Source of the DNA: Thermodesulfobium acidiphilum
Lineage (GTDB): Bacteria; Thermodesulfobiota; Thermodesulfobiia; Thermodesulfobiales; Thermodesulfobiaceae
Direction: 5' to 3'
NCBI RefSeq assembly: GCF_003057965.1
Contig: NZ_CP020921.1
Span: forward strand, 456,100 to 514,915
Length of the DNA: 58,816 bases
Of the stretch, positions 1 through 58,816 are shown one piece after another. The notes beneath the pieces are model-generated. The model had not been told where the DNA came from. It saw nothing but the letters and a program-made list of their open reading frames with translations, and searched no databases. The translations under genes and the position numbers were made by a program. Every line of letters starts with the position of its first letter. The first letter of the stretch is position 1.

Positions 1-2
1 GG

Positions 3-521
3 AATTTGGCTCCGCATGATTTGTCAATATTTTTTTATCTGCTTGGACTTGAAGGAGATATTGTGGTATCTAGTACAGGGCATAGTTTTTTGAGCGAAGA
101 TAGGGTAGATATTGCCCATGTAACGCTTGAATTTAAAGATATATTTGGAAATATCTTTGTTTCCTGGTTACATCCTCGTAAAATTCAGCAAACAGTAGTT
201 ATAGGGACGAAGAAAATGGCTATATTTGATGATAGAGCTCCTCATAAGCTGATTCTTTACAATAAAGGAGCTAAGATTGTTAACGGAAAGCCATTTTTAA
301 ATTCTGGTGGAGAAAAGATAGTTGACTTTGAACAAAGCGAACCGTTGAAAAATGAATGCAGATCTTTTATTGAGTCGATTATATATAAAAAGGATCCAAT
401 AACTGAGGGTATGCAAGGTTTAAGAATCCTCGAAATTCTTGAGGCTGCAGAGGAATCTATACTAAAGAAGGGTGCTCCTGTTAAGTTGTCTTACAAATCT
501 AAAAAGGGTGTCCTTATATAA
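3..521 (+). CDS. Gfo/Idh/MocA-family oxidoreductase, C-terminal part (5' end outside window)
   Basis: Frame open from window start; LAPHDLS, VSWLHP.K, EPLKNEC..F and G..GLR.LEILEAA motifs typical of the family. Confidence 0.8.
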   Translation, partial: NLAPHDLSIFFYLLGLEGDIVVSSTGHSFLSEDRVDIAHVTLEFKDIFGNIFVSWLHPRKIQQTVVIGTKKMAIFDDRAPHKLILYNKGAKIVNGKPFLNSGGEKIVDFEQSEPLKNECRSFIESIIYKKDPITEGMQGLRILEILEAAEESILKKGAPVKLSYKSKKGVLI

Positions 522-522
522 A

Positions 523-1677
523 GTGTTCTTTCATGCTTTTAGTTCTAGTGAAGCTATCTTAAAAAACATAAAAATTGTTGATTCTACTTTAAGGGATGGA
601 GAACAAACAGCGGGGGTTATTTTTACTAAACAAGATAAAGTTAAAATTGCTAAAGAATTAAATGATTTAGGTATTTATCAAATTGAAGCTGGAATACCTG
701 CCATGCTGGGGGAGGAGTTTGAAGCCATTTCGGCTATTGTTAAACTTGGTTTAAAATCAAAGATAATGTCCTGGAATAGGCCCGTTTTGTCCGATATTGA
801 CATGTCTTTGAAATCAGGAGTAGATTCGGTTGGAATTTCCTGTCCAATTTCTCCAATTCATCTACACTTTAAATTGGGATTAGAATTTGATGAAGCTCTT
901 AAATTAACTGATAAAGCAATAAATTATGCAAAAAAACATGGCCTTTATGTCTCTACTCATATGGAAGATGCAGGAAGGGCGCCAAGGAATTTTTTGGTTA
1001 GATTCGCTCTTATGGCAAAAGAATCTGGCTCTGATAGACTTAGAATTTGTGACACTTCAAGCGTAATGGATCCGTTTAAAGTTCATGAAACAGTAACCTA
1101 TTTGTCTGAGAGAGTGGGCATACCCTTAGAAGTTCACATGCATAACGATTTTGGTATGGCTACGGCAAACACCCTTGTTGGCATTGCCTCTGGCAGCGAG
1201 TTTGCAAGCGTTACTGTTTTAGGATTGGGGAAAATGGCAGGGAACGCTTCTTTGGAGGAGGTTATTGCTGCGCTAAAGTTTCTCTGGGGAGTAGACCTGG
1301 GGGTTGACCTCAAAGGAATGGCTTCTTTATCAAAGTATGTGAGCAAGAAATCAGGTATAGAAATACCTGATTTTAAACCTATAATTGGCAAGAAGCTCTT
1401 CAGTACTGAATCCGGAATCTCACTGGATGCAAGAAAGATGGGAGAAAAGATTTCGGCTTTTTCAGCTCAAGACCTTGGGATGGTAGAACAACTGGTAATT
1501 GGTAAGCATTCTGGTCCTAAAGCTATAAAAAACAAATTTGAAGAATTTGGTATCCAACTAAGTGACGAACAAATAAACGTTATATTGCCAAAAATTAAAG
1601 CAAAAGTTTTAGAATTATCAAGAACTCTTTTTGACAAAGAATTGATGTTGATCTATAAGGAAACTTTTAATAATTAA
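523..1677 (+). CDS. Homocitrate synthase-like (NifV/LeuA DRE-TIM) protein with divergent active-site motifs; start uncertain (GTG 508 or 523)
   Basis: DSTLRDGEQ, IEAG, HMHNDFGMATAN and IGKHSG motifs; no LeuA regulatory domain. Confidence 0.75.
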   Translation: MFFHAFSSSEAILKNIKIVDSTLRDGEQTAGVIFTKQDKVKIAKELNDLGIYQIEAGIPAMLGEEFEAISAIVKLGLKSKIMSWNRPVLSDIDMSLKSGVDSVGISCPISPIHLHFKLGLEFDEALKLTDKAINYAKKHGLYVSTHMEDAGRAPRNFLVRFALMAKESGSDRLRICDTSSVMDPFKVHETVTYLSERVGIPLEVHMHNDFGMATANTLVGIASGSEFASVTVLGLGKMAGNASLEEVIAALKFLWGVDLGVDLKGMASLSKYVSKKSGIEIPDFKPIIGKKLFSTESGISLDARKMGEKISAFSAQDLGMVEQLVIGKHSGPKAIKNKFEEFGIQLSDEQINVILPKIKAKVLELSRTLFDKELMLIYKETFNN

Positions 1678-1868
1678 TAATTCTTCAATTTTTTATAAGT
1701 ACTTGAGTACTATATTAATTTAAATATTTGATTTATTCAGACATTTCAAAACATTTGGTATACTTTTTTTTTAAAAAAATGCATACTATACATTTATAAT
1801 GTTTATAGTTCATTCTTAAGTATTTAGCTTTTTTTAAGTTGCGTTCACATATAAAAGGAGGTCTGATA

Positions 1869-2444
1869 ATGAAAAGTTATTGGGAAATTCGTTGGCACGC
1901 AAGAGGAGGACAAGGGGCATGGACGGCCTCTCAATTTCTTGCATCAGCTGCACTGAGTGTTAATAAATACTTTCAATCCTTTCCTGAATTTGGAGCCGAA
2001 AGAGAAGGAGCTCCTATCGTAGCTTATACTAAAATATCTGATATGCCAATAAAAAATTATTCCCAAATAGAGGAACCTGATGCGGTAGTGGTTCTTGATC
2101 CTACTTTATTTTCCCAAGTAAACTTTTTAAACGGTCTTAAAAGTGATGGATACTTAGTAGTTAATTATCCTGATGAACCCAAACAGCTTAGAGAAGAATT
2201 AAAAATTGCGCCTGGGATAAAAGTTTTTACAGTTGATGCCACAAAAATAGCTTTGGAAACTTTAAAAAGGCCTATAACCAATACCACTATGGCAGGTGCA
2301 CTGGTTAAGGCGACTGGGATACTCAATTTCGAGGATGTCGTAAACGAAATGGTAAGAAGCTTTAGCGGTAAGTTCAAGCAGGAAATTATTGATGCAAACG
2401 TCAATGCCATTAGAAGAGCATATGAGGAGGTGAAACAGGGATGA
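1869..2444 (+). CDS. porC: Pyruvate/2-oxoacid:ferredoxin oxidoreductase gamma subunit
   Basis: EIRWHARGGQG, FGAEREGAP; SD AAGGAGG before ATG 1869. Confidence 0.92.
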   Translation: MKSYWEIRWHARGGQGAWTASQFLASAALSVNKYFQSFPEFGAEREGAPIVAYTKISDMPIKNYSQIEEPDAVVVLDPTLFSQVNFLNGLKSDGYLVVNYPDEPKQLREELKIAPGIKVFTVDATKIALETLKRPITNTTMAGALVKATGILNFEDVVNEMVRSFSGKFKQEIIDANVNAIRRAYEEVKQG

Positions 2445-2800
2445 ACAAAGATATAAAGAGAATTGAAATACCATGTGAAGAGAAATTAGTTTGGGAAGAA
2501 ATGCCTGTAGGAAATGTTCTGGTTGGAGGTGCTAATTCTAAGTGCTTGAAGACTGGTACCTGGAGGGTTCAGCACCCTACTGTGAATAAAGAGAAATGTA
2601 CTAATTGTATGACTTGTTGGCTTTTTTGTCCGGATATGTCAATTGTTGTTGAAAACAAAAATGGAAAATATGAAATGTTTGGATTTGATCCCGTGCACTG
2701 TAAAGGTTGTGGAGTTTGTAGTAAAGTTTGCCCGGTAAATGCTATTGAGATGGTGTTAGGATCTGATTTTGAAAATACTGAAAAGCCATTCTTGAGATAA
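2441..2800 (+). CDS. porD: Pyruvate/2-oxoacid:ferredoxin oxidoreductase delta subunit (2x[4Fe-4S])
   Basis: TGTWR, CTNCMTCWLFCP, CKGCGVCSKVCP; overlaps porC by 4 nt. Confidence 0.92.
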   Translation: MNKDIKRIEIPCEEKLVWEEMPVGNVLVGGANSKCLKTGTWRVQHPTVNKEKCTNCMTCWLFCPDMSIVVENKNGKYEMFGFDPVHCKGCGVCSKVCPVNAIEMVLGSDFENTEKPFLR

Positions 2801-2811
2801 CGGAGGGTCAT

Positions 2812-3999
2812 ATGGCGAGAAAAAGTGTTGGTTTAACCGGAGATTATGCAGTAGCAGAAGCAATGAGACAAATTGATCCAGATGTGGTTGCAGTTTATCC
2901 TATTACGCCTCAGACTTTGATAGTTGAAAAGTTTGGAGAATTTGTGGCTGATGGTATTGTGCATACTGAATTTGTACCTGTAGAATCAGAACATTCGGCG
3001 CTTTCAGCATGTTGTGGCGCATCAGCTGCAGGAGCCAGAACAATGACCTGTACTTCTTCACAGGGGCTTGCGCTTATGCATGAAATTTTATATATAGCAG
3101 CAGGGAATAGACATCCAATTGTAATGATAAACGTTAATAGAGCGCTTTCTGCTCCTATCAACATTCACGGCGATCACAGCGATACTATGGGTTCAAGAGA
3201 CGCTGGTTGGATTCATCTTTATTGTTTCAATGGCCAGGAGGCATACGATTCAACGATTATTGCTACAAGAATTGCTGAAAATTCAAATGTTTATTTGCCA
3301 GTTATTGTAGGTCTTGATGCTTTTAATATTTCTCATAATACCGAAAGGATAGAGCTTCTGGACGATCAAGAGGTAAAAGACTTTGTTGGAGAGTTTAATC
3401 CACCTTACTCGCTTTTGGACGTGAAGTATCCAGTGAGTGTGGGTGCTTACTTTTTGCCAGACTACTATATGGAGGCCAGAAGAAAACTCCAAGAGGTTAT
3501 CCAGAATTCAAAAAAGATAATTGTAGAAATTCATGAAGAATATAACAAAAAATTTGGAAGAAATGTTCCTGCTATTATGGAAACCTATAGGATGGAAGAT
3601 GCTGAGTATGCTATTTTGGCTATGTCATCAATAACTGGCGTTGCAATGCTTGCAGCTGATGAACTTAGATCTAAAGGGATTAAAGCAGGAGTAATAAGGC
3701 TCAGATTATTTAGACCATTCCCTGCTGAAGAATTATATGAAGCAATTTTTAATCTGAAAGGATTGGCTGTTGTTGAGAGAGCGGATGCTTATGGAGCGGC
3801 TTGCGCTCCAATTTTTTCTGAGTTGTCAGGTGCTTGTGCAAATAAAAAGAAGATGCCCCTGATGGCTAACTATATAATTGGTTTGGGTGGAAGAGATGTA
3901 AAAATTAGGGATATGAAAGGTGTTTTTGAAGATATAATGTCTAAAGTTGATAAGGGAGAGGTAAAAGATTTGAGACAGTATATAGGCGTGAAAGGATAA
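2812..3999 (+). CDS. porA: Pyruvate/2-oxoacid:ferredoxin oxidoreductase alpha subunit
   Basis: YPITPQT, ESEHSA, TSSQGLALMHE, GLGGRD. Confidence 0.93.
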   Translation: MARKSVGLTGDYAVAEAMRQIDPDVVAVYPITPQTLIVEKFGEFVADGIVHTEFVPVESEHSALSACCGASAAGARTMTCTSSQGLALMHEILYIAAGNRHPIVMINVNRALSAPINIHGDHSDTMGSRDAGWIHLYCFNGQEAYDSTIIATRIAENSNVYLPVIVGLDAFNISHNTERIELLDDQEVKDFVGEFNPPYSLLDVKYPVSVGAYFLPDYYMEARRKLQEVIQNSKKIIVEIHEEYNKKFGRNVPAIMETYRMEDAEYAILAMSSITGVAMLAADELRSKGIKAGVIRLRLFRPFPAEELYEAIFNLKGLAVVERADAYGAACAPIFSELSGACANKKKMPLMANYIIGLGGRDVKIRDMKGVFEDIMSKVDKGEVKDLRQYIGVKG

Positions 4000-4015
4000 A
4001 GGAGGGATAAATTAT

Positions 4016-4999
4016 ATGGCTTTTAAATTAACTGAGTTACCAAAAAAAGAATTGCCTATAACTTCAGGACATAGAGTTTGTGCTGGCTGTCCTGAACCCA
4101 TGATAATAAAGCAAGCTATATTAGCGTCAAATGAACCAGTAGTGGTTGGTGAGGCTACAGGTTGTTTTGAGGTTTCATCCTGTATTTTTCCGTATACGTC
4201 CTGGAACGTAAACTGGTATCATAATGCTTTTGAAAACGCTGCTGCTATTACTTCTGGTATGGAAGCAGCTTATAAAGCGCTTTCTAAAGTAGGCAAGGTT
4301 ACTGAACCTATCAACTTTATAGCCTTTGGTGGTGACGGTGGAACATATGATATTGGTCTTCAAGCTCTTTCCGGTGCTATGGAAAGAGGACACAGAATGC
4401 TTTATATTTGTATGGATAATCAGGCATACATGAATACAGGAATCCAAAGATCAGGTGCTACTCCGCTTGGAGCATGGACGACAACCTGTCATGTAGGAAA
4501 GGCAAGACCTGGTAACGTACGTGCAAACTTGAGAAAGGACATAGTAGCTATAATGGCTGCTCATGATATTGCATATGCTGCTCAGGCCTCTTTGTCGCAC
4601 TGGAATGATTTTATGAGAAAAGTACAAAAAGCTCTTTCTTATGATGGGCCAAGTTTTATCACAGTGCTTGCACCTTGCCCAAGAGGGTGGAGATTTCCTG
4701 CTTCAGAAACTGTAAACATTGCAAAGCTTGCAGTAGAAACAGGCTTTTGGCCACTTTATGAAGTAGACAATGGTCAGTGGAATGTTACCTTTAAGCCAAG
4801 AGAGCTAAAACCGCTTGAGGATTTCTTAAAGACTCAGGGAAGATATGCCCATTTGTTTAAATCAGAAGAAGGAAAACAAGTCATTGAACGCATTAAAGAG
4901 CTTATACAATATAAGCTTAATTACATTAATCACATGGCAGAAGCTACAAAAGGTTGCGAAATGAATATTTTTGGACGCTGTGCATTCCCAGAAGTGTAA
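4016..4999 (+). CDS. porB: Pyruvate/2-oxoacid:ferredoxin oxidoreductase beta subunit
   Basis: GHRVCAGC, ATGC, GGDGG...DNQAYMNTG TPP-binding motif, PCPRGW. Confidence 0.93.
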   Translation: MAFKLTELPKKELPITSGHRVCAGCPEPMIIKQAILASNEPVVVGEATGCFEVSSCIFPYTSWNVNWYHNAFENAAAITSGMEAAYKALSKVGKVTEPINFIAFGGDGGTYDIGLQALSGAMERGHRMLYICMDNQAYMNTGIQRSGATPLGAWTTTCHVGKARPGNVRANLRKDIVAIMAAHDIAYAAQASLSHWNDFMRKVQKALSYDGPSFITVLAPCPRGWRFPASETVNIAKLAVETGFWPLYEVDNGQWNVTFKPRELKPLEDFLKTQGRYAHLFKSEEGKQVIERIKELIQYKLNYINHMAEATKGCEMNIFGRCAFPEV

Positions 5000-5033
5000 T
5001 TCATTTTAATTTACCAAACATTTTAAAGTTAAT

Positions 5034-5063
5034 GGGGACTGAGAGAATCAGTCCCCTTTTTTT
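5034..5063 (+). terminator. Rho-independent terminator of por operon
   Basis: GGGGACTGA-gagaa-TCAGTCCCC followed by T7. Confidence 0.9.
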
Positions 5064-5200
5064 ATATATTTATTTTTTAAAAGTTCAAATATAAAACTTT
5101 TATAAGTTAATTTAAAGGTTTTTCATTTGTATTTTTCTTATAATTTGTTTAAAATATATTGTAGCAATTAAACAGAAATATATTTATTTAAATGAATAAA

Positions 5201-5288
5201 TTTTCCCGGGGAGCTCGAAAGGGCTGAGATAGGCTTGAGGCCTGACCCGCTGAACCTGAATCGGGTAATACCGACGAAGGGAGAGAAA
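5201..5288 (+). ncRNA. TPP riboswitch aptamer
   Basis: GGGGAGC..GCTGAGA..TGACCC..GAACCTGA..GGGTAATACC.ACGAAGG consensus upstream of thi genes; P1 TTTTCCC/GGGAGAG. Confidence 0.95.
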
Positions 5289-5293
5289 TTGAT

Positions 5294-5320
5294 AACTCCC
5301 AAGGTCGGGAGTTTTTTATT
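5294..5320 (+). terminator. TPP riboswitch expression-platform terminator
   Basis: AACTCCC-aaggtc-GGGAGTT plus T tract, between aptamer and thiE. Confidence 0.85.
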
Positions 5321-5350
5321 TTTTCATATTTGGAGAGGTAAAAGAAAAAA

Positions 5351-6358
5351 ATGCTTTCTAAGACTTATATTAATAGAGTTATAGATGCCAATCGAAATAG
5401 ATGTATTGAAGGCTTAAGAGTTGTTGAAGATTATTTAAGGTTTATAAAAAATGACTTAACTAATTCCTCTACGATTAGGAATATTAGACACGAAATATCA
5501 AGAATTTTAGATTTTGATATGATTGGCGAAAGAGATGTCAAATCTGATATAGGAAAAAATAACTTTCATAGCCCATACACAGAAATGGATCAAGTCTTAA
5601 GAGCTAACCTATCAAGAATTAAAGAAAGTTTGAGAGTTTTAGAAGAATTTACAAGATATATCGATACTTCCATTAGCGATCAAATAATGAATATAAGATT
5701 TGGGTTTTATGAAATAGAAAAGAGGTTATTATCTAATAAAGACCTTGAAAAAATTTATATATTAGCAGACATAGATCTGGCAAAAAATGAATCAGATCTT
5801 TTTGAAGGTCTCAAAATACTTTCAGATAATAATGTGAGATTAGTTCAACTAAGAGCAAAAAAATTTTCTACCAAAAAGTTCTATGAACTAGGAGAGAAGA
5901 TAATTGAATTTTTTCCACATTTTAAATTGATAATTAATGATAAAGTTGAAGTAGCGCTTGCTTTAGAGTCTTACGGCGTTCACGTTGGAGAGGATGAATT
6001 ACCGTTTAATGTTACAAGAAAGTTGATGGGGAATAAAGTAGTAGGGGCTACAGTTCACAATGTCGAAGATCTTAGACTTTCTCAAGTAGCTAAAGTAGAT
6101 TATATTGGTGTCGGCGCTATTTATCCCTCTACTACTAAACCGGATTGTCAATTAAACGGTGTTGAGTTCTTAAAAAAGATAAGGGCTTTAACTACAACCT
6201 TTATATATGCTATTGGTGGTATAAACTCAAAAAATGCTAGGAAAGTTTTTGATGCTGGTGCTGATGGGATTTGTGTAGGAAGCGGTTTTTGGTATGCTAA
6301 GGATAGAGTTGAAGAGATAAAAAGGTTGATTCATATTTCGAATGAGGAGGAAAATTAG
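5351..6358 (+). CDS. thiE: Thiamine-phosphate synthase with N-terminal ThiD2-type domain
   Basis: N-terminal RVIDAN.NR..EGLRVVED and ESLRVLEE; C-terminal VQLRAK, IIND, GVHVG, PSTTK, AIGGI. Confidence 0.88.
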   Translation: MLSKTYINRVIDANRNRCIEGLRVVEDYLRFIKNDLTNSSTIRNIRHEISRILDFDMIGERDVKSDIGKNNFHSPYTEMDQVLRANLSRIKESLRVLEEFTRYIDTSISDQIMNIRFGFYEIEKRLLSNKDLEKIYILADIDLAKNESDLFEGLKILSDNNVRLVQLRAKKFSTKKFYELGEKIIEFFPHFKLIINDKVEVALALESYGVHVGEDELPFNVTRKLMGNKVVGATVHNVEDLRLSQVAKVDYIGVGAIYPSTTKPDCQLNGVEFLKKIRALTTTFIYAIGGINSKNARKVFDAGADGICVGSGFWYAKDRVEEIKRLIHISNEEEN

Positions 6359-7657
6359 ATGACTCAGAGGGAGTCTGCTATAAAGGGTATTGTTACTGAT
6401 GCTATGAAATTCGTTTCAGAATATGAAGGATTAAGTGTTGAGTATATTTTAGAACAGCTTGTTTCAGGAACAGTTTGTATTCCTGCAAACATAAACCACA
6501 GACCAATATCCTACAGAGGAATTGGAAAAGGCCTAAAAACAAAAATAAATGCTAATATAGGAACTTCAAGTGATTTTCCAGATTTAGATGAAGAACTTGC
6601 AAAGTTAGAAGTTGCTATTAAAAGTGGTGCAGATGCGGTAATGGACCTTTCTACAGGAGGAGATCTAATAAAAATTAGAGAAAAACTTTTAGCAAAGTGC
6701 AATGTGCCATTTGGTACTGTGCCTATATATGAGGTAGCTGTTAATGCGCTTGAGAAGTATGGTGCAATCGTAAAGATGAAAGTTGATGACATTTTTGAAG
6801 TTATAGAAAAACAGGGCAAACAAGGAGTTGATTTTATAACAGTTCATGTTGGTGTTACCAGGTCTTCTATTGAGAGATTGAGAAAACAAAAAAGAATAGC
6901 AGATATTGTAAGTAGAGGTGGATCGTTTTTGACTGCCTGGATTTTGCACAATGATAGAGAAAATCCCCTTTATGAAAATTATGATAGATTATTAGAGATT
7001 GCCAAAAAATATGATATGACCCTTTCTTTGGGAGATGGAATGAGACCTGGGGCGCTGGCTGACGCAACTGACAGATGCCAGATTGAAGAATTGATAACTT
7101 TGGGAGAATTAACAAAAACAGCTCTTGATAATGGGGTTCAGGTAATGGTAGAAGGGCCTGGTCATGTTCCGATTGATCAGATAGAAACAAATATTAAGAT
7201 CCAGAAGTCGCTTTGTCAGGGAGCTCCATTTTATGTGTTGGGTCCCTTAGTAACTGACGTTGCTCCGGGATACGATCACATAACATCTGCAATTGGTGGG
7301 GCAATTGCAGGCATGTATGGAGCTGACTTTTTGTGTTACGTAACACCTGCAGAACACCTTGGTTTGCCGACTTTGGAAGATGTAAAGGAAGGAGTAATTG
7401 CAGCGAAGATAGCTGCACATGCAGCCGATATTGCAAAAGGGATCAAAGGCTCCCTTGATTGGGATATAAAAATGGCTAAGGCAAGAAAAGCTCTTGACTG
7501 GAAAAAGCAGATTGAACTTTCTATAGATCCAGAAAAGTCTTCTAAAATTTATAACAGTAGAAAGTCATCTGAAGAACAGGGTTGTAGTATGTGTGGCAAG
7601 TATTGTGCTATGAAAATTGTTTCTGAGTATTTAGATACAGAAATTAAAAAATGTTAA
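6359..7657 (+). CDS. thiC: Phosphomethylpyrimidine synthase
   Basis: KINANIGTS, MDLSTGG, SRGGS, EGPGHVP, YVTPAEHL, CSMCGKYC. Confidence 0.96.
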   Translation: MTQRESAIKGIVTDAMKFVSEYEGLSVEYILEQLVSGTVCIPANINHRPISYRGIGKGLKTKINANIGTSSDFPDLDEELAKLEVAIKSGADAVMDLSTGGDLIKIREKLLAKCNVPFGTVPIYEVAVNALEKYGAIVKMKVDDIFEVIEKQGKQGVDFITVHVGVTRSSIERLRKQKRIADIVSRGGSFLTAWILHNDRENPLYENYDRLLEIAKKYDMTLSLGDGMRPGALADATDRCQIEELITLGELTKTALDNGVQVMVEGPGHVPIDQIETNIKIQKSLCQGAPFYVLGPLVTDVAPGYDHITSAIGGAIAGMYGADFLCYVTPAEHLGLPTLEDVKEGVIAAKIAAHAADIAKGIKGSLDWDIKMAKARKALDWKKQIELSIDPEKSSKIYNSRKSSEEQGCSMCGKYCAMKIVSEYLDTEIKKC

Positions 7658-8634
7658 AAATAAAAGATATTGGAGAATTTGGTTTTATAGATAGTATAAA
7701 ACCAGAAGAAACAGTAGAAGATCTTAAAGTTGGAATTGGAGATGATGCTGCAATAATTTCTCCTTATGGGGAGTTCGATATAGTTGTCACTACAGATATG
7801 TTAGTAGAAGGCACTCACTTTTTGGCAGATACAGATCCTTTTGCTATTGGATACAGATCTATGTGTGCAAATTTATCTGATATTGCGGCAATGGGAGCTA
7901 TACCGAAATTTTATTTTGTATCCCTTGGTATAAACCCCGAAAGAGATTTTAATTATGCGAGGGATATATATAAAGGCTTTAATTCTCTTGCTGAGCAATT
8001 TAACACTCATCTGGCTGGAGGAGACACAGTTAAATCTGATAAAACAATTATTTCTATTACTTTGATCGGTTATGTTGAGAAATCTATAACCATTGAAAGA
8101 AAGGGGAAGATAGAAGCTAAAGACCTTGTTATTTCTGTAGGGCCCCTGGGTTATTCTGGAGCAGGATTGGAAGTAATCAAAAATAAATTTGACGGCTTTG
8201 ATGAACTGGTAAAGGTTTTTCTGTATCCTTATCCTCAGATTATTGCAGGGCGTATTTTAGGACAGTCGAAATTGGTACGCGTAATGATGGATAATTCTGA
8301 CGGGTTAGCTAGTTGTATTGAAAATTTAGTTGTAAAGAACGGTTTTGGAGCCATTCTTTTTGAGGAAGGGCTTTTTGACGAAAGATTAAAGGCTATTGCA
8401 GAATTTACAAATAGAAACTATCTTGATTTTGTATTTAATGGGGGAGAGGATTTTGGGCTTGTGGCAGTAATAAAAAAAGACGGCTTTTTGGATTTATCTT
8501 ACTTTTTGGAAAAGTCACTTTTTAATAATAGTGTAAAGGTAATAGGAGAAATAACTCAAAACAAAGAGATAATCCTAAAAAGATTGGACAATAGTTTGCT
8601 TGAAATAAACAAATCTGGTTATGTTCAGTTTTAA
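7651..8634 (+). CDS. thiL: Thiamine-monophosphate kinase
   Basis: GEFGFI, GIGDDAA, TTDMLVEGTHF, NLSDIAAMG, GGDT, DNSDGL, GGEDF. Confidence 0.95.
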   Translation: MLKIKDIGEFGFIDSIKPEETVEDLKVGIGDDAAIISPYGEFDIVVTTDMLVEGTHFLADTDPFAIGYRSMCANLSDIAAMGAIPKFYFVSLGINPERDFNYARDIYKGFNSLAEQFNTHLAGGDTVKSDKTIISITLIGYVEKSITIERKGKIEAKDLVISVGPLGYSGAGLEVIKNKFDGFDELVKVFLYPYPQIIAGRILGQSKLVRVMMDNSDGLASCIENLVVKNGFGAILFEEGLFDERLKAIAEFTNRNYLDFVFNGGEDFGLVAVIKKDGFLDLSYFLEKSLFNNSVKVIGEITQNKEIILKRLDNSLLEINKSGYVQF

Positions 8635-8696
8635 GTATCCATATTAGGGAATATAAAAGTTTTAGATAAAATTATCTTTTGTAAGTGATTAAGTAT

Positions 8697-8725
8697 TTGA
8701 CAGATATTTTATTTATTGGTATGAT
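8697..8725 (+). promoter_or_regulatory. sigma70-type promoter of the rpsL superoperon
   Basis: TTGACA-17 nt-TATGAT with extended -10 TG. Confidence 0.75.
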
Positions 8726-8789
8726 AACACTTTGTCAATAATTTAAAATATTTTATTAGGAGGTGAACCTCTAAAAGAGGGATTATAGT

Positions 8790-9164
8790 ATGCCCACAAT
8801 TAATCAATTAGTTCGGTATGAACGAGAAAAGCTAATTAAAAAATCAAAATCACCAGCTTTGCAATCTTGTCCTCAAAGAAGAGGAGTTTGTACAAGGGTT
8901 TATACTACTACGCCAAAAAAGCCTAACTCTGCTCTAAGAAAGGTTGCTCGTGTAAAGCTTACTAACGGTTACGAGGTGACGGCTTATATACCTGGCATAG
9001 GACATAATTTACAAGAGCACTCCGTTGTTTTGGTGAGGGGCGGTCGTGTAAAAGATCTCCCGGGCGTTCGTTACCATATTGTAAGAGGAGCTTTAGATGC
9101 AGCCGGTGTTCAAAATAGAGCTCAGGGCCGTTCAAAATATGGCTCTAAAAAACCTAAGAAATAA
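8790..9164 (+). CDS. rpsL: 30S ribosomal protein S12
   Basis: [29 protein letters not shown]. Confidence 0.99.
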
Positions 9165-9184
9165 GCTAAAAGGAGATAAAAGTT

Positions 9185-9655
9185 ATGCCTAGACGTGGAG
9201 GAGTAAAAGTTAGGCAAGTAATGCCCGATCCTGTTACCGGTAGCACGGTTGTGACTAAGATTATTAACAAAATAATGTGGGACGGAAAAAAGAGTAAAGC
9301 AGAAAGTATAATGTATGGAGCACTTGATATAGTAGAAAAAACTATTGGAGAACCTGGAGTCCAGGTTTTGGAAAAAGCAATACAAAATATTACTCCAATC
9401 TTAGAAGTAAGACCAAGGCGTGTTGGTGGTGCTGTATATCAAATACCTATTGAAGTAGAACCGAGAAGAGGTTTGGCTCTTGCAATTAGATGGATTGTAG
9501 ATGCTGCTAGAGCAAGAACAGGTAAATCTATGAAAGAAAATCTAGCTCAAGAGATTATAGACGGATATAGAGGAACAGGAACAGGCATTAAAAAGAGAGA
9601 AGATATGCATAAGATGGCAGAAGCTAACAGAGCTTTTGCTCATTATAGATGGTGA
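9185..9655 (+). CDS. rpsG: 30S ribosomal protein S7
   Basis: [26 protein letters not shown]. Confidence 0.99.
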
Positions 9656-9684
9656 TAAATTAACAAATTAAGGATGGAGTGTTT

Positions 9685-11763
9685 ATGAAACGAGGTTTTT
9701 CAATTGAACAATTAAGAAACATTGGTATTGCTGCACATATAGATGCGGGTAAAACAACTACCACGGAGAGGATTCTGTTTTATTCTGGCAGAATTCATAA
9801 GGTTGGGGAAGTTCACGAAGGCACTGCAACTATGGACTGGATGCCACAGGAAAGAGAAAGGGGAATAACGATAACTTCGGCAGTAACTACTGTGGAATGG
9901 AAGGGTTGTAGAATTAATATTATTGACACTCCAGGCCACGTGGACTTTACTATCGAAGTAGAACGTTCATTGAGGGTACTAGATGGAGTCGTAGTTGTAC
10001 TATCTGCTGTTGAGGGTGTTCAGCCTCAATCTGAAACTGTTTGGAGACAGGCTACCAGATATGAAGTGCCAAGAATTGTATTTGTAAACAAAATGGATAG
10101 AGTAGGAGCAGACTTTTTCAGGGTTGTAGCTGATATGAGAGAAAAGCTCAGGGCTCCTGTAGTTCCTATTCAAGTTCCGATGGGAGCAGAGGATGACTTC
10201 TTAGGAGTAATAGATATAGTTGAAAGAAAGGCATATATGTGGATAGGGGATAAAAGTGGTAAAGATTATGAAGTTTCTGATGTGCCTGAGGAATACAAGA
10301 AGATAGTAGAAGATTGTAGGGAAAAGCTTGTTGAACACGTTGTAGAAAACGACGAAGCTCTTTTAGATAAATATATGAATGGTGAAGAGATTTCTCTTGA
10401 AGAAATTAAGTCTGGTATCAGAAAATCTACAATTGAAAATAAACTTATACCAGTTTTATGTGGAACTGCATTTAAGAATAAAGGTATTCAACAACTTATG
10501 GATGCTGTAGTTGACTACTTGCCATCTCCGAGTGACATACCCCCTGTTAAAGGTATTAACCCAAAAACTGGAGAAACCGAAATAAGACTCCCATCAGAGG
10601 ATGAGCCAATAGCAGCTCTCGCGTTCAAGATTGTGTCGGATCCATATGTTGGTAGGTTAACATATATAAGGGTATATTCTGGAGAAATAAAAGCTGGTTC
10701 TTACATTTACAACGTTAATAAAAGGTCTAAAGAAAGAGTTGCAAGACTTCTTCAGATGCACGCAAATCATCGAGAGGAAATACCTGCAGTTTATGCTGGA
10801 GACCTTTGTGCTGTGGTAGGCCTCAGAGATACCGTTACCGGAGATACGCTTGCACAAGAAGATAAACCAATAATTTTAGAATCAATTCATATACCGGAAC
10901 CTGTTATATCTGTAGCTATAGAGCCTAAAACCAAAGCAGATCAAGAAAAACTTTCTATAGCTCTCCAAAAATTATCTGAAGAAGACCCGACTTTTAGAGT
11001 AAGCATTGATCACGAGACTGGTCAGACTATTATTCAGGGCATGGGAGAATTGCACCTTGAAATAATTATTGATAGGCTCTTGAGAGAATTTAAAGTAGAA
11101 GCAAAGATTGGGAAACCGCAAGTCTCTTATAGGGAAACTATCAGGCAGCCTGTAAAAGCTGAAGGAAAGTTTATACGTCAGTCTGGCGGTAGAGGTCAGT
11201 ACGGACATGTGTGGATAGAACTAACTCCAACCGAACAGGGTTCTGAGTTTGTATGTGAGAACAAAATTGTTGGTGGAGCGATTCCAAAGGAATATATTCC
11301 TGCGGTAGAAGCGGGAATAAGAGAGGCCATGCAATCTGGAGTCCTGGCAGGATATCCTGTTGTAGATTTCAAGGTCACAATTTTTGATGGTTCATATCAC
11401 GATGTAGATTCTTCCGAAATGGCGTTCAAGATTGCTGGTTCGATGGCATTTAAAGAAGCCATGTCAAAAGCAAAACCAGTTTTGCTTGAACCTATTATGA
11501 GCATCGAAATTGTAGTTCCAGATGACTATCTTGGTGAAGTTCTTGGAGATATTAATTCTCGTAGAGGCAGAATTGACGGTATGACTACAAGAAACGGGGT
11601 GCATATTATTAACGCACTTGTGCCTCTTTCAGAAATGTTTGGCTATGCGACTGATTTGAGATCTAAAACCCAGGGCAGAGGAACATATACGATGGAATTC
11701 GACCACTACGAAGAAGTTCCCAAGAATGTAGCTGAAGCAATTATTGCATCAAAAAAAGGATAG
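9685..11763 (+). CDS. fusA: Elongation factor G
   Basis: [31 protein letters not shown] 9685 (GTG 9679 possible). Confidence 0.99.
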
Positions 11764-11842
11764 TTTTTAGGTTTTTAAATGTTTGAAGTTTCAAATTACT
11801 TAAATAAAAAATTAATAAAAAAAGTTTTTGGAGGGTAAAGAA

Positions 11843-13060
11843 ATGGCAAAAGCGAAATTTGACCGAACAAAGACACACCTTAATGTTGGTACCATTGGTC
11901 ATATTGATCATGGAAAAACTACTTTGACTGCAGCTCTTACAATGACTCTTGCTGCTGCAGGCAAGGCTCAGGCAAAGAGATATGAGGATATTGACTCTGC
12001 TCCTGAGGAGAAAGCAAGAGGTATTACGATTAACATTGCTCACGTTGAGTATGAAACAGAAAAGAGACACTATGCACACGTAGACTGTCCAGGACACGTA
12101 GACTATATCAAAAACATGATTACTGGTGCAGCCCAGATGGACGGAGCAGTTCTTGTAGTAGCGGCGAACGATGGACCAATGCCTCAAACAAGAGAACACA
12201 TCCTTCTTGCAAGACAGGTAGGAGTGCCCTCTATCATAGTCTTTATGAACAAGATTGATATGGTAGATGACCCTGAACTCCTTGATCTGGTAGAGATGGA
12301 AACAAGAGATCTTCTTTCTTCTTATGAATTTCCTGGAGACGAAATACCCATAATAAGAGGTTCTGCTCTAAAGGCTATTGAAGCCCTTCAAGCAAACAGC
12401 TCTATTCAAAGAGGACAAAACGAATGGGTAGACAAGATATGGGAGCTTGCAGATGCCCTAGACTCTTATATCCCAGATCCACAAAGAGACATAGATAAGC
12501 CATTCATCATGGCAATTGAAGACGTCTTTACAATCACAGGTAGAGGAACAGTAGTAACAGGCCGTATTGAAAGAGGTCGCATAAAGCCAGGAGACGAAGT
12601 AGAAATAGTAGGATTTTCCATGCAGCCAAAGAAAACAGTCTGCACATCTGTAGAGATGTTTAGAAAGATATTAGACGAAGGCATAGCAGGAGATAACGTA
12701 GGATGTCTTCTAAGAGGTATTGACAAGGACGAAGTAGAAAGAGGACAGGTCCTTGCAAAGCCAGGTTCAATCAAGCCCTATACAAAGTTTAACGCAGAGG
12801 TCTATGTCCTTAAAAAGGAAGAAGGTGGACGTCACACCCCATTCTTCAACGGATATCGTCCACAGTTCTACTTCAGAACTACAGACGTAACAGGAACAAT
12901 AAAGCTTCCAGAAGGCGTAGAAATGGTAATGCCTGGAGATAACATAAACATGTTGGTAGAGCTTATATCTCCAGTAGCAATTGAAGAAGGACTTCGCTTT
13001 GCAATACGTGAAGGCGGCAGAACTGTAGGTGCTGGCGTTGTCACTAAGACACTCGAATAG
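11843..13060 (+). CDS. tuf: Elongation factor Tu
   Basis: [30 protein letters not shown]. Confidence 0.99.
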
Positions 13061-13066
13061 TTGGTG

Positions 13067-13378
13067 ATGATAATGCGTCAAAAAATTAGAGTAAAGATAA
13101 AGTCATACGATCACAGAACTTTGGACCAATCAGTAAAAAGAATTGTTGATACTGTCCAGAGAACAGGAGCTGTAGTACATGGTCCAATTCCGCTTCCAAC
13201 AAGGCGTGAACTGTTTTGTGTGATTAGATCTCCTCATATAGACAAGGATTCACAAGAACACTTCGAAATTTTAACTCACAAGAGACTAATTGATATAGTT
13301 GATCCTACACCTAGGACTATGGACGCGTTAAGAGACTTAGATCTACCCGCAGGAGTTGATATAGAGGTTAAGGTGTAA
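13067..13378 (+). CDS. rpsJ: 30S ribosomal protein S10 (start 13061-13073 uncertain)
   Basis: [32 protein letters not shown]. Confidence 0.98.
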
Positions 13379-13397
13379 GAGAGGAGGAAAACTTGCA

Positions 13398-14024
13398 ATG
13401 GGTAAAATGTTTATGGGTTTAGTTGGAAAAAAACTGGGCATGACAAGTTATATTACACCATCAGGCGTAATACCCGTGACAGTTGTACAGGCTATAAAAG
13501 GAACTGTTGCTGATAAGAGGACGGTTGAAAAAGATGGATACGAGGCTGTTAGAGTGGCTTTTCAAGAGTGTTCTGAGAGAAAACTAAATAGACCTGAGCT
13601 TGGACTTTTTAAAAAAGCTTCTATAAAGCCTCATAAGAAAATCGTAGAATTCCAAAATAACAGTTTGAACGTAGGCGATACCATAGATATATCTATGTTT
13701 TCAGTTGGTGACAACATTAATGTTACAGGAATTACGAGAGGTTTTGGTACCAGTGGCACTATCAAAAGATGGAAGTTCCAAAGAGGGCCGATGAGCCACG
13801 GTTCAAAGAACATCAGGAAAATCGGTTCAACAGGAGTAGGGACAGGAATGAGCAAGATAATAAAAGGAAAGAAAATGCCAGGTCATATGGGCAACGTTAA
13901 AAGAACTGTTAAGAATATATCAGTAGTTGATCTTATGCCCGAAGACTATCTTGTAATCCTTAAAGGTTCTATTCCTGGACACAAAAACTCCTTTGTTATT
14001 TTGTACAAAGGAGGAAACGCATGA
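13398..14024 (+). CDS. rplC: 50S ribosomal protein L3
   Basis: GKKLGMT, PVTVV, DGYEAV, KGKKMPGHMG, KGSIPG. Confidence 0.97.
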   Translation: MGKMFMGLVGKKLGMTSYITPSGVIPVTVVQAIKGTVADKRTVEKDGYEAVRVAFQECSERKLNRPELGLFKKASIKPHKKIVEFQNNSLNVGDTIDISMFSVGDNINVTGITRGFGTSGTIKRWKFQRGPMSHGSKNIRKIGSTGVGTGMSKIIKGKKMPGHMGNVKRTVKNISVVDLMPEDYLVILKGSIPGHKNSFVILYKGGNA

Positions 14025-14632
14025 TTTCTGTATATGATTTAGAGGGAAATAAAGTTAGAGAAATTGAATCCGATTTGATTGATGTTAAAGATAATTCGCA
14101 CGTTGTCTATATGCAGGTTGTAAGAGAGCTAGCAGGAATGAGATCGGGTAGCGCATGTACCAAAACACGTGGAGAAGTAAGAGGCGGAGGGAAAAAACCA
14201 TATGCCCAAAAGCATACTGGTAGGGCCAGACATGGTTCAATTCGTTCTCCGATATGGAGAAAAGGAGGAATTACATTTGGCCCAAAACCCAGAAAATATA
14301 GTTTTTCTCTGCCTAAAAAAGTTATAAAGCTTTCAAGAAATATTGCGCTTAAAAATCTTATTGCTCAGGATAGATTTATAGTAGTTGAAAATCTTTCAAA
14401 TATTGAACCAAAAACAAAGTTTGCTACTAATTTTGTAAAAAAACTTCCTGGAGAAAATTGTAAAAGTTTAGTAGTTGTAGATGACTATTTCGAAAACGTT
14501 TTGCGCGCTTTTGCAAACCTCCCAAATTTTAGAATAGTTGACGTGAATAATTTAAAGGTAGCCGACATTCTTTGGTCTCAAAGAGTAATTTTGACTCCCG
14601 AGGCTTTAGAGTGTCTAGAGACCTGGAGGTGA
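14021..14632 (+). CDS. rplD: 50S ribosomal protein L4
   Basis: TKTRGEVRGGGKKP..QKHTGRARHGS, GG.TFGPKPR. Confidence 0.97.
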   Translation: MISVYDLEGNKVREIESDLIDVKDNSHVVYMQVVRELAGMRSGSACTKTRGEVRGGGKKPYAQKHTGRARHGSIRSPIWRKGGITFGPKPRKYSFSLPKKVIKLSRNIALKNLIAQDRFIVVENLSNIEPKTKFATNFVKKLPGENCKSLVVVDDYFENVLRAFANLPNFRIVDVNNLKVADILWSQRVILTPEALECLETWR

Positions 14633-14638
14633 TAAGAG

Positions 14639-14932
14639 ATGTTTGACCCATATCGCTATGTAATTAAACCTGTTGTTACTGAAAAGAGCACGGATTTGGC
14701 TGGGAAATATAATCAATATACTTTTATTGTTAGTAAAGATGCTAATAAAACTTCTATTAAGATGTCTATAGAAGAAATTTTCAAAGTTAAGGTAAAGGAT
14801 CTTAAAATAATTAACGTCAAAGGTAAACCTAAAAGAATGGGAAGGAATGTCGGTTTAACCTCTTCTTTTAAGAAAGCCATAATAACTTTGATGCCAGGAA
14901 ATAAGATTGAGATCTTTGAAGGCGTTCAATAG
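14639..14932 (+). CDS. rplW: 50S ribosomal protein L23
   Basis: PVVTEKS, YTF.V...ANK, KKAIITL. Confidence 0.97.
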
Positions 14933-14946
14933 GGAGGTTAAAAAAT

Positions 14947-15777
14947 ATGTCTGTTAAGAGTTATAAGCCATATACAGCAAGTAGAAGGTTCATGACTGTT
15001 TCTTCTTTTGATGAAATATCAAAGGATAAGCCGGAGAAATCGCTTATAAAGGGTTTAACCAAAACTGGAGGAAGAAATAATTTTGGAAGAATTACTTCAA
15101 GATTTCGCGGTGGTGGTCACAAGCGTTTATATAGGCAAATTGACTTTAAAAGGGATAAAGATGGAATAGAGGCAAAAGTAGTTTCTATAGAGTATGATCC
15201 AAATAGAAGTGCAAGAATTGCTCTTTTGAGTTATAAAGATGGTGAAAAGAGATATATTATCTCGCCTGAGGGACTAAAAGTTGGACAGACTGTGCTTTCT
15301 GGTCCTGAAGCAGATATAACGGTAGGTTCTTGTCTGCCTCTGAAATATATACCCCTTGGTACTATTGTTCATAATGTGGAACTTTATCCCGGGAAGGGAG
15401 CTCAACTTGTGCGTTCTGCAGGAGCAGGAGCTCAAATAATGTCTAAAGAGGGTAATCTGGTTAGCTTGAGGATGCCTTCAGGCGAAGTAAGATTTGTTAA
15501 TAGCAATTGTAAAGCTACTATTGGACAGGTTGGTAATCTGGATCACGAAAACGTTTCTATTGGTAAAGCAGGAAGAAAAAGATGGTTAGGAAGAAGGCCC
15601 CATAATAGAGGATCGTCAATGAATCCAGTAGATCACCCACATGGTGGTGGAGAAGGCAAGGCTCCTATTGGGCATCCAGGCCCACTAACTCCATGGGGAA
15701 AGCCAACTTTGGGCCATAAGACAAGAAAAAGACATAAACCATCAGATAAATATATCCTTCGCAGGAGAAATAAATAA
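14947..15777 (+). CDS. rplB: 50S ribosomal protein L2
   Basis: [29 protein letters not shown]. Confidence 0.99.
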
Positions 15778-15802
15778 TGTTTTATATAAGGAGAGGATAG
15801 TC

Positions 15803-16081
15803 ATGGGACGTTCAAGTAAAAAGGGTCCTTATGTCCACCCAAAGCTTTTAAAGAAAGTGGATGAAATGAACAAAACAGGAGAAAAAAAGGTTATAAAAGT
15901 ATGGTCTAGATCTTCTGTTATTATTCCAGAAATGGTTGGCCACACTTTTGCAGTTCATAATGGAAAGAAACACGTTCCAATTTATCTGACTGAGGCTATG
16001 GTTGGCCACCGTTTGGGAGAATTTGTCCCAACGAGAACTTTTAAAGGCCATCCTGGTCATAGTGTAGCAGAGCGTTCTTGA
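15803..16081 (+). CDS. rpsS: 30S ribosomal protein S19
   Basis: [22 protein letters not shown]. Confidence 0.98.
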
Positions 16082-16103
16082 TATTTAGGTATAGGAGGAA
16101 ATT

Positions 16104-16463
16104 ATGGAAGTTCGAGCTGTATCAAAATATGTTCGAATATCACCGAAGAAGGTACAGGAAATTATTCATTTGCTTCCTGGCAAGCAGGTTGACGTTGCTT
16201 TGAATAGTTTGAGCGTTATGCCACATAAGGCTGCACGTATTCTTTATAAGGTTACGAAATCTGCTATAGCAAATGCAGAGAATAATTTCAATCTGGATAG
16301 AAAGGATTTAATTGTTTCTAAAGCTTTTGCCGATAAAGGGCCAAGCATGAAACGATTTACTCCAAGGGCATATGGACGTGCTTTTCCAATATTGAAAAGG
16401 ACTTCTCATATAACTATAGTAGTTGCTACTGCTGAATCTAAACAAAAAGGAGGCAAACAATAA
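16104..16463 (+). CDS. rplV: 50S ribosomal protein L22
   Basis: RISPKK, SAIANAENN, PRAYGRA, KRTSHIT. Confidence 0.98.
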   Translation: MEVRAVSKYVRISPKKVQEIIHLLPGKQVDVALNSLSVMPHKAARILYKVTKSAIANAENNFNLDRKDLIVSKAFADKGPSMKRFTPRAYGRAFPILKRTSHITIVVATAESKQKGGKQ

Positions 16464-17201
16464 GTGGGTCAAAAAGTACATCCAAATGGATTAAGAGTTG
16501 GAATAACAAAGGATCATATTACACATTGGTTTGCCCCGAAATCAAGTTTTAGTTCTGATCTTGTGCAAGATTTTAAAATAAGACAATTTATAAAAAAAGA
16601 ACTTAGCTCTGCTTTTGTTTCTAAAGTGTTGATCGATAGAAGAGGTTCTAAGGGTCAAGAAAGGATAAAAGTAATAGTAAGAACGGCAAGACCAGGTATG
16701 GTAATTGGTCGTGGAGGACAGGGCAGGGAAGTATTAAGGAAAAAACTTGTTGACGAATTTAATTCTAATATAGAAGTTGACGTGGAAGATATTCCAGTAC
16801 CAGATCTTGATGCACAGCTAATTGCTGAAAATGTAGCTTCACAAATAGAAAAACGTGTAACTTTTCGAAGGGCAATGAAACAGGCTATTTTTAGAGCAAG
16901 GCGTTCTGGTGCCAAAGGAATAAAAATAATGGTAGGCGGTAGATTAGGCGGAGCTGAAGTGGCAAGAAGTGAATGGCTTAGAGAAGGAAGAGTGCCCCTT
17001 CAGACGCTAAGGGCTGATATAGATTATGGTTTTGCCGAGGCGCATACCATATATGGCATAATCGGAGTTAAGGTTTGGCTTTATGTTAACGATTTTGCTG
17101 AATATGCAAAATTTGCCTCGCCTATAATACCTGTTCCTGCAAGTGTAAAGCATGAGAATTTGCCCTTAGAGGAAGGAGAAATTAGCCATGATGATGCCTA
17201 A
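16464..17201 (+). CDS. rpsC: 30S ribosomal protein S3 (GTG start)
   Basis: GQKVHP.GLRVGI, RPGMVIGR, GRVPLQTLRADIDY. Confidence 0.98.
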   Translation: MGQKVHPNGLRVGITKDHITHWFAPKSSFSSDLVQDFKIRQFIKKELSSAFVSKVLIDRRGSKGQERIKVIVRTARPGMVIGRGGQGREVLRKKLVDEFNSNIEVDVEDIPVPDLDAQLIAENVASQIEKRVTFRRAMKQAIFRARRSGAKGIKIMVGGRLGGAEVARSEWLREGRVPLQTLRADIDYGFAEAHTIYGIIGVKVWLYVNDFAEYAKFASPIIPVPASVKHENLPLEEGEISHDDA

Positions 17202-17616
17202 AAGGACAAAATGGAGAAAGCCTCATCTTTTCCACCCTAGAAGAATGGCTAAAAGAGGGACGACACTATTGCACGGTGATTATGGTTTGGTTGCTTTAGA
17301 AGGTGGATTTATTACTGCAAACCAGATTGAGGCGACTCGTAGGGTTTTAGCTAGAAGTTTTAAAAAGGTAGGTAAGGTTTGGATTAGAATATTTCCTCAG
17401 TTGGCGGTTACCTCTAAGCCAGAAGAAGTCAGGATGGGCGGAGGAAAGGGATCTCCTGAAACCTGGGTAGCTGTAGTGGACCCTGGAAAAGTTATGTTTG
17501 AAGTAGGTGGAGGAGTTGAGCCATCTGTTGCAAAAGAAGCCCTTAAACAAGCACAATACAAGTTATCTATAAGGACTAAGATTATTGAGGCAGATAAAGG
17601 TGGTGACAACTCATGA
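17188..17616 (+). CDS. rplP: 50S ribosomal protein L16
   Basis: PKRTKWRK, QIEATR, WIRIFP, RMGGGKG. Confidence 0.97.
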   Translation: MMMPKRTKWRKPHLFHPRRMAKRGTTLLHGDYGLVALEGGFITANQIEATRRVLARSFKKVGKVWIRIFPQLAVTSKPEEVRMGGGKGSPETWVAVVDPGKVMFEVGGGVEPSVAKEALKQAQYKLSIRTKIIEADKGGDNS

Positions 17617-17828
17617 GCTATAAAGAATCTGAAGAAATTAAAGAACTCTCTGCTATGGATATTGAGACTTTGGAGAAAAAACTTTTAGAAGCCAGACGTG
17701 AGTTGTTTAACTTTAGATTTCAACAGGCAACCAGACAATTGACCAGCACTTCTAAGATTAAGGATATAAAAATAAGAATTGCAAGGATTTTAACCCTCTT
17801 GGCCGAAAAGAAAAGAGGTGTCAGATAA
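17613..17828 (+). CDS. rpmC: 50S ribosomal protein L29
   Basis: [14 protein letters not shown]; position in S10 cluster. Confidence 0.95.
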
Positions 17829-18103
17829 TGAAGAAACGCTTAAAAGGTGAAGTAATTTCGGATAAAATGGACAAAACTGTAATTGTAAGAGTAATTGAAA
17901 ATGAGAAGCACCCACTTTATAAGAAAACAATTAAGGTATTTGCTAAATTTAAAGCACACGATGAGCTTAATGCTTGTAAAGTTGGAGATACAGTCGTAAT
18001 AGAGGAATGTAGGCCAATCAGTAAAGAAAAGAATTGGCGTGTCGTAGAAATTGTTTCGAGCAAGGAGGAAAGTGACGATGCTTTGCGTTCAATCGAGACT
18101 TAA
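17828..18103 (+). CDS. rpsQ: 30S ribosomal protein S17
   Basis: [27 protein letters not shown]. Confidence 0.98.
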
Positions 18104-18446
18104 TGTAGCTGATAATACAGGTGCCAAGAAGGTTATGATTATAAGAATTATGGGAAAGAGTTTAGGGAAATATGCTGGAGTAGGTGATGTAGTAGTTGCT
18201 GTAGTAAAAGTGGCTCAACCTCATGGTATGGTTAAAAAGTCGGATATTGTTAAGGCTGTTATTGTAAGGACTCATAAAGAAATCAAAAGGCCTGATGGTT
18301 CCATAATAAGATTTGACGACAATGCCGCTGTAATAATAGATAATCAAGGAAATCCCCGAGGCACTAGAGTATTCGGTCCTGTAGCAAGAGAGCTAAGAGA
18401 CAAAAACTTTATGAAAATTATATCTTTGGCTCCGGAGGTTTTATGA
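18078..18446 (+). CDS. rplN: 50S ribosomal protein L14
   Basis: [43 protein letters not shown] before ATG 18078. Confidence 0.98.
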
Positions 18447-18781
18447 AAAACAAATTAGTTGAAAAGAGTAAATTAAACGTAATAAAGGACGATAACGTTT
18501 TAATAATATCTGGCAAAGATAAAGGTAAGCAGGGTAAGATTATCAAATCTATACCAGATAAAAAGATGGTAATTGTAGAAGGAGCAAATATTGTAACGAG
18601 GCATACAAAACCCAGTGCAAAGGGACGTGGCGGAATTCAAAAGATTCCAGCTCCTCTTTCTGTTTCTAAGGTTATGTTGATTTGCCCTAAGTGCAAGAAA
18701 CCAACAAGGGTCAAACATAAGATTGATTCTGAGGGCAAGAAGCATCGTTACTGTTCGCATTGTAATGAAGTGTTTGATTAG
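18443..18781 (+). CDS. rplX: 50S ribosomal protein L24 (C-terminal CxxC..CxxC)
   Basis: KOW motif [15 protein letters not shown]. Confidence 0.97.
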
Positions 18782-18790
18782 GAGGTCTTT

Positions 18791-19336
18791 ATGAAAGCAA
18801 GGTTAAAAGAATTATACGATTCTAAAGTAATACCTTATTTAAAGGATAAATTTTCATATAAAAATGTTATGGAAGTGCCAAAGCCTGTGAAGGTAGTTAT
18901 TAATATCGGTTTAGGTGAAGCTGTTCAAAACGCTAAAGCGGTAGATGCTGCTACAGAAGACCTTAGAGTGATTAGTGGTCAAAAACCTATAATCAGAAGG
19001 GCAAAGAAGTCTATTGCTGCCTTCAAAATTAGGCAGGGAATGCCTATTGGACTAAAGGTAACTTTGCGCGGGCAAAGGATGTACTACTTTCTTGACAAGC
19101 TATTTAACGTTGCACTTCCAAGGATAAGAGACTTTAAAGGGTTTTCTGACGATCACTTTGATGGCAGAGGAAACATAACAATAGGTTTAAGCGAACAGCT
19201 TGTTTTTCCTGAAATAGAATATGATAAGATTGATAAGGTTAGAGGAATGAACGTTACTATTGTAACAACAGCAAAAACTGATAAAGAAGCCAAAGAATTG
19301 CTGGGTGCTCTTGGCTTTCCATTCAGAAAAAATTGA
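18791..19336 (+). CDS. rplE: 50S ribosomal protein L5
   Basis: [29 protein letters not shown]. Confidence 0.98.
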
Positions 19337-19389
19337 TTCAAAAGACCTTTTTGGATTTAAAAGTTTACCTTAAAGAAGGAGTGAAATAG

Positions 19390-19575
19390 TTGGCACGAAA
19401 AGGTTTGTTAGAAACATGGAAAAAACCACCAAAATTTTCTTCGCGACAAAAGAATCGTTGCCTTTTATGTGGAAGACCACATGCATATTATCGTAAATTT
19501 GGTTTGTGCAGAATTTGTTTGAGAAAGTTGGCTTATGAAGGTGTAATACCTGGTCTTAGGAAAGCGAGCTGGTAA
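19390..19575 (+). CDS. rpsZ: 30S ribosomal protein S14 type Z (zinc-binding; TTG start)
   Basis: 61 aa, RCLLCGR, LCRICLR, PGL.KASW. Confidence 0.97.
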
Positions 19576-19586
19576 GGGAGGTTTAT

Positions 19587-19979
19587 ATGCATACTGATCC
19601 GATATCTGATATGTTAATAAGGCTAAAAAATGCTAATAATGCTAAACAGGACGTTTTTACACTTCCTGCTTCTAAAGAGAAAGAATCAATATTACAAATC
19701 CTGAAGCAGGAAAACTTTATTGAAGATTTTGAAAGAATTAAATCTAATCCACAAGATATTTTAAGAGTAAAACTTAAATATATCAACGGAAAAAGAGTTA
19801 TTAGAGATGTTAAAAAGGTTAGCAAGCCTGGGCTCAGAATTTATGTAGGGAAAAACGACATTCCAAGAGTTTTGGGCGGTTTTGGTATAGCAATTCTCTC
19901 AACTCCTAAGGGCATAATGAGCGATCATATGGCTAGAAAAGAGGGAATTGGAGGAGAATTGCTGTGTATGGTCTGGTAA
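19587..19979 (+). CDS. rpsH: 30S ribosomal protein S8
   Basis: TDPISDML.R, SKPGLRIY, STPKG, GGELLC.VW. Confidence 0.98.
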   Translation: MHTDPISDMLIRLKNANNAKQDVFTLPASKEKESILQILKQENFIEDFERIKSNPQDILRVKLKYINGKRVIRDVKKVSKPGLRIYVGKNDIPRVLGGFGIAILSTPKGIMSDHMARKEGIGGELLCMVW

Positions 19980-20046
19980 TAAAGTAAATTAATTTATGGG
20001 CTTAAAAACCATAGCTTTATTTATCTATAAAGGTAGGTGATTGATT

Positions 20047-20589
20047 TTGTCTCGAATAGGGAAAAAACCTATAACGATCCCAAAAGGAGTAAATGTTGAT
20101 TTAGACGTAAATCTGATAAAGATAAAAGGACCATTAGGAGAACTAACCCAGGTTTTGCCACCAGAAATAGATGTAAAGATTTCTGATAACAAGATAGAAG
20201 TTCAAAGGAAAAGCGACTCTAAAAGAGCGAGGGCTTTTCATGGGTTGTTTAGAACTCTAATTGCAAATATGGTTACAGGCGTTTCTGAGGGATTCAAAAA
20301 AGGACTTGAATTAGTAGGAACTGGTTATAGAGCACAGTTACAAGGCAACAAACTTGTAATGCAGTTGAGACATTCTCATCCTGTGGAATTTGTTCCGCCT
20401 CAAGAGATTAAATTCGAGCTGGAAGGGAACAATAAGATCTGGGTGAAGGGCATTAGTAAAGAGCTTGTAGGTCAAATTGCTGCAAATGTACGTAAATCAC
20501 TTCCTCCTGATTCTTATAAAGGCAAGGGTATTCGTTATATAGGTGAAATCTTGCATCTCAAACCTGGAAAAGCTGGAACAAAGAAGTAG
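20047..20589 (+). CDS. rplF: 50S ribosomal protein L6 (TTG start)
   Basis: SRIGKKPI, KGPLGEL, NMV.GVS.GF, YKGKGIRY. Confidence 0.98.
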   Translation: MSRIGKKPITIPKGVNVDLDVNLIKIKGPLGELTQVLPPEIDVKISDNKIEVQRKSDSKRARAFHGLFRTLIANMVTGVSEGFKKGLELVGTGYRAQLQGNKLVMQLRHSHPVEFVPPQEIKFELEGNNKIWVKGISKELVGQIAANVRKSLPPDSYKGKGIRYIGEILHLKPGKAGTKK

Positions 20590-20601
20590 AGGAGGCTTAT
20601 T

Positions 20602-20967
20602 GTGATAAAAGAGAAAACAAGATTAGAAGGTAGAAAAATAAGACAAAAGAGAACTAGAAAGAAGGTTTTTGGCACCAAGGAGAGACCTAGACTCTGTATC
20701 TTTAGGAGTTTGAATCACATTTATGCACAGATTATTGATGATACAGAAGGCAAAACTCTTGCATATGCATCTTCATTAGACCCTGAGATCAGAAATTCTT
20801 TATCTGGTAATAAGAAAGATAAATCAAAAGCTGTTGGTTTTCTTATTGCTAAAAGAGCTCTTGAAAAGGGAATAGATAAAGTAGTTTTTGATAGAGCAGG
20901 GTATAAATACCATGGTCGCGTGGCAATCCTGGCAGAAGCTGCAAGAGAAGCTGGATTAAAGTTCTAA
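20602..20967 (+). CDS. rplR: 50S ribosomal protein L18 (GTG start)
   Basis: [32 protein letters not shown]. Confidence 0.98.
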
Positions 20968-20980
20968 TGAGGAGGAAAAT

Positions 20981-21484
20981 ATGTTAAATAAATCTCAACA
21001 CTCTTTGGAAGACGTTACTCTTCAAGAGCGTGTTATTGAAGTAAGAAGAGTAGCCAGAGTAGTTGCAGGCGGTAAAAGGTTAAGATTTAGAGTAATTGTA
21101 ATAGTAGGCAATGGCGAAGGTAAAGTTGGAGTTGGAATTGGAAAAGCTCAAGAAGTGCCTTCGGCTGTTAGAAAAGCTGTCGAAAAAGCGAAGAAAAATC
21201 TTATAGACGTTCCTATGAGAGGTGATACTATACCTGTTTTTGTTCAGTCTAAATTTGGATCTTCCAATGTAATATTAAGACCTGCTGTTCCTGGAACTGG
21301 AATTATTGCTGGCACAACTGTTCGTGCAATACTTGAATTGGCCGGATATAAAGACGTGCTCACAAAAGTAATCGGATCTACTAATGCTCTTAATACTGTT
21401 TTGGCTACAATAAAAGGCTTGCAGGAAATTAATAATTCTATTCTCCTTTCAAAGATGAGGAAGGGAGTGGTTAGTAATGATTAG
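20981..21484 (+). CDS. rpsE: 30S ribosomal protein S5
   Basis: RVARVVAGGK, GKAQEVP, PA..GTGIIAG. Confidence 0.98.
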   Translation: MLNKSQHSLEDVTLQERVIEVRRVARVVAGGKRLRFRVIVIVGNGEGKVGVGIGKAQEVPSAVRKAVEKAKKNLIDVPMRGDTIPVFVQSKFGSSNVILRPAVPGTGIIAGTTVRAILELAGYKDVLTKVIGSTNALNTVLATIKGLQEINNSILLSKMRKGVVSND

Positions 21485-21926
21485 TCTTTCAAACCTTAAA
21501 CCCAGTTATGGTGCTATAAAGGAACCAAAAAGATTAGGAAGAGGTAGGAGCTCTGGACATGGTAGGACATGTGGGAGAGGACAGGCTGGTCAGAATTCTC
21601 GTTCTGGTGGCGGAGTGAGACCTGGCTTTGAAGGCGGCCAAGTGCCTCTTTATAGAAGACTCCCGAAGTGGAAAGGGTTTAAGAATACCCTTTTTAAGAA
21701 GACTTATGAAGTTATAAATATTTCAAGGCTTGCTGAATTAGAGCCTGATACGGTTGTAACTCCAGAATTTTTAGAAGATAAAGGTTGGGCAAAAAAAGGT
21801 GCTTTGATAAAAATTTTAGGTGATGGTGAAATTTCTATTCCATTGAAGGTTAAGGCTCATAAATTTAGCTCTTCTGCTAAAGAAAAAATTGAAAAGTGTG
21901 GCGGAAGTATAGAGGTGTTATCGTGA
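21477..21926 (+). CDS. rplO: 50S ribosomal protein L15
   Basis: RLGRG.SSG.G.T.GRG, GFEGGQ.PLYRRLPK, KILGDG. Confidence 0.98.
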   Translation: MISLSNLKPSYGAIKEPKRLGRGRSSGHGRTCGRGQAGQNSRSGGGVRPGFEGGQVPLYRRLPKWKGFKNTLFKKTYEVINISRLAELEPDTVVTPEFLEDKGWAKKGALIKILGDGEISIPLKVKAHKFSSSAKEKIEKCGGSIEVLS

Positions 21927-23197
21927 TAGACAATTTAATGGGAGCAATGAACTTTGGGGATTTGCGAAACAAGGTAATTTTTACAATACTTATGATTGTT
22001 TTGTTTAGATTTGGTACCCATATTCCTGTTCCCGGAGTTAATCACGAAATGATTTCGAGAATTATAGAACAAACAGGTATATTGGGATTTCTTGATCTAT
22101 TTGCTGGTGGTGCGCTTGCAAAGTTTTCAATTTTTGCTATGGGTATAACTCCTTATATTAACGCGTCAATTATCATTCAATTGTTGACGCCAATTGTGCC
22201 GAAAATGCAAGCTATGCAAAAAGAAAGTGAATCTGGCAGAAAAGCCTTAGCTCAATATACAAGATATTTGACTGTCGTGCTTGCTGCTCTCCAAGGCATA
22301 GCTATGAGTTTTGTTCTTTCTTCTGCAATTCCTGTATTTACATTTTTCAACATTGTAACGACTGTAATAGTTTTAACGGCTGGTTCAGTCTTTCTAATGT
22401 GGATGGGCGAATTGATAACAGAGAAAGGAATAGGAAATGGAGCGTCGCTTTTAATTTTTATAGGCATTATTTCTAGATTGCCTTTGTATTTTGGTCAGAC
22501 ATTTTCTCTCCTTATGATAGGAGATATAAATATATTGCAAGTTATAGCGTTATTTGCAATTTTTTGTTTGGCTATTATTGCAATTGTCTGGATTCAGTTG
22601 GCAGAAAGAAAGGTTCCAATACACTATGCGAAAAAAGTTGTTGGTAGAAAAGTTTATGGAGGGCAAACGTCTTATTTGCCTTTGAGAATTAATACTGCTG
22701 GTGTTTTGCCAATTATATTTGCAGTATCAATTTTGATGTTACCCAACACAATTTTTGGATTCTTAAGAGGTGTCCCATCTGTACAAAACCTTGCTATATA
22801 TCTTTCTACTCTTTTTTCTCCCGAATCAGTTTTGTATAATATTATTGAATTTTTCCTGATTATATTTTTTGCTTTTTTCTATACTGCAATTATTTACAAT
22901 CCAGTTGAACTAGCAAATAATTTAAAGAAATATGGCGGTTTTATTCCAGGAATTAGACCAGGAAAGCCGACTTCTGAATACTTTGATAGAGTTTTGACAA
23001 GAATTACAACGTTGGGAGGCTTGTTCTTGGGGTTTATTGCTTTAATTCCTACTTTAGCAGAACTTTTGACAAAGGTTACAACATTTAGAGGTTTGGGAGC
23101 GACTGCTCTTCTTATTGTGGTAGGTGTGGCGCTTGACACAATAAGACAAATCCAGGCGCAGTTGATGGCAAAACAATATGAACATCTTATTAAATAA
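21923..23197 (+). CDS. secY: Preprotein translocase SecY
   Basis: Multi-TM; SIFAMGITPYINASII, GIGNG.SL, IPGIRPG; GTG overlapping rplO stop. Confidence 0.98.
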   Translation: MIDNLMGAMNFGDLRNKVIFTILMIVLFRFGTHIPVPGVNHEMISRIIEQTGILGFLDLFAGGALAKFSIFAMGITPYINASIIIQLLTPIVPKMQAMQKESESGRKALAQYTRYLTVVLAALQGIAMSFVLSSAIPVFTFFNIVTTVIVLTAGSVFLMWMGELITEKGIGNGASLLIFIGIISRLPLYFGQTFSLLMIGDINILQVIALFAIFCLAIIAIVWIQLAERKVPIHYAKKVVGRKVYGGQTSYLPLRINTAGVLPIIFAVSILMLPNTIFGFLRGVPSVQNLAIYLSTLFSPESVLYNIIEFFLIIFFAFFYTAIIYNPVELANNLKKYGGFIPGIRPGKPTSEYFDRVLTRITTLGGLFLGFIALIPTLAELLTKVTTFRGLGATALLIVVGVALDTIRQIQAQLMAKQYEHLIK

Positions 23198-23990
23198 AAA
23201 TAAAAAGATTATAATTAAATCAAATGAAGAGATAATGGCCTTGAGGAAGGCAGGTCGTGTAGTAGGAAAGCTTTTGTACGAAATAGCTGATATAATAAAG
23301 CCCGGCATTTCAACATATGAACTAGAGAAATTTGCAGAAATGTTTTTCGAAAAAGAAAAGGCAATCCCCGCTTTTAAAAATTATAAGCCCAGTTTTTCTG
23401 CGAAGCCTTTTCCTGCTATACTTTGCACTTCAATTAACGATGAAGTCGTACACGGTATCCCTTCCAAAAAAAGAATACTCAAAGAAGGAGATATCTTAAA
23501 AATTGATGTGGGTTCTATAGTGAATGGTTGGTGCGGAGATAGTGCCAGAACTTATCCTGTAGGAAATATTTCTTCTGATGCCAGGCTTCTTTTGGAAGTG
23601 ACAGAGAAATCTTTATATGCAGGAATTGACCAGGCTGTTGTTGGAGGTCATGTTTCTGATATTGGCGCTGCTGTTCAAAGATTTGTTGAAGCTTTTGGAT
23701 TCTCTCCTGTTAGAGAGCTTTCAGGTCATGGGATTGGTAGGAGCGTTCACGAAGAGCCCTGTATTCCAAACTTTGGCGACTATGGTCAAGGTCCAAAGTT
23801 GTTAGAGGGTATGACTATTTGTATTGAGCCAATGATTAATGCAGGGAGTTATGAGGTGGATTTAGCAAAGGACGGTTGGACAGTAACTACTAAAGATAAA
23901 TCCCTTTCAGCTCATTTTGAGCATATGGTTGCTATAACAAAAGATGGACCTGTAATCCTCTCTGCATGGGGAGGTGATGAAACTGGCTAA
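23178..23990 (+). CDS. map: Methionine aminopeptidase type I
   Basis: [18 protein letters not shown]...HEEP, IEPMIN, SAHFEH. Confidence 0.97.
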
Positions 23991-24201
23991 AGAAGAGGCT
24001 ATTGAAGTCGAAGGAGTGATACTGGAAGCGTTGCCAAACGCAATGTTTAGAGTGGAACTTGAGACTGGCCATGTAATTTTGGCTTATGTTTCTGGTAAAA
24101 TGAGGATGAACTTTATCAAAATAGTACCTGGCGATCGCGTTAAAGTAGAATTATCTCCTTACGATCTTACGAGAGGTCGTATTATTTATAGAATGAAATA
24201 G
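23977..24201 (+). CDS. infA: Translation initiation factor IF-1
   Basis: [28 protein letters not shown]. Confidence 0.98.
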
Positions 24202-24226
24202 AAATTTGCTATTAGGAGGACAATAT

Positions 24227-24340
24227 ATGAAGGTTCGTGCGTCAGTAAAAAGAATATGTGAAAAATGTAAGATTATCAAGCGAAAAGGGATAGTAAGGGT
24301 AATTTGTGAAAACCCTCGCCATAAACAGCGACAAGGATAA
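24227..24340 (+). CDS. rpmJ: 50S ribosomal protein L36 (not in ORF track)
   Basis: Manual translation [45 protein letters not shown]. Confidence 0.98.
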
Positions 24341-24352
24341 GGAGGTTAGTTA

Positions 24353-24724
24353 ATGGCTAGAATTGCTGGAGTAGACCTGGCTGAGAACAAGAAAGTCTGG
24401 GTTGCACTGACCTATATTTATGGTATAGGAAAGCCCCTTGCTTTTAAAATTCTTAATGCTACCGGAGTAGATCCCGAAAAGAGAATAAAAGAGTTATCCG
24501 AAGAGGAAATTATAAAGTTAAGAGATGAGGTAGAAAAAAACTATAAGGTTGAAGGCGATCTAAGAAGGGAAGTTGCTCAGAATATACGCAGACTGATTGA
24601 CCTTGGTACATATAGAGGTTTAAGGCACAGAAGAGGACTTCCAGTTAGAGGGCAAAGAACAAGGACAAATGCAAGAACGAGAAAAGGTCCTAAGCGCTTG
24701 ATTGGCGCTAAAAAGAAAAAGTAA
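24353..24724 (+). CDS. rpsM: 30S ribosomal protein S13
   Basis: [31 protein letters not shown]. Confidence 0.99.
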
Positions 24725-24757
24725 AAATTTTTTAATTAACTTTAAGGAGGTATTGAG

Positions 24758-25162
24758 TTGGCAAGAAAGGGTAAAGCTCAAACACAAACCCGAGTGAAGA
24801 AAAAAGAGAAGAAAAATGTATTGTACGGGATAGCTCATATTCATTCAACTTTCAATAATACTATTATAGCGATTTCAGATAAGCAAGGTGCCTTGATTTC
24901 GTGGGGCAGTGGAGGTACGGCAGGATTTAAGGGAACTAAAAAGGGTACGCCTTATGCCGCCCAGCTTGCTGCAGAAGTAGTTGCGAAAAAAGCAATGGAT
25001 CATGGAATGAAACAGGTGGACGTATACGTTAAAGGTCCCGGGCCAGGCAGAGAGACTGCAATTCGTTCTTTGCTGGCTGCAGGCCTTTCAATTGAGATGA
25101 TTAAGGATGTTACGCCTATTCCTCATAATGGGTGTCGTCCGCCTAAACGCAGAAGGGTATAG
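24758..25162 (+). CDS. rpsK: 30S ribosomal protein S11 (TTG start)
   Basis: [30 protein letters not shown]. Confidence 0.99.
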
Positions 25163-25176
25163 GAGGTAAAACACTA

Positions 25177-25803
25177 ATGAGCAGATATACTGGCGCTGTG
25201 TGTAGACTTTGTAGAAGAGAGGGCATGAAACTTTTTCTAAAAGGAGATAGGTGCTTGTCTGAAAAGTGCTCTTTCGATAAGCGTCCAACTCCACCAGGAA
25301 TGCATATTAATACGAGAATAAAGACTTCAGAGTACGGATTGCGTTTGAGGGAAAAACAGAGAATGAAGCGTTTTTATGGCTTGATTGGCGAAAGACAGTT
25401 TAGAAGATATGTTGAGCTTGCTGAAAAAATGGGTGGTGTTACTGGAGATAACCTTTATTTTTTACTAGAAAGAAGACTCGATAACGTTTTATACAGGTCT
25501 GGTTTCGCTTCAAGTCGTCAAGAGGCAAGACAGATGATCTCTCATGGGCACTTCAACGTTAACTCTCGTAAAGTTAGTATACCATCTTATAGAGTTAAAC
25601 CAGGAGATGTTATTTCTGTAAGGGAAAATAGTAGAGAACTTTTTAGCTCAGAATATGTTGAAGTTATAAAAGAGAGAACTCCTGCTCCTTGGATTTATGT
25701 TGATTATGACAAATTAGAAATCAAGTTTGATAGACTTCCTCAGCGTGAAGAACTTGATGTGCCTATCAGAGAAAATCTAATTATCGAGTTCTATTCTCGA
25801 TAG
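25177..25803 (+). CDS. rpsD: 30S ribosomal protein S4 (zinc-binding type)
   Basis: CRLCRREG, LREKQ, LERRLDN, IIEFYSR. Confidence 0.98.
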   Translation: MSRYTGAVCRLCRREGMKLFLKGDRCLSEKCSFDKRPTPPGMHINTRIKTSEYGLRLREKQRMKRFYGLIGERQFRRYVELAEKMGGVTGDNLYFLLERRLDNVLYRSGFASSRQEARQMISHGHFNVNSRKVSIPSYRVKPGDVISVRENSRELFSSEYVEVIKERTPAPWIYVDYDKLEIKFDRLPQREELDVPIRENLIIEFYSR

Positions 25804-25818
25804 AAGAGGAGGAGTCCT

Positions 25819-26844
25819 TTGTTTGGGTCAAAGGAAAGTTATAAACTAGAAATTAAAGAACAACTGGAAATTGAAAATGGTGGTAAATATAGCAAATTTG
25901 TTCTAGAACCATTGCCACCAGGTTATGGTGTTACAATTGGTAATGCCTTAAGAAGAATTCTTCTTACGTCAATTCCCGGAAGTGCTGTTATTGCTGTAAG
26001 GGTTGATGACGCACCTCATGAATATATGACTTTACCGGGCATGGTAGAAGATATTTTAGAATTTCATTTGAATTTAAAAAAGTTAGTCGTTGCCATTTTG
26101 GCTGATATTTCTGAAGAGGAAACGAGAAAACTGATTCTTGATGTTAAGGGGCCAAAAATAGTAAAGGCTTCAGATATCCAACCAAATGCTGAAGTACAGA
26201 TTATCAATAAAGACCTTTATTTGGCTACTTTGGAAGAAAATGGTGAATTAAGAGCAGAAATAACTGTAAAAAAGGGAAAAGGGTATATGTCTATTGAAAA
26301 GATGAAGGAGAATACCCGTTGGCTATCGCCGGGTAGCATTCCTTTAGATGCTAATTTTTTACCAATTACGAGGGTAAATTATTCTGTTGAATCAACTCGT
26401 GTTGGTCAAGAAACTGATTGGGACAAACTTATATTTGAAATTTGGACTAACGGTGCTATTGAACCAGTTAATGCTCTGAGAATTGCAGCAGAAGATCTGA
26501 TATCTTATTTTAGAATTTTTGCTGAGTATGGTACTTTTTTGGATACGCAGATGCCAGTTTCTGATTACAAAGAGATAAAAAAGGATTCTTACTTAAAGTC
26601 GCAGACAAAAATGGATTTAGAACAGTCAATAGAAGAAATTGGCCTTCAAACCAGAATTGCCAACGTTCTTAAAAGATCTGGTATATCGACTTTAGGGGAC
26701 TTGATTTCAAAGACTAGAGAGGACATCTTAAACGTCCCAAGTTTTGGTAAAAAGTCGTTGGACGAACTTGAAGAAATTTTGCATGCCAAAGGTTATCGTC
26801 TTAAATCTAGCGATGAAAATGGAGGTGAAGATTTTGGGGCATAG
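25819..26844 (+). CDS. rpoA: RNA polymerase alpha subunit (TTG start)
   Basis: EPL..GYG.TIGNALRRILL, TRVGQ.TD.DKL, alpha-CTD FGKKSL.E. Confidence 0.97.
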   Translation: MFGSKESYKLEIKEQLEIENGGKYSKFVLEPLPPGYGVTIGNALRRILLTSIPGSAVIAVRVDDAPHEYMTLPGMVEDILEFHLNLKKLVVAILADISEEETRKLILDVKGPKIVKASDIQPNAEVQIINKDLYLATLEENGELRAEITVKKGKGYMSIEKMKENTRWLSPGSIPLDANFLPITRVNYSVESTRVGQETDWDKLIFEIWTNGAIEPVNALRIAAEDLISYFRIFAEYGTFLDTQMPVSDYKEIKKDSYLKSQTKMDLEQSIEEIGLQTRIANVLKRSGISTLGDLISKTREDILNVPSFGKKSLDELEEILHAKGYRLKSSDENGGEDFGA

Positions 26845-27187
26845 AATAGCACACAGAAAACTTAATATGCCAATTTCTAACAGAAAGGCATTGTTAAGGG
26901 GTTTGGCTTGTAGTCTTTTTATTAATAAAAGGATTACTACCACCTTAGCTCGCGCTAAAGAGGCCCAGAGGATTATTGAACGCATTATAACTATTTCAAA
27001 AAAAGACAATACAGCTAATAGAAGGTTAGCTTTTTCTTATTTACAATCCAAAGATGCTATAAAAGCTTTGTATAGTGAAGAACTTGATCCTGTAAGAGAA
27101 AGAAATGGCGGCTATACTAGAATTGTCAAAATTGGTCCCAGGAAAGGTGACGGGGCTGAAATGGCAGTTCTAGAAATTGTTTTCTAA
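26834..27187 (+). CDS. rplQ: 50S ribosomal protein L17 (TTG start)
   Basis: HRKL, ITTTLARAKE, RNGGYTRIVK.GPRKGDGAEMA; SD GGAGGTG before TTG 26834. Confidence 0.97.
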   Translation: MGHRIAHRKLNMPISNRKALLRGLACSLFINKRITTTLARAKEAQRIIERIITISKKDNTANRRLAFSYLQSKDAIKALYSEELDPVRERNGGYTRIVKIGPRKGDGAEMAVLEIVF

Positions 27188-27220
27188 GAAATTGGAAATC
27201 TTGGAAATCGGAATATTAAT

Positions 27221-27255
27221 GGGTCGGGGCTTATGTGCCTCGATCTTTCTCTTTT
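27221..27255 (+). terminator. Putative terminator ending the ribosomal superoperon
   Basis: GGGTCGGGGC-ttatgt-GCCTCGATCT 10-bp stem (3 G-U pairs) then TTCTCTTTT. Confidence 0.65.
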
Positions 27256-27258
27256 AAA

Positions 27259-28086
27259 ATGGATATTGCAGCTATAATTTCTTATGATGGCACTAACTTT
27301 CATGGATTCCAATTGCAAAATCAGTCTAGAACTGTTCAATTAGTAATTGAAAAAGGACTTGAAAAGATATTTAAAGAAAGAATTTGTGTCGTACCTGCTG
27401 GTAGAACAGATGCTGGAGTACATGCTATAGGCCAAGTTATCTCCTTTAGGTTAGAGAAGTGCCCATTTAGTATTGAAAAATTGCAAAATATTTTAAATTA
27501 TCATTTGCCAGATGATATTAGGATTAGTGAAATGAAGATAATGTCAGGGGATTTTAACAGCAGATTTTCAGCAAAGTCAAGAGTTTATGTTTATGCTGTA
27601 AGTGCAAAAAAAGATATGTGCGCTCATTTAAACAGGTATTTTTGGAATTTAGATATCTCTCTTGAACAACTGAAGGTGCCATTGAATTTAATCCCTGAAA
27701 GGTTTTGTTTTAGGTCCTTTTCTAGAGTTTCTCGAGACAGAAAGTTGAATTTTGGTACTGTAACTTTCTCTAAGTGTATTTTTTCTGATGATTTTTTGTA
27801 TTTTATTATTGAGGCTCCATCCTTCTTGTGGCATACTGTGAGGTTTTTGTTTGGTGAAGCTGTGGCTGTAGCAATAGGCAAAAGAACTTTAGAAGATTAT
27901 AAAGAAGCCTTAGAAGGAAAAAAGAGATTGGTACTTTATAAAGCTCCTCCGAAAGGATTACATCTTTGGGGAGTGAGCTACTTTGAACAAGCACTTGGAG
28001 CTCTTTGTGAAAAAAATATAATTAAAGATGGATTATGTGGTTTTTTTAAGCCCCCATCTTTCATTGACATTGTAAAATGTCCGTAA
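27259..28086 (+). CDS. truA: tRNA pseudouridine(38-40) synthase
   Basis: SYDGTNFHGFQ, AGRTDAGVHA.GQV, RFSAKSR.Y.Y, APPKGL.L. Confidence 0.93.
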   Translation: MDIAAIISYDGTNFHGFQLQNQSRTVQLVIEKGLEKIFKERICVVPAGRTDAGVHAIGQVISFRLEKCPFSIEKLQNILNYHLPDDIRISEMKIMSGDFNSRFSAKSRVYVYAVSAKKDMCAHLNRYFWNLDISLEQLKVPLNLIPERFCFRSFSRVSRDRKLNFGTVTFSKCIFSDDFLYFIIEAPSFLWHTVRFLFGEAVAVAIGKRTLEDYKEALEGKKRLVLYKAPPKGLHLWGVSYFEQALGALCEKNIIKDGLCGFFKPPSFIDIVKCP

Positions 28087-28092
28087 TATAAT
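28064..28092 (+). promoter_or_regulatory. Consensus sigma70 promoter for rplM-rpsI
   Basis: Perfect TTGACA-17 nt-TATAAT overlapping the truA 3' end. Confidence 0.85.
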
Positions 28093-28124
28093 GAGTTTTC
28101 TAAAATGTATTTAGGAGGAAGGAT

Positions 28125-28559
28125 ATGAAGACTGAGTTCCCAAATATATCTAATTCGGATAAAAAATGGTGGCTTATTGACGCAAATGGACAAACTTTAG
28201 GTCGTTTGGCTAGCAAAGTTGCAACAATCTTGAGAGGTAAACACAAACCCAGTTACTGTCCAAATTTTGATAATGGAGATTATGTAATTTTAATAAATGC
28301 GAGCAAGATTGTTGTTACCGGAAACAAGGAGAATGATAAAACTTACTATAGACATTCACAGTATCTCGGAAACTTAAAATCAGTTAACTTTAAGAAAATG
28401 AGAGTTCAAAAACCAGAGTTTATTTTGTTTCATGCAGTAAAAGGGATGTTACCAAAGGGATCGCTTGGGAGAACTATGCTTGGCAAACTTAAGATTTATA
28501 AAGATGAAAATTATAAAGAAAAGGCTCAAAAACCAGTTCTTTTGAAGCTTGAAAACTAG
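28125..28559 (+). CDS. rplM: 50S ribosomal protein L13
   Basis: W.LIDA.G..LGRLAS, LRGKHKP, AVKGMLPK. Confidence 0.98.
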   Translation: MKTEFPNISNSDKKWWLIDANGQTLGRLASKVATILRGKHKPSYCPNFDNGDYVILINASKIVVTGNKENDKTYYRHSQYLGNLKSVNFKKMRVQKPEFILFHAVKGMLPKGSLGRTMLGKLKIYKDENYKEKAQKPVLLKLEN

Positions 28560-28635
28560 ATAAATTTTCTAATAAATATAATGATATGCTTTTAATACAA
28601 TTTTATTTTTATTTAACAATTTAAGGAGGAAGTTG

Positions 28636-29040
28636 ATGAATCTTAAAGAACAGGCTTTTGTTTGGGGGTTGGGAAGAAGGAAGACTTCTGTTGCGAGAGT
28701 AAGGGTATATCCTGCAGATAATGGCAAGATAATAGTTAATGGCAAAGACTACTTAGAATATTTCCCAAGAAAAACTTTACAAATAATTGTAGAAGAACCA
28801 CTAATAACAGCAGGAATTTTTGGAAAAGTAGAAGTAAGGGCAAAGATAGTTGGAGGAGGGATTTCTTCTCAGGCAGGGGCTCTTTCTCACGGTATTTCAA
28901 GGGCACTTTTCTCTCTTAATCCTGAATTAAAGATGTTGTTGAAATCTAAGGGACTATTAACAAGGGATTCAAGAATGAAAGAAAGAAGAAAATATGGTTT
29001 ACAGAAGGCAAGAAAAGCACCTCAATACTCTAAGAGATAA
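28636..29040 (+). CDS. rpsI: 30S ribosomal protein S9
   Basis: GRRKTSVARV, GGG.SSQAGA, LTRD.RMKERRKYG, PQYSKR. Confidence 0.98.
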   Translation: MNLKEQAFVWGLGRRKTSVARVRVYPADNGKIIVNGKDYLEYFPRKTLQIIVEEPLITAGIFGKVEVRAKIVGGGISSQAGALSHGISRALFSLNPELKMLLKSKGLLTRDSRMKERRKYGLQKARKAPQYSKR

Positions 29041-29053
29041 TCGGGAGGAATAG

Positions 29054-30223
29054 ATGGACCGTTTCTTAAATGACAATCATATGTTAATGATTCCTGGACC
29101 AATTACTGTTCCACCTCGAATTTTAAGAGTAAACTCAAGGCCAATGATAAATCACAGAGGGCCGGTCTTTCAGAAAATTCACGAATATTGCGTTGATGGT
29201 TTGAAAAAGATCTTTAAAACTAATGAAGGCGAAGTTTATATCTTTGCTTCAGTTGGAACTGGAGCTATGGAAGCGTGCGTTTCGAACTTTTTTAACAAAG
29301 ATGATAGGGTTTTAGTTTTGGTCAACGGTAACTTCGGTCAACGTTTTGTCCAGATTGCAAGCGCATACGGCTTAAATGTAGATGCTTTGGAATTCGTTTG
29401 GGGTCAATATGCAGACCCAGAAAAGGTAAAGGATTATTTATCAAAATATCCAAAGGGTACATATAAGGGAGTTTTGGTTCAGCATAACGAAACTTCTACA
29501 GCTATACTAAACGATCTTGAAAAACTTTCACCGATCATAAAGGAACATGGAGCTCTGTTTGTGGTTGATTCAATTAGTGGCATGGTTGCAGCGCCTTTTG
29601 AGATGGATAAGTGGAAGGTGGATGTAGTAGCTGCAGCTTCTCAAAAGGCTTTTGGTTGTCCTCCTGGAATTAGTATTCTTGGAGTATCTAAAGAGGCTCT
29701 TAATAGAGCAAATAATTCTAACTTGCCAAGATTTTATTTTGATGTCAGAAAATATCATGAATCATATAAAAAGGGGCAACCTCCCTTTACAGCACCTATT
29801 TCGCTTTACTTTTCACTTGAAGAATCTATAAAGATGATTTTTGAAGAAGGTCTCGAAAACTTCCAGAAGAGACATATTGTTTTAAGGGATTCTGTAAGAA
29901 GTGCTGTAAAGGCTCTTGGTTTGAAACTGGTGTCGGATGACAGCTGTGCAAGTCCTGTGGTTACGGGCGTTTTTGCTCCTGAAGGAATCAATCCTCAAGA
30001 TATTATAAATACAATGAGAAAAGATTTTGGAATAGTTCTTGCAGGCGGTCAATCGCAGTTTAAAGGTAAAATATTTAGGATTGGCCATTTAGGTTTTATA
30101 GGAGCTACAGAAATATTTTCAACCTTTGCAGCTCTTGAACTAACTCTTGATAAACTGGGATATAAGTTTGAAAAAGGTGTATCAGTTAAGGCAGCACAGA
30201 AAGTTTTTGAGGAGAGAATGTAA
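29054..30223 (+). CDS. Class V PLP aminotransferase (AGAT/serine-pyruvate type), probable phosphoserine aminotransferase
   Basis: MIPGP, HNETST, VVDSIS, ASQKAFGCPPG (PLP Lys), FRIGHLG; abuts serA. Confidence 0.85.
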   Translation: MDRFLNDNHMLMIPGPITVPPRILRVNSRPMINHRGPVFQKIHEYCVDGLKKIFKTNEGEVYIFASVGTGAMEACVSNFFNKDDRVLVLVNGNFGQRFVQIASAYGLNVDALEFVWGQYADPEKVKDYLSKYPKGTYKGVLVQHNETSTAILNDLEKLSPIIKEHGALFVVDSISGMVAAPFEMDKWKVDVVAAASQKAFGCPPGISILGVSKEALNRANNSNLPRFYFDVRKYHESYKKGQPPFTAPISLYFSLEESIKMIFEEGLENFQKRHIVLRDSVRSAVKALGLKLVSDDSCASPVVTGVFAPEGINPQDIINTMRKDFGIVLAGGQSQFKGKIFRIGHLGFIGATEIFSTFAALELTLDKLGYKFEKGVSVKAAQKVFEERM

Positions 30224-31810
30224 ATGAATGAAAAGATATTGGTAGCTGACGAGGTTTCTCAACTTGGTATAAGAAGGTTGGAGTCTGCAGGTTTTCAGGT
30301 AGACATTAAAACTGGACTTTCGGAAGATGAACTTGCCGACACTATAGTAGACTATAATGCTATTATTATAAGATCTTCAACGAGAATTACTGAAAAGATT
30401 CTTTCTAAAGCCAGAAATCTTAAAATAATTGGCAGGGCTGGCGTTGGAGTTGATAATATAAACGTGGAGGCTGCCACGAAATATGGGATAGTTGTAATTA
30501 ACTCTCCTGAAGGAAACATTATTTCGGCTGCCGAACATACTTTTGGTTTGATAATTTCCCTCCTCAGAAATATTCCTCAGGCAGATAGGTCTGTTAGGAA
30601 TCTCGAATGGAAGAGGAACAAGTTTACAGGTCATGAACTTTATAGGAAAACAATAGGAATTATTGGTCTAGGAAAGGTTGGAAGTAATGTTGTAAAGTAT
30701 GCAAAGGCATTCGGAATGAAAGTAATTGGATATGATCCTTATATAACTCTTGATAGGGCAAAGGAAATGGGCATTATACTTATGTCCCTTGATGAGGTTT
30801 TTAAAGAAGCTGATATTGTAACTCTTCATGTCCCAAAAACAAAAGACACATATCATCTAGTTAATAAAGAAAGAATTAACCTGATGAAAAAGGGATCTTA
30901 TATTATTAATGCTGCTAGGGGTGGAGTTGTTGATGAAGATGCTGTTGCAGATGCTCTTAAGTCAGGTCATTTAGCTGGAGCTGCTTCTGATGTTTTTGAG
31001 ACCGAGCCTATTTTGGCTGATAATCCATATATTTCTATAGAAAATACTGTTTTGACTCCACATATTGGAGCTGCTACCAAAGAAGCTCAGATAAATGTTA
31101 TACTTGATGTAGTGGATCAGATTATTGCTTTTTTCGATGGCAGGATTCCTCATGGTGCGGTTAATTTGCCTGCTTTTAGAGGAGTGTCTGATGATTTATT
31201 GCCATGGATTGATTTAGCTGAAAGACTGGGAAAATTTATTAAAGATCTGGTTTCTGATAGAGTAAATAAGATTGAGATTGTATATTATGGAGATATTGCT
31301 AAGAAAAATGTCAATTCAGTATCAATTAGCGTACTTAAAGGGTACTTGATAAAAATAAAGGGTAATCATGTTAGTTTTGTTAACGCACTGTCGCTTGCAA
31401 ATGAACTTGGTATCAAGTATACAGAGATAAAAGAGTCAGAGGATGTTGACTTTAAGAGTTTGATAACAGTTAGAGTTTTAACTGATTCTGGCGTTAGATC
31501 AGTTTCTGGAACAATACTATCTGATCAAAAACCAAGAATAATAGAAATAGATTCCTATCGAGTTGATGCCTTCCCAGAGGGCTATCTTTTGGTTTCCAGA
31601 CATAGAGATAAGCCTGGTATAATAGGGCGATTTGGGACAATTTTAGGAAGGAACAACATTAATATTGCAGGAATGCAACTTGGAAGAAATTTGACCAGTG
31701 GCCTGGCTGTAATGATTTTAAGCGTTGATTCTGAGGTTAATGATGATGTGCTTAGTGAATTAATAAGCGGAGGGGATATTGAAGAGCTTAGGTCAATTTT
31801 CCTTTCATGA
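30224..31810 (+). CDS. serA: D-3-phosphoglycerate dehydrogenase (long ASB+ACT type)
   Basis: GRAGVGVDNI, AAEHT, GLGKVG, TPHIGA.T.EAQ, C-terminal HRDKPGIIG ACT domain. Confidence 0.95.
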   Translation: MNEKILVADEVSQLGIRRLESAGFQVDIKTGLSEDELADTIVDYNAIIIRSSTRITEKILSKARNLKIIGRAGVGVDNINVEAATKYGIVVINSPEGNIISAAEHTFGLIISLLRNIPQADRSVRNLEWKRNKFTGHELYRKTIGIIGLGKVGSNVVKYAKAFGMKVIGYDPYITLDRAKEMGIILMSLDEVFKEADIVTLHVPKTKDTYHLVNKERINLMKKGSYIINAARGGVVDEDAVADALKSGHLAGAASDVFETEPILADNPYISIENTVLTPHIGAATKEAQINVILDVVDQIIAFFDGRIPHGAVNLPAFRGVSDDLLPWIDLAERLGKFIKDLVSDRVNKIEIVYYGDIAKKNVNSVSISVLKGYLIKIKGNHVSFVNALSLANELGIKYTEIKESEDVDFKSLITVRVLTDSGVRSVSGTILSDQKPRIIEIDSYRVDAFPEGYLLVSRHRDKPGIIGRFGTILGRNNINIAGMQLGRNLTSGLAVMILSVDSEVNDDVLSELISGGDIEELRSIFLS

Positions 31811-32436
31811 GAATATATTTAATTAGACATGGCGAAACTAAATGGAATAAGGAAAGCAGGTATCAGGGGGTAAAAGACATACCTCTTTCTGAAATTGGTT
31901 TAGAGCAAGTAAAAAAGCTTGGAATGTATTTTTCTAATTTGCCCTTAGATATAATAGTTTCCTCTCCGTTAAGCAGGACAAAAGAAACAGCAAATTCTAT
32001 TGTCAAATTTTATCCAAAAAAATTGCAAGTTTTTTATGATGATAGATTTTTAGAGATATCACATGGCTTATGGGAAGGAAAAGTTGTAGCTGAAGTAAAG
32101 GAAGAATTTAAGGAGATTTATAATTTTTGGAAGGTAAAGCCTTACGAGGCAAAAATGCCTGAAGGTGAAGGCTTGCATGATGTGTCTTTGAGAGCTACTA
32201 GCGCTTTTAAGGAATGGGTAAATAAATATAGAGAAAAGGATATTGCTTTTGTTACACATGATGTAGTGATAAGGGTCATTTTGATGGACATATTTTCTCT
32301 TCCTTATGACTTCTTTTGGAAATTCAAGCTTGCAAATGCTGGCATAAACGTTCTTGAATATGATGAAGAATTTAAACTACTGTCGATAAATCTAATCTGC
32401 CATCTAAATGAATTTAGTGCAGAGGGCGTGATTTAA
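31807..32436 (+). CDS. Histidine-phosphatase family protein, probable metal-independent phosphoserine phosphatase (PspA-like)
   Basis: RHGET.WN, SSPL.R, EISHGLWEG, VTHD; overlaps serA stop. Confidence 0.8.
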   Translation: MRIYLIRHGETKWNKESRYQGVKDIPLSEIGLEQVKKLGMYFSNLPLDIIVSSPLSRTKETANSIVKFYPKKLQVFYDDRFLEISHGLWEGKVVAEVKEEFKEIYNFWKVKPYEAKMPEGEGLHDVSLRATSAFKEWVNKYREKDIAFVTHDVVIRVILMDIFSLPYDFFWKFKLANAGINVLEYDEEFKLLSINLICHLNEFSAEGVI

Positions 32437-33120
32437 TTAAGATTTCATAGAACTTCACTACTCTTGGGTGAAGATTGTGTTAGGAAGATAAAAAAATCAA
32501 GAATTGCAATCTGTGGTCTTGGAGGGGTTGGGGGATTTGCCTTGGAATCTCTTGCAAGATTGGGAATCGGAGGTTTCTTTCTAGTTGATGATGATAGGTT
32601 TGAAATAACCAATCTAAATAGGCAAATTTTGTCGAATTTTGACAACATTGGCAAACTGAAAGTTGAAGAAGCAATAAAGAGGTTGAAGTTAATAAGTGAC
32701 TGTGATGTTGTTGTTTCAGAAAGTAGAGTTCAAGATGCTATTTATGAGATTGAAAAATTCGAACCAGATGTAATTATTGATGCTATAGACGATCTGGAAG
32801 CAAAGGTATTACTGATCAAACGTTTTTATAAAAAAATTAATATTATAGTTAGTGCAGGAGCTGGAAATAGAGTAGATCCTACAATGGTAACCTATGCAGA
32901 TCTTTCAAAGACATCTAATTGTTCTATTGCTAGAATTCTTAGGAAAAAACTTAAAAGTTTTGGAATTGTTTCGGGAATTAACGTTGTCTTCTCTAAAGAG
33001 ATTCCAAAAAAAGAGCTTAATAATTCGAATATTATTTCGAGCGCAGTTTTTGTGCCTATGGCTTTTGGCACTTTAATTTCTTATTTAACTTATAAATTTA
33101 TTTGTAATAATATGGATTAA
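32437..33120 (+). CDS. tcdA: ThiF/E1-like tRNA threonylcarbamoyladenosine dehydratase; start codon anomalous (first canonical TTG at 32464)
   Basis: RFHRT.LLLG, GLGGVGG, TNLNRQ, DAID, GAGNRVDP, VVFSKE. Confidence 0.85.
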   Translation, partial: LRFHRTSLLLGEDCVRKIKKSRIAICGLGGVGGFALESLARLGIGGFFLVDDDRFEITNLNRQILSNFDNIGKLKVEEAIKRLKLISDCDVVVSESRVQDAIYEIEKFEPDVIIDAIDDLEAKVLLIKRFYKKINIIVSAGAGNRVDPTMVTYADLSKTSNCSIARILRKKLKSFGIVSGINVVFSKEIPKKELNNSNIISSAVFVPMAFGTLISYLTYKFICNNMD

Positions 33121-33181
33121 ACTATTTTTTTTATAATGTGATATAATCACTTTTTGTGATTCGTTTTAGGAGGTAAAAGCT

Positions 33182-33586
33182 TTGGAAGCAATAGGAATGC
33201 ATTACATTGTTGAGGCTTCTGGATGTGACCCTGCTATTATAGGGGATCCAGTAAGAGCAAGAGAAATTTTTTTGGCAGCTGCTAAGGTTGCGAACATGGA
33301 CGTAAAAGCTGTTCACTTTTATAAGTTCTTTCCGTCCGGGACTAGTGGTGTTGTAGTAGTTTCTGAATCGCACATTTCAGTACACACATGGCCTGAAAAT
33401 GGTTATGCTGCACTGGATGTGTATACATGCGGTGAGAAAGCACAACCCGAAAAAGCGGTTGAGTTTATTTTGCAGGCATTTCGAGTTAGACATGCACATA
33501 TTACAGAAGTTCAACGAGGCGTAAAGGATGAGGATACCTATACGCATACCACAATGACGTGGGAGGAAGATTATTCGGAAGATTAA
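33182..33586 (+). CDS. speD: Pyruvoyl-dependent S-adenosylmethionine decarboxylase proenzyme (class 1B; TTG start)
   Basis: E-SH autocleavage motif SESHISVHTWPE, LDVYTCG; SD AGGAGGT. Confidence 0.88.
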   Translation: MEAIGMHYIVEASGCDPAIIGDPVRAREIFLAAAKVANMDVKAVHFYKFFPSGTSGVVVVSESHISVHTWPENGYAALDVYTCGEKAQPEKAVEFILQAFRVRHAHITEVQRGVKDEDTYTHTTMTWEEDYSED

Positions 33587-33646
33587 TTTAATTAATTTAA
33601 TATTTGGTAGTTGCTTGCAAAGAGTAAAACTCTTTGATTTTTTGAT

Positions 33647-35200
33647 TTATATATTTTTTTCAAAAACATCAAGGAAAAGATATTCTTTTGCTAATTCCTC
33701 ACAAAGAATATCTAAATCCTTTACGTTGCCTATTTTTTCATATGTAATACCTTTAGATATATTCCATGGCTTATATTCTGATAGTTGCCTTTTGTAAATT
33801 GCTAAATCGGCATCGCTTGATGTATTCCTCTTTAGAGCTCTTTTATTTAATCTCTCTTTAATTACTTCAAAATCGGCATCTCTTTCAATTAAGATCATAT
33901 CGACTCCTAAATTCTCCTGTAAATTTAAGATCATCTTTCGATATACGTCTGAATTAAAGGTAGCATCAATAATCACAGAATTATTTGACCTGATTTCTGC
34001 ATTAGTTAGATCAAATATTTTGTTATAGACTTTCTCGGTAAATTCTGGTGAATATATTCCTTGATTATAATTAGCTTTTGCGCTTTCGTGTTTTGGAATT
34101 CCTGCTAGTTCTTTTCTTATTTCATCCGAAGAAAGCCTTTTAATATTTATTCTGGCACTCAATCTTTTAGCGAGCGCACTTTTCCCTGTACCAGAGAGGC
34201 CGCAGATAACAAATATTGTTGGCAGCGCGCTATCAAAATATTTTGCAGAAAGTCTGAAATATCTTCTAATTGTTCTTTCAAGTTCTTTGTTTTTCTGCTC
34301 GTTTAAAAAAGAGAACGATAAAACCTTTCCTCTTACGTAAGCAAGATAGGATTTAAAAAAGTTTAGATAGGGTGCTATATTTTTGTTACTTAGTTCTTGA
34401 TAAGAATTTATATATGCCAATGAGAGATCGTTTTTGTTGTTAAAGTCTAGATCCATTGAGAGAAATGAAATTTCAGAAGCCACGTCCTGAATTCTAAATC
34501 TTTCATTAAACTCAATACAATCAAATATATATATGTCATCTGGCATGATAGAAATATTTTTCGAGTGTAAATCTCCGTGTCCGTCGACAAATAAATCGTT
34601 TTCCATTCTTTTTAAAAAATCAGATTTGTGAGAATCAAAGAAATAAAGCGAATTATCTTTTATTAAATTGTAATTGTGTTTTGAAATTAACCAGTTTACA
34701 ATATTTTCGGTTTGTCTAAAGTTTTCTTCCAGATTATATCTAATGGATTCTACAAATTGAGGATCTTTAACCTTATTGGCTATTGAATGAAAATATGTAA
34801 CTTTTTCGGCGATTCTTTTGATATCTTCCATAGATACTCTATCTTTCATTAGTAAATTTGACATTAGAGAATCTTGAGGTAATTCTACCATCTTAATACA
34901 GTATTCAACTATGTTTTCAGGTGAATTTAGAATATAAAAGTTATTTATTAGACTAATGGGTAAAACCCCTAAATACAAATTTGGGCTTATTCTTGAATTT
35001 AATATGATTTCTTGTTCACAAAAAATTTTTCTATTTTCAAGAGTAGAAAAATCTAAAAAACCAAAATTAACTGGTTTTTTTATTTTATAAACATACTTTC
35101 CGGTCAAAAAAACGCAGGATATATGAGTTTCAATAAGTTTTACATCTGCTTCGTGTGGATAAAAAGAAGGTTTTAGCATCGCTTTGATTAAATTTTCCAT
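33647..35200 (-). CDS. Aminoglycoside-phosphotransferase-like plus P-loop (AAA_33/gluconokinase-like) fusion, Rv2004c-like
   Basis: ETHIS, YKIKKPVNFGFLDFST, GHGDLH..NI, FDCIEFN, GLSGTGKS, DATF. Confidence 0.85.
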   Translation of the reverse strand: MENLIKAMLKPSFYPHEADVKLIETHISCVFLTGKYVYKIKKPVNFGFLDFSTLENRKIFCEQEIILNSRISPNLYLGVLPISLINNFYILNSPENIVEYCIKMVELPQDSLMSNLLMKDRVSMEDIKRIAEKVTYFHSIANKVKDPQFVESIRYNLEENFRQTENIVNWLISKHNYNLIKDNSLYFFDSHKSDFLKRMENDLFVDGHGDLHSKNISIMPDDIYIFDCIEFNERFRIQDVASEISFLSMDLDFNNKNDLSLAYINSYQELSNKNIAPYLNFFKSYLAYVRGKVLSFSFLNEQKNKELERTIRRYFRLSAKYFDSALPTIFVICGLSGTGKSALAKRLSARINIKRLSSDEIRKELAGIPKHESAKANYNQGIYSPEFTEKVYNKIFDLTNAEIRSNNSVIIDATFNSDVYRKMILNLQENLGVDMILIERDADFEVIKERLNKRALKRNTSSDADLAIYKRQLSEYKPWNISKGITYEKIGNVKDLDILCEELAKEYLFLDVFEKNI

Positions 35201-35368
35201 ACTTCCTCCAAAGGATATTATTTTATAGTTTATAATATTTTTAAAAGTTTAAATCATAACTTTAATTTAATACTTAATATTATAGGTTATATGCTTTGAA
35301 ATAAAAAAATTTTTAAATTGTAAAAGATACAATAGATAATTGGGTCTTACTAAAAGAGGAGGTTTTTT

Positions 35369-36166
35369 ATGTCGTTTAAAGAAGATTTAAAGGAAATAGC
35401 TGCATTTAGATTTAAGGATGAGAAATTGATGCCCATACGTAATGTAAGTTATTATGACTTAAGCAAGTTTTTAGGTATTGATGATCAAATTGAAACTCTG
35501 TTAAAAAATACTTTCAAATTCGTAAAAAGATTGCCTGCTAGTGATGTTTTGCTTTGGGGAGAGAGAGGAACTGGCAAATCAAGTTTAGTTAAAGCTATGC
35601 TTGGCAGATTTTTTTCTGAAGGATTGAGAATTATCCAAATTTATAAATCACAAATAAGTGATTTGTCAAATCTTTATGGTTTGTTAAGAGATGAGGACTA
35701 TAGATTTATACTTTTTTTTGATGATCTGTCATTTTCAATAGGTGAGGACTCCTGGATGGTTTTAAAAGCGTTACTAGATGGCGATATTGAAGAGAGACCT
35801 TCTAACATACTGGTTTATGCTACGTCAAATAGAAGACATTTGACAAAAGAAGAAGATACAGATGAAAAATTTGCAAACGACTCCTATAGAGAGACTATTT
35901 CTCTGGTAGAAAGGTTTGGCATTAGGCTTTCTTTCTCTCCCTTTAGTAAGGAGCAGTATCTAAAAATTGTTAGAAATTATGCAAATCTTAGAGGTTTAGA
36001 AATTGAGGAGGATATTTTGAACCAAAAAGCTCTTGAATGGATTCAAATGGGTGGGAGTTTTACGGGACGATCTGCTTTTCAATTCGTAGAGTATTTATAT
36101 GGCGAGGAAATGTTGAAAAAATTAAACTTTGAGTATATAATTAGTAATAAATATATAAATAGTTAG
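35369..36166 (+). CDS. DUF815-family AAA+ ATPase
   Basis: LLWGERGTGKSSLVKA, FILFFDDLSF, YATSNRRHL, RFG..L.F, GRSA.QF. Confidence 0.88.
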   Translation: MSFKEDLKEIAAFRFKDEKLMPIRNVSYYDLSKFLGIDDQIETLLKNTFKFVKRLPASDVLLWGERGTGKSSLVKAMLGRFFSEGLRIIQIYKSQISDLSNLYGLLRDEDYRFILFFDDLSFSIGEDSWMVLKALLDGDIEERPSNILVYATSNRRHLTKEEDTDEKFANDSYRETISLVERFGIRLSFSPFSKEQYLKIVRNYANLRGLEIEEDILNQKALEWIQMGGSFTGRSAFQFVEYLYGEEMLKKLNFEYIISNKYINS

Positions 36167-36176
36167 GGGTGTTTAA

Positions 36177-36386
36177 ATGCCAATATTTGAGTATTTTTGT
36201 AAGGATTGTGGTGCGGACTTCGACATATATTTACCATCATCTGCTGATGGTAAAAAAGTAGTATGTCCAAACTGCAATTCAGAGAACGTTAGAAAGGTTT
36301 ATAGGGTTAATCACTGGGCTAATACAAGTAGTTCTGATGATGGATCTGACTCAGGTGGCTGTTTTAGTGGTGGCTGAGGATTTTAA
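36177..36386 (+). CDS. FmdB-family zinc-ribbon protein; ends at 36377 if TGA is a stop, 36386 if TGA is selenocysteine
   Basis: MPIFEYFCKDCG..F, CPNC.S, Ser/Gly-rich tail GGCFSGG-TGA-GF-TAA. Confidence 0.85.
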
Positions 36387-36388
36387 TT

Positions 36389-36407
36389 AGGGCTCAGTTT
36401 GAGCCTT
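36389..36407 (+). promoter_or_regulatory. Candidate bacterial SECIS hairpin
   Basis: AGGGCTCA-GTT-TGAGCCTT; loop starts with GU, 19 nt after the UGA. Confidence 0.5.
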
Positions 36408-36410
36408 CGA

Positions 36411-36437
36411 AAGCCTGCATTAGTGCAGGCTTTTTTT
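36411..36437 (+). terminator. Rho-independent terminator
   Basis: AAGCCTGCA-ttag-TGCAGGCTT plus T tract. Confidence 0.88.
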
Positions 36438-36488
36438 ATTTTAAAAAAGTAATATAATAACTAAAATTATATATTAGGGGGTGATCAA

Positions 36489-37538
36489 ATGGATGTTTTT
36501 TCTCCATTTAGTATTAAAAATTTGAATTTTAAAAACCGTTTTATAAGATCTGCTACACACGATTGGTTAGGTAATGAAGACGGTTCAATATCAGAAAGAC
36601 AATTGAATATGTTCAGAGAACTTGCAAGGGGAGAAGTTGGACTAATTGTCTCTGGCCATTCTTGTGTCGAGTTCCCACGTGGAAGAGCTGGGTTAAAGCA
36701 AAATAGGATAGATGACGATAGATTTATTGAAGGATATAAAAAATTGGCTGACGTAATACACGAAAACAACTCACTTTTTGCAATTCAAATTTCTCATGCA
36801 GGCCTCCAGACGAATAAAGATTTTACGAATAATTTAGAACCAATTGATCACAATACTATAACTAAAGAAGATATTAATATTTTGGTTGAGATTTTTACAA
36901 AAGCAGCTGTAAGGGTAAGGCTTTCTGGAGCTGACGCAGTTTGTGTTCATCTGGCTCATGGATATTTTTTGTGTAGGACGCTCTTTTCCGATTCAAACAA
37001 AAGAGAGGATGAATTTGGCAAAAGTATAGCAAATAGGTCAAAAATTGCTCTTAAGGTGATTGACTCTATTAGAAATGCTGTTGGTAAGGATTATCCAATT
37101 TTTGTAAAATTAAATTCCACAGGCGGGACTAAAGAAGGTAATATAGAAACAGAAGAACTTGTTGGCGTGTCAGTGCTTCTTGAGGAGCACGGCGTAGACT
37201 TAATTGAAATAAGTGGTGGTGTCGTTGGTTCAAAGGATAATCCAATTGATAGGTTAAATATTTTAAAAATTGAAGATGAAGGGTATTTTTTGAAAAGAGC
37301 AAAAATTGTTAGAAAAAATATTAATACTCCACTAAGCGTGGTAGGAGGTATCAGATCCCTCTCTTTGATGAATGAAATTATTGGAAAGGGTTTTTCTGAT
37401 TTTATTTCTCTTAGTAGACCATTTATCAGAGAACCTGATCTGGTTATAAGACTTAAAAATGGCCAGGAAAAAGTTTCGTGTATATCTTGTAGCAAGTGCA
37501 GGAATTTTGAGGGTATAAGATGTGTTTTTAACAAATAA
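36489..37538 (+). CDS. NADH:flavin oxidoreductase (Old Yellow Enzyme family)
   Basis: KNRFIRSAT, QISHAG, HLAHGYF, REDEFG.S..NR, SRPFIREP, CISCSKC. Confidence 0.9.
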   Translation: MDVFSPFSIKNLNFKNRFIRSATHDWLGNEDGSISERQLNMFRELARGEVGLIVSGHSCVEFPRGRAGLKQNRIDDDRFIEGYKKLADVIHENNSLFAIQISHAGLQTNKDFTNNLEPIDHNTITKEDINILVEIFTKAAVRVRLSGADAVCVHLAHGYFLCRTLFSDSNKREDEFGKSIANRSKIALKVIDSIRNAVGKDYPIFVKLNSTGGTKEGNIETEELVGVSVLLEEHGVDLIEISGGVVGSKDNPIDRLNILKIEDEGYFLKRAKIVRKNINTPLSVVGGIRSLSLMNEIIGKGFSDFISLSRPFIREPDLVIRLKNGQEKVSCISCSKCRNFEGIRCVFNK

Positions 37539-37541
37539 AAT

Positions 37542-37570
37542 TTGACAGTTTTTTATTAATGTTATAAAAT
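37542..37570 (+). promoter_or_regulatory. sigma70-type promoter for rpmG operon
   Basis: TTGACA-17 nt-TAAAAT. Confidence 0.75.
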
Positions 37571-37604
37571 TAACCGTCTATGAAATATATATGGAGGTTT
37601 TGAT

Positions 37605-37778
37605 ATGGCTAAGGCCGGAGCAAAGGAAAAAAGAATAAGGGTAACTTTAGCATGTCAGGAGTGTAAGGAAAGAAATTATCATACTCAGAAAAATAGAATC
37701 AACGATCCAGATCGTTTGCAATTAAAGAAATATTGTCCAAGATGTAATAAAGTAACTGTTCACAAAGAAACAAAATAG
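37605..37778 (+). CDS. rpmG: 50S ribosomal protein L33, zinc-binding type (not in ORF track)
   Basis: Manual translation [57 protein letters not shown]. Confidence 0.97.
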
Positions 37779-37798
37779 TATTATAATGCTTTTGTTTT

Positions 37799-37873
37799 AG
37801 GCCAGTAGCTCAATGGCAGAGCACCGGTCTCCAAAACCGGGGGCTGCAGGTTCAAGTCCTGCCTGGCCTGCCA
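37799..37873 (+). tRNA. tRNA-Trp(CCA)
   Basis: AGGCCAG/CTGGCCT acceptor stem, CCGGT-ctCCAaa-ACCGG anticodon arm, GGTTCAAGT T-loop, encoded CCA; between rpmG and secE. Confidence 0.97.
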
Positions 37874-37948
37874 TTTTTGCGTGACCACATCGCTAGTTGT
37901 GGGAGCATAAAGCTTGTTTAATTTCTTAATACCTCGTGGAGGTGTACT

Positions 37949-38176
37949 TTGTTATCTTTTAGTAATATAAAGGAAAAGATTGTTTCATTTTACTCTGAAG
38001 TTAAAGTTGAAGCCAGGAAAGTAAGTTGGCCTGATAGAAAAACAGTAATTTCTGCTACTGGAGTTGTTCTGGCGTTTAGTCTAATTGTTGCTGCTTTTGT
38101 AGGGGCAATTGATGCTATTTTTACTGCTATTTTTAACTTCTTGATTTCAACATTTGGTCATTGGACTTCCTTATGA
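37949..38176 (+). CDS. secE: Preprotein translocase SecE (TTG start)
   Basis: EARKVSWP motif plus one TM helix; precedes nusG. Confidence 0.93.
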   Translation: MLSFSNIKEKIVSFYSEVKVEARKVSWPDRKTVISATGVVLAFSLIVAAFVGAIDAIFTAIFNFLISTFGHWTSL

Positions 38177-38712
38177 CAAAAGCTAATCCTAATTTAAAAT
38201 GGTACGTTATTACAACTCTTTCTAATTATGAAAAAAGAGTTGAAGAGGCAATATTGGTTAGAGCACAAAGGGAAGGTCTTGAAGACAAAATAACAAGAGT
38301 TTTAATACCTGTAGAGAAAGAAGTTAAAATGATAGGCCATCAGAAGAAAGAAAGCTCAAAAAAAGTTTTTCCTGGCTATGTTTTGGTGGAGATGGATCTT
38401 GATGATGCTACATGGAATCTTGTTAGAACTACTCCAGGAGTAACTGGTTTTATCAGTAGCAAAAAAAAGCCTTTGCCGCTAAGCCCAGAAGAAGTTGAAA
38501 AGATTATGATGTATGTAAAGTCAGATAAACCTGTGATAAGAGTAGAATTTGAAAAGGGTCAGGTAGTGAGAGTTACTGCTGGGCCATTTGCTGAACAAAC
38601 GGGAGTAATTGATGAGATATTTCCTGAGAAAGGAACGGTAAGACTTGTTATAAATCTTTTTGGTCGAGATACTCCTGCTGAGATAGCTTTGACTCAAATA
38701 GAAAAGGTTTAA
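38173..38712 (+). CDS. nusG: Transcription factor NusG
   Basis: WYV, FPGYVLVEM, TPGVTGF, KOW GPF, LFGRDTP. Confidence 0.97.
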   Translation: MTKANPNLKWYVITTLSNYEKRVEEAILVRAQREGLEDKITRVLIPVEKEVKMIGHQKKESSKKVFPGYVLVEMDLDDATWNLVRTTPGVTGFISSKKKPLPLSPEEVEKIMMYVKSDKPVIRVEFEKGQVVRVTAGPFAEQTGVIDEIFPEKGTVRLVINLFGRDTPAEIALTQIEKV

Positions 38713-38741
38713 TTTTGATTAATTGATGGAGGTTATAATAA

Positions 38742-39188
38742 ATGGCTGCTCCTAAGAAGAAAAAGAAAAAGATTGTTGGAATTGTAAAGTTGGCGTTGCC
38801 TGCAGGTAAGGCTAATCCAGCACCACCGGTAGGTCCCGCATTGGGTCAATACGGCGTCAATATAATGGAGTTTTGTAAAGCTTATAATGCTCAAACTTCA
38901 TCTCAAGAAGGGACTATAATTCCTGTAGAAATTACAGTATATGAGGACAGAAGTTTTGATTTTGTTCTCAAGACTCCCCCCGCCTCGGTCCTGATTAGAG
39001 AAGCGCTAAAATTAGAAAAAGGTAGTAGTGAACCCAATAAAAAGAAAGTCGGAAAAATAACAAGATCTAAACTTGAAGAAATAGCCCAAAAAAAGTTAAA
39101 AGATATGAACGCAAACAGTGTTGAAGGTGCAGTTAGGATGTTAGAGGGTACTGCGCGCAGCATGGGCGTAGAAGTAATTGAAGGCTAG
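38742..39188 (+). CDS. rplK: 50S ribosomal protein L11
   Basis: [23 protein letters not shown]. Confidence 0.99.
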
Positions 39189-39198
39189 GAGGGTAAGG

Positions 39199-39918
39199 AT
39201 GCATAAAAGAAGTAAGAGATATATTCAGGCACTAAGTCTTTTTGATAGAAATCAGAAGTATGATCCAGCTCAAGCTGTTGAAATTGTACAAAATTCTCCT
39301 AGGGCAAAATTTGATGAGACTGTTGAGGTTTCTGTGAGAACTGGTCTGGATGTAAAGCATGCAGACCAACAAATTAGAACAACGGTATCTTTGCCAGCTG
39401 GAACAGGAAAAAAGGTTAGAGTTCTGGTTGTTGCAAAAGGGGAGAAAGCTAACGAAGCTAAAGAAGCTGGAGCTGATTATGTTGGAGCTGAAGATGTTTT
39501 ACAAAAAATTCAACAGGAAAGTTGGTTTGATTTTGATGTAATTATTGCAACTCCAGATATGATGGGCGCGCTTGGTAAATTAGGTAGAATTCTTGGCCCA
39601 AAGGGTTTGATGCCAAATCCAAAAACTGGTACAGTAACTTTTGATATAGCAAGAGCTGTAAAGGAATTCAAAGCTGGCAAGGTAGAGCTAAGAACCGATA
39701 AAAGTGGCATTTTGCACGTTCCAATAGGTAAAGTTTCTTTTTCAAAAGAAGACCTGGTTGCAAATTTTGCTGCCGTAATGGATACAATTTTGAGATCAAA
39801 GCCGTCTGCTGCAAAGGGAACTTATTTGAAGAGTATTACTATTTCTTCAACAATGGGTCCTGGAATAAAGATAGACCCAACTAAGGCAGCTGAGTCTGTA
39901 AAGAAAGTAAACCTTTAA
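39199..39918 (+). CDS. rplA: 50S ribosomal protein L1
   Basis: [30 protein letters not shown]. Confidence 0.99.
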
Positions 39919-39943
39919 TAAATAACAAGTTTAAACTGAATAT

Positions 39944-40030
39944 TGGCCAAAGAAGCAGGTGAGATAATCATAAATCCTGCGGAGGCAAAGGAAGATAATA
40001 CCCAGGTATTGCCTTTGCCTGGGTATATTC
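39944..40030 (+). ncRNA. L10 leader (rplJL autoregulatory RNA)
   Basis: GCCAAAGAAGCAGG...TAAATCCTGCGGAGGC resembles the L10-leader core; downstream ATACCCAGG/CCTGGGTAT stem; alternative AGGCAAAGG/CCTTTGCCT pairing. Confidence 0.75.
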
Positions 40031-40078
40031 ATAATTTTAAGGATAAATTTTTATCTTCATTGAAGGGAGGTGAAATAT

Positions 40079-40612
40079 ATGGTAAGTCAAATAAGAAAAA
40101 ATAAAGAAAATACTGTAAGTAAAATTTTAGAAGATCTTAAAAATTCCTCTGCTGTTTTTTTACTGGATTTAAAAGGGATGAATGTAAAAGAGAGCGTTGA
40201 ATTGAGGGATAGAATAAGAGAAACTTCTTCAAAACTCAGGATAGTAAAGAATACCTTGCTTGGTATAGCACTTGATCAGATTAATAAAAAGTCTTTAGTA
40301 GAAGATTTATTGTTTGGGCCAACCGCAGTTCTTTTTGTCCAGGGCGATATTAGCGCTGCCGCAAAAGTCTTGAAGGCTTCTCTTAAAGAATTTGAAAAGG
40401 GAACGATTAAAGGTGGATTTATAGAGAATAAAACGCTTAGCGCTATAGAAATTGAAGCTCTTGCTGATATTCCACCAAAAGAAGTGCTTTTATCAAAGGT
40501 GTTATATCTTTTACAGAGTCCTTTGTCAAGGTTTGCAGGAGTACTTGGTGCTGTTCCAAGAGACTTTATATATGCTATGCAGGCCCTTAAGGATAAAAAG
40601 GAGGCTTCTTGA
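40079..40612 (+). CDS. rplJ: 50S ribosomal protein L10
   Basis: KNTL, GPTA, LA.IP.KE.L; between rplA and rplL. Confidence 0.95.
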   Translation: MVSQIRKNKENTVSKILEDLKNSSAVFLLDLKGMNVKESVELRDRIRETSSKLRIVKNTLLGIALDQINKKSLVEDLLFGPTAVLFVQGDISAAAKVLKASLKEFEKGTIKGGFIENKTLSAIEIEALADIPPKEVLLSKVLYLLQSPLSRFAGVLGAVPRDFIYAMQALKDKKEAS

Positions 40613-40682
40613 TTTTTAAAAAAATATAAATTAATTTTGTAAAGACAGTTTTTAAAAAATTTTAAACATTTAGGAGGATAAA

Positions 40683-41069
40683 ATGGCTTTGAGTAAAGAA
40701 GAAATATTAGAAGCTATATCTCAAATGACTGTTCTTGAACTTTCAGAACTTATTAAGGCTTTTGAAGAAAAGTTTGGTGTTACAGCCGCGGCACCCGTTG
40801 CAGTTGCAGCCGCTGGTGCTGGGGTTGCTGCAGCACCTCAGGAAGAGGTTGAAGAACAAACAGAATTCGACGTAATTCTAACTGATGTGGGTGCAAAAAA
40901 GATTGATGTTTTGAAGGTTGTGCGTGAGATTACTTCACTTGGTTTGAAGGAGGCAAAGGATTTAGTTGACAACGTTCCAAAACCAATTAAAGAGAAGGTG
41001 AAAAAGGAAGAGGCAGCTGAAATCAAAGCAAAGATTGAAGCTGCTGGCGGTAAGGTCGAAGTAAAGTAA
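40683..41069 (+). CDS. rplL: 50S ribosomal protein L7/L12
   Basis: [28 protein letters not shown]. Confidence 0.99.
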
Positions 41070-41093
41070 TAAATATTATTTAAATAATATTCT

Positions 41094-41122
41094 GGTCGGA
41101 CTTAAGTCCGACCTTTTTTTTT
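41094..41122 (+). terminator. Rho-independent terminator after rplL
   Basis: Perfect palindrome GGTCGGACTTAAGTCCGACC plus T9. Confidence 0.9.
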
Positions 41123-41174
41123 ATTATAAAAAAATGTTAAACTAATATGAAACTTTAAAGTTGAGGTGTAGTTA

Positions 41175-42155
41175 ATGGAATATAGGAAGTTAGGGACTTC
41201 TAATATTATGATTTCTACAATAGGATTAGGTACCTGGGCTATAGGTGGTTGGTCCTGGGGTGGTACTGATGTAGAAAGGTCAATTGAAACAATCAAGGCT
41301 TTTATAGATAATGGAGGCAATTTTATTGATACTGCTCCTGCTTATGGTTTAGGACTGTCTGAAGAGATTGTTGGAGAGGCAATAAAGGGTAAGAGAGACA
41401 AAGTTGTTTTAGCTACAAAGTGTGGTTTAGTTTGGGATACAGAAAAAGGCACGTTTTTTTTTCAGGAGAACGATAAGCCTGTTTATAGATATCTAGGTAA
41501 AGAATCCATAGAAAACGAATTAAACCAAAGCCTTAGAAGATTAAATACTGATTATATAGATCTTTACCAGATCCACTGGCTTGATAGAATTACTCCTGCT
41601 GAAGAGGTAATGGGGACTCTTTTAAAGGCTAAAGAAGAGGGGAAGATTAGAGAAATTGGAATATGTAATGCTGGAACTTTAGAAATTGAAGAGTTTATGA
41701 AGTATGCAAAAATTCAATCTGATCAAGAGAAATTTAGTATGCTGGATATGGAAGCAAGGTTTGAAAATATACCCTATTGTGTAAAGAATAATATTTCTTT
41801 TATAGCCTACTCTCCTCTTGAAAAGGGTTTATTGAGCGGTAAAGTAACTCTTGATAGGGTATTTCCCAAAGACGACAACAGATCTTTCGAATCAAGATTT
41901 AGCCCTCAAATTAGGGGAAAAATTTTGAATATTTTGGCTGAGTTCAATAGGCTAAAAGAGAAGTATAATATTACAACAGCACAACTTATTCTGGCCTGGA
42001 CTAGAATGATGCCAGGAGTTTCATGTTTGCTTGTAGGAGCAAGAAGGGCAGAACAGGTTATAGAAAATCTTAAATCGTCTGATATTTTTCTTGAGCAGAG
42101 CGATTGGAACTATATTTTTGATTATGTTGAAAGAAAGGCTGAGAGCATATTTTGA
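41175..42155 (+). CDS. Aldo/keto reductase
   Basis: GLGTWAIGG, DTAPAYG, LATKCG, DLYQIHW, AYSPL..GLLSGK. Confidence 0.93.
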   Translation: MEYRKLGTSNIMISTIGLGTWAIGGWSWGGTDVERSIETIKAFIDNGGNFIDTAPAYGLGLSEEIVGEAIKGKRDKVVLATKCGLVWDTEKGTFFFQENDKPVYRYLGKESIENELNQSLRRLNTDYIDLYQIHWLDRITPAEEVMGTLLKAKEEGKIREIGICNAGTLEIEEFMKYAKIQSDQEKFSMLDMEARFENIPYCVKNNISFIAYSPLEKGLLSGKVTLDRVFPKDDNRSFESRFSPQIRGKILNILAEFNRLKEKYNITTAQLILAWTRMMPGVSCLLVGARRAEQVIENLKSSDIFLEQSDWNYIFDYVERKAESIF

Positions 42156-42201
42156 TGTTCATAATTTTAAAATATCTATTTTATATTGAGGACAAATAAT
42201 T

Positions 42202-42774
42202 TTGGAAAAGATTGATATTATTAAGAAAAATTTAAAAAAAGTCGTTGAAGAAAAAATTCAAAAAATGCCAATTTATTCCTGGATTGATAGTTTTTATGAT
42301 ATATTTATTTCATGGGAAGAATTTTTCGAAATTTTAAAAAAATACGATGACAAAGCATTGTTTAGTATAAGTGAATTTAGCGGTGAAGAGCTTAAGAATA
42401 TAGAAGAAGAGGTTGTAAAAATATCAATAGAGGGTTTAAAATGTAGAATTAGGAAAGAGATTGAGAAGGAACTTCAATCGGTTGAAAGGTTCTGGATTAT
42501 AGTAGATAAAGAAGGTCTTAAATTGCCAAGATTTATTGTTTATGATGATGGTGAGAAAAAGAAGAAGGACTTTAATGTTTTTGATTGTTTGAGGGCATAT
42601 GGCTTAAAACCTGATGGGAACGAAGTTTGGGAAGATGTTGCAAAATCAATTTTGTACTCAAGAGAAAATAGGGAAGAATGGGATCTGGATCTTTATGCTA
42701 CTTATCTTGAAGCTGAAGATCAGGGGTTAAACGAAGTTCAAAGTTGTTCTACAAAATATATGGATATAGTTTAA
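42202..42774 (+). CDS. Hypothetical protein (charged, 190 aa)
   Basis: Open frame filling the intergenic space, GAGGA SD before TTG; no recognised motif. Confidence 0.65.
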   Translation: MEKIDIIKKNLKKVVEEKIQKMPIYSWIDSFYDIFISWEEFFEILKKYDDKALFSISEFSGEELKNIEEEVVKISIEGLKCRIRKEIEKELQSVERFWIIVDKEGLKLPRFIVYDDGEKKKKDFNVFDCLRAYGLKPDGNEVWEDVAKSILYSRENREEWDLDLYATYLEAEDQGLNEVQSCSTKYMDIV

Positions 42775-42819
42775 GTTTTTTGTATATAATTTTTATATAA
42801 CTTAAACTTAGGGGGTAAT

Positions 42820-45042
42820 ATGAAGATTTTTCGTACTTTCTTAAATGCTGCCCTTCGTAAAAAAATGGGCATAATGGTTCTTTTGAGCTTTTTTGTCTTC
42901 GGATTGTTATTGTCTGGTGGTGGATTAATTCAAATTTATAACTTTAGTAATGAAATTCTGTCAAATGATATAGCAAACGCGTCTAAAGGTCTTAATTTAT
43001 TTCTTGATTCAAAGATTACGGACTCAAAGAGAATTGCTTTGATCCTTTCTACTGAACGCGACCTTGTTAATGATATAAAAAATAAAGATTTTGCTTCTCT
43101 ATCTTCATTTATTGAAAAAATTTCTCAGCTTTACCCTGGATCATATGTGACAGTTACTGATTCTGATGGCAGAGTTATAGCGAGAAGTAATGCGCCTGCT
43201 GAAAGAGGTGATAATTTATCTGATTTACCAGAAATTGCAAGCGCTTTAAGTGGTAAAGTTGAATCTGGCATTGCGAAGGGACATACTACTGGACTATCAG
43301 TAAGAAGTGGAGCACCAATTAGAGACGAAAAAGGAAAAATTATTGGAGCCATTTCAACAGGTTTTAAAATTGCTGGAATTAAAGATATTCCAGTTCAAAT
43401 TAAAGATACTCTTGGAGTAGAAGTAGCTTTTTTTGATGGGGAGAAAATGGTTTCCACGTCTATTAAAAATGAGGAGCTTCCATACTTTGATAAATTTTTT
43501 AAATCTTCTATTTATGATCCAGTACTAAAGGATGGCAAAACAGTTGATTATGGTAATCCTAGAAATATTTCAGAAATGTATAACTTTATAAAAGAAATAC
43601 TATTTGGCAAGCCTTATTTTGCATATTATTATCCTCTTGAAGATGTAAATGGAAAAATTCTTGGAATGTATTTTATTGCAAAAGATACTTCTTTTTATAA
43701 TAACATGTTAAAAAGATTTACTATAATGCAGTTTGCTTTGAACATTTTAGCTATTGTTATCGGTATAATTTTGTTATTGTTATCTATGGAATTTTTCTTT
43801 ATGAGGCCAATAGGACTGTTGGTAAAAGATATTAAAAGGGTAGCTTCTGGTGATCTTAGCCAACCTCTTAATCCTGTTTACAACGATGAGTTAGGAGTTG
43901 TTGTAAGGGCTGTAGAGTCTATAAGATCAAACTTTATTAACGTTATTGGAAAAATTAATTATGCTATTAAAGATCTAGCAAATGCTTCTAACAATCTTTT
44001 GTCGGTGTCGTCTTCTCTTACAACGTCTTCAAGCGATGTATCTAAATTATCTGAAATAAATGCTAAAGGAGCAGAGAATTTATCTACTATTGCATCCAAA
44101 TTAAATGAAGATAAGGACATTTTGCTAAAGAGTATCCAGGGTATATCTAAAGGTGTCGAAGATCAAGCAATTGCTGCTTCTAGCATTGCTCAAAACATCA
44201 ATAGAATAGCAAGGAGCATTGAAGATTTTACGAATAAGCTTGAGGACGTAAGTAGCAACTTGTTGGCAGTAGATACGAAATTTAAAGAAATGGAAAAGAG
44301 TATTTTAGAAAAAAGAAGTGTCGTTGGAGCAGCAATAGATATGGCTAGTAACATAAATACAATTTCTGATGGAATAAAAGAGATCTCTGAGAAAATGAGA
44401 ATGTCTTTAATTCCGATTCAAACCATTGCGAATCAAATTCAGCTCTGGTCATCAAACGTTATAATTGAAACCTCAAAATTAGGTGAACAGGGGAAAGCCT
44501 TTGGTGTTATTATAGATGAGATACGTAATCTTTCCGAAAAGCTTTTGTACACAACCAATGAAATTTCTAGCAATCTTAACGAACGCTTGTTTAACTCTGA
44601 TAATTTTGATCTTAATTTTGAAAAATATATTGAAGGCATAAAAGATCTGAGGAACTACTTTTCTGAAATAGAAGACTTTGTTAAAACTTTGAAGGATAAC
44701 ATCAGTAATTTGTACCAAAAATTTGAGAAAATAAAAGGCGAAGCTTTGGGTATAATATCTTCAAAAGACATTAAAAACATTGAGACAAGTTTGGCCAATC
44801 TTGCTGCTTTAGCTGAAGAAGATCTTTCAAACGTGCACGAACTAAACAGAGCATCTATAGGCGTTCAAAAGGCAATCGAAAATCTTGTAGGGATTTCAAA
44901 AGATACTGTTTCATCAACAAAGGACATTTCAGAAAGAGCTGATAAACAATTAAATGAAGCAGGTAAATTGGAAGAAGTTTCGAGTAATATTAAGATAAAG
45001 TCAAATGAACTTGAAGATGAGGTAAGAAAGTTTAAAATATAG
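42820..45042 (+). CDS. Methyl-accepting chemotaxis-like membrane receptor (TM-Cache-like-TM-HAMP-coiled coil) with degenerate signalling tip
   Basis: Two TMs, APIRD..G.IIG and G.ILG Cache-like motifs, HAMP (P...GDLS...DELG), IANQ..L...N..IE...GE.GK.F.V..DEIR.L.E. Confidence 0.82.
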   Translation: MKIFRTFLNAALRKKMGIMVLLSFFVFGLLLSGGGLIQIYNFSNEILSNDIANASKGLNLFLDSKITDSKRIALILSTERDLVNDIKNKDFASLSSFIEKISQLYPGSYVTVTDSDGRVIARSNAPAERGDNLSDLPEIASALSGKVESGIAKGHTTGLSVRSGAPIRDEKGKIIGAISTGFKIAGIKDIPVQIKDTLGVEVAFFDGEKMVSTSIKNEELPYFDKFFKSSIYDPVLKDGKTVDYGNPRNISEMYNFIKEILFGKPYFAYYYPLEDVNGKILGMYFIAKDTSFYNNMLKRFTIMQFALNILAIVIGIILLLLSMEFFFMRPIGLLVKDIKRVASGDLSQPLNPVYNDELGVVVRAVESIRSNFINVIGKINYAIKDLANASNNLLSVSSSLTTSSSDVSKLSEINAKGAENLSTIASKLNEDKDILLKSIQGISKGVEDQAIAASSIAQNINRIARSIEDFTNKLEDVSSNLLAVDTKFKEMEKSILEKRSVVGAAIDMASNINTISDGIKEISEKMRMSLIPIQTIANQIQLWSSNVIIETSKLGEQGKAFGVIIDEIRNLSEKLLYTTNEISSNLNERLFNSDNFDLNFEKYIEGIKDLRNYFSEIEDFVKTLKDNISNLYQKFEKIKGEALGIISSKDIKNIETSLANLAALAEEDLSNVHELNRASIGVQKAIENLVGISKDTVSSTKDISERADKQLNEAGKLEEVSSNIKIKSNELEDEVRKFKI

Positions 45043-45065
45043 AAAATGGTCTAAGGAGACTTATA

Positions 45066-46382
45066 GTGCTAAAAGTAAATCTTAAGACTCATAGGAAAAG
45101 GTTGTTGGCCGATACCAGTGGCCAAAAACTATTTGTTTTGCTTAGCATTGAGGTTGCTAAAGAAGTTGAGGAGAGAGGAAAGCTTTTTGTCTCCTTTGTT
45201 CTTGACACATCTGGTTCAATGAACGAAACAGTAAATGATAAGTCAAAAATTGAAATTGTTGTTGAATCCCTGAAAAAAATTCTTGAGTCTAACATTTTAA
45301 AAGATGATGATGAGATAAGTATTATAACGTTCGATGATGAAGCAAAAATTGTTCTGCCATTTACCGCTGCGACGAAGAGTGAAAAAATATTTTCATCATT
45401 TGAGCAAATTAAGACTGGCACAGTTGGTACAAATTTGGGTGCTGGGATGAAAGTTTCTTTAGATTTACTTAAGGATAAAGCCGGGATAAAAAAGATGGTT
45501 GTTTTAACAGATGGTAACGTTTTTGATCCAGATCAGGTTGAAAAAGTTCTTGATGAACTTGTTTTTTCTAATATATCTGTGATATCGGTTGGTGTTGGTG
45601 ACGAGTGGAATGAGGATTTATTATGCAGGATTTCTGATCGAACTTTAGGTAAACCTCTGCACCTAAGTGATGTTGAAAACGATTCTGAAAGTTCAAGCAA
45701 TATTAACGTTAGTAAATTGCCTTATGTCTTTTTAAACGAATTAGGTCATGCGACACAGGAAGTGGTTATGAATATTGAAATGGAAATTGAATTAAAAGAT
45801 GGCTTTTCTCTTGAAAGGATAACAAAAATCTTTCCCGTTCAATATGAGATTATGATAGAGAATGCACCTTACTTATTGGGGAATCTCGAATCAAGGAGAA
45901 GAAATGTTTATCTTCTAGAATTTAATATTCCTTCGATGCCTGTCTCAAAGGTTGAAATGGGAAAAATTGAGCTATATTACCAGGTTCCAAATGCTGATAC
46001 TAGAGAAAAAATAGGACCTTTTGAAATTGGAATTGAATTTACGAAGGACCAACTGTTGGCAGTTCAAACAGATCAAGAAGTAATGGATTGGGTTCAACAA
46101 AGAAACATTGAGAAAATAGTAAGTGAGGCAATTAGTCAGGCACATAAATCGCCCGAAGAAGCAGAAAAAATTTTGGGTTTGGCAAGAAGTCTAACTATAA
46201 AATTAAAAAATGAAGACTTAACGGCTTTGTTAGATAAAGCAATAGAAGAAATTAGGGTTAAGAAATATATAGGCTCAAACGTGGCTAAAACGCTTAAAAT
46301 AGGCACAAAAACACAACTATTAGATCACTCTAGAGAGGATATGCCTACAGATGATGATATTAGAAAAGCAACAGGAAGATAG
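45066..46382 (+). CDS. von Willebrand factor A domain protein (GTG start)
   Basis: MIDAS elements VLDTSGSM, GTN, LTDG; GVGDEWNEDLL; beta-rich middle and helical C-terminus. Confidence 0.88.
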   Translation: MLKVNLKTHRKRLLADTSGQKLFVLLSIEVAKEVEERGKLFVSFVLDTSGSMNETVNDKSKIEIVVESLKKILESNILKDDDEISIITFDDEAKIVLPFTAATKSEKIFSSFEQIKTGTVGTNLGAGMKVSLDLLKDKAGIKKMVVLTDGNVFDPDQVEKVLDELVFSNISVISVGVGDEWNEDLLCRISDRTLGKPLHLSDVENDSESSSNINVSKLPYVFLNELGHATQEVVMNIEMEIELKDGFSLERITKIFPVQYEIMIENAPYLLGNLESRRRNVYLLEFNIPSMPVSKVEMGKIELYYQVPNADTREKIGPFEIGIEFTKDQLLAVQTDQEVMDWVQQRNIEKIVSEAISQAHKSPEEAEKILGLARSLTIKLKNEDLTALLDKAIEEIRVKKYIGSNVAKTLKIGTKTQLLDHSREDMPTDDDIRKATGR

Positions 46383-46408
46383 GTTGGTCGTAAATATGGA
46401 GAAATCTT

Positions 46409-47851
46409 ATGGATGATGAAGCTGTTGAGAGTTTAGATTTTGAAAAATCGTTTAATTCTTTTAAAGTTGTTGAATCCTTTGAAAATGGATGGAATAAATG
46501 TGAATATAATGGCAAAACGTTTTTGTGCTATAACGGGGAAAGGGTTAATGTCTATGAAAAGATATTAAAGATAAAGATTTTTCCAGAAATATTAAGTCTT
46601 TTCGGTAATAATATTGTTTGTAAGTTTTATCAAGATAAAAGAATAAATCTCCCATTAGCACCAGATTTGTCGCTACTTCTTATAAAAGACATATGTGAAG
46701 CATCTATTCTTTTAAAAAATCAAGGATATATGTTTAAGAATATTAATGTTAATGACATAGTGAAATCAGAAAATGGCTTTAAGTTCTCAAAAATTCCTAC
46801 AATTATAAGCTTTTCAGATTTTGAGTTAACAAACCAAGCTTATAAAATAGAAGATTATACGATCAAATTGCTGGGCTCCCTTCTATATGAATTATTGAGT
46901 GCAATGTCAATAAACAATGGTTTTGATGTCAAAATTATTTCTCGTTATGATATTCCTGGTATTCCACAATTCCTCTCACTTGCTCTTCCTGGAAGTAGAG
47001 CAAAATTTTCTCTTAATGATGCTTATAATATGTTAAATCAAATATGCTCTACAATCGAAGTGCGCCACTGTAAATATAATATTGGCGCGGCCTCAACAAT
47101 TGGCTTGAACGTTTCAAGATCAATCAATGAAGACTCATTTGGTTATGCCCAGATGTATTTCTATAATCATTTTGGAAAACATAACGTTTTGAAAGCCTGT
47201 ATAGCAGATGGTATGGGGGGGATGGAGGCAGGAGAGATAGCCAGTGAAGCTGCTGTAGATGCCTTTTTAACTGAAAAATTTAAACTAATTGATGATGAAG
47301 AACATATAGCCAATCAAACAATTGAACTTGCATGGAGGGCTAACAAGGCTGTTTTAGAAGGTTTAAATGGTAAAAATGGAGGTTGTACTTTTAGTGGCAT
47401 TTTCATTTATGATGACAAGCTTTTTATTGCACATGTTGGTGATACAAGAATTTATCTGTATAAGGATAAAAAGCTTGAAAGGTTAACAAACGATCACTCT
47501 TTGGTTGAAACGTTGATTTTAGGTGGAATAATGACAAGAGAAGAAGCCCTTAACAGTCCCGATAGAAATAAACTTTTAAGGTCTATGGGGGTTATAATAG
47601 ATAAACAAGAAAATTACATAGAAGGACTATATCAAAAATTGGGGAAACACTTTGTTCAATTAGTTAAAGGAGATCTTGTCTTAATAGTAAGCGATGGAGT
47701 ATGGGGTGAATTGCCGGACGATGAGCTGTTTTCTATTATAAGTTCCTTATCTAATAGGCCAGATGACCTGGTAAATGAACTAATTTCAATAGTTTTGAAA
47801 AGAGGGGCGCCTGACAATGCGACAGCAGTTGCTATTTATAAAGAATTTTAA
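46409..47851 (+). CDS. PP2C/PPM phosphatase with N-terminal degenerate kinase-like region
   Basis: NEDS, IADGMGG, AHVGDTRIY, DHS, SDG, DNAT in the C-terminal half. Confidence 0.88.
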   Translation: MDDEAVESLDFEKSFNSFKVVESFENGWNKCEYNGKTFLCYNGERVNVYEKILKIKIFPEILSLFGNNIVCKFYQDKRINLPLAPDLSLLLIKDICEASILLKNQGYMFKNINVNDIVKSENGFKFSKIPTIISFSDFELTNQAYKIEDYTIKLLGSLLYELLSAMSINNGFDVKIISRYDIPGIPQFLSLALPGSRAKFSLNDAYNMLNQICSTIEVRHCKYNIGAASTIGLNVSRSINEDSFGYAQMYFYNHFGKHNVLKACIADGMGGMEAGEIASEAAVDAFLTEKFKLIDDEEHIANQTIELAWRANKAVLEGLNGKNGGCTFSGIFIYDDKLFIAHVGDTRIYLYKDKKLERLTNDHSLVETLILGGIMTREEALNSPDRNKLLRSMGVIIDKQENYIEGLYQKLGKHFVQLVKGDLVLIVSDGVWGELPDDELFSIISSLSNRPDDLVNELISIVLKRGAPDNATAVAIYKEF

Positions 47852-47869
47852 AAAATTTAAGGAGAGAGT

Positions 47870-49615
47870 ATGATTTTTTGTAAGGTTTGCGGGTATGGAC
47901 CTATATCAGAGGAAGTAAATGTTTGCCCGGTATGTGGCACGTCAATTGTTGAAAAGGCTTTTTCTGGGACCAGGACTCTTTCTATAATGTCGCTGGCTTC
48001 GGGGACTCTTCTTCAAAATGGGAAGTACAGAATTGAAGATGTAATTATTCAAGGTGGATTTTCTTTTACTTATTCAGCAGTACAAACTATGCTTGATGTA
48101 AAAGTAGCGATAAAGGAGTTATTTGCACTAGGAGCTACCAGACAGGGTAGTGTTGTTATTTTTGACTCAGATTCTTCTGAGAGTATTGGTGAATTTTTAA
48201 ACGAGGGTAGAATTCTTGCAAGGTTAAATCACCCTGGAATTGTAAAGGTTCTTGATTTCTTTGAAGAAAACAACACTGCGTATCTGGTAATGGAATTTCT
48301 TGAAGGGGAATCTTTGTCTTTGTTGTTGAATAGGGTAGGAAAAATACCCGAAAATGAAGCTCTTAATTATATTAAACAAGTAGCCCAGGCTTTAAAAGTT
48401 GTTCATGATGCGGGGTTACTTCACCAGGATGTAAAGCCAGATAATTTAGTTTTAACAAAAGAAGGTCGAATTGTAATTGTTGATTTTGGATCAGCCAGGC
48501 AATTTATAGCAGAGAAAACAGGCAATTATGATAGAATTGTTACTCCTGGCTTTGCACCTCTTGAACAATACGGTCAGAGAGTGAGAAGGGGGCCATATAC
48601 AGATGTTTATTCACTTTGCGCTAATTTTTATACGTTAATAAAAGGCTTTCCTCCACCACCTGCTCCAGATAGATTGCAAACTTTAAAAGAATTAGATTTA
48701 GCGGGTATAAGTCCTAAAATTGGTAGAATTATTTCAAAAGGTCTTGAAGTTAATGTAAACAATAGAATTAGATCGATGGATGAGCTTTTGGCGATGATTG
48801 ATGAAGTAGAAGGCAAAACTTTTGCAGTGGATAAAACTATTTCGAAAGAAATGCTGCAAAGGGAAGAGGGCATTAATTTTGATGATAGAAAACTTTCTAC
48901 AGGTAATGAAGGTATAGCTTATCAAAAAGAAATACCTGATATTGATATTTTGGAAATTGAGAGTCAAGAAGATCCTAAAGTACTTTTTGAAATTGGATTA
49001 AAATATTTATTGGGTTTTAATGTTACAAGAAATTTCGATATAGCGTTTAAATGTTTTAGAGAGGCTTCAGAAAAGGGAAATGCTGATGCAATGTACCACC
49101 TTGGACTTATGTATCTTCACGGACAAGGTACTTATCAGGATGATAAAATGGCCTTCAAATACTTCAAAGAGGCTTCAGAAAAGGGAAATGCTGATGCAAT
49201 GTATAGACTGGGCTGGATGTATGAGTATGGTAGAGGTACTTATCAGGATGATAAAATGGCCTTCAAATACTTCAAAGAGGCTTCAGAAAAGGGAAATGCT
49301 GATGCAATGTACCACCTTGGACTTATGTATCTTCACGGACAAGGTACTTATCAGGATGATAAAATGGCCTTCAAATACTTCAAAGAGGCTTCAGAAAAGG
49401 GAAATGCTGATGCAATGTATAGACTGGGCTGGATGTATGAGTATGGTAGAGGTACATCACAGGATTATAAAATGGCAAAGTATTGGTATGAGAAGTCAAA
49501 AGATTTAGGAAATATTGATTCGAAAAACAAACTTGAAAGCTTTTTACCTGAAATTAGTTCTAAAAAAAATAAGGGTAACTTTATTGGGAAAATTTTCAAA
49601 AATATTTTTGGTTGA
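47870..49615 (+). CDS. Zinc ribbon + Hanks-type Ser/Thr kinase + Sel1-like repeats
   Basis: CKVCG..CPVCG; GGFS, VAIKE, HQDVKPDN, DFG, APLEQ, DVYS; five Sel1 repeats (A.Y.LG.MY..G.G). Confidence 0.92.
   Translation: MIFCKVCGYGPISEEVNVCPVCGTSIVEKAFSGTRTLSIMSLASGTLLQNGKYRIEDVIIQGGFSFTYSAVQTMLDVKVAIKELFALGATRQGSVVIFDSDSSESIGEFLNEGRILARLNHPGIVKVLDFFEENNTAYLVMEFLEGESLSLLLNRVGKIPENEALNYIKQVAQALKVVHDAGLLHQDVKPDNLVLTKEGRIVIVDFGSARQFIAEKTGNYDRIVTPGFAPLEQYGQRVRRGPYTDVYSLCANFYTLIKGFPPPPAPDRLQTLKELDLAGISPKIGRIISKGLEVNVNNRIRSMDELLAMIDEVEGKTFAVDKTISKEMLQREEGINFDDRKLSTGNEGIAYQKEIPDIDILEIESQEDPKVLFEIGLKYLLGFNVTRNFDIAFKCFREASEKGNADAMYHLGLMYLHGQGTYQDDKMAFKYFKEASEKGNADAMYRLGWMYEYGRGTYQDDKMAFKYFKEASEKGNADAMYHLGLMYLHGQGTYQDDKMAFKYFKEASEKGNADAMYRLGWMYEYGRGTSQDYKMAKYWYEKSKDLGNIDSKNKLESFLPEISSKKNKGNFIGKIFKNIFG
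49060..49455 (+). repeat. Intragenic tandem repeat, 108-nt units in A-B-A-B order, exact 216-nt period
   Basis: GAGGCTTCAGAAAAGGGAAATGCTGATGCAATGTA at 49061, 49169, 49277 and 49385; 49060-49239 is identical to 49276-49455. Confidence 0.95.
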
Positions 49616-49639
49616 TAATTTTTTGTAATTTCACAATGT

Positions 49640-49667
49640 TTGACATTTTAAATTTAAGGTTTATTAT
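49640..49667 (+). promoter_or_regulatory. sigma70-type promoter for the ilv-leu leader
   Basis: TTGACA-16 nt-TATTAT. Confidence 0.6.
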
Positions 49668-49702
49668 ATATAGAATTAACGTTTTGAAAATTTAATAGAG
49701 TT

Positions 49703-49930
49703 AAAGGCTACGAACAGGAGTAGTAGAAAGCTTAACTTTTTAAGAGAGCCGAAGGTTGGTGCGATTCGGTAAAGGGCGCTTTCGAACTCGCCTGGGAGCT
49801 TTTCTGGTGAATTTAAGTAATCAGGAACGTAAGACTGCGTTAAAGTTCAGAGTGAACCATCCTTAGGATGGTTAATCGTGGTGGTACCGCGGAACTTCCC
49901 TCCGTCCTCGTGATGTGAGGGTTTTTTTTT
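49703..49930 (+). ncRNA. T-box riboswitch, Leu (CUC) specifier, with terminator
   Basis: AGTAG, AGAGAG and GGTGCGA stem I motifs; GAA-CTC specifier 49787-49789; T-box AATCGTGGTGGTACCGCG; CCTCG/TGAGG stem plus T9; upstream of ilvB. Confidence 0.92.
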
Positions 49931-49956
49931 AAAAAAATTTGGAAGGAGGGATATTT

Positions 49957-51645
49957 ATGAAGATGAGAGGGACAGCTGCAATTTTAAAAGTTCTTGAGTC
50001 TCAAGGTGTAAAAAATGCATTTGGCATCACGGGCGGAGCAATAATGGGTCTTTATGACGAACTTTACAAAAATCCAGTTTTTACTCACTATATGATGAGA
50101 CATGAGCAGGGTGCAGCGCATGCTGCTGATGGCTATGCTAGGGCTTCTGGCGAGGTAGGAGTGTGTATTGCGACTTCTGGTCCTGGTGCAACAAATCTTG
50201 TAACTGGCATTGCAAACGCCTATATGGATTCGATACCTATTGTTGCACTGACTGGACAGGTGCCTACTAATGTGATGGGCACAGACGCATTTCAAGAAAC
50301 CGATATATTCGGTATAACTTTACCTATTGTAAAACATAGCTATATCGTAAAAAATCAGCAAGAAATACCTACTATCTTTAAAGAGGCTTTTTATATTGCT
50401 TCTACAGGGAGACCTGGCCCGGTTCTTATCGATCTCCCAAGAGATATTTTAATGAATGAGAACGAATTTAATTTTACAAAACCTATTAATATTCCTGGTT
50501 ATAAGCCTACTACAGAAGGACACCCCTTACAAATTAAAAAAGCTGTAAAAATTATACAGAAATCGAAAAGACCAGTGATTTTGGTTGGTGGAGGAGCACG
50601 AGATTGTGTTGAAGAGATCAAAGAATTTGTCGAAAAAACTCATATTCCTGTAGCTCATACTTTACATGGTAAAGGAGTCTTGCATCCCGATTCTGTTTAT
50701 CATCTTGGAATGCCTGGAATGCATGGCTTGCCATGTGCTAACAAAGCTTTAATGGAATCTGATTTAATTATTTCAATTGGAGCTCGCTTTGACGATAGAG
50801 TTACAGGACATCTTGCTTCATTTGCGCCCCATGCTAAAGTTATTCATATTGACGTTGACCCAGCAGAAATAGGAAAAAATGTGCCAGTTTTGGTCCCAAT
50901 AGTTGGGCTTAGCAAAAAGGTGTTAGCTCAATTAAATAAAGAGCTAGAACAAATGCAACCGAAAAATGATTGGATGAAGCAGATAGAAGAATGGAAAAAA
51001 GAGTTTTGTCTTGAATACAAGCCTCCAAAAGCACATGAAGGCATTTATCCACAAGAGTTTTTCTATTTGTTCAGTCAGATTTTAGGTACAAACGGTATTG
51101 TTGTTACTGATGTTGGTCAGCATCAAATGTTTGCGGCACTGTATCTTAAGAGGTTTGACCCGAGAACATTTATTTCTTCGGGCGGACTTGGAACCATGGG
51201 ATTTGGGCTTCCTGCGGCTATTGGGGCTCAAGTTGCAAAGCCAAATCAACTTGTAGTTTGTATTGCTGGAGATGGCGGATTCCAGATGACTATTCAAGAG
51301 CTAGCTGTCTTAAATTCTTATAAATTGCCGGTAAAAGTAATAATAGTTAATAACGGATATTTAGGTATGGTTCGACAATGGCAGGATTTGTTTTTTGAGA
51401 AAAGATATGCTGAAACTGATTTAATATCGGGGAATCCCGATTTCCTAAAGATTGCCGAAGCTTACAACATTCCTGCAAGAACAGTAAAGAAAAATTCAGA
51501 GTTAAGGGATGCAATTGAAGAATGTCTCTCTTCTTCAGGTCCCTATTTATTGGATATTTGGGTAGAAAGAGAAGAAAATGTTTTCCCAATGGTTCCCCCT
51601 GGCGTTGATATATCAAAGATGATTTATGGGAGGGAAAGTAAATGA
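49957..51645 (+). CDS. ilvB: Acetolactate synthase large subunit
   Basis: RHEQGA.HAADGYAR, TSGPGATN, GARFDDRVTG, GDGGFQM...NN.YLGMVRQWQ. Confidence 0.97.
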   Translation: MKMRGTAAILKVLESQGVKNAFGITGGAIMGLYDELYKNPVFTHYMMRHEQGAAHAADGYARASGEVGVCIATSGPGATNLVTGIANAYMDSIPIVALTGQVPTNVMGTDAFQETDIFGITLPIVKHSYIVKNQQEIPTIFKEAFYIASTGRPGPVLIDLPRDILMNENEFNFTKPINIPGYKPTTEGHPLQIKKAVKIIQKSKRPVILVGGGARDCVEEIKEFVEKTHIPVAHTLHGKGVLHPDSVYHLGMPGMHGLPCANKALMESDLIISIGARFDDRVTGHLASFAPHAKVIHIDVDPAEIGKNVPVLVPIVGLSKKVLAQLNKELEQMQPKNDWMKQIEEWKKEFCLEYKPPKAHEGIYPQEFFYLFSQILGTNGIVVTDVGQHQMFAALYLKRFDPRTFISSGGLGTMGFGLPAAIGAQVAKPNQLVVCIAGDGGFQMTIQELAVLNSYKLPVKVIIVNNGYLGMVRQWQDLFFEKRYAETDLISGNPDFLKIAEAYNIPARTVKKNSELRDAIEECLSSSGPYLLDIWVEREENVFPMVPPGVDISKMIYGRESK

Positions 51646-52115
51646 GACACACTCTTAGTTTAGTAGTTATAAATAAATCGGGTGTGCTTGCAAGAGTTGC
51701 CGGCTTATTTGCTAGAAGAGGGTATAATATCGAATCTTTGACCGTTGCTCCTATGGAAAATGAAGGTTTTTCTAGAATGACTATTCTTGTAGAAGGGGAT
51801 GATAAGGTCGTTGAACAGATTGCAAAGCAACTACACAAGCTTATTGATGTAATAAAAGTATTCGATTACTCACAAGAAAACATTGTTGAAAGACAACTTG
51901 TTCTTATAAAAACAAAAGCAAGCGGTCCTGTGAGATCAGAAATTCTACAGATAATAAATATTTTTAGGGCTAGAGTAGTAGATCTTTCCAAAGATACGTT
52001 AACTGTTGAAGTAACTGGAGATGAAGAAAAGGTATATGCCTGTCTTAATCTTTTAAAACCTTATGGTATTATCGAAGTTTTGTTTAGTGGTAGAGTAGCA
52101 ATGAAGAGAGGATAG
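51642..52115 (+). CDS. ilvN: Acetolactate synthase small subunit
   Basis: GVLARVAGLFARRGYNIESL, QIAKQLHKLIDV. Confidence 0.96.
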   Translation: MRHTLSLVVINKSGVLARVAGLFARRGYNIESLTVAPMENEGFSRMTILVEGDDKVVEQIAKQLHKLIDVIKVFDYSQENIVERQLVLIKTKASGPVRSEILQIINIFRARVVDLSKDTLTVEVTGDEEKVYACLNLLKPYGIIEVLFSGRVAMKRG

Positions 52116-52185
52116 AACAGTTGAATCTAATAATAGATTCTTAATAGTTTTATTTTTTTGAAAAATTATGTGAGGAGGATTTTAA

Positions 52186-53190
<1,005 letters not shown>

Positions 53191-53193
53191 GGG

Positions 53194-54726
53194 GTGAACG
53201 CCTTGAAAAGAATAAAGATTTTTGATACAACTCTCAGAGATGGAGAACAGTCTCCAGGTGTAAGTCTTAATAGTGAAGAGAAATGTGAAATTGCAAAGCA
53301 ATTGGCCAGGCTTAACGTTGACTGTATCGAGGCAGGTTTCCCCATTGCTTCAGAAGGCGATTTTAAGGCTGTTCAACAGATTGCAAGAGAGGTTGAAGGT
53401 CCAATTATTGCAGCGCTTGCAAGGGCAAAAAAGGAAGATATAGACAGAGCCTGGGAGGCGATAAAAGACAATAAAAATCCCAGGATTCATACCTTTCTAG
53501 CCACATCGGATTTGCACCTTGAAAAGAAACTTCAGATTTCAAGAGAAGTAGCTTTGTCTAAGATAAGAGAGTCAGTAACCTATGCCAGATCCCTTTGTAC
53601 AGATGTTGAGTTCTCTGCAGAGGATGCATCTAGAAGTGACCTTGAGTTTCTTGCTCGATGTGTTAGTGTAGCTATAGAATCGGGAGCAAAAACGATTAAT
53701 ATTCCTGATACTGTCGGTTATGCTACTCCAAGTGAAATGGCTGAGATTATTCGCTATCTTAAAGAGAATGTTAGAGGGATAGAAAATGTGGATATTTCTG
53801 TTCATTGTCATAACGATTTGGGACTTGCAGTTGCAAATTCTTTAGCTTCTATAGAAGCTGGAGCTTCACAGGTTGAATGTACTATTAATGGAATTGGTGA
53901 AAGGGCTGGGAATGCAGCTCTTGAAGAGATAGTAATGGCACTTTATGTTAGAAAGAACTTTTATCAGAGTTTTACCAATATTAATACTCAGGAAATTTAT
54001 AGAACTAGTAGGTTGGTATCGTCTTTGACAGGGATGAATGTCCAGGCAAACAAGGCTATTGTGGGTGCTAACGCCTTTGCTCACGAATCAGGTATACATC
54101 AAGATGGCGTTTTGAAGGATAAGAGGACTTATGAAATTCTTGATTCAGAACTTATCGGGCTTACTGGTTCACAAATGGTGCTTGGGAAACACTCAGGTAG
54201 ACATGCTTTTAGAAAAAGGATAGAAGATTTAGGGTTCAAGTTGTCTTCAGCTGATTTAAACAAAGCTTTTATAGCTTTTAAAGAAATGGCTGATAAAAAG
54301 CAGCAAATTCATGATATGGACCTTGTAACTCTTATTAGTGATATTATTTTCCAGGGTGAGGAGTTTTACAGGATTGATTATGTTGGTGTTTTTTCAGGTA
54401 CCAATTCATATCCCACAGCGACTGTAGTGTTAGAAAATAGTTCCGGAGAAAGATTGGTAGACTCAGGTATCGGTAACGGCTCAGTAGACGCAATTTACAA
54501 GACAATTGAAAAAATTGTTAATTTAAAGTTAAATTTAATTGATTTTAATATTAAAGCCATTACGGGTGGAACAGATGCTTTAGGAGAGGTTACAGTAAGG
54601 GTTCAAGACTCTGATAATAGGGTTTTTATTGGTAGAGGATCTGATACTGATATTCTTATAGCATCTGCAAAAGCATTTGTGAGTTCTGTAAATAAGATGA
54701 TTAGTTATAAATCAATGCAATCTTAA
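53194..54726 (+). CDS. leuA: 2-isopropylmalate synthase
   Basis: DTTLRDGEQ, HCHNDLG, GIGERAGNA, FAHESGIHQDG, C-terminal regulatory domain. Confidence 0.97.
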   Translation: MNALKRIKIFDTTLRDGEQSPGVSLNSEEKCEIAKQLARLNVDCIEAGFPIASEGDFKAVQQIAREVEGPIIAALARAKKEDIDRAWEAIKDNKNPRIHTFLATSDLHLEKKLQISREVALSKIRESVTYARSLCTDVEFSAEDASRSDLEFLARCVSVAIESGAKTINIPDTVGYATPSEMAEIIRYLKENVRGIENVDISVHCHNDLGLAVANSLASIEAGASQVECTINGIGERAGNAALEEIVMALYVRKNFYQSFTNINTQEIYRTSRLVSSLTGMNVQANKAIVGANAFAHESGIHQDGVLKDKRTYEILDSELIGLTGSQMVLGKHSGRHAFRKRIEDLGFKLSSADLNKAFIAFKEMADKKQQIHDMDLVTLISDIIFQGEEFYRIDYVGVFSGTNSYPTATVVLENSSGERLVDSGIGNGSVDAIYKTIEKIVNLKLNLIDFNIKAITGGTDALGEVTVRVQDSDNRVFIGRGSDTDILIASAKAFVSSVNKMISYKSMQS

Positions 54727-54922
54727 AAAATAATGTGGGTGGGGGAACTTCTTTTTTTCAATATTTTTTTAATTATTGGTTAAATGTAGGCTTTTCGCCA
54801 TTGGTTTTAAAAAAATCTTACTATTGGCACAAATTAATTTAAAGTATATTGTAAAAATGCGTTATAACATGTATTATAAAGTATTATCGAATAATTTTAT
54901 TTTATTGTGGGCGGAGGAAGAA

Positions 54923-55855
54923 TTGTTTTTATTTAAAAAGAAAAAAATTTATTGTGGTATTGAAATAGATGGCAATATATTGAGGTTTTCTCATGTGGAA
55001 AATCGCAAATCTTCCTTTTTTTTAAAAAATTATCAGGAAGTTATATTGCCGCAACCTTATACTAAAGATTCGAATATTGAAAGCGTAAAGTCTTTTTCTT
55101 CTTTGCTTGAACAACAATTTGGCCCATTTAAAAATGTTGACTTTGTTTTGGGCCTTCATGGAACCCAAATTATTTTAAAAAATGTTAGGCTTCCAATGCT
55201 GCCAGCTGATGAAGTTCCTTTCGTTGTAAAATCTGAGGCAGATAGATACCTGCCAATTCCACCTGAAGAAGCCTATATTGATAGTTGTTTTTTAAGGGAT
55301 GTTAGTATAGGAAATGATAATTTCGTTGATGCTCTTTTAGTTGCCTGTCCGAGAAGAATAGTTGATTCTTATATAGACTCTTTTAATAGGGCGGGCCTGA
55401 CTCTGAATAAGGTAGATCTTTCAATTTTAGCGCTTGCTAGATCTTTGGGGGAGCAGCTTATCTCTGGGATTCAAATGGTTATGAAAGTATTTTCGGAAGG
55501 AGTAAATATTTTAATTCTGGATGAAGGCTTTCCTGTATATCAGCGTTTTATTTTAATCCCCTATGATAATCTTATAAAAAATGATACTGCAAGCCTCGAA
55601 CTGCTTGTATCTGAGATTGAAAGAACTATTAACTTTTATCTTTCTGATAAGGTTAACAAGGAAATTAGTAAATTAAGTTTTGTAGGAAGAAGCGAAAGTG
55701 ATAAGCCTTTGTTCAATTATATTAAAGAAAAAATTAGCGTTTCATTCGGGGAGGCAAAGATTGTTCCAAACAAATTCCTTAAAGGGAATTTTGATGAGAG
55801 TGCTCTTAGTTATTCTGGTATTTCAGTAGGGTTGGGGATGAGAAATGAAGAATAG
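54923..55855 (+). CDS. pilM: Type IV pilus assembly protein PilM-like (TTG start after GGAGG)
   Basis: GIEID, EA.RYLP.P.EE..ID, LLVA, AGL....VD; first gene of a pilMNOPQ-like cluster. Confidence 0.78.
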   Translation: MFLFKKKKIYCGIEIDGNILRFSHVENRKSSFFLKNYQEVILPQPYTKDSNIESVKSFSSLLEQQFGPFKNVDFVLGLHGTQIILKNVRLPMLPADEVPFVVKSEADRYLPIPPEEAYIDSCFLRDVSIGNDNFVDALLVACPRRIVDSYIDSFNRAGLTLNKVDLSILALARSLGEQLISGIQMVMKVFSEGVNILILDEGFPVYQRFILIPYDNLIKNDTASLELLVSEIERTINFYLSDKVNKEISKLSFVGRSESDKPLFNYIKEKISVSFGEAKIVPNKFLKGNFDESALSYSGISVGLGMRNEE

Positions 55856-56411
55856 GGTTTATATGAGATACGTTGTAAATTTATTACCTGAAGAATTCGT
55901 TGAGAAGAACAAAGAAATTAATCAAAACTTAGTTTTTCTTGTACCCATGGCTATCTTTTTTATTCTTTTGTTATTTACAGGTGTTGCTTTTTCTTTAAAT
56001 TTCTATATGTCATCTAAAATTAATAGCTTAAACGCTCAAATTACTGCACTTATGCCAGATGCACTTAATTATGATATTCTTCTAAAAAAGAAAAATGAAT
56101 TACAAGAAGCTAATAAGGTTATGCAGGGGATAGATCAAAGGTCTAAGATAGATATTGAGGTTTTAGAGGATCTTAGGGCAAATATACCTGCTGATACCTG
56201 GATTACTTCCTTGAAAATAAACGGATCTCATTATACTCTTAACGGTTCTTCGCTTAGTTCTACTTCTCCTCCATATTTCTATTATCTGATATCTAAATCT
56301 AAAATACTTTCTAATCCAAGATTAGATGAAATCATTAGAGTTTCTGGTAAAGACAAAGAGAATTCAAATAGTGTTTTTAACTTTATTTTCGACTTTGAGG
56401 TTTCAAGATGA
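55845..56411 (+). CDS. pilN: PilN-like protein
   Basis: VNLLP motif, TM, coiled coil, IP.DTWITSL. Confidence 0.82.
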   Translation: MKNRVYMRYVVNLLPEEFVEKNKEINQNLVFLVPMAIFFILLLFTGVAFSLNFYMSSKINSLNAQITALMPDALNYDILLKKKNELQEANKVMQGIDQRSKIDIEVLEDLRANIPADTWITSLKINGSHYTLNGSSLSSTSPPYFYYLISKSKILSNPRLDEIIRVSGKDKENSNSVFNFIFDFEVSR

Positions 56412-57133
56412 AAGACTATATATTAAATTATTTTAGAAATTTGAGTTATAGAGAGAAAAAGATGCTCTCGTTTTTGTTGTCTTTTTTGTTTGTTGTCTTT
56501 TTTGGAGTTTTTTTTCTTTTACCACAGGCGCAACAATTTATAACACAGAAGTCAACTCTGGATTCCAAAGAGTTGCAGCTAAACGAATATAAAAATAAAT
56601 CTCTCGCTTTAGCTGCCCTTAGAGAAGACTTTAACAAGGTGAGTTCTGAGATTGATAGGATAAAATCAAGGTTTATAACTCAAAACGATATGGCCAGGAT
56701 GTATGTAGACTTGTCAAATCTAATTGAGGCATCAGGTGGTACTATTGTTGAATTTAAACCAGAAGCAGTTGTTCAAACTCCTAATGTTCAGCAAAAGTCA
56801 CAACAACAAACAAATGTCAATACTGGGGCGGCTTTTAGTAAAGCAGTTATGCAGCCAGCAAATCAGCCTGCTAATATTAATGTTACCAACCCATCGGTAG
56901 GCAATCCTTATGCGAGCGCTGAAAAAATTCTAAATGTTAGAACTATAAAGTTTGCTCTTAAAGTAGATTTTCACGGTTATGAGTCAATGAAAAAATTTAT
57001 ACAAAGCTTGAGCACCTTTCCTAAAATACTTACTTTAGATAATTTTCAGGTAGTTGGTTATTCTGAGAAAGATAAAACTTTGAGATTGGATATGACTTTA
57101 GATGGATTTTACGATCTGTCGAAGTCTAAGTAG
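56408..57133 (+). CDS. pilO: PilO-like protein
   Basis: LSYREK + TM + coiled coil, GYES.KKFI..L..FPKI. Confidence 0.75.
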   Translation: MKDYILNYFRNLSYREKKMLSFLLSFLFVVFFGVFFLLPQAQQFITQKSTLDSKELQLNEYKNKSLALAALREDFNKVSSEIDRIKSRFITQNDMARMYVDLSNLIEASGGTIVEFKPEAVVQTPNVQQKSQQQTNVNTGAAFSKAVMQPANQPANINVTNPSVGNPYASAEKILNVRTIKFALKVDFHGYESMKKFIQSLSTFPKILTLDNFQVVGYSEKDKTLRLDMTLDGFYDLSKSK

Positions 57134-57144
57134 GGAGAGCAAAT

Positions 57145-57666
57145 ATGGATAAACAGAAAAGAATGAAAATTATATTGGGGGTTCTTCTTTTAGTTCTGAT
57201 AATAGGAATAGGCATTAACCTATATCCTTATTTTTTTCAAACAAATCCCAAAGGATCCCAAATTCCACAAGTTGGACAAATTTCTGAAGTTAAAAAGGAA
57301 AATACTCAGGTTACTGCTAGTAATATTATTAATCCAGAAACGTTTGAAAAGCCAAATGTACCAATAGGCAGGTCAGATCCCTTTGTTCCTCTTATTAGTT
57401 CCGAGAGTAGTTCAACAAATCTTCATAAATCTTCGGGTTCAAATACCGGCTTTCCTATGGTAAAAATAAGTCCTTTTCCTCCGACATTGAAATTGGTGGG
57501 AATTATGAGAGTTAATGATAAGATGTTAGCAATTATAGAAAATGGTCAACAGACATATACTGTTAAACAAGGCGATATAATATTGGGAAACATTAGAGTT
57601 CAAAATATATATTTTAATAGTGTAGTTTTAACCTCTTCTGGTCAAACTAGAACTTATGAACTATAA
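57145..57666 (+). CDS. PilP-like protein
   Basis: N-terminal TM, GRSDPF.P, LKLVGI, AIIE, VKQGD. Confidence 0.7.
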   Translation: MDKQKRMKIILGVLLLVLIIGIGINLYPYFFQTNPKGSQIPQVGQISEVKKENTQVTASNIINPETFEKPNVPIGRSDPFVPLISSESSSTNLHKSSGSNTGFPMVKISPFPPTLKLVGIMRVNDKMLAIIENGQQTYTVKQGDIILGNIRVQNIYFNSVVLTSSGQTRTYEL

Positions 57667-57685
57667 AATTTGTGAGGTGAATTTT

Positions 57686-58816
57686 ATGAGATGGTTTTTG
57701 AGGGTGTGTCTTTTTCTGTTTTTTCTATTTATTTCTGTAATTTCTTACGCTTCTGATAAACCCGCTCTTGTTAATATAGGCACAAATAATCAGGATACAT
57801 ATGATGAATTGACTCTTACCTTTTCAGGGCCAATAGATTTGAACAGCGTTAGTGAAGAAAGACTTAATTATCCTGACTGCATAAAATTTACTTTTAAAAA
57901 TGTAAATCTTTCTCTAAAACCAGGACAAAAGATTTTTGCTGATCTTACAAAAATTGATTATCTTTCTTATTATGTTATTCCAGAAGGAGTAGAACTCTAT
58001 GCATATCTTAGAGATCCAGATACGAGTGTAAGCATTCAAAAAACTGCAGACAATGTTTTGGAATTGAAGTTTCAGTCTAAAGAAGTTAGCAAATCTGAGC
58101 AAATTAACTCCTCGAAAAACGAAAATATGGAAAGCAAATCATCAAATCAAAATGTTTCGAGTTCTGAAAGTGTAAACAGTTTAGATTCAGGCCTTTATCC
58201 AAGGGGATTTAATTTATCAAGTTTTAAATCGCAATCTAATAATACACAAAACGAGAATAGCAATAACTACCAAACTGATAACTCTCCTATGATCTCTTAT
58301 ATGGCTTTTAAGGGGGCCGATATAAGAGATGTTCTGGCGACTCTGGCAAGGCTAGGGGGATACAATTTAATTGCTGCTGATTCTGTTAAAGGATCAGTTA
58401 CTGTGGATTTAAAGAATATAAGCGTTGATGATGCAATTAAGCTTGTTACGAAAATTAACAACTTTTCGATGCAAAAAGTTGGCAACGTTCTCGTAATAGG
58501 TACCGATAAGGATCTTAGTAATTTTGGCGTTATTAGAGTTTATAAATTATATAATGTGGGTAATAAGACGATAATAGAGACTTCTAGCTCAGCGACTGCT
58601 GGCGGTAGCAGTGGAGGAGGGGCTTCAGGGTTAACTATAAATAAAGTAACTACTATGAGGCAGGGAGTTGATGTAGCTAAGCTTATTGCAGAGGGTATAG
58701 GTGCATCGTTTTCTTCCACAAAGATTGCATCTTCTTCTGGTGGAGGCGAGACAACTTCTACATCTAACACAAGTAACAGTTCTGGGAAGGTGCTCTATGA
58801 TGATAGAACAAATACA
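57686..58816 (+). CDS. pilQ: PilQ/GspD-type secretin, N-terminal part (runs off window; not in ORF track)
   Basis: Manual translation open to the window end: signal peptide MRWFLRVCLFLFFLFISVISYA, N0 domain FKGADIRDVLATLARLGGYNLI..DSVKGSVTV.L, ends GKVLYDDRTNT. Confidence 0.8.
   Translation, partial: MRWFLRVCLFLFFLFISVISYASDKPALVNIGTNNQDTYDELTLTFSGPIDLNSVSEERLNYPDCIKFTFKNVNLSLKPGQKIFADLTKIDYLSYYVIPEGVELYAYLRDPDTSVSIQKTADNVLELKFQSKEVSKSEQINSSKNENMESKSSNQNVSSSESVNSLDSGLYPRGFNLSSFKSQSNNTQNENSNNYQTDNSPMISYMAFKGADIRDVLATLARLGGYNLIAADSVKGSVTVDLKNISVDDAIKLVTKINNFSMQKVGNVLVIGTDKDLSNFGVIRVYKLYNVGNKTIIETSSSATAGGSSGGGASGLTINKVTTMRQGVDVAKLIAEGIGASFSSTKIASSSGGGETTSTSNTSNSSGKVLYDDRTNT

Follow-up and report, generated by a model that had tools for sequence, protein, structure and literature searches.

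Why should a gene for a chemoreceptor-like membrane protein stand at the head of a run of Ser/Thr phosphorylation genes in Thermodesulfobium acidiphilum, and do the two belong together? We analysed this locus within a window of 58,816 nucleotides (RefSeq assembly GCF_003057965.1, contig NZ_CP020921.1, positions 456,100 to 514,915), whose numbering is used throughout. The type of the three downstream genes is already known, being that of the Deinococcus radiodurans DRA0331-0334 module; what is unusual here is a receptor with a new, conserved tip.

The locus and its boundaries

Four ORFs, all on the forward strand, encode the receptor, a vWA protein, a pseudokinase-PP2C phosphatase and a kinase. 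Their coordinates confirm the co-directional arrangement and the gaps of 23, 26 and 18 nt given in a preliminary description made from the sequence alone. A ribosome-binding site fills most of each gap, and a sequence scan found no terminator-like site within the three gaps, as that description had also stated. The housekeeping surroundings it had mentioned are equally real, with ribosomal-protein genes on one side and ilv genes on the other. The features are as follows.

41094..41113, + strand: terminator-like hairpin downstream of rplL, closest clear boundary on the upstream side
41175-42155: aldo-keto reductase, between the rplL hairpin and the receptor
42202..42774, + strand: orphan gene, 190 aa, separated from the receptor downstream by 45 nt, found in 4/4 genus genomes
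42820..45042, + strand: chemoreceptor-derived membrane protein, 740 aa (Pfam, hydropathy)
44434..44544, + strand: re-fixed hairpin tip of the receptor, aa 539-575, 14/37 residues matching the canonical tip
45066..46382, + strand: ArnB-type vWA protein, 438 aa, predicted DRA0331 orthologue
46409-47851, + strand: phosphatase gene, 480 aa, predicted DRA0334 orthologue
46433..47062, + strand: pseudokinase domain of the phosphatase, aa 9-218 (HHalign, structure comparison)
47066..47851, + strand: PP2C/PPM phosphatase domain, aa 220-480, metal ligands D242, D267, D429 and D469
47870..49615, + strand: soluble Ser/Thr kinase, 581 aa, predicted DRA0332 orthologue over ribbon and kinase
49571..49612, + strand: basic amphipathic helix at the C-terminus of the kinase, kept in 3/3 complete orthologues examined
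49640-49667, + strand: best promoter-like site of the region, downstream boundary
49701-49912, + strand: T-box leader of the ilv/leu genes, downstream boundary outside the module

We infer that the four genes are co-transcribed, and the orphan gene, for which an Atlas search returned nothing usable, may be co-transcribed with the receptor. The spacing alone says little more than chance, because short co-directional gaps are the norm in this genome (747 of 1266 co-directional neighbours, 59%, lie at most 30 nt apart in a crude ORF set). The promoter scan gave 41 sites, against 34.9 +/- 5.2 in shuffled sequence; the promoter-like site ahead of the receptor (42761-42790) is not conserved in genome G003 of the genus, and we therefore claim no separate receptor promoter.

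A reduced copy of the Deinococcus module

Judging from their sequences, the vWA protein, the phosphatase and the kinase are almost certainly orthologues of DRA0331, DRA0334 and DRA0332. The vWA protein is 37% identical to DRA0331 over aa 1-437 (blastp, 324 bits), the phosphatase 31% to DRA0334 over aa 15-478, N-terminal domain included, and the kinase 46% to DRA0332 over aa 4-267 (Zn ribbon and kinase). The Deinococcus comparison rests on two plasmid-collection records, the D. radiodurans genes being equated with DRA0331-0334 by order and length. The traits of that module recur here: a long vWA protein, a PP2C with the DRA0334-type N-terminal domain and a Hanks kinase with an N-terminal Zn ribbon. 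According to the available part of a 2026 preprint, the D. radiodurans operon runs DRA0331 (vWA), DRA0332 (kinase), DRA0333 (FHA) and DRA0334 (PP2C) (bioRxiv 10.64898/2026.01.23.701218), whereas here the order is vWA-PP2C-kinase, without FHA and with the receptor upstream. No PF00498 (FHA) match was found in any of the four genus genomes (G000-G003, 94-100% complete), and since the FHA protein is absent the triad is a reduced variant rather than a full member of the family. The preliminary description had allowed that the triad might match a characterised system, and in part it does, the Deinococcus module being itself partly characterised. The long vWA protein, pseudokinase-PP2C fusion and Sel1-ending kinase that it had listed as peculiarities are all real, but the first two are standard in the DRA0331-0334 family, where soluble, TPR-ending kinases also occur.

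Cyanobacterial plasmids (Gloeothece, Nostoc) and the phyla of genomes G024 and G380 carry modules in the same order as here plus an FHA gene (vWA, ZnR-FHA, pseudokinase-PP2C, ZnR-kinase), with identities of 32-37% for vWA, 32-41% for PP2C and 34-47% for the kinase. Their kinases end in TPR, or in a TM segment with a weak cytochrome-c-like match, whereas the present one ends in Sel1, and they lack the chemoreceptor that adjoins the triad here. Among loci outside the genus with such a vWA and pseudokinase-PP2C, 27 of 29 have an FHA gene; in two G024-phylum loci without a receptor it is absent or decayed. Querying metagenomes with the PP2C alignment brought up ordinary PP2C genes for the most part; pseudokinase-PP2C occurred in 3 of 80 loci (L085, L086, L125), and the one MCP seen, in L163, stood some 4 kb away from a PP2C-kinase pair of the ordinary kind. 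A scan of genome contigs with the single vWA protein gave 9 loci, mostly distant.

The vWA protein consists of a split beta-sandwich, a vWA domain and a C-terminal helical bundle; its MIDAS is intact (D47, S49, S51, T122 and D149, all invariant columns) and the bundle bears conserved threonines (T377, T386, T409, T416). Foldseek with its AF2 model (pLDDT 89) matched 4FX5 (TMq 0.79), ArnB 8S05 (0.68) and vWA2 5A8J (0.62), and 8S05 is also its best PDB sequence match (E 6e-28). As modelled, the protein has the Sulfolobus ArnB fold, sharing the tripartite build, the MIDAS and the Thr-bearing bundle, although identity to ArnA/ArnB is only about 20% and the phosphatase is a PP2C here and a PP2A there. 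The accessible parts of the sources describe a system of ArnA (ZnF-FHA) and ArnB (vWA) with the kinases ArnC and ArnD, in which ArnAB represses archaellum expression and the bundle threonines of ArnB are phosphorylated by ArnC and dephosphorylated by PP2A (PMC6509490, PMC12852372); ArnA has no counterpart in this genome, which yielded no FHA match. As the vWA protein of the Deinococcus and cyanobacterial module has the ArnB fold, this widespread and little-studied module looks like a bacterial counterpart of ArnA/ArnB, whatever the role of the receptor.

The kinase-like N-terminus previously noticed in the phosphatase is a true pseudokinase. It has the whole Hanks kinase fold without the VAIK lysine, the catalytic-loop Asp or DFG; HHalign scored it at 99.6% against kinases and at 0.1% against a small FHA profile, and structure comparison (VIA) aligned about 200 residues with YabT, Nek7 and PknB (Z 13.0-13.8; residues 9-218 against YabT, Z 13.8). 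The PP2C domain matches PstP with Z 30.5, and its metal ligands are invariant in 71/71 aligned homologues. Foldseek of the whole phosphatase against the PDB gave only PP2C matches among the matches listed, the kinase fold surfacing in the other comparisons. The preprint, in its available part, labels aa 210-368 of DRA0334 'KI-FHA' (bioRxiv 10.64898/2026.01.23.701218), and this region aligns to the pseudokinase. With a pseudokinase as the docking domain of the phosphatase, the 'KI-FHA' experiments on DRA0334 have to be read differently.

The kinase, which is the only PF00069 (Pkinase) match in each of the four genus genomes, has an N-terminal CxxC-CxxC Zn ribbon (aa 4-22) and intact catalytic motifs (K82, E112, D187, DFG at 205), followed by a variable linker and a Sel1 solenoid (about aa 371-548; five Sel1 stretches by Pfam). 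Hydropathy revealed no TM helix in it, whereas both Deinococcus kinases end in three and 11 of 12 G024-phylum kinases have one. Its amphipathic tail, which presumably resembles the MinD membrane-targeting sequence, is a candidate membrane tether: the hydrophobic moment (0.73-0.74) is in the top 1% of windows in the protein, although a looser filter was passed by 82 of 1190 ORF ends. The union of kinase and Sel1 was considered as a mark of novelty and dropped, the architecture being common among the matches. A complex prediction for Sel1 aa 362-560 with two copies of receptor aa 480-640 scored 0.00, with unfolded controls, and so speaks neither for nor against contact.

A chemoreceptor with an altered tip

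Few signalling surfaces of prokaryotes are as conserved as the chemoreceptor tip, which is known to act through CheW and CheA. The receptor of this locus has the canonical MCP architecture of TM-sensor-TM-HAMP-MCPsignal (TM1 at aa 14-40, dCache_3 sensor at 63-292, TM2, HAMP at 328-368, cytoplasmic hairpin), but its MCPsignal match is weak, 40.7 bits against 143-148 in the four canonical TM receptors of the genome. As far as sequence can tell, it is a diverged duplicate of a normal chemoreceptor of the same genome: it is 37% identical to the canonical paralogue at G000:C1:40479-42665, with which it forms sister clades with support of 100 and stems of 1.33 and 0.23, respectively (tree by quick search).

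The near-invariance of the MCP hairpin tip does not extend to this receptor. The canonical tip is complete (37/37) in 16 of 17 canonical sequences, whereas all six receptor orthologues match it at 13-17 positions; Leu-to-Trp and Asn-to-Gln exchanges are among the 20-24 changes. Twelve of the non-canonical residues, such as Q541, W543, K553 and L554, are invariant across the six, and 11 positions are still canonical in all of them. The tip is among the best conserved cytoplasmic stretches, with 82-92% identity between species over residues 531-580 against 35-67% and 43-82% in the flanking bundle; TM2-HAMP reaches 95-96%, and dN/dS of the receptor is 0.10-0.17. A search among 1.8 billion representatives found no relative of the altered tip beyond three close clusters, and an Atlas search with the receptor returned ordinary MCP clusters only. 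Strict methylation motifs, counted with a consensus pattern that we take to be that of the literature, number 0 in 6/6 receptor orthologues and 2-4 in 13/13 canonical full-length receptors; a Glu-Glu pair at 666-667 is retained, but in a changed context. The term degenerate chemoreceptor, used in the preliminary description, is thus apt. With its tip re-fixed under selection and its methylation motifs gone, the receptor represents a natural experiment in receptor rewiring.

The receptor and the switch

We tentatively propose, at somewhat less than an even chance, a resident phospho-switch with the receptor as its membrane input. The three downstream genes would form a Ser/Thr switch of the DRA0331-0334 family with an ArnA/ArnB-like build, its Zn-ribbon-FHA reader having been lost. 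By analogy with ArnB and DRA0332/0334, the kinase would most likely autophosphorylate and phosphorylate threonines of the vWA C-terminal bundle, and the pseudokinase-PP2C would dock on these and reset them. The duplicated chemoreceptor would have left the Che pathway, keeping sensor, TM and HAMP, losing the consensus methylation sites and fixing a new tip, and would most likely serve as membrane input to a switch whose kinase lacks the TM helices of the Deinococcus and G024-phylum type. A ligand at dCache would then act through HAMP and the new tip to shift the kinase/phosphatase balance, by way of the pseudokinase, the MIDAS of the vWA protein or the solenoid of Sel1 repeats. The contact of receptor and triad, as well as substrates and output, we infer. 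A shade more tentatively, an MCP duplicate freed from CheA/CheW and CheR/CheB may have re-evolved its tip to dock on a Hanks kinase module, giving a periplasmic dCache input to the only Ser/Thr kinase of the cell.

If this is true, Ser/Thr phosphorylation takes the place of a histidine kinase as the target of an MCP signalling domain, via an FHA-less, ArnB-like vWA switch, and no such case was found in the literature searched. PknG has a rubredoxin-kinase-TPR build without TM. In the actinobacterial GlnH-GlnX-PknG system, as described in the accessible part of the source, the chemoreceptor-like membrane transducer GlnX controls this Ser/Thr kinase (PMC9769921), which is a works-like precedent for which we claim no homology: in that description the periplasmic domains of GlnX are four-helix bundles and an MCP signalling hairpin is lacking, whereas the receptor has dCache_3 and the hairpin; the output of the GlnX system is the FHA protein OdhI, FHA being absent here. 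The partner of the tip should be easy to find, because the genome is small, has one Hanks kinase and encodes the candidate partners next to the receptor. If the link fails, what remains is a known module in reduced form adjoining an odd, genus-restricted receptor.

That the receptor feeds the kinase is weakly suggested by adjacency, and the changes in its tip and methylation sites are of a kind that would fit such rewiring. The receptor lies immediately 5' of the vWA gene, with a gap of 23-25 nt, in 4/4 genus genomes, but the flanking reductase, orphan and ilvB are equally syntenic across the genus. The preliminary description had looked to linkage in other genomes, and outside the genus a chemoreceptor adjoins the module in 0 of 46 loci, some with only about 2 kb upstream. 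Adjacency is weak evidence for these reasons, the receptor being genus-restricted, and the pairing has no independent repeat because the altered tip lacks wider relatives. It is almost as likely that the two are neighbours only: an FHA-less DRA0331-0334 switch taking cytoplasmic input via Sel1 and the Zn ribbon, and a former Che receptor that signals elsewhere (for example to the orphan, which also adjoins it in 4/4 genomes) and shares a transcript by position. The general synteny, the commonness of short gaps and the FHA-less copies elsewhere all fit, and the losses of FHA and TM need no receptor, since FHA-less loci and TM-less, TPR-ending kinases occur without one. A new conserved tip must nevertheless have something to bind, and three docking surfaces (Sel1, MIDAS, pseudokinase) are encoded next door; moreover, the gaps around the four canonical TM receptors are wider, no less than about 39 nt before the next ORF and more than 130 nt upstream.

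It is unlikely that the receptor is still a component of the chemotaxis machinery, if an atypical one (non-adapting receptor, array spacer or damper), the triad being unrelated or modulating motility separately. The earlier statement that che genes are lacking holds for the window, but elsewhere the genome encodes CheW and CheA, with neighbouring ORFs read from sequence as CheB/CheR/CheC/CheD, and has seven ORFs with an MCPsignal match, the receptor and six others. Length and C-terminus of the receptor are also conserved, as are the 11 canonical tip positions. In Tsr, according to the available part of the source, changes of E385 and R388 do not block trimer and core-complex assembly, and the protein tolerates R388K, the counterpart of the Arg-to-Lys change at 553 (PMC6681711); with N546, E550, G555 and F561 also kept, some array function may persist. 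The literature searched yielded nothing on what Tsr L378 does, and R388 is the only single residue on which we make a claim. On the other hand, the 20-24 changes fall in a nearly invariant tip that carries, in the accessible text, trimer contacts and CheA/CheW binding determinants (PMC4692393), and strict methylation motifs are gone; the receptor has probably ceased to work in the chemotaxis array.

An anti-phage or conflict role of the TerY-P type, which the preliminary description had suggested, is very improbable. The three domain types (vWA, PP2C, Ser/Thr kinase) are the same, and are co-encoded in YegL-PphC-YegI of E. coli, which we take to be a TerY-P-type triad; the family is also carried by plasmids, of which some are conjugative (in 12 of 22 records the match spans at least 80% of vWA), and the kinase matches kinase models of PADLOC, PD-T4-6 and mad6 among them. 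These PADLOC matches, however, are limited to the kinase domain, with none for vWA and one weak match for PP2C, and YegL, PphC and YegI match no triad protein even at E<=10. YegL has 219 aa and PphC 253 aa without pseudokinase, whereas here a 438-aa vWA protein of tripartite ArnB fold replaces the short stand-alone TerY-like vWA, and the PP2C is fused to a pseudokinase. The TerY-P kinase bears its Zn ribbon or OB fold at the C-terminus in the available part of the source (PMC11090510), the opposite end from the ribbon here, where the C-terminus is Sel1. TerY-P identity was rejected for lack of Yeg matches and for the N-terminal ribbon. The locus looks resident, unlike a defence island: it occupies an identical site in 4/4 genomes between ribosomal-protein and ilv genes, its genes have GC3 of 0.24-0.26, close to the genome mean of 0.262, and dN/dS of the triad (0.05-0.10) indicates strong purifying selection. 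The alternative suggestion of a signalling switch is supported.

Finally, that the receptor is a decaying duplicate, as its long stem and its 3-5x faster evolution (dN/dS 0.13-0.17, against 0.03-0.05 in the sister clade) could indicate, is scarcely credible given dN/dS far below 1, the high identity of TM2-HAMP and tip between species, and a frame of 740-741 aa that is intact in all 6 full-length orthologues.

Layout of the four-gene block

The four genes lie on one strand with gaps of 23, 26 and 18 nt, exactly as claimed in the preliminary description, and the absence of terminators between them was borne out by a site scan (no terminator-like site in the three gaps). The block and its bounds are as follows.

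41094-41113: hairpin after rplL, upstream bound of the block
42820-45042, + strand: chemoreceptor (dCache_3, HAMP and a weak MCPsignal match)
45066-46382, + strand: vWA protein (VWA)
46409-47851, + strand: phosphatase (pseudokinase domain and PP2C)
47870-49615, + strand: kinase (Pkinase and five Sel1 stretches)
Promoter-like site and T-box of the ilv genes: downstream bound of the block

The short gaps are weak evidence: in a crude ORF set, neighbouring genes on the same strand lie no more than 30 nt apart in 747 of 1266 cases. The GC3 of the four genes (0.24-0.26) is in line with the genome (0.262 +/- 0.043), and close homologues are labelled as Thermodesulfobium. Inside the bounds, the genes 5' of the receptor encode an aldo-keto reductase and an orphan protein of 190 aa. 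At 40683-41113, rplL is followed by the terminator-like hairpin and the reductase, not by rpoB, and two genus genomes (G002 and G003) have an extra gene inserted at this rplL/reductase site. The orphan (42202-42774; no matches in Pfam, NCBIfam, PADLOC or Atlas) adjoins the receptor in all four genus genomes, with a dN/dS of 0.15-0.20, and is a candidate partner of it.

The triad and its relatives

The vWA protein, pseudokinase-PP2C and kinase make up a pared-down version of a module that is known but has received little study. They match a Deinococcus radiodurans vWA-kinase-FHA-PP2C operon at 37% (vWA, aa 1-437), 31% (phosphatase, aa 15-478) and 46% (kinase, aa 4-267). This operon is DRA0331-0334 of a 2026 preprint (10.64898/2026.01.23.701218), in which dephosphorylation of several kinases, DRA0332 among them, is reported to depend on Mn, and the operon's FHA protein to be phosphorylated by DRA0332. 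The suggested likeness to TerY-P did not hold up: as defined in PMC11090510, TerY-P combines a TerY-like vWA and a PP2C with a kinase carrying a C-terminal Zn ribbon or OB fold, whereas the ribbon of the window kinase is N-terminal, and a blastp comparison with E. coli YegL, PphC and YegI was negative even at E<=10.

The distribution of the module is patchy yet widespread: it is present in 12 of 38 genomes of one phylum (G024), 8 of 151 of another (G380) and 10 of 401 of a broad sample, the genus included, and also on Deinococcus and cyanobacterial plasmid records. A third phylum (G107) has a related vWA in 18 of 151 genomes, with a plain PP2C beside most of those in the loci examined. Scanning with our own profiles 46 loci outside the genus, a few of which reach only about 2 kb upstream, we found the window-type vWA with a pseudokinase-PP2C in 29, and an FHA gene in 27 of those 29; the commonest order, vWA-FHA-PP2C-kinase, is the window order plus FHA. 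None of the four genus genomes has an FHA match. Such loss is not unique to the genus, as locus L078 has a module without an FHA gene (a second copy lies elsewhere in its genome), and locus L080, whose genome has no FHA match, keeps at 7350-7604, between vWA and PP2C, a broken remnant of a Zn-ribbon-FHA gene. L078, where FHA is absent, has two tandem vWA paralogues.

Because of this survey, the long vWA protein and the kinase-like N-terminus of the phosphatase, put forward as distinguishing marks, are to be regarded as family traits. The Sel1 repeats ending the kinase are indeed present, but represent one more C-terminal solenoid among varied kinase ends: Deinococcus kinases carry three TMs, G024-phylum kinases a single TM together with a weak cytochrome-c-like match, and three module kinases checked from further loci TPRs. 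The cytochrome c match (PF13442, E about 2e-5, below cut-off) ends the kinases of L073 (10532-12259), L074 and L079; these may be Ser/Thr kinases that receive a redox signal from the periplasm. In L079 (12580-16342, genome G044) genes for Zn-ribbon, LemA and SHOCT-TM2 proteins stand in a row ahead of the module.

The predicted vWA fold is confident (pLDDT 89) and is closest to a tripartite Catenulispora vWA (TMq 0.79), followed by Sulfolobus ArnB (0.68), also the top PDB sequence match, and vWA2 (0.62). MIDAS residues are invariant in 22/22 family members, and four threonines of the C-terminal bundle (T377, T386, T409, T416) are retained in 15-16 of the 22. In Sulfolobus, ArnC phosphorylates the ArnB bundle threonines; ArnA, a ZnF-FHA protein, then reads them, and PP2A resets them (PMC6509490, PMC12852372). 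Four further positions (aa 369, 401, 406 and 418; window 46170-46320), Thr in 11-14 of the 22 members, are non-Thr in the window protein, which may be connected with the missing FHA reader.

Residues 9-218 of the phosphatase adopt a complete kinase fold (HHalign 99.6%, versus 0.1% for a five-sequence FHA profile; YabT, Z 13.8, 205 aligned, rmsd 4.6) and lack the VAIK lysine, catalytic Asp and DFG; they are therefore a pseudokinase. PP2C metal ligands are invariant in 71/71. The preprint's KI-FHA region (DRA0334 aa 210-368) aligns to this domain, a matter on which its supplementary domain maps may bear. In the D. radiodurans PP2C that we equate with DRA0334 (L166:11123-12973) this span aligns to the profile- and fold-supported pseudokinase, and our FHA profile found no match in the protein. 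A 2005 survey table (PMC1262709) already includes a D. radiodurans protein that combines PP2C with a kinase.

The window kinase, the sole Pkinase match in each of the four genomes, has all catalytic motifs and no TM. Its C-terminal tail is conserved, basic and amphipathic, although a looser form of the amphipathic-tail filter also admits 82/1190 ORF ends. The dN/dS of the triad is 0.05-0.10. A 142-aa alternative-frame ORF (49080-49508) overlies near-identical Sel1 repeats, pairs of which are almost letter-identical, and most likely arose as a side effect of recent duplication of the repeats.

The receptor

The window receptor was rightly called degenerate. It scores only 40 bits against MCPsignal, versus 143-148 for four other TM receptors of the genome, and the six orthologues retain 13-17 residues of the canonical 37-residue tip (aa 539-575) that is identical in 16/17 canonical sequences. 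In a quick tree it is sister to another receptor of the genome, C1:40479 (support 100; stem 1.33 vs 0.23), and therefore arose by duplication. Among the orthologues 23 of the 37 tip positions are invariant, 12 of these non-canonical. In comparisons across species, identity is 82-92% in the tip, against 35-67% and 43-82% in the flanking bundle, and 95-96% in TM2-HAMP; overall dN/dS is 0.10-0.17. Strict methylation motifs, scored by what we take to be the consensus, number 2-4 in 13/13 canonical full-length receptors and zero in 6/6 orthologues. The receptor is thus maintained and has acquired a new tip, and it probably does not adapt.

A search for the altered tip returned five clusters at 65-100%, then ordinary receptors; three representatives fell at E<1e-30, and the signature was in 0 of the next 147. 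The tip is thus genus-restricted, and the open-access literature searched contains no description of the receptor.

Relation of receptor to triad

The most likely mechanism, which we put forward tentatively, is that ligand binding at the dCache domain would be relayed by HAMP to the re-fixed tip, which would shift the balance of kinase against pseudokinase-PP2C, with the vWA bundle threonines acting as the switch and an output that could not pass through an FHA protein. Family membership, folds, catalytic residues and the changes in the receptor are established by the data; transcript, contacts, substrates and output are what we infer. That receptor and triad are merely neighbours is a serious possibility. 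The receptor is directly 5' of the vWA gene in 4/4 genomes, a weak link given that all other neighbours keep their places too and the genomes are kin. The pairing is repeated in no second lineage (a profile scan found no chemoreceptor at the module in the 46 loci outside the genus, a few of them with a mere 2 kb or so of upstream sequence), and modules that are TM-less or FHA-less occur without a receptor. In favour of the link, a new tip that is conserved calls for a partner, the genes that follow offer three docking surfaces, and the window kinase is without the TM segments found in its relatives from Deinococcus and the G024 phylum. GlnX-PknG is a precedent for control of a Ser/Thr kinase by a membrane protein that has chemoreceptor-type folds (PMC9769921).

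It is unlikely that the receptor is an atypical member of a chemotaxis array. The genome carries a chemotaxis system and seven MCPsignal ORFs, and a clean break is countered by the retained canonical N546, E550, G555 and F561 and by results on Tsr, in which the R388K mutant shows wild-type adaptation and complexes still form in mutants of E385/R388 (PMC6681711). Against an array role, chemoreceptors have their trimer contacts and CheA/CheW determinants in the tip region (PMC4692393). A defence system is quite improbable: PADLOC matches on the triad are confined to the kinase domain, plus one weak PP2C match, and the vWA protein has none. Decay of the receptor is hardly credible beside its low dN/dS and re-fixed tip.

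The Cache region (window 42955-43719) is 66% identical to that of G001 (L016) versus 87% to that of the more distant G003, unlike all other regions, which show the opposite order; this suggests that the G001 sensor domain was replaced or gene-converted.
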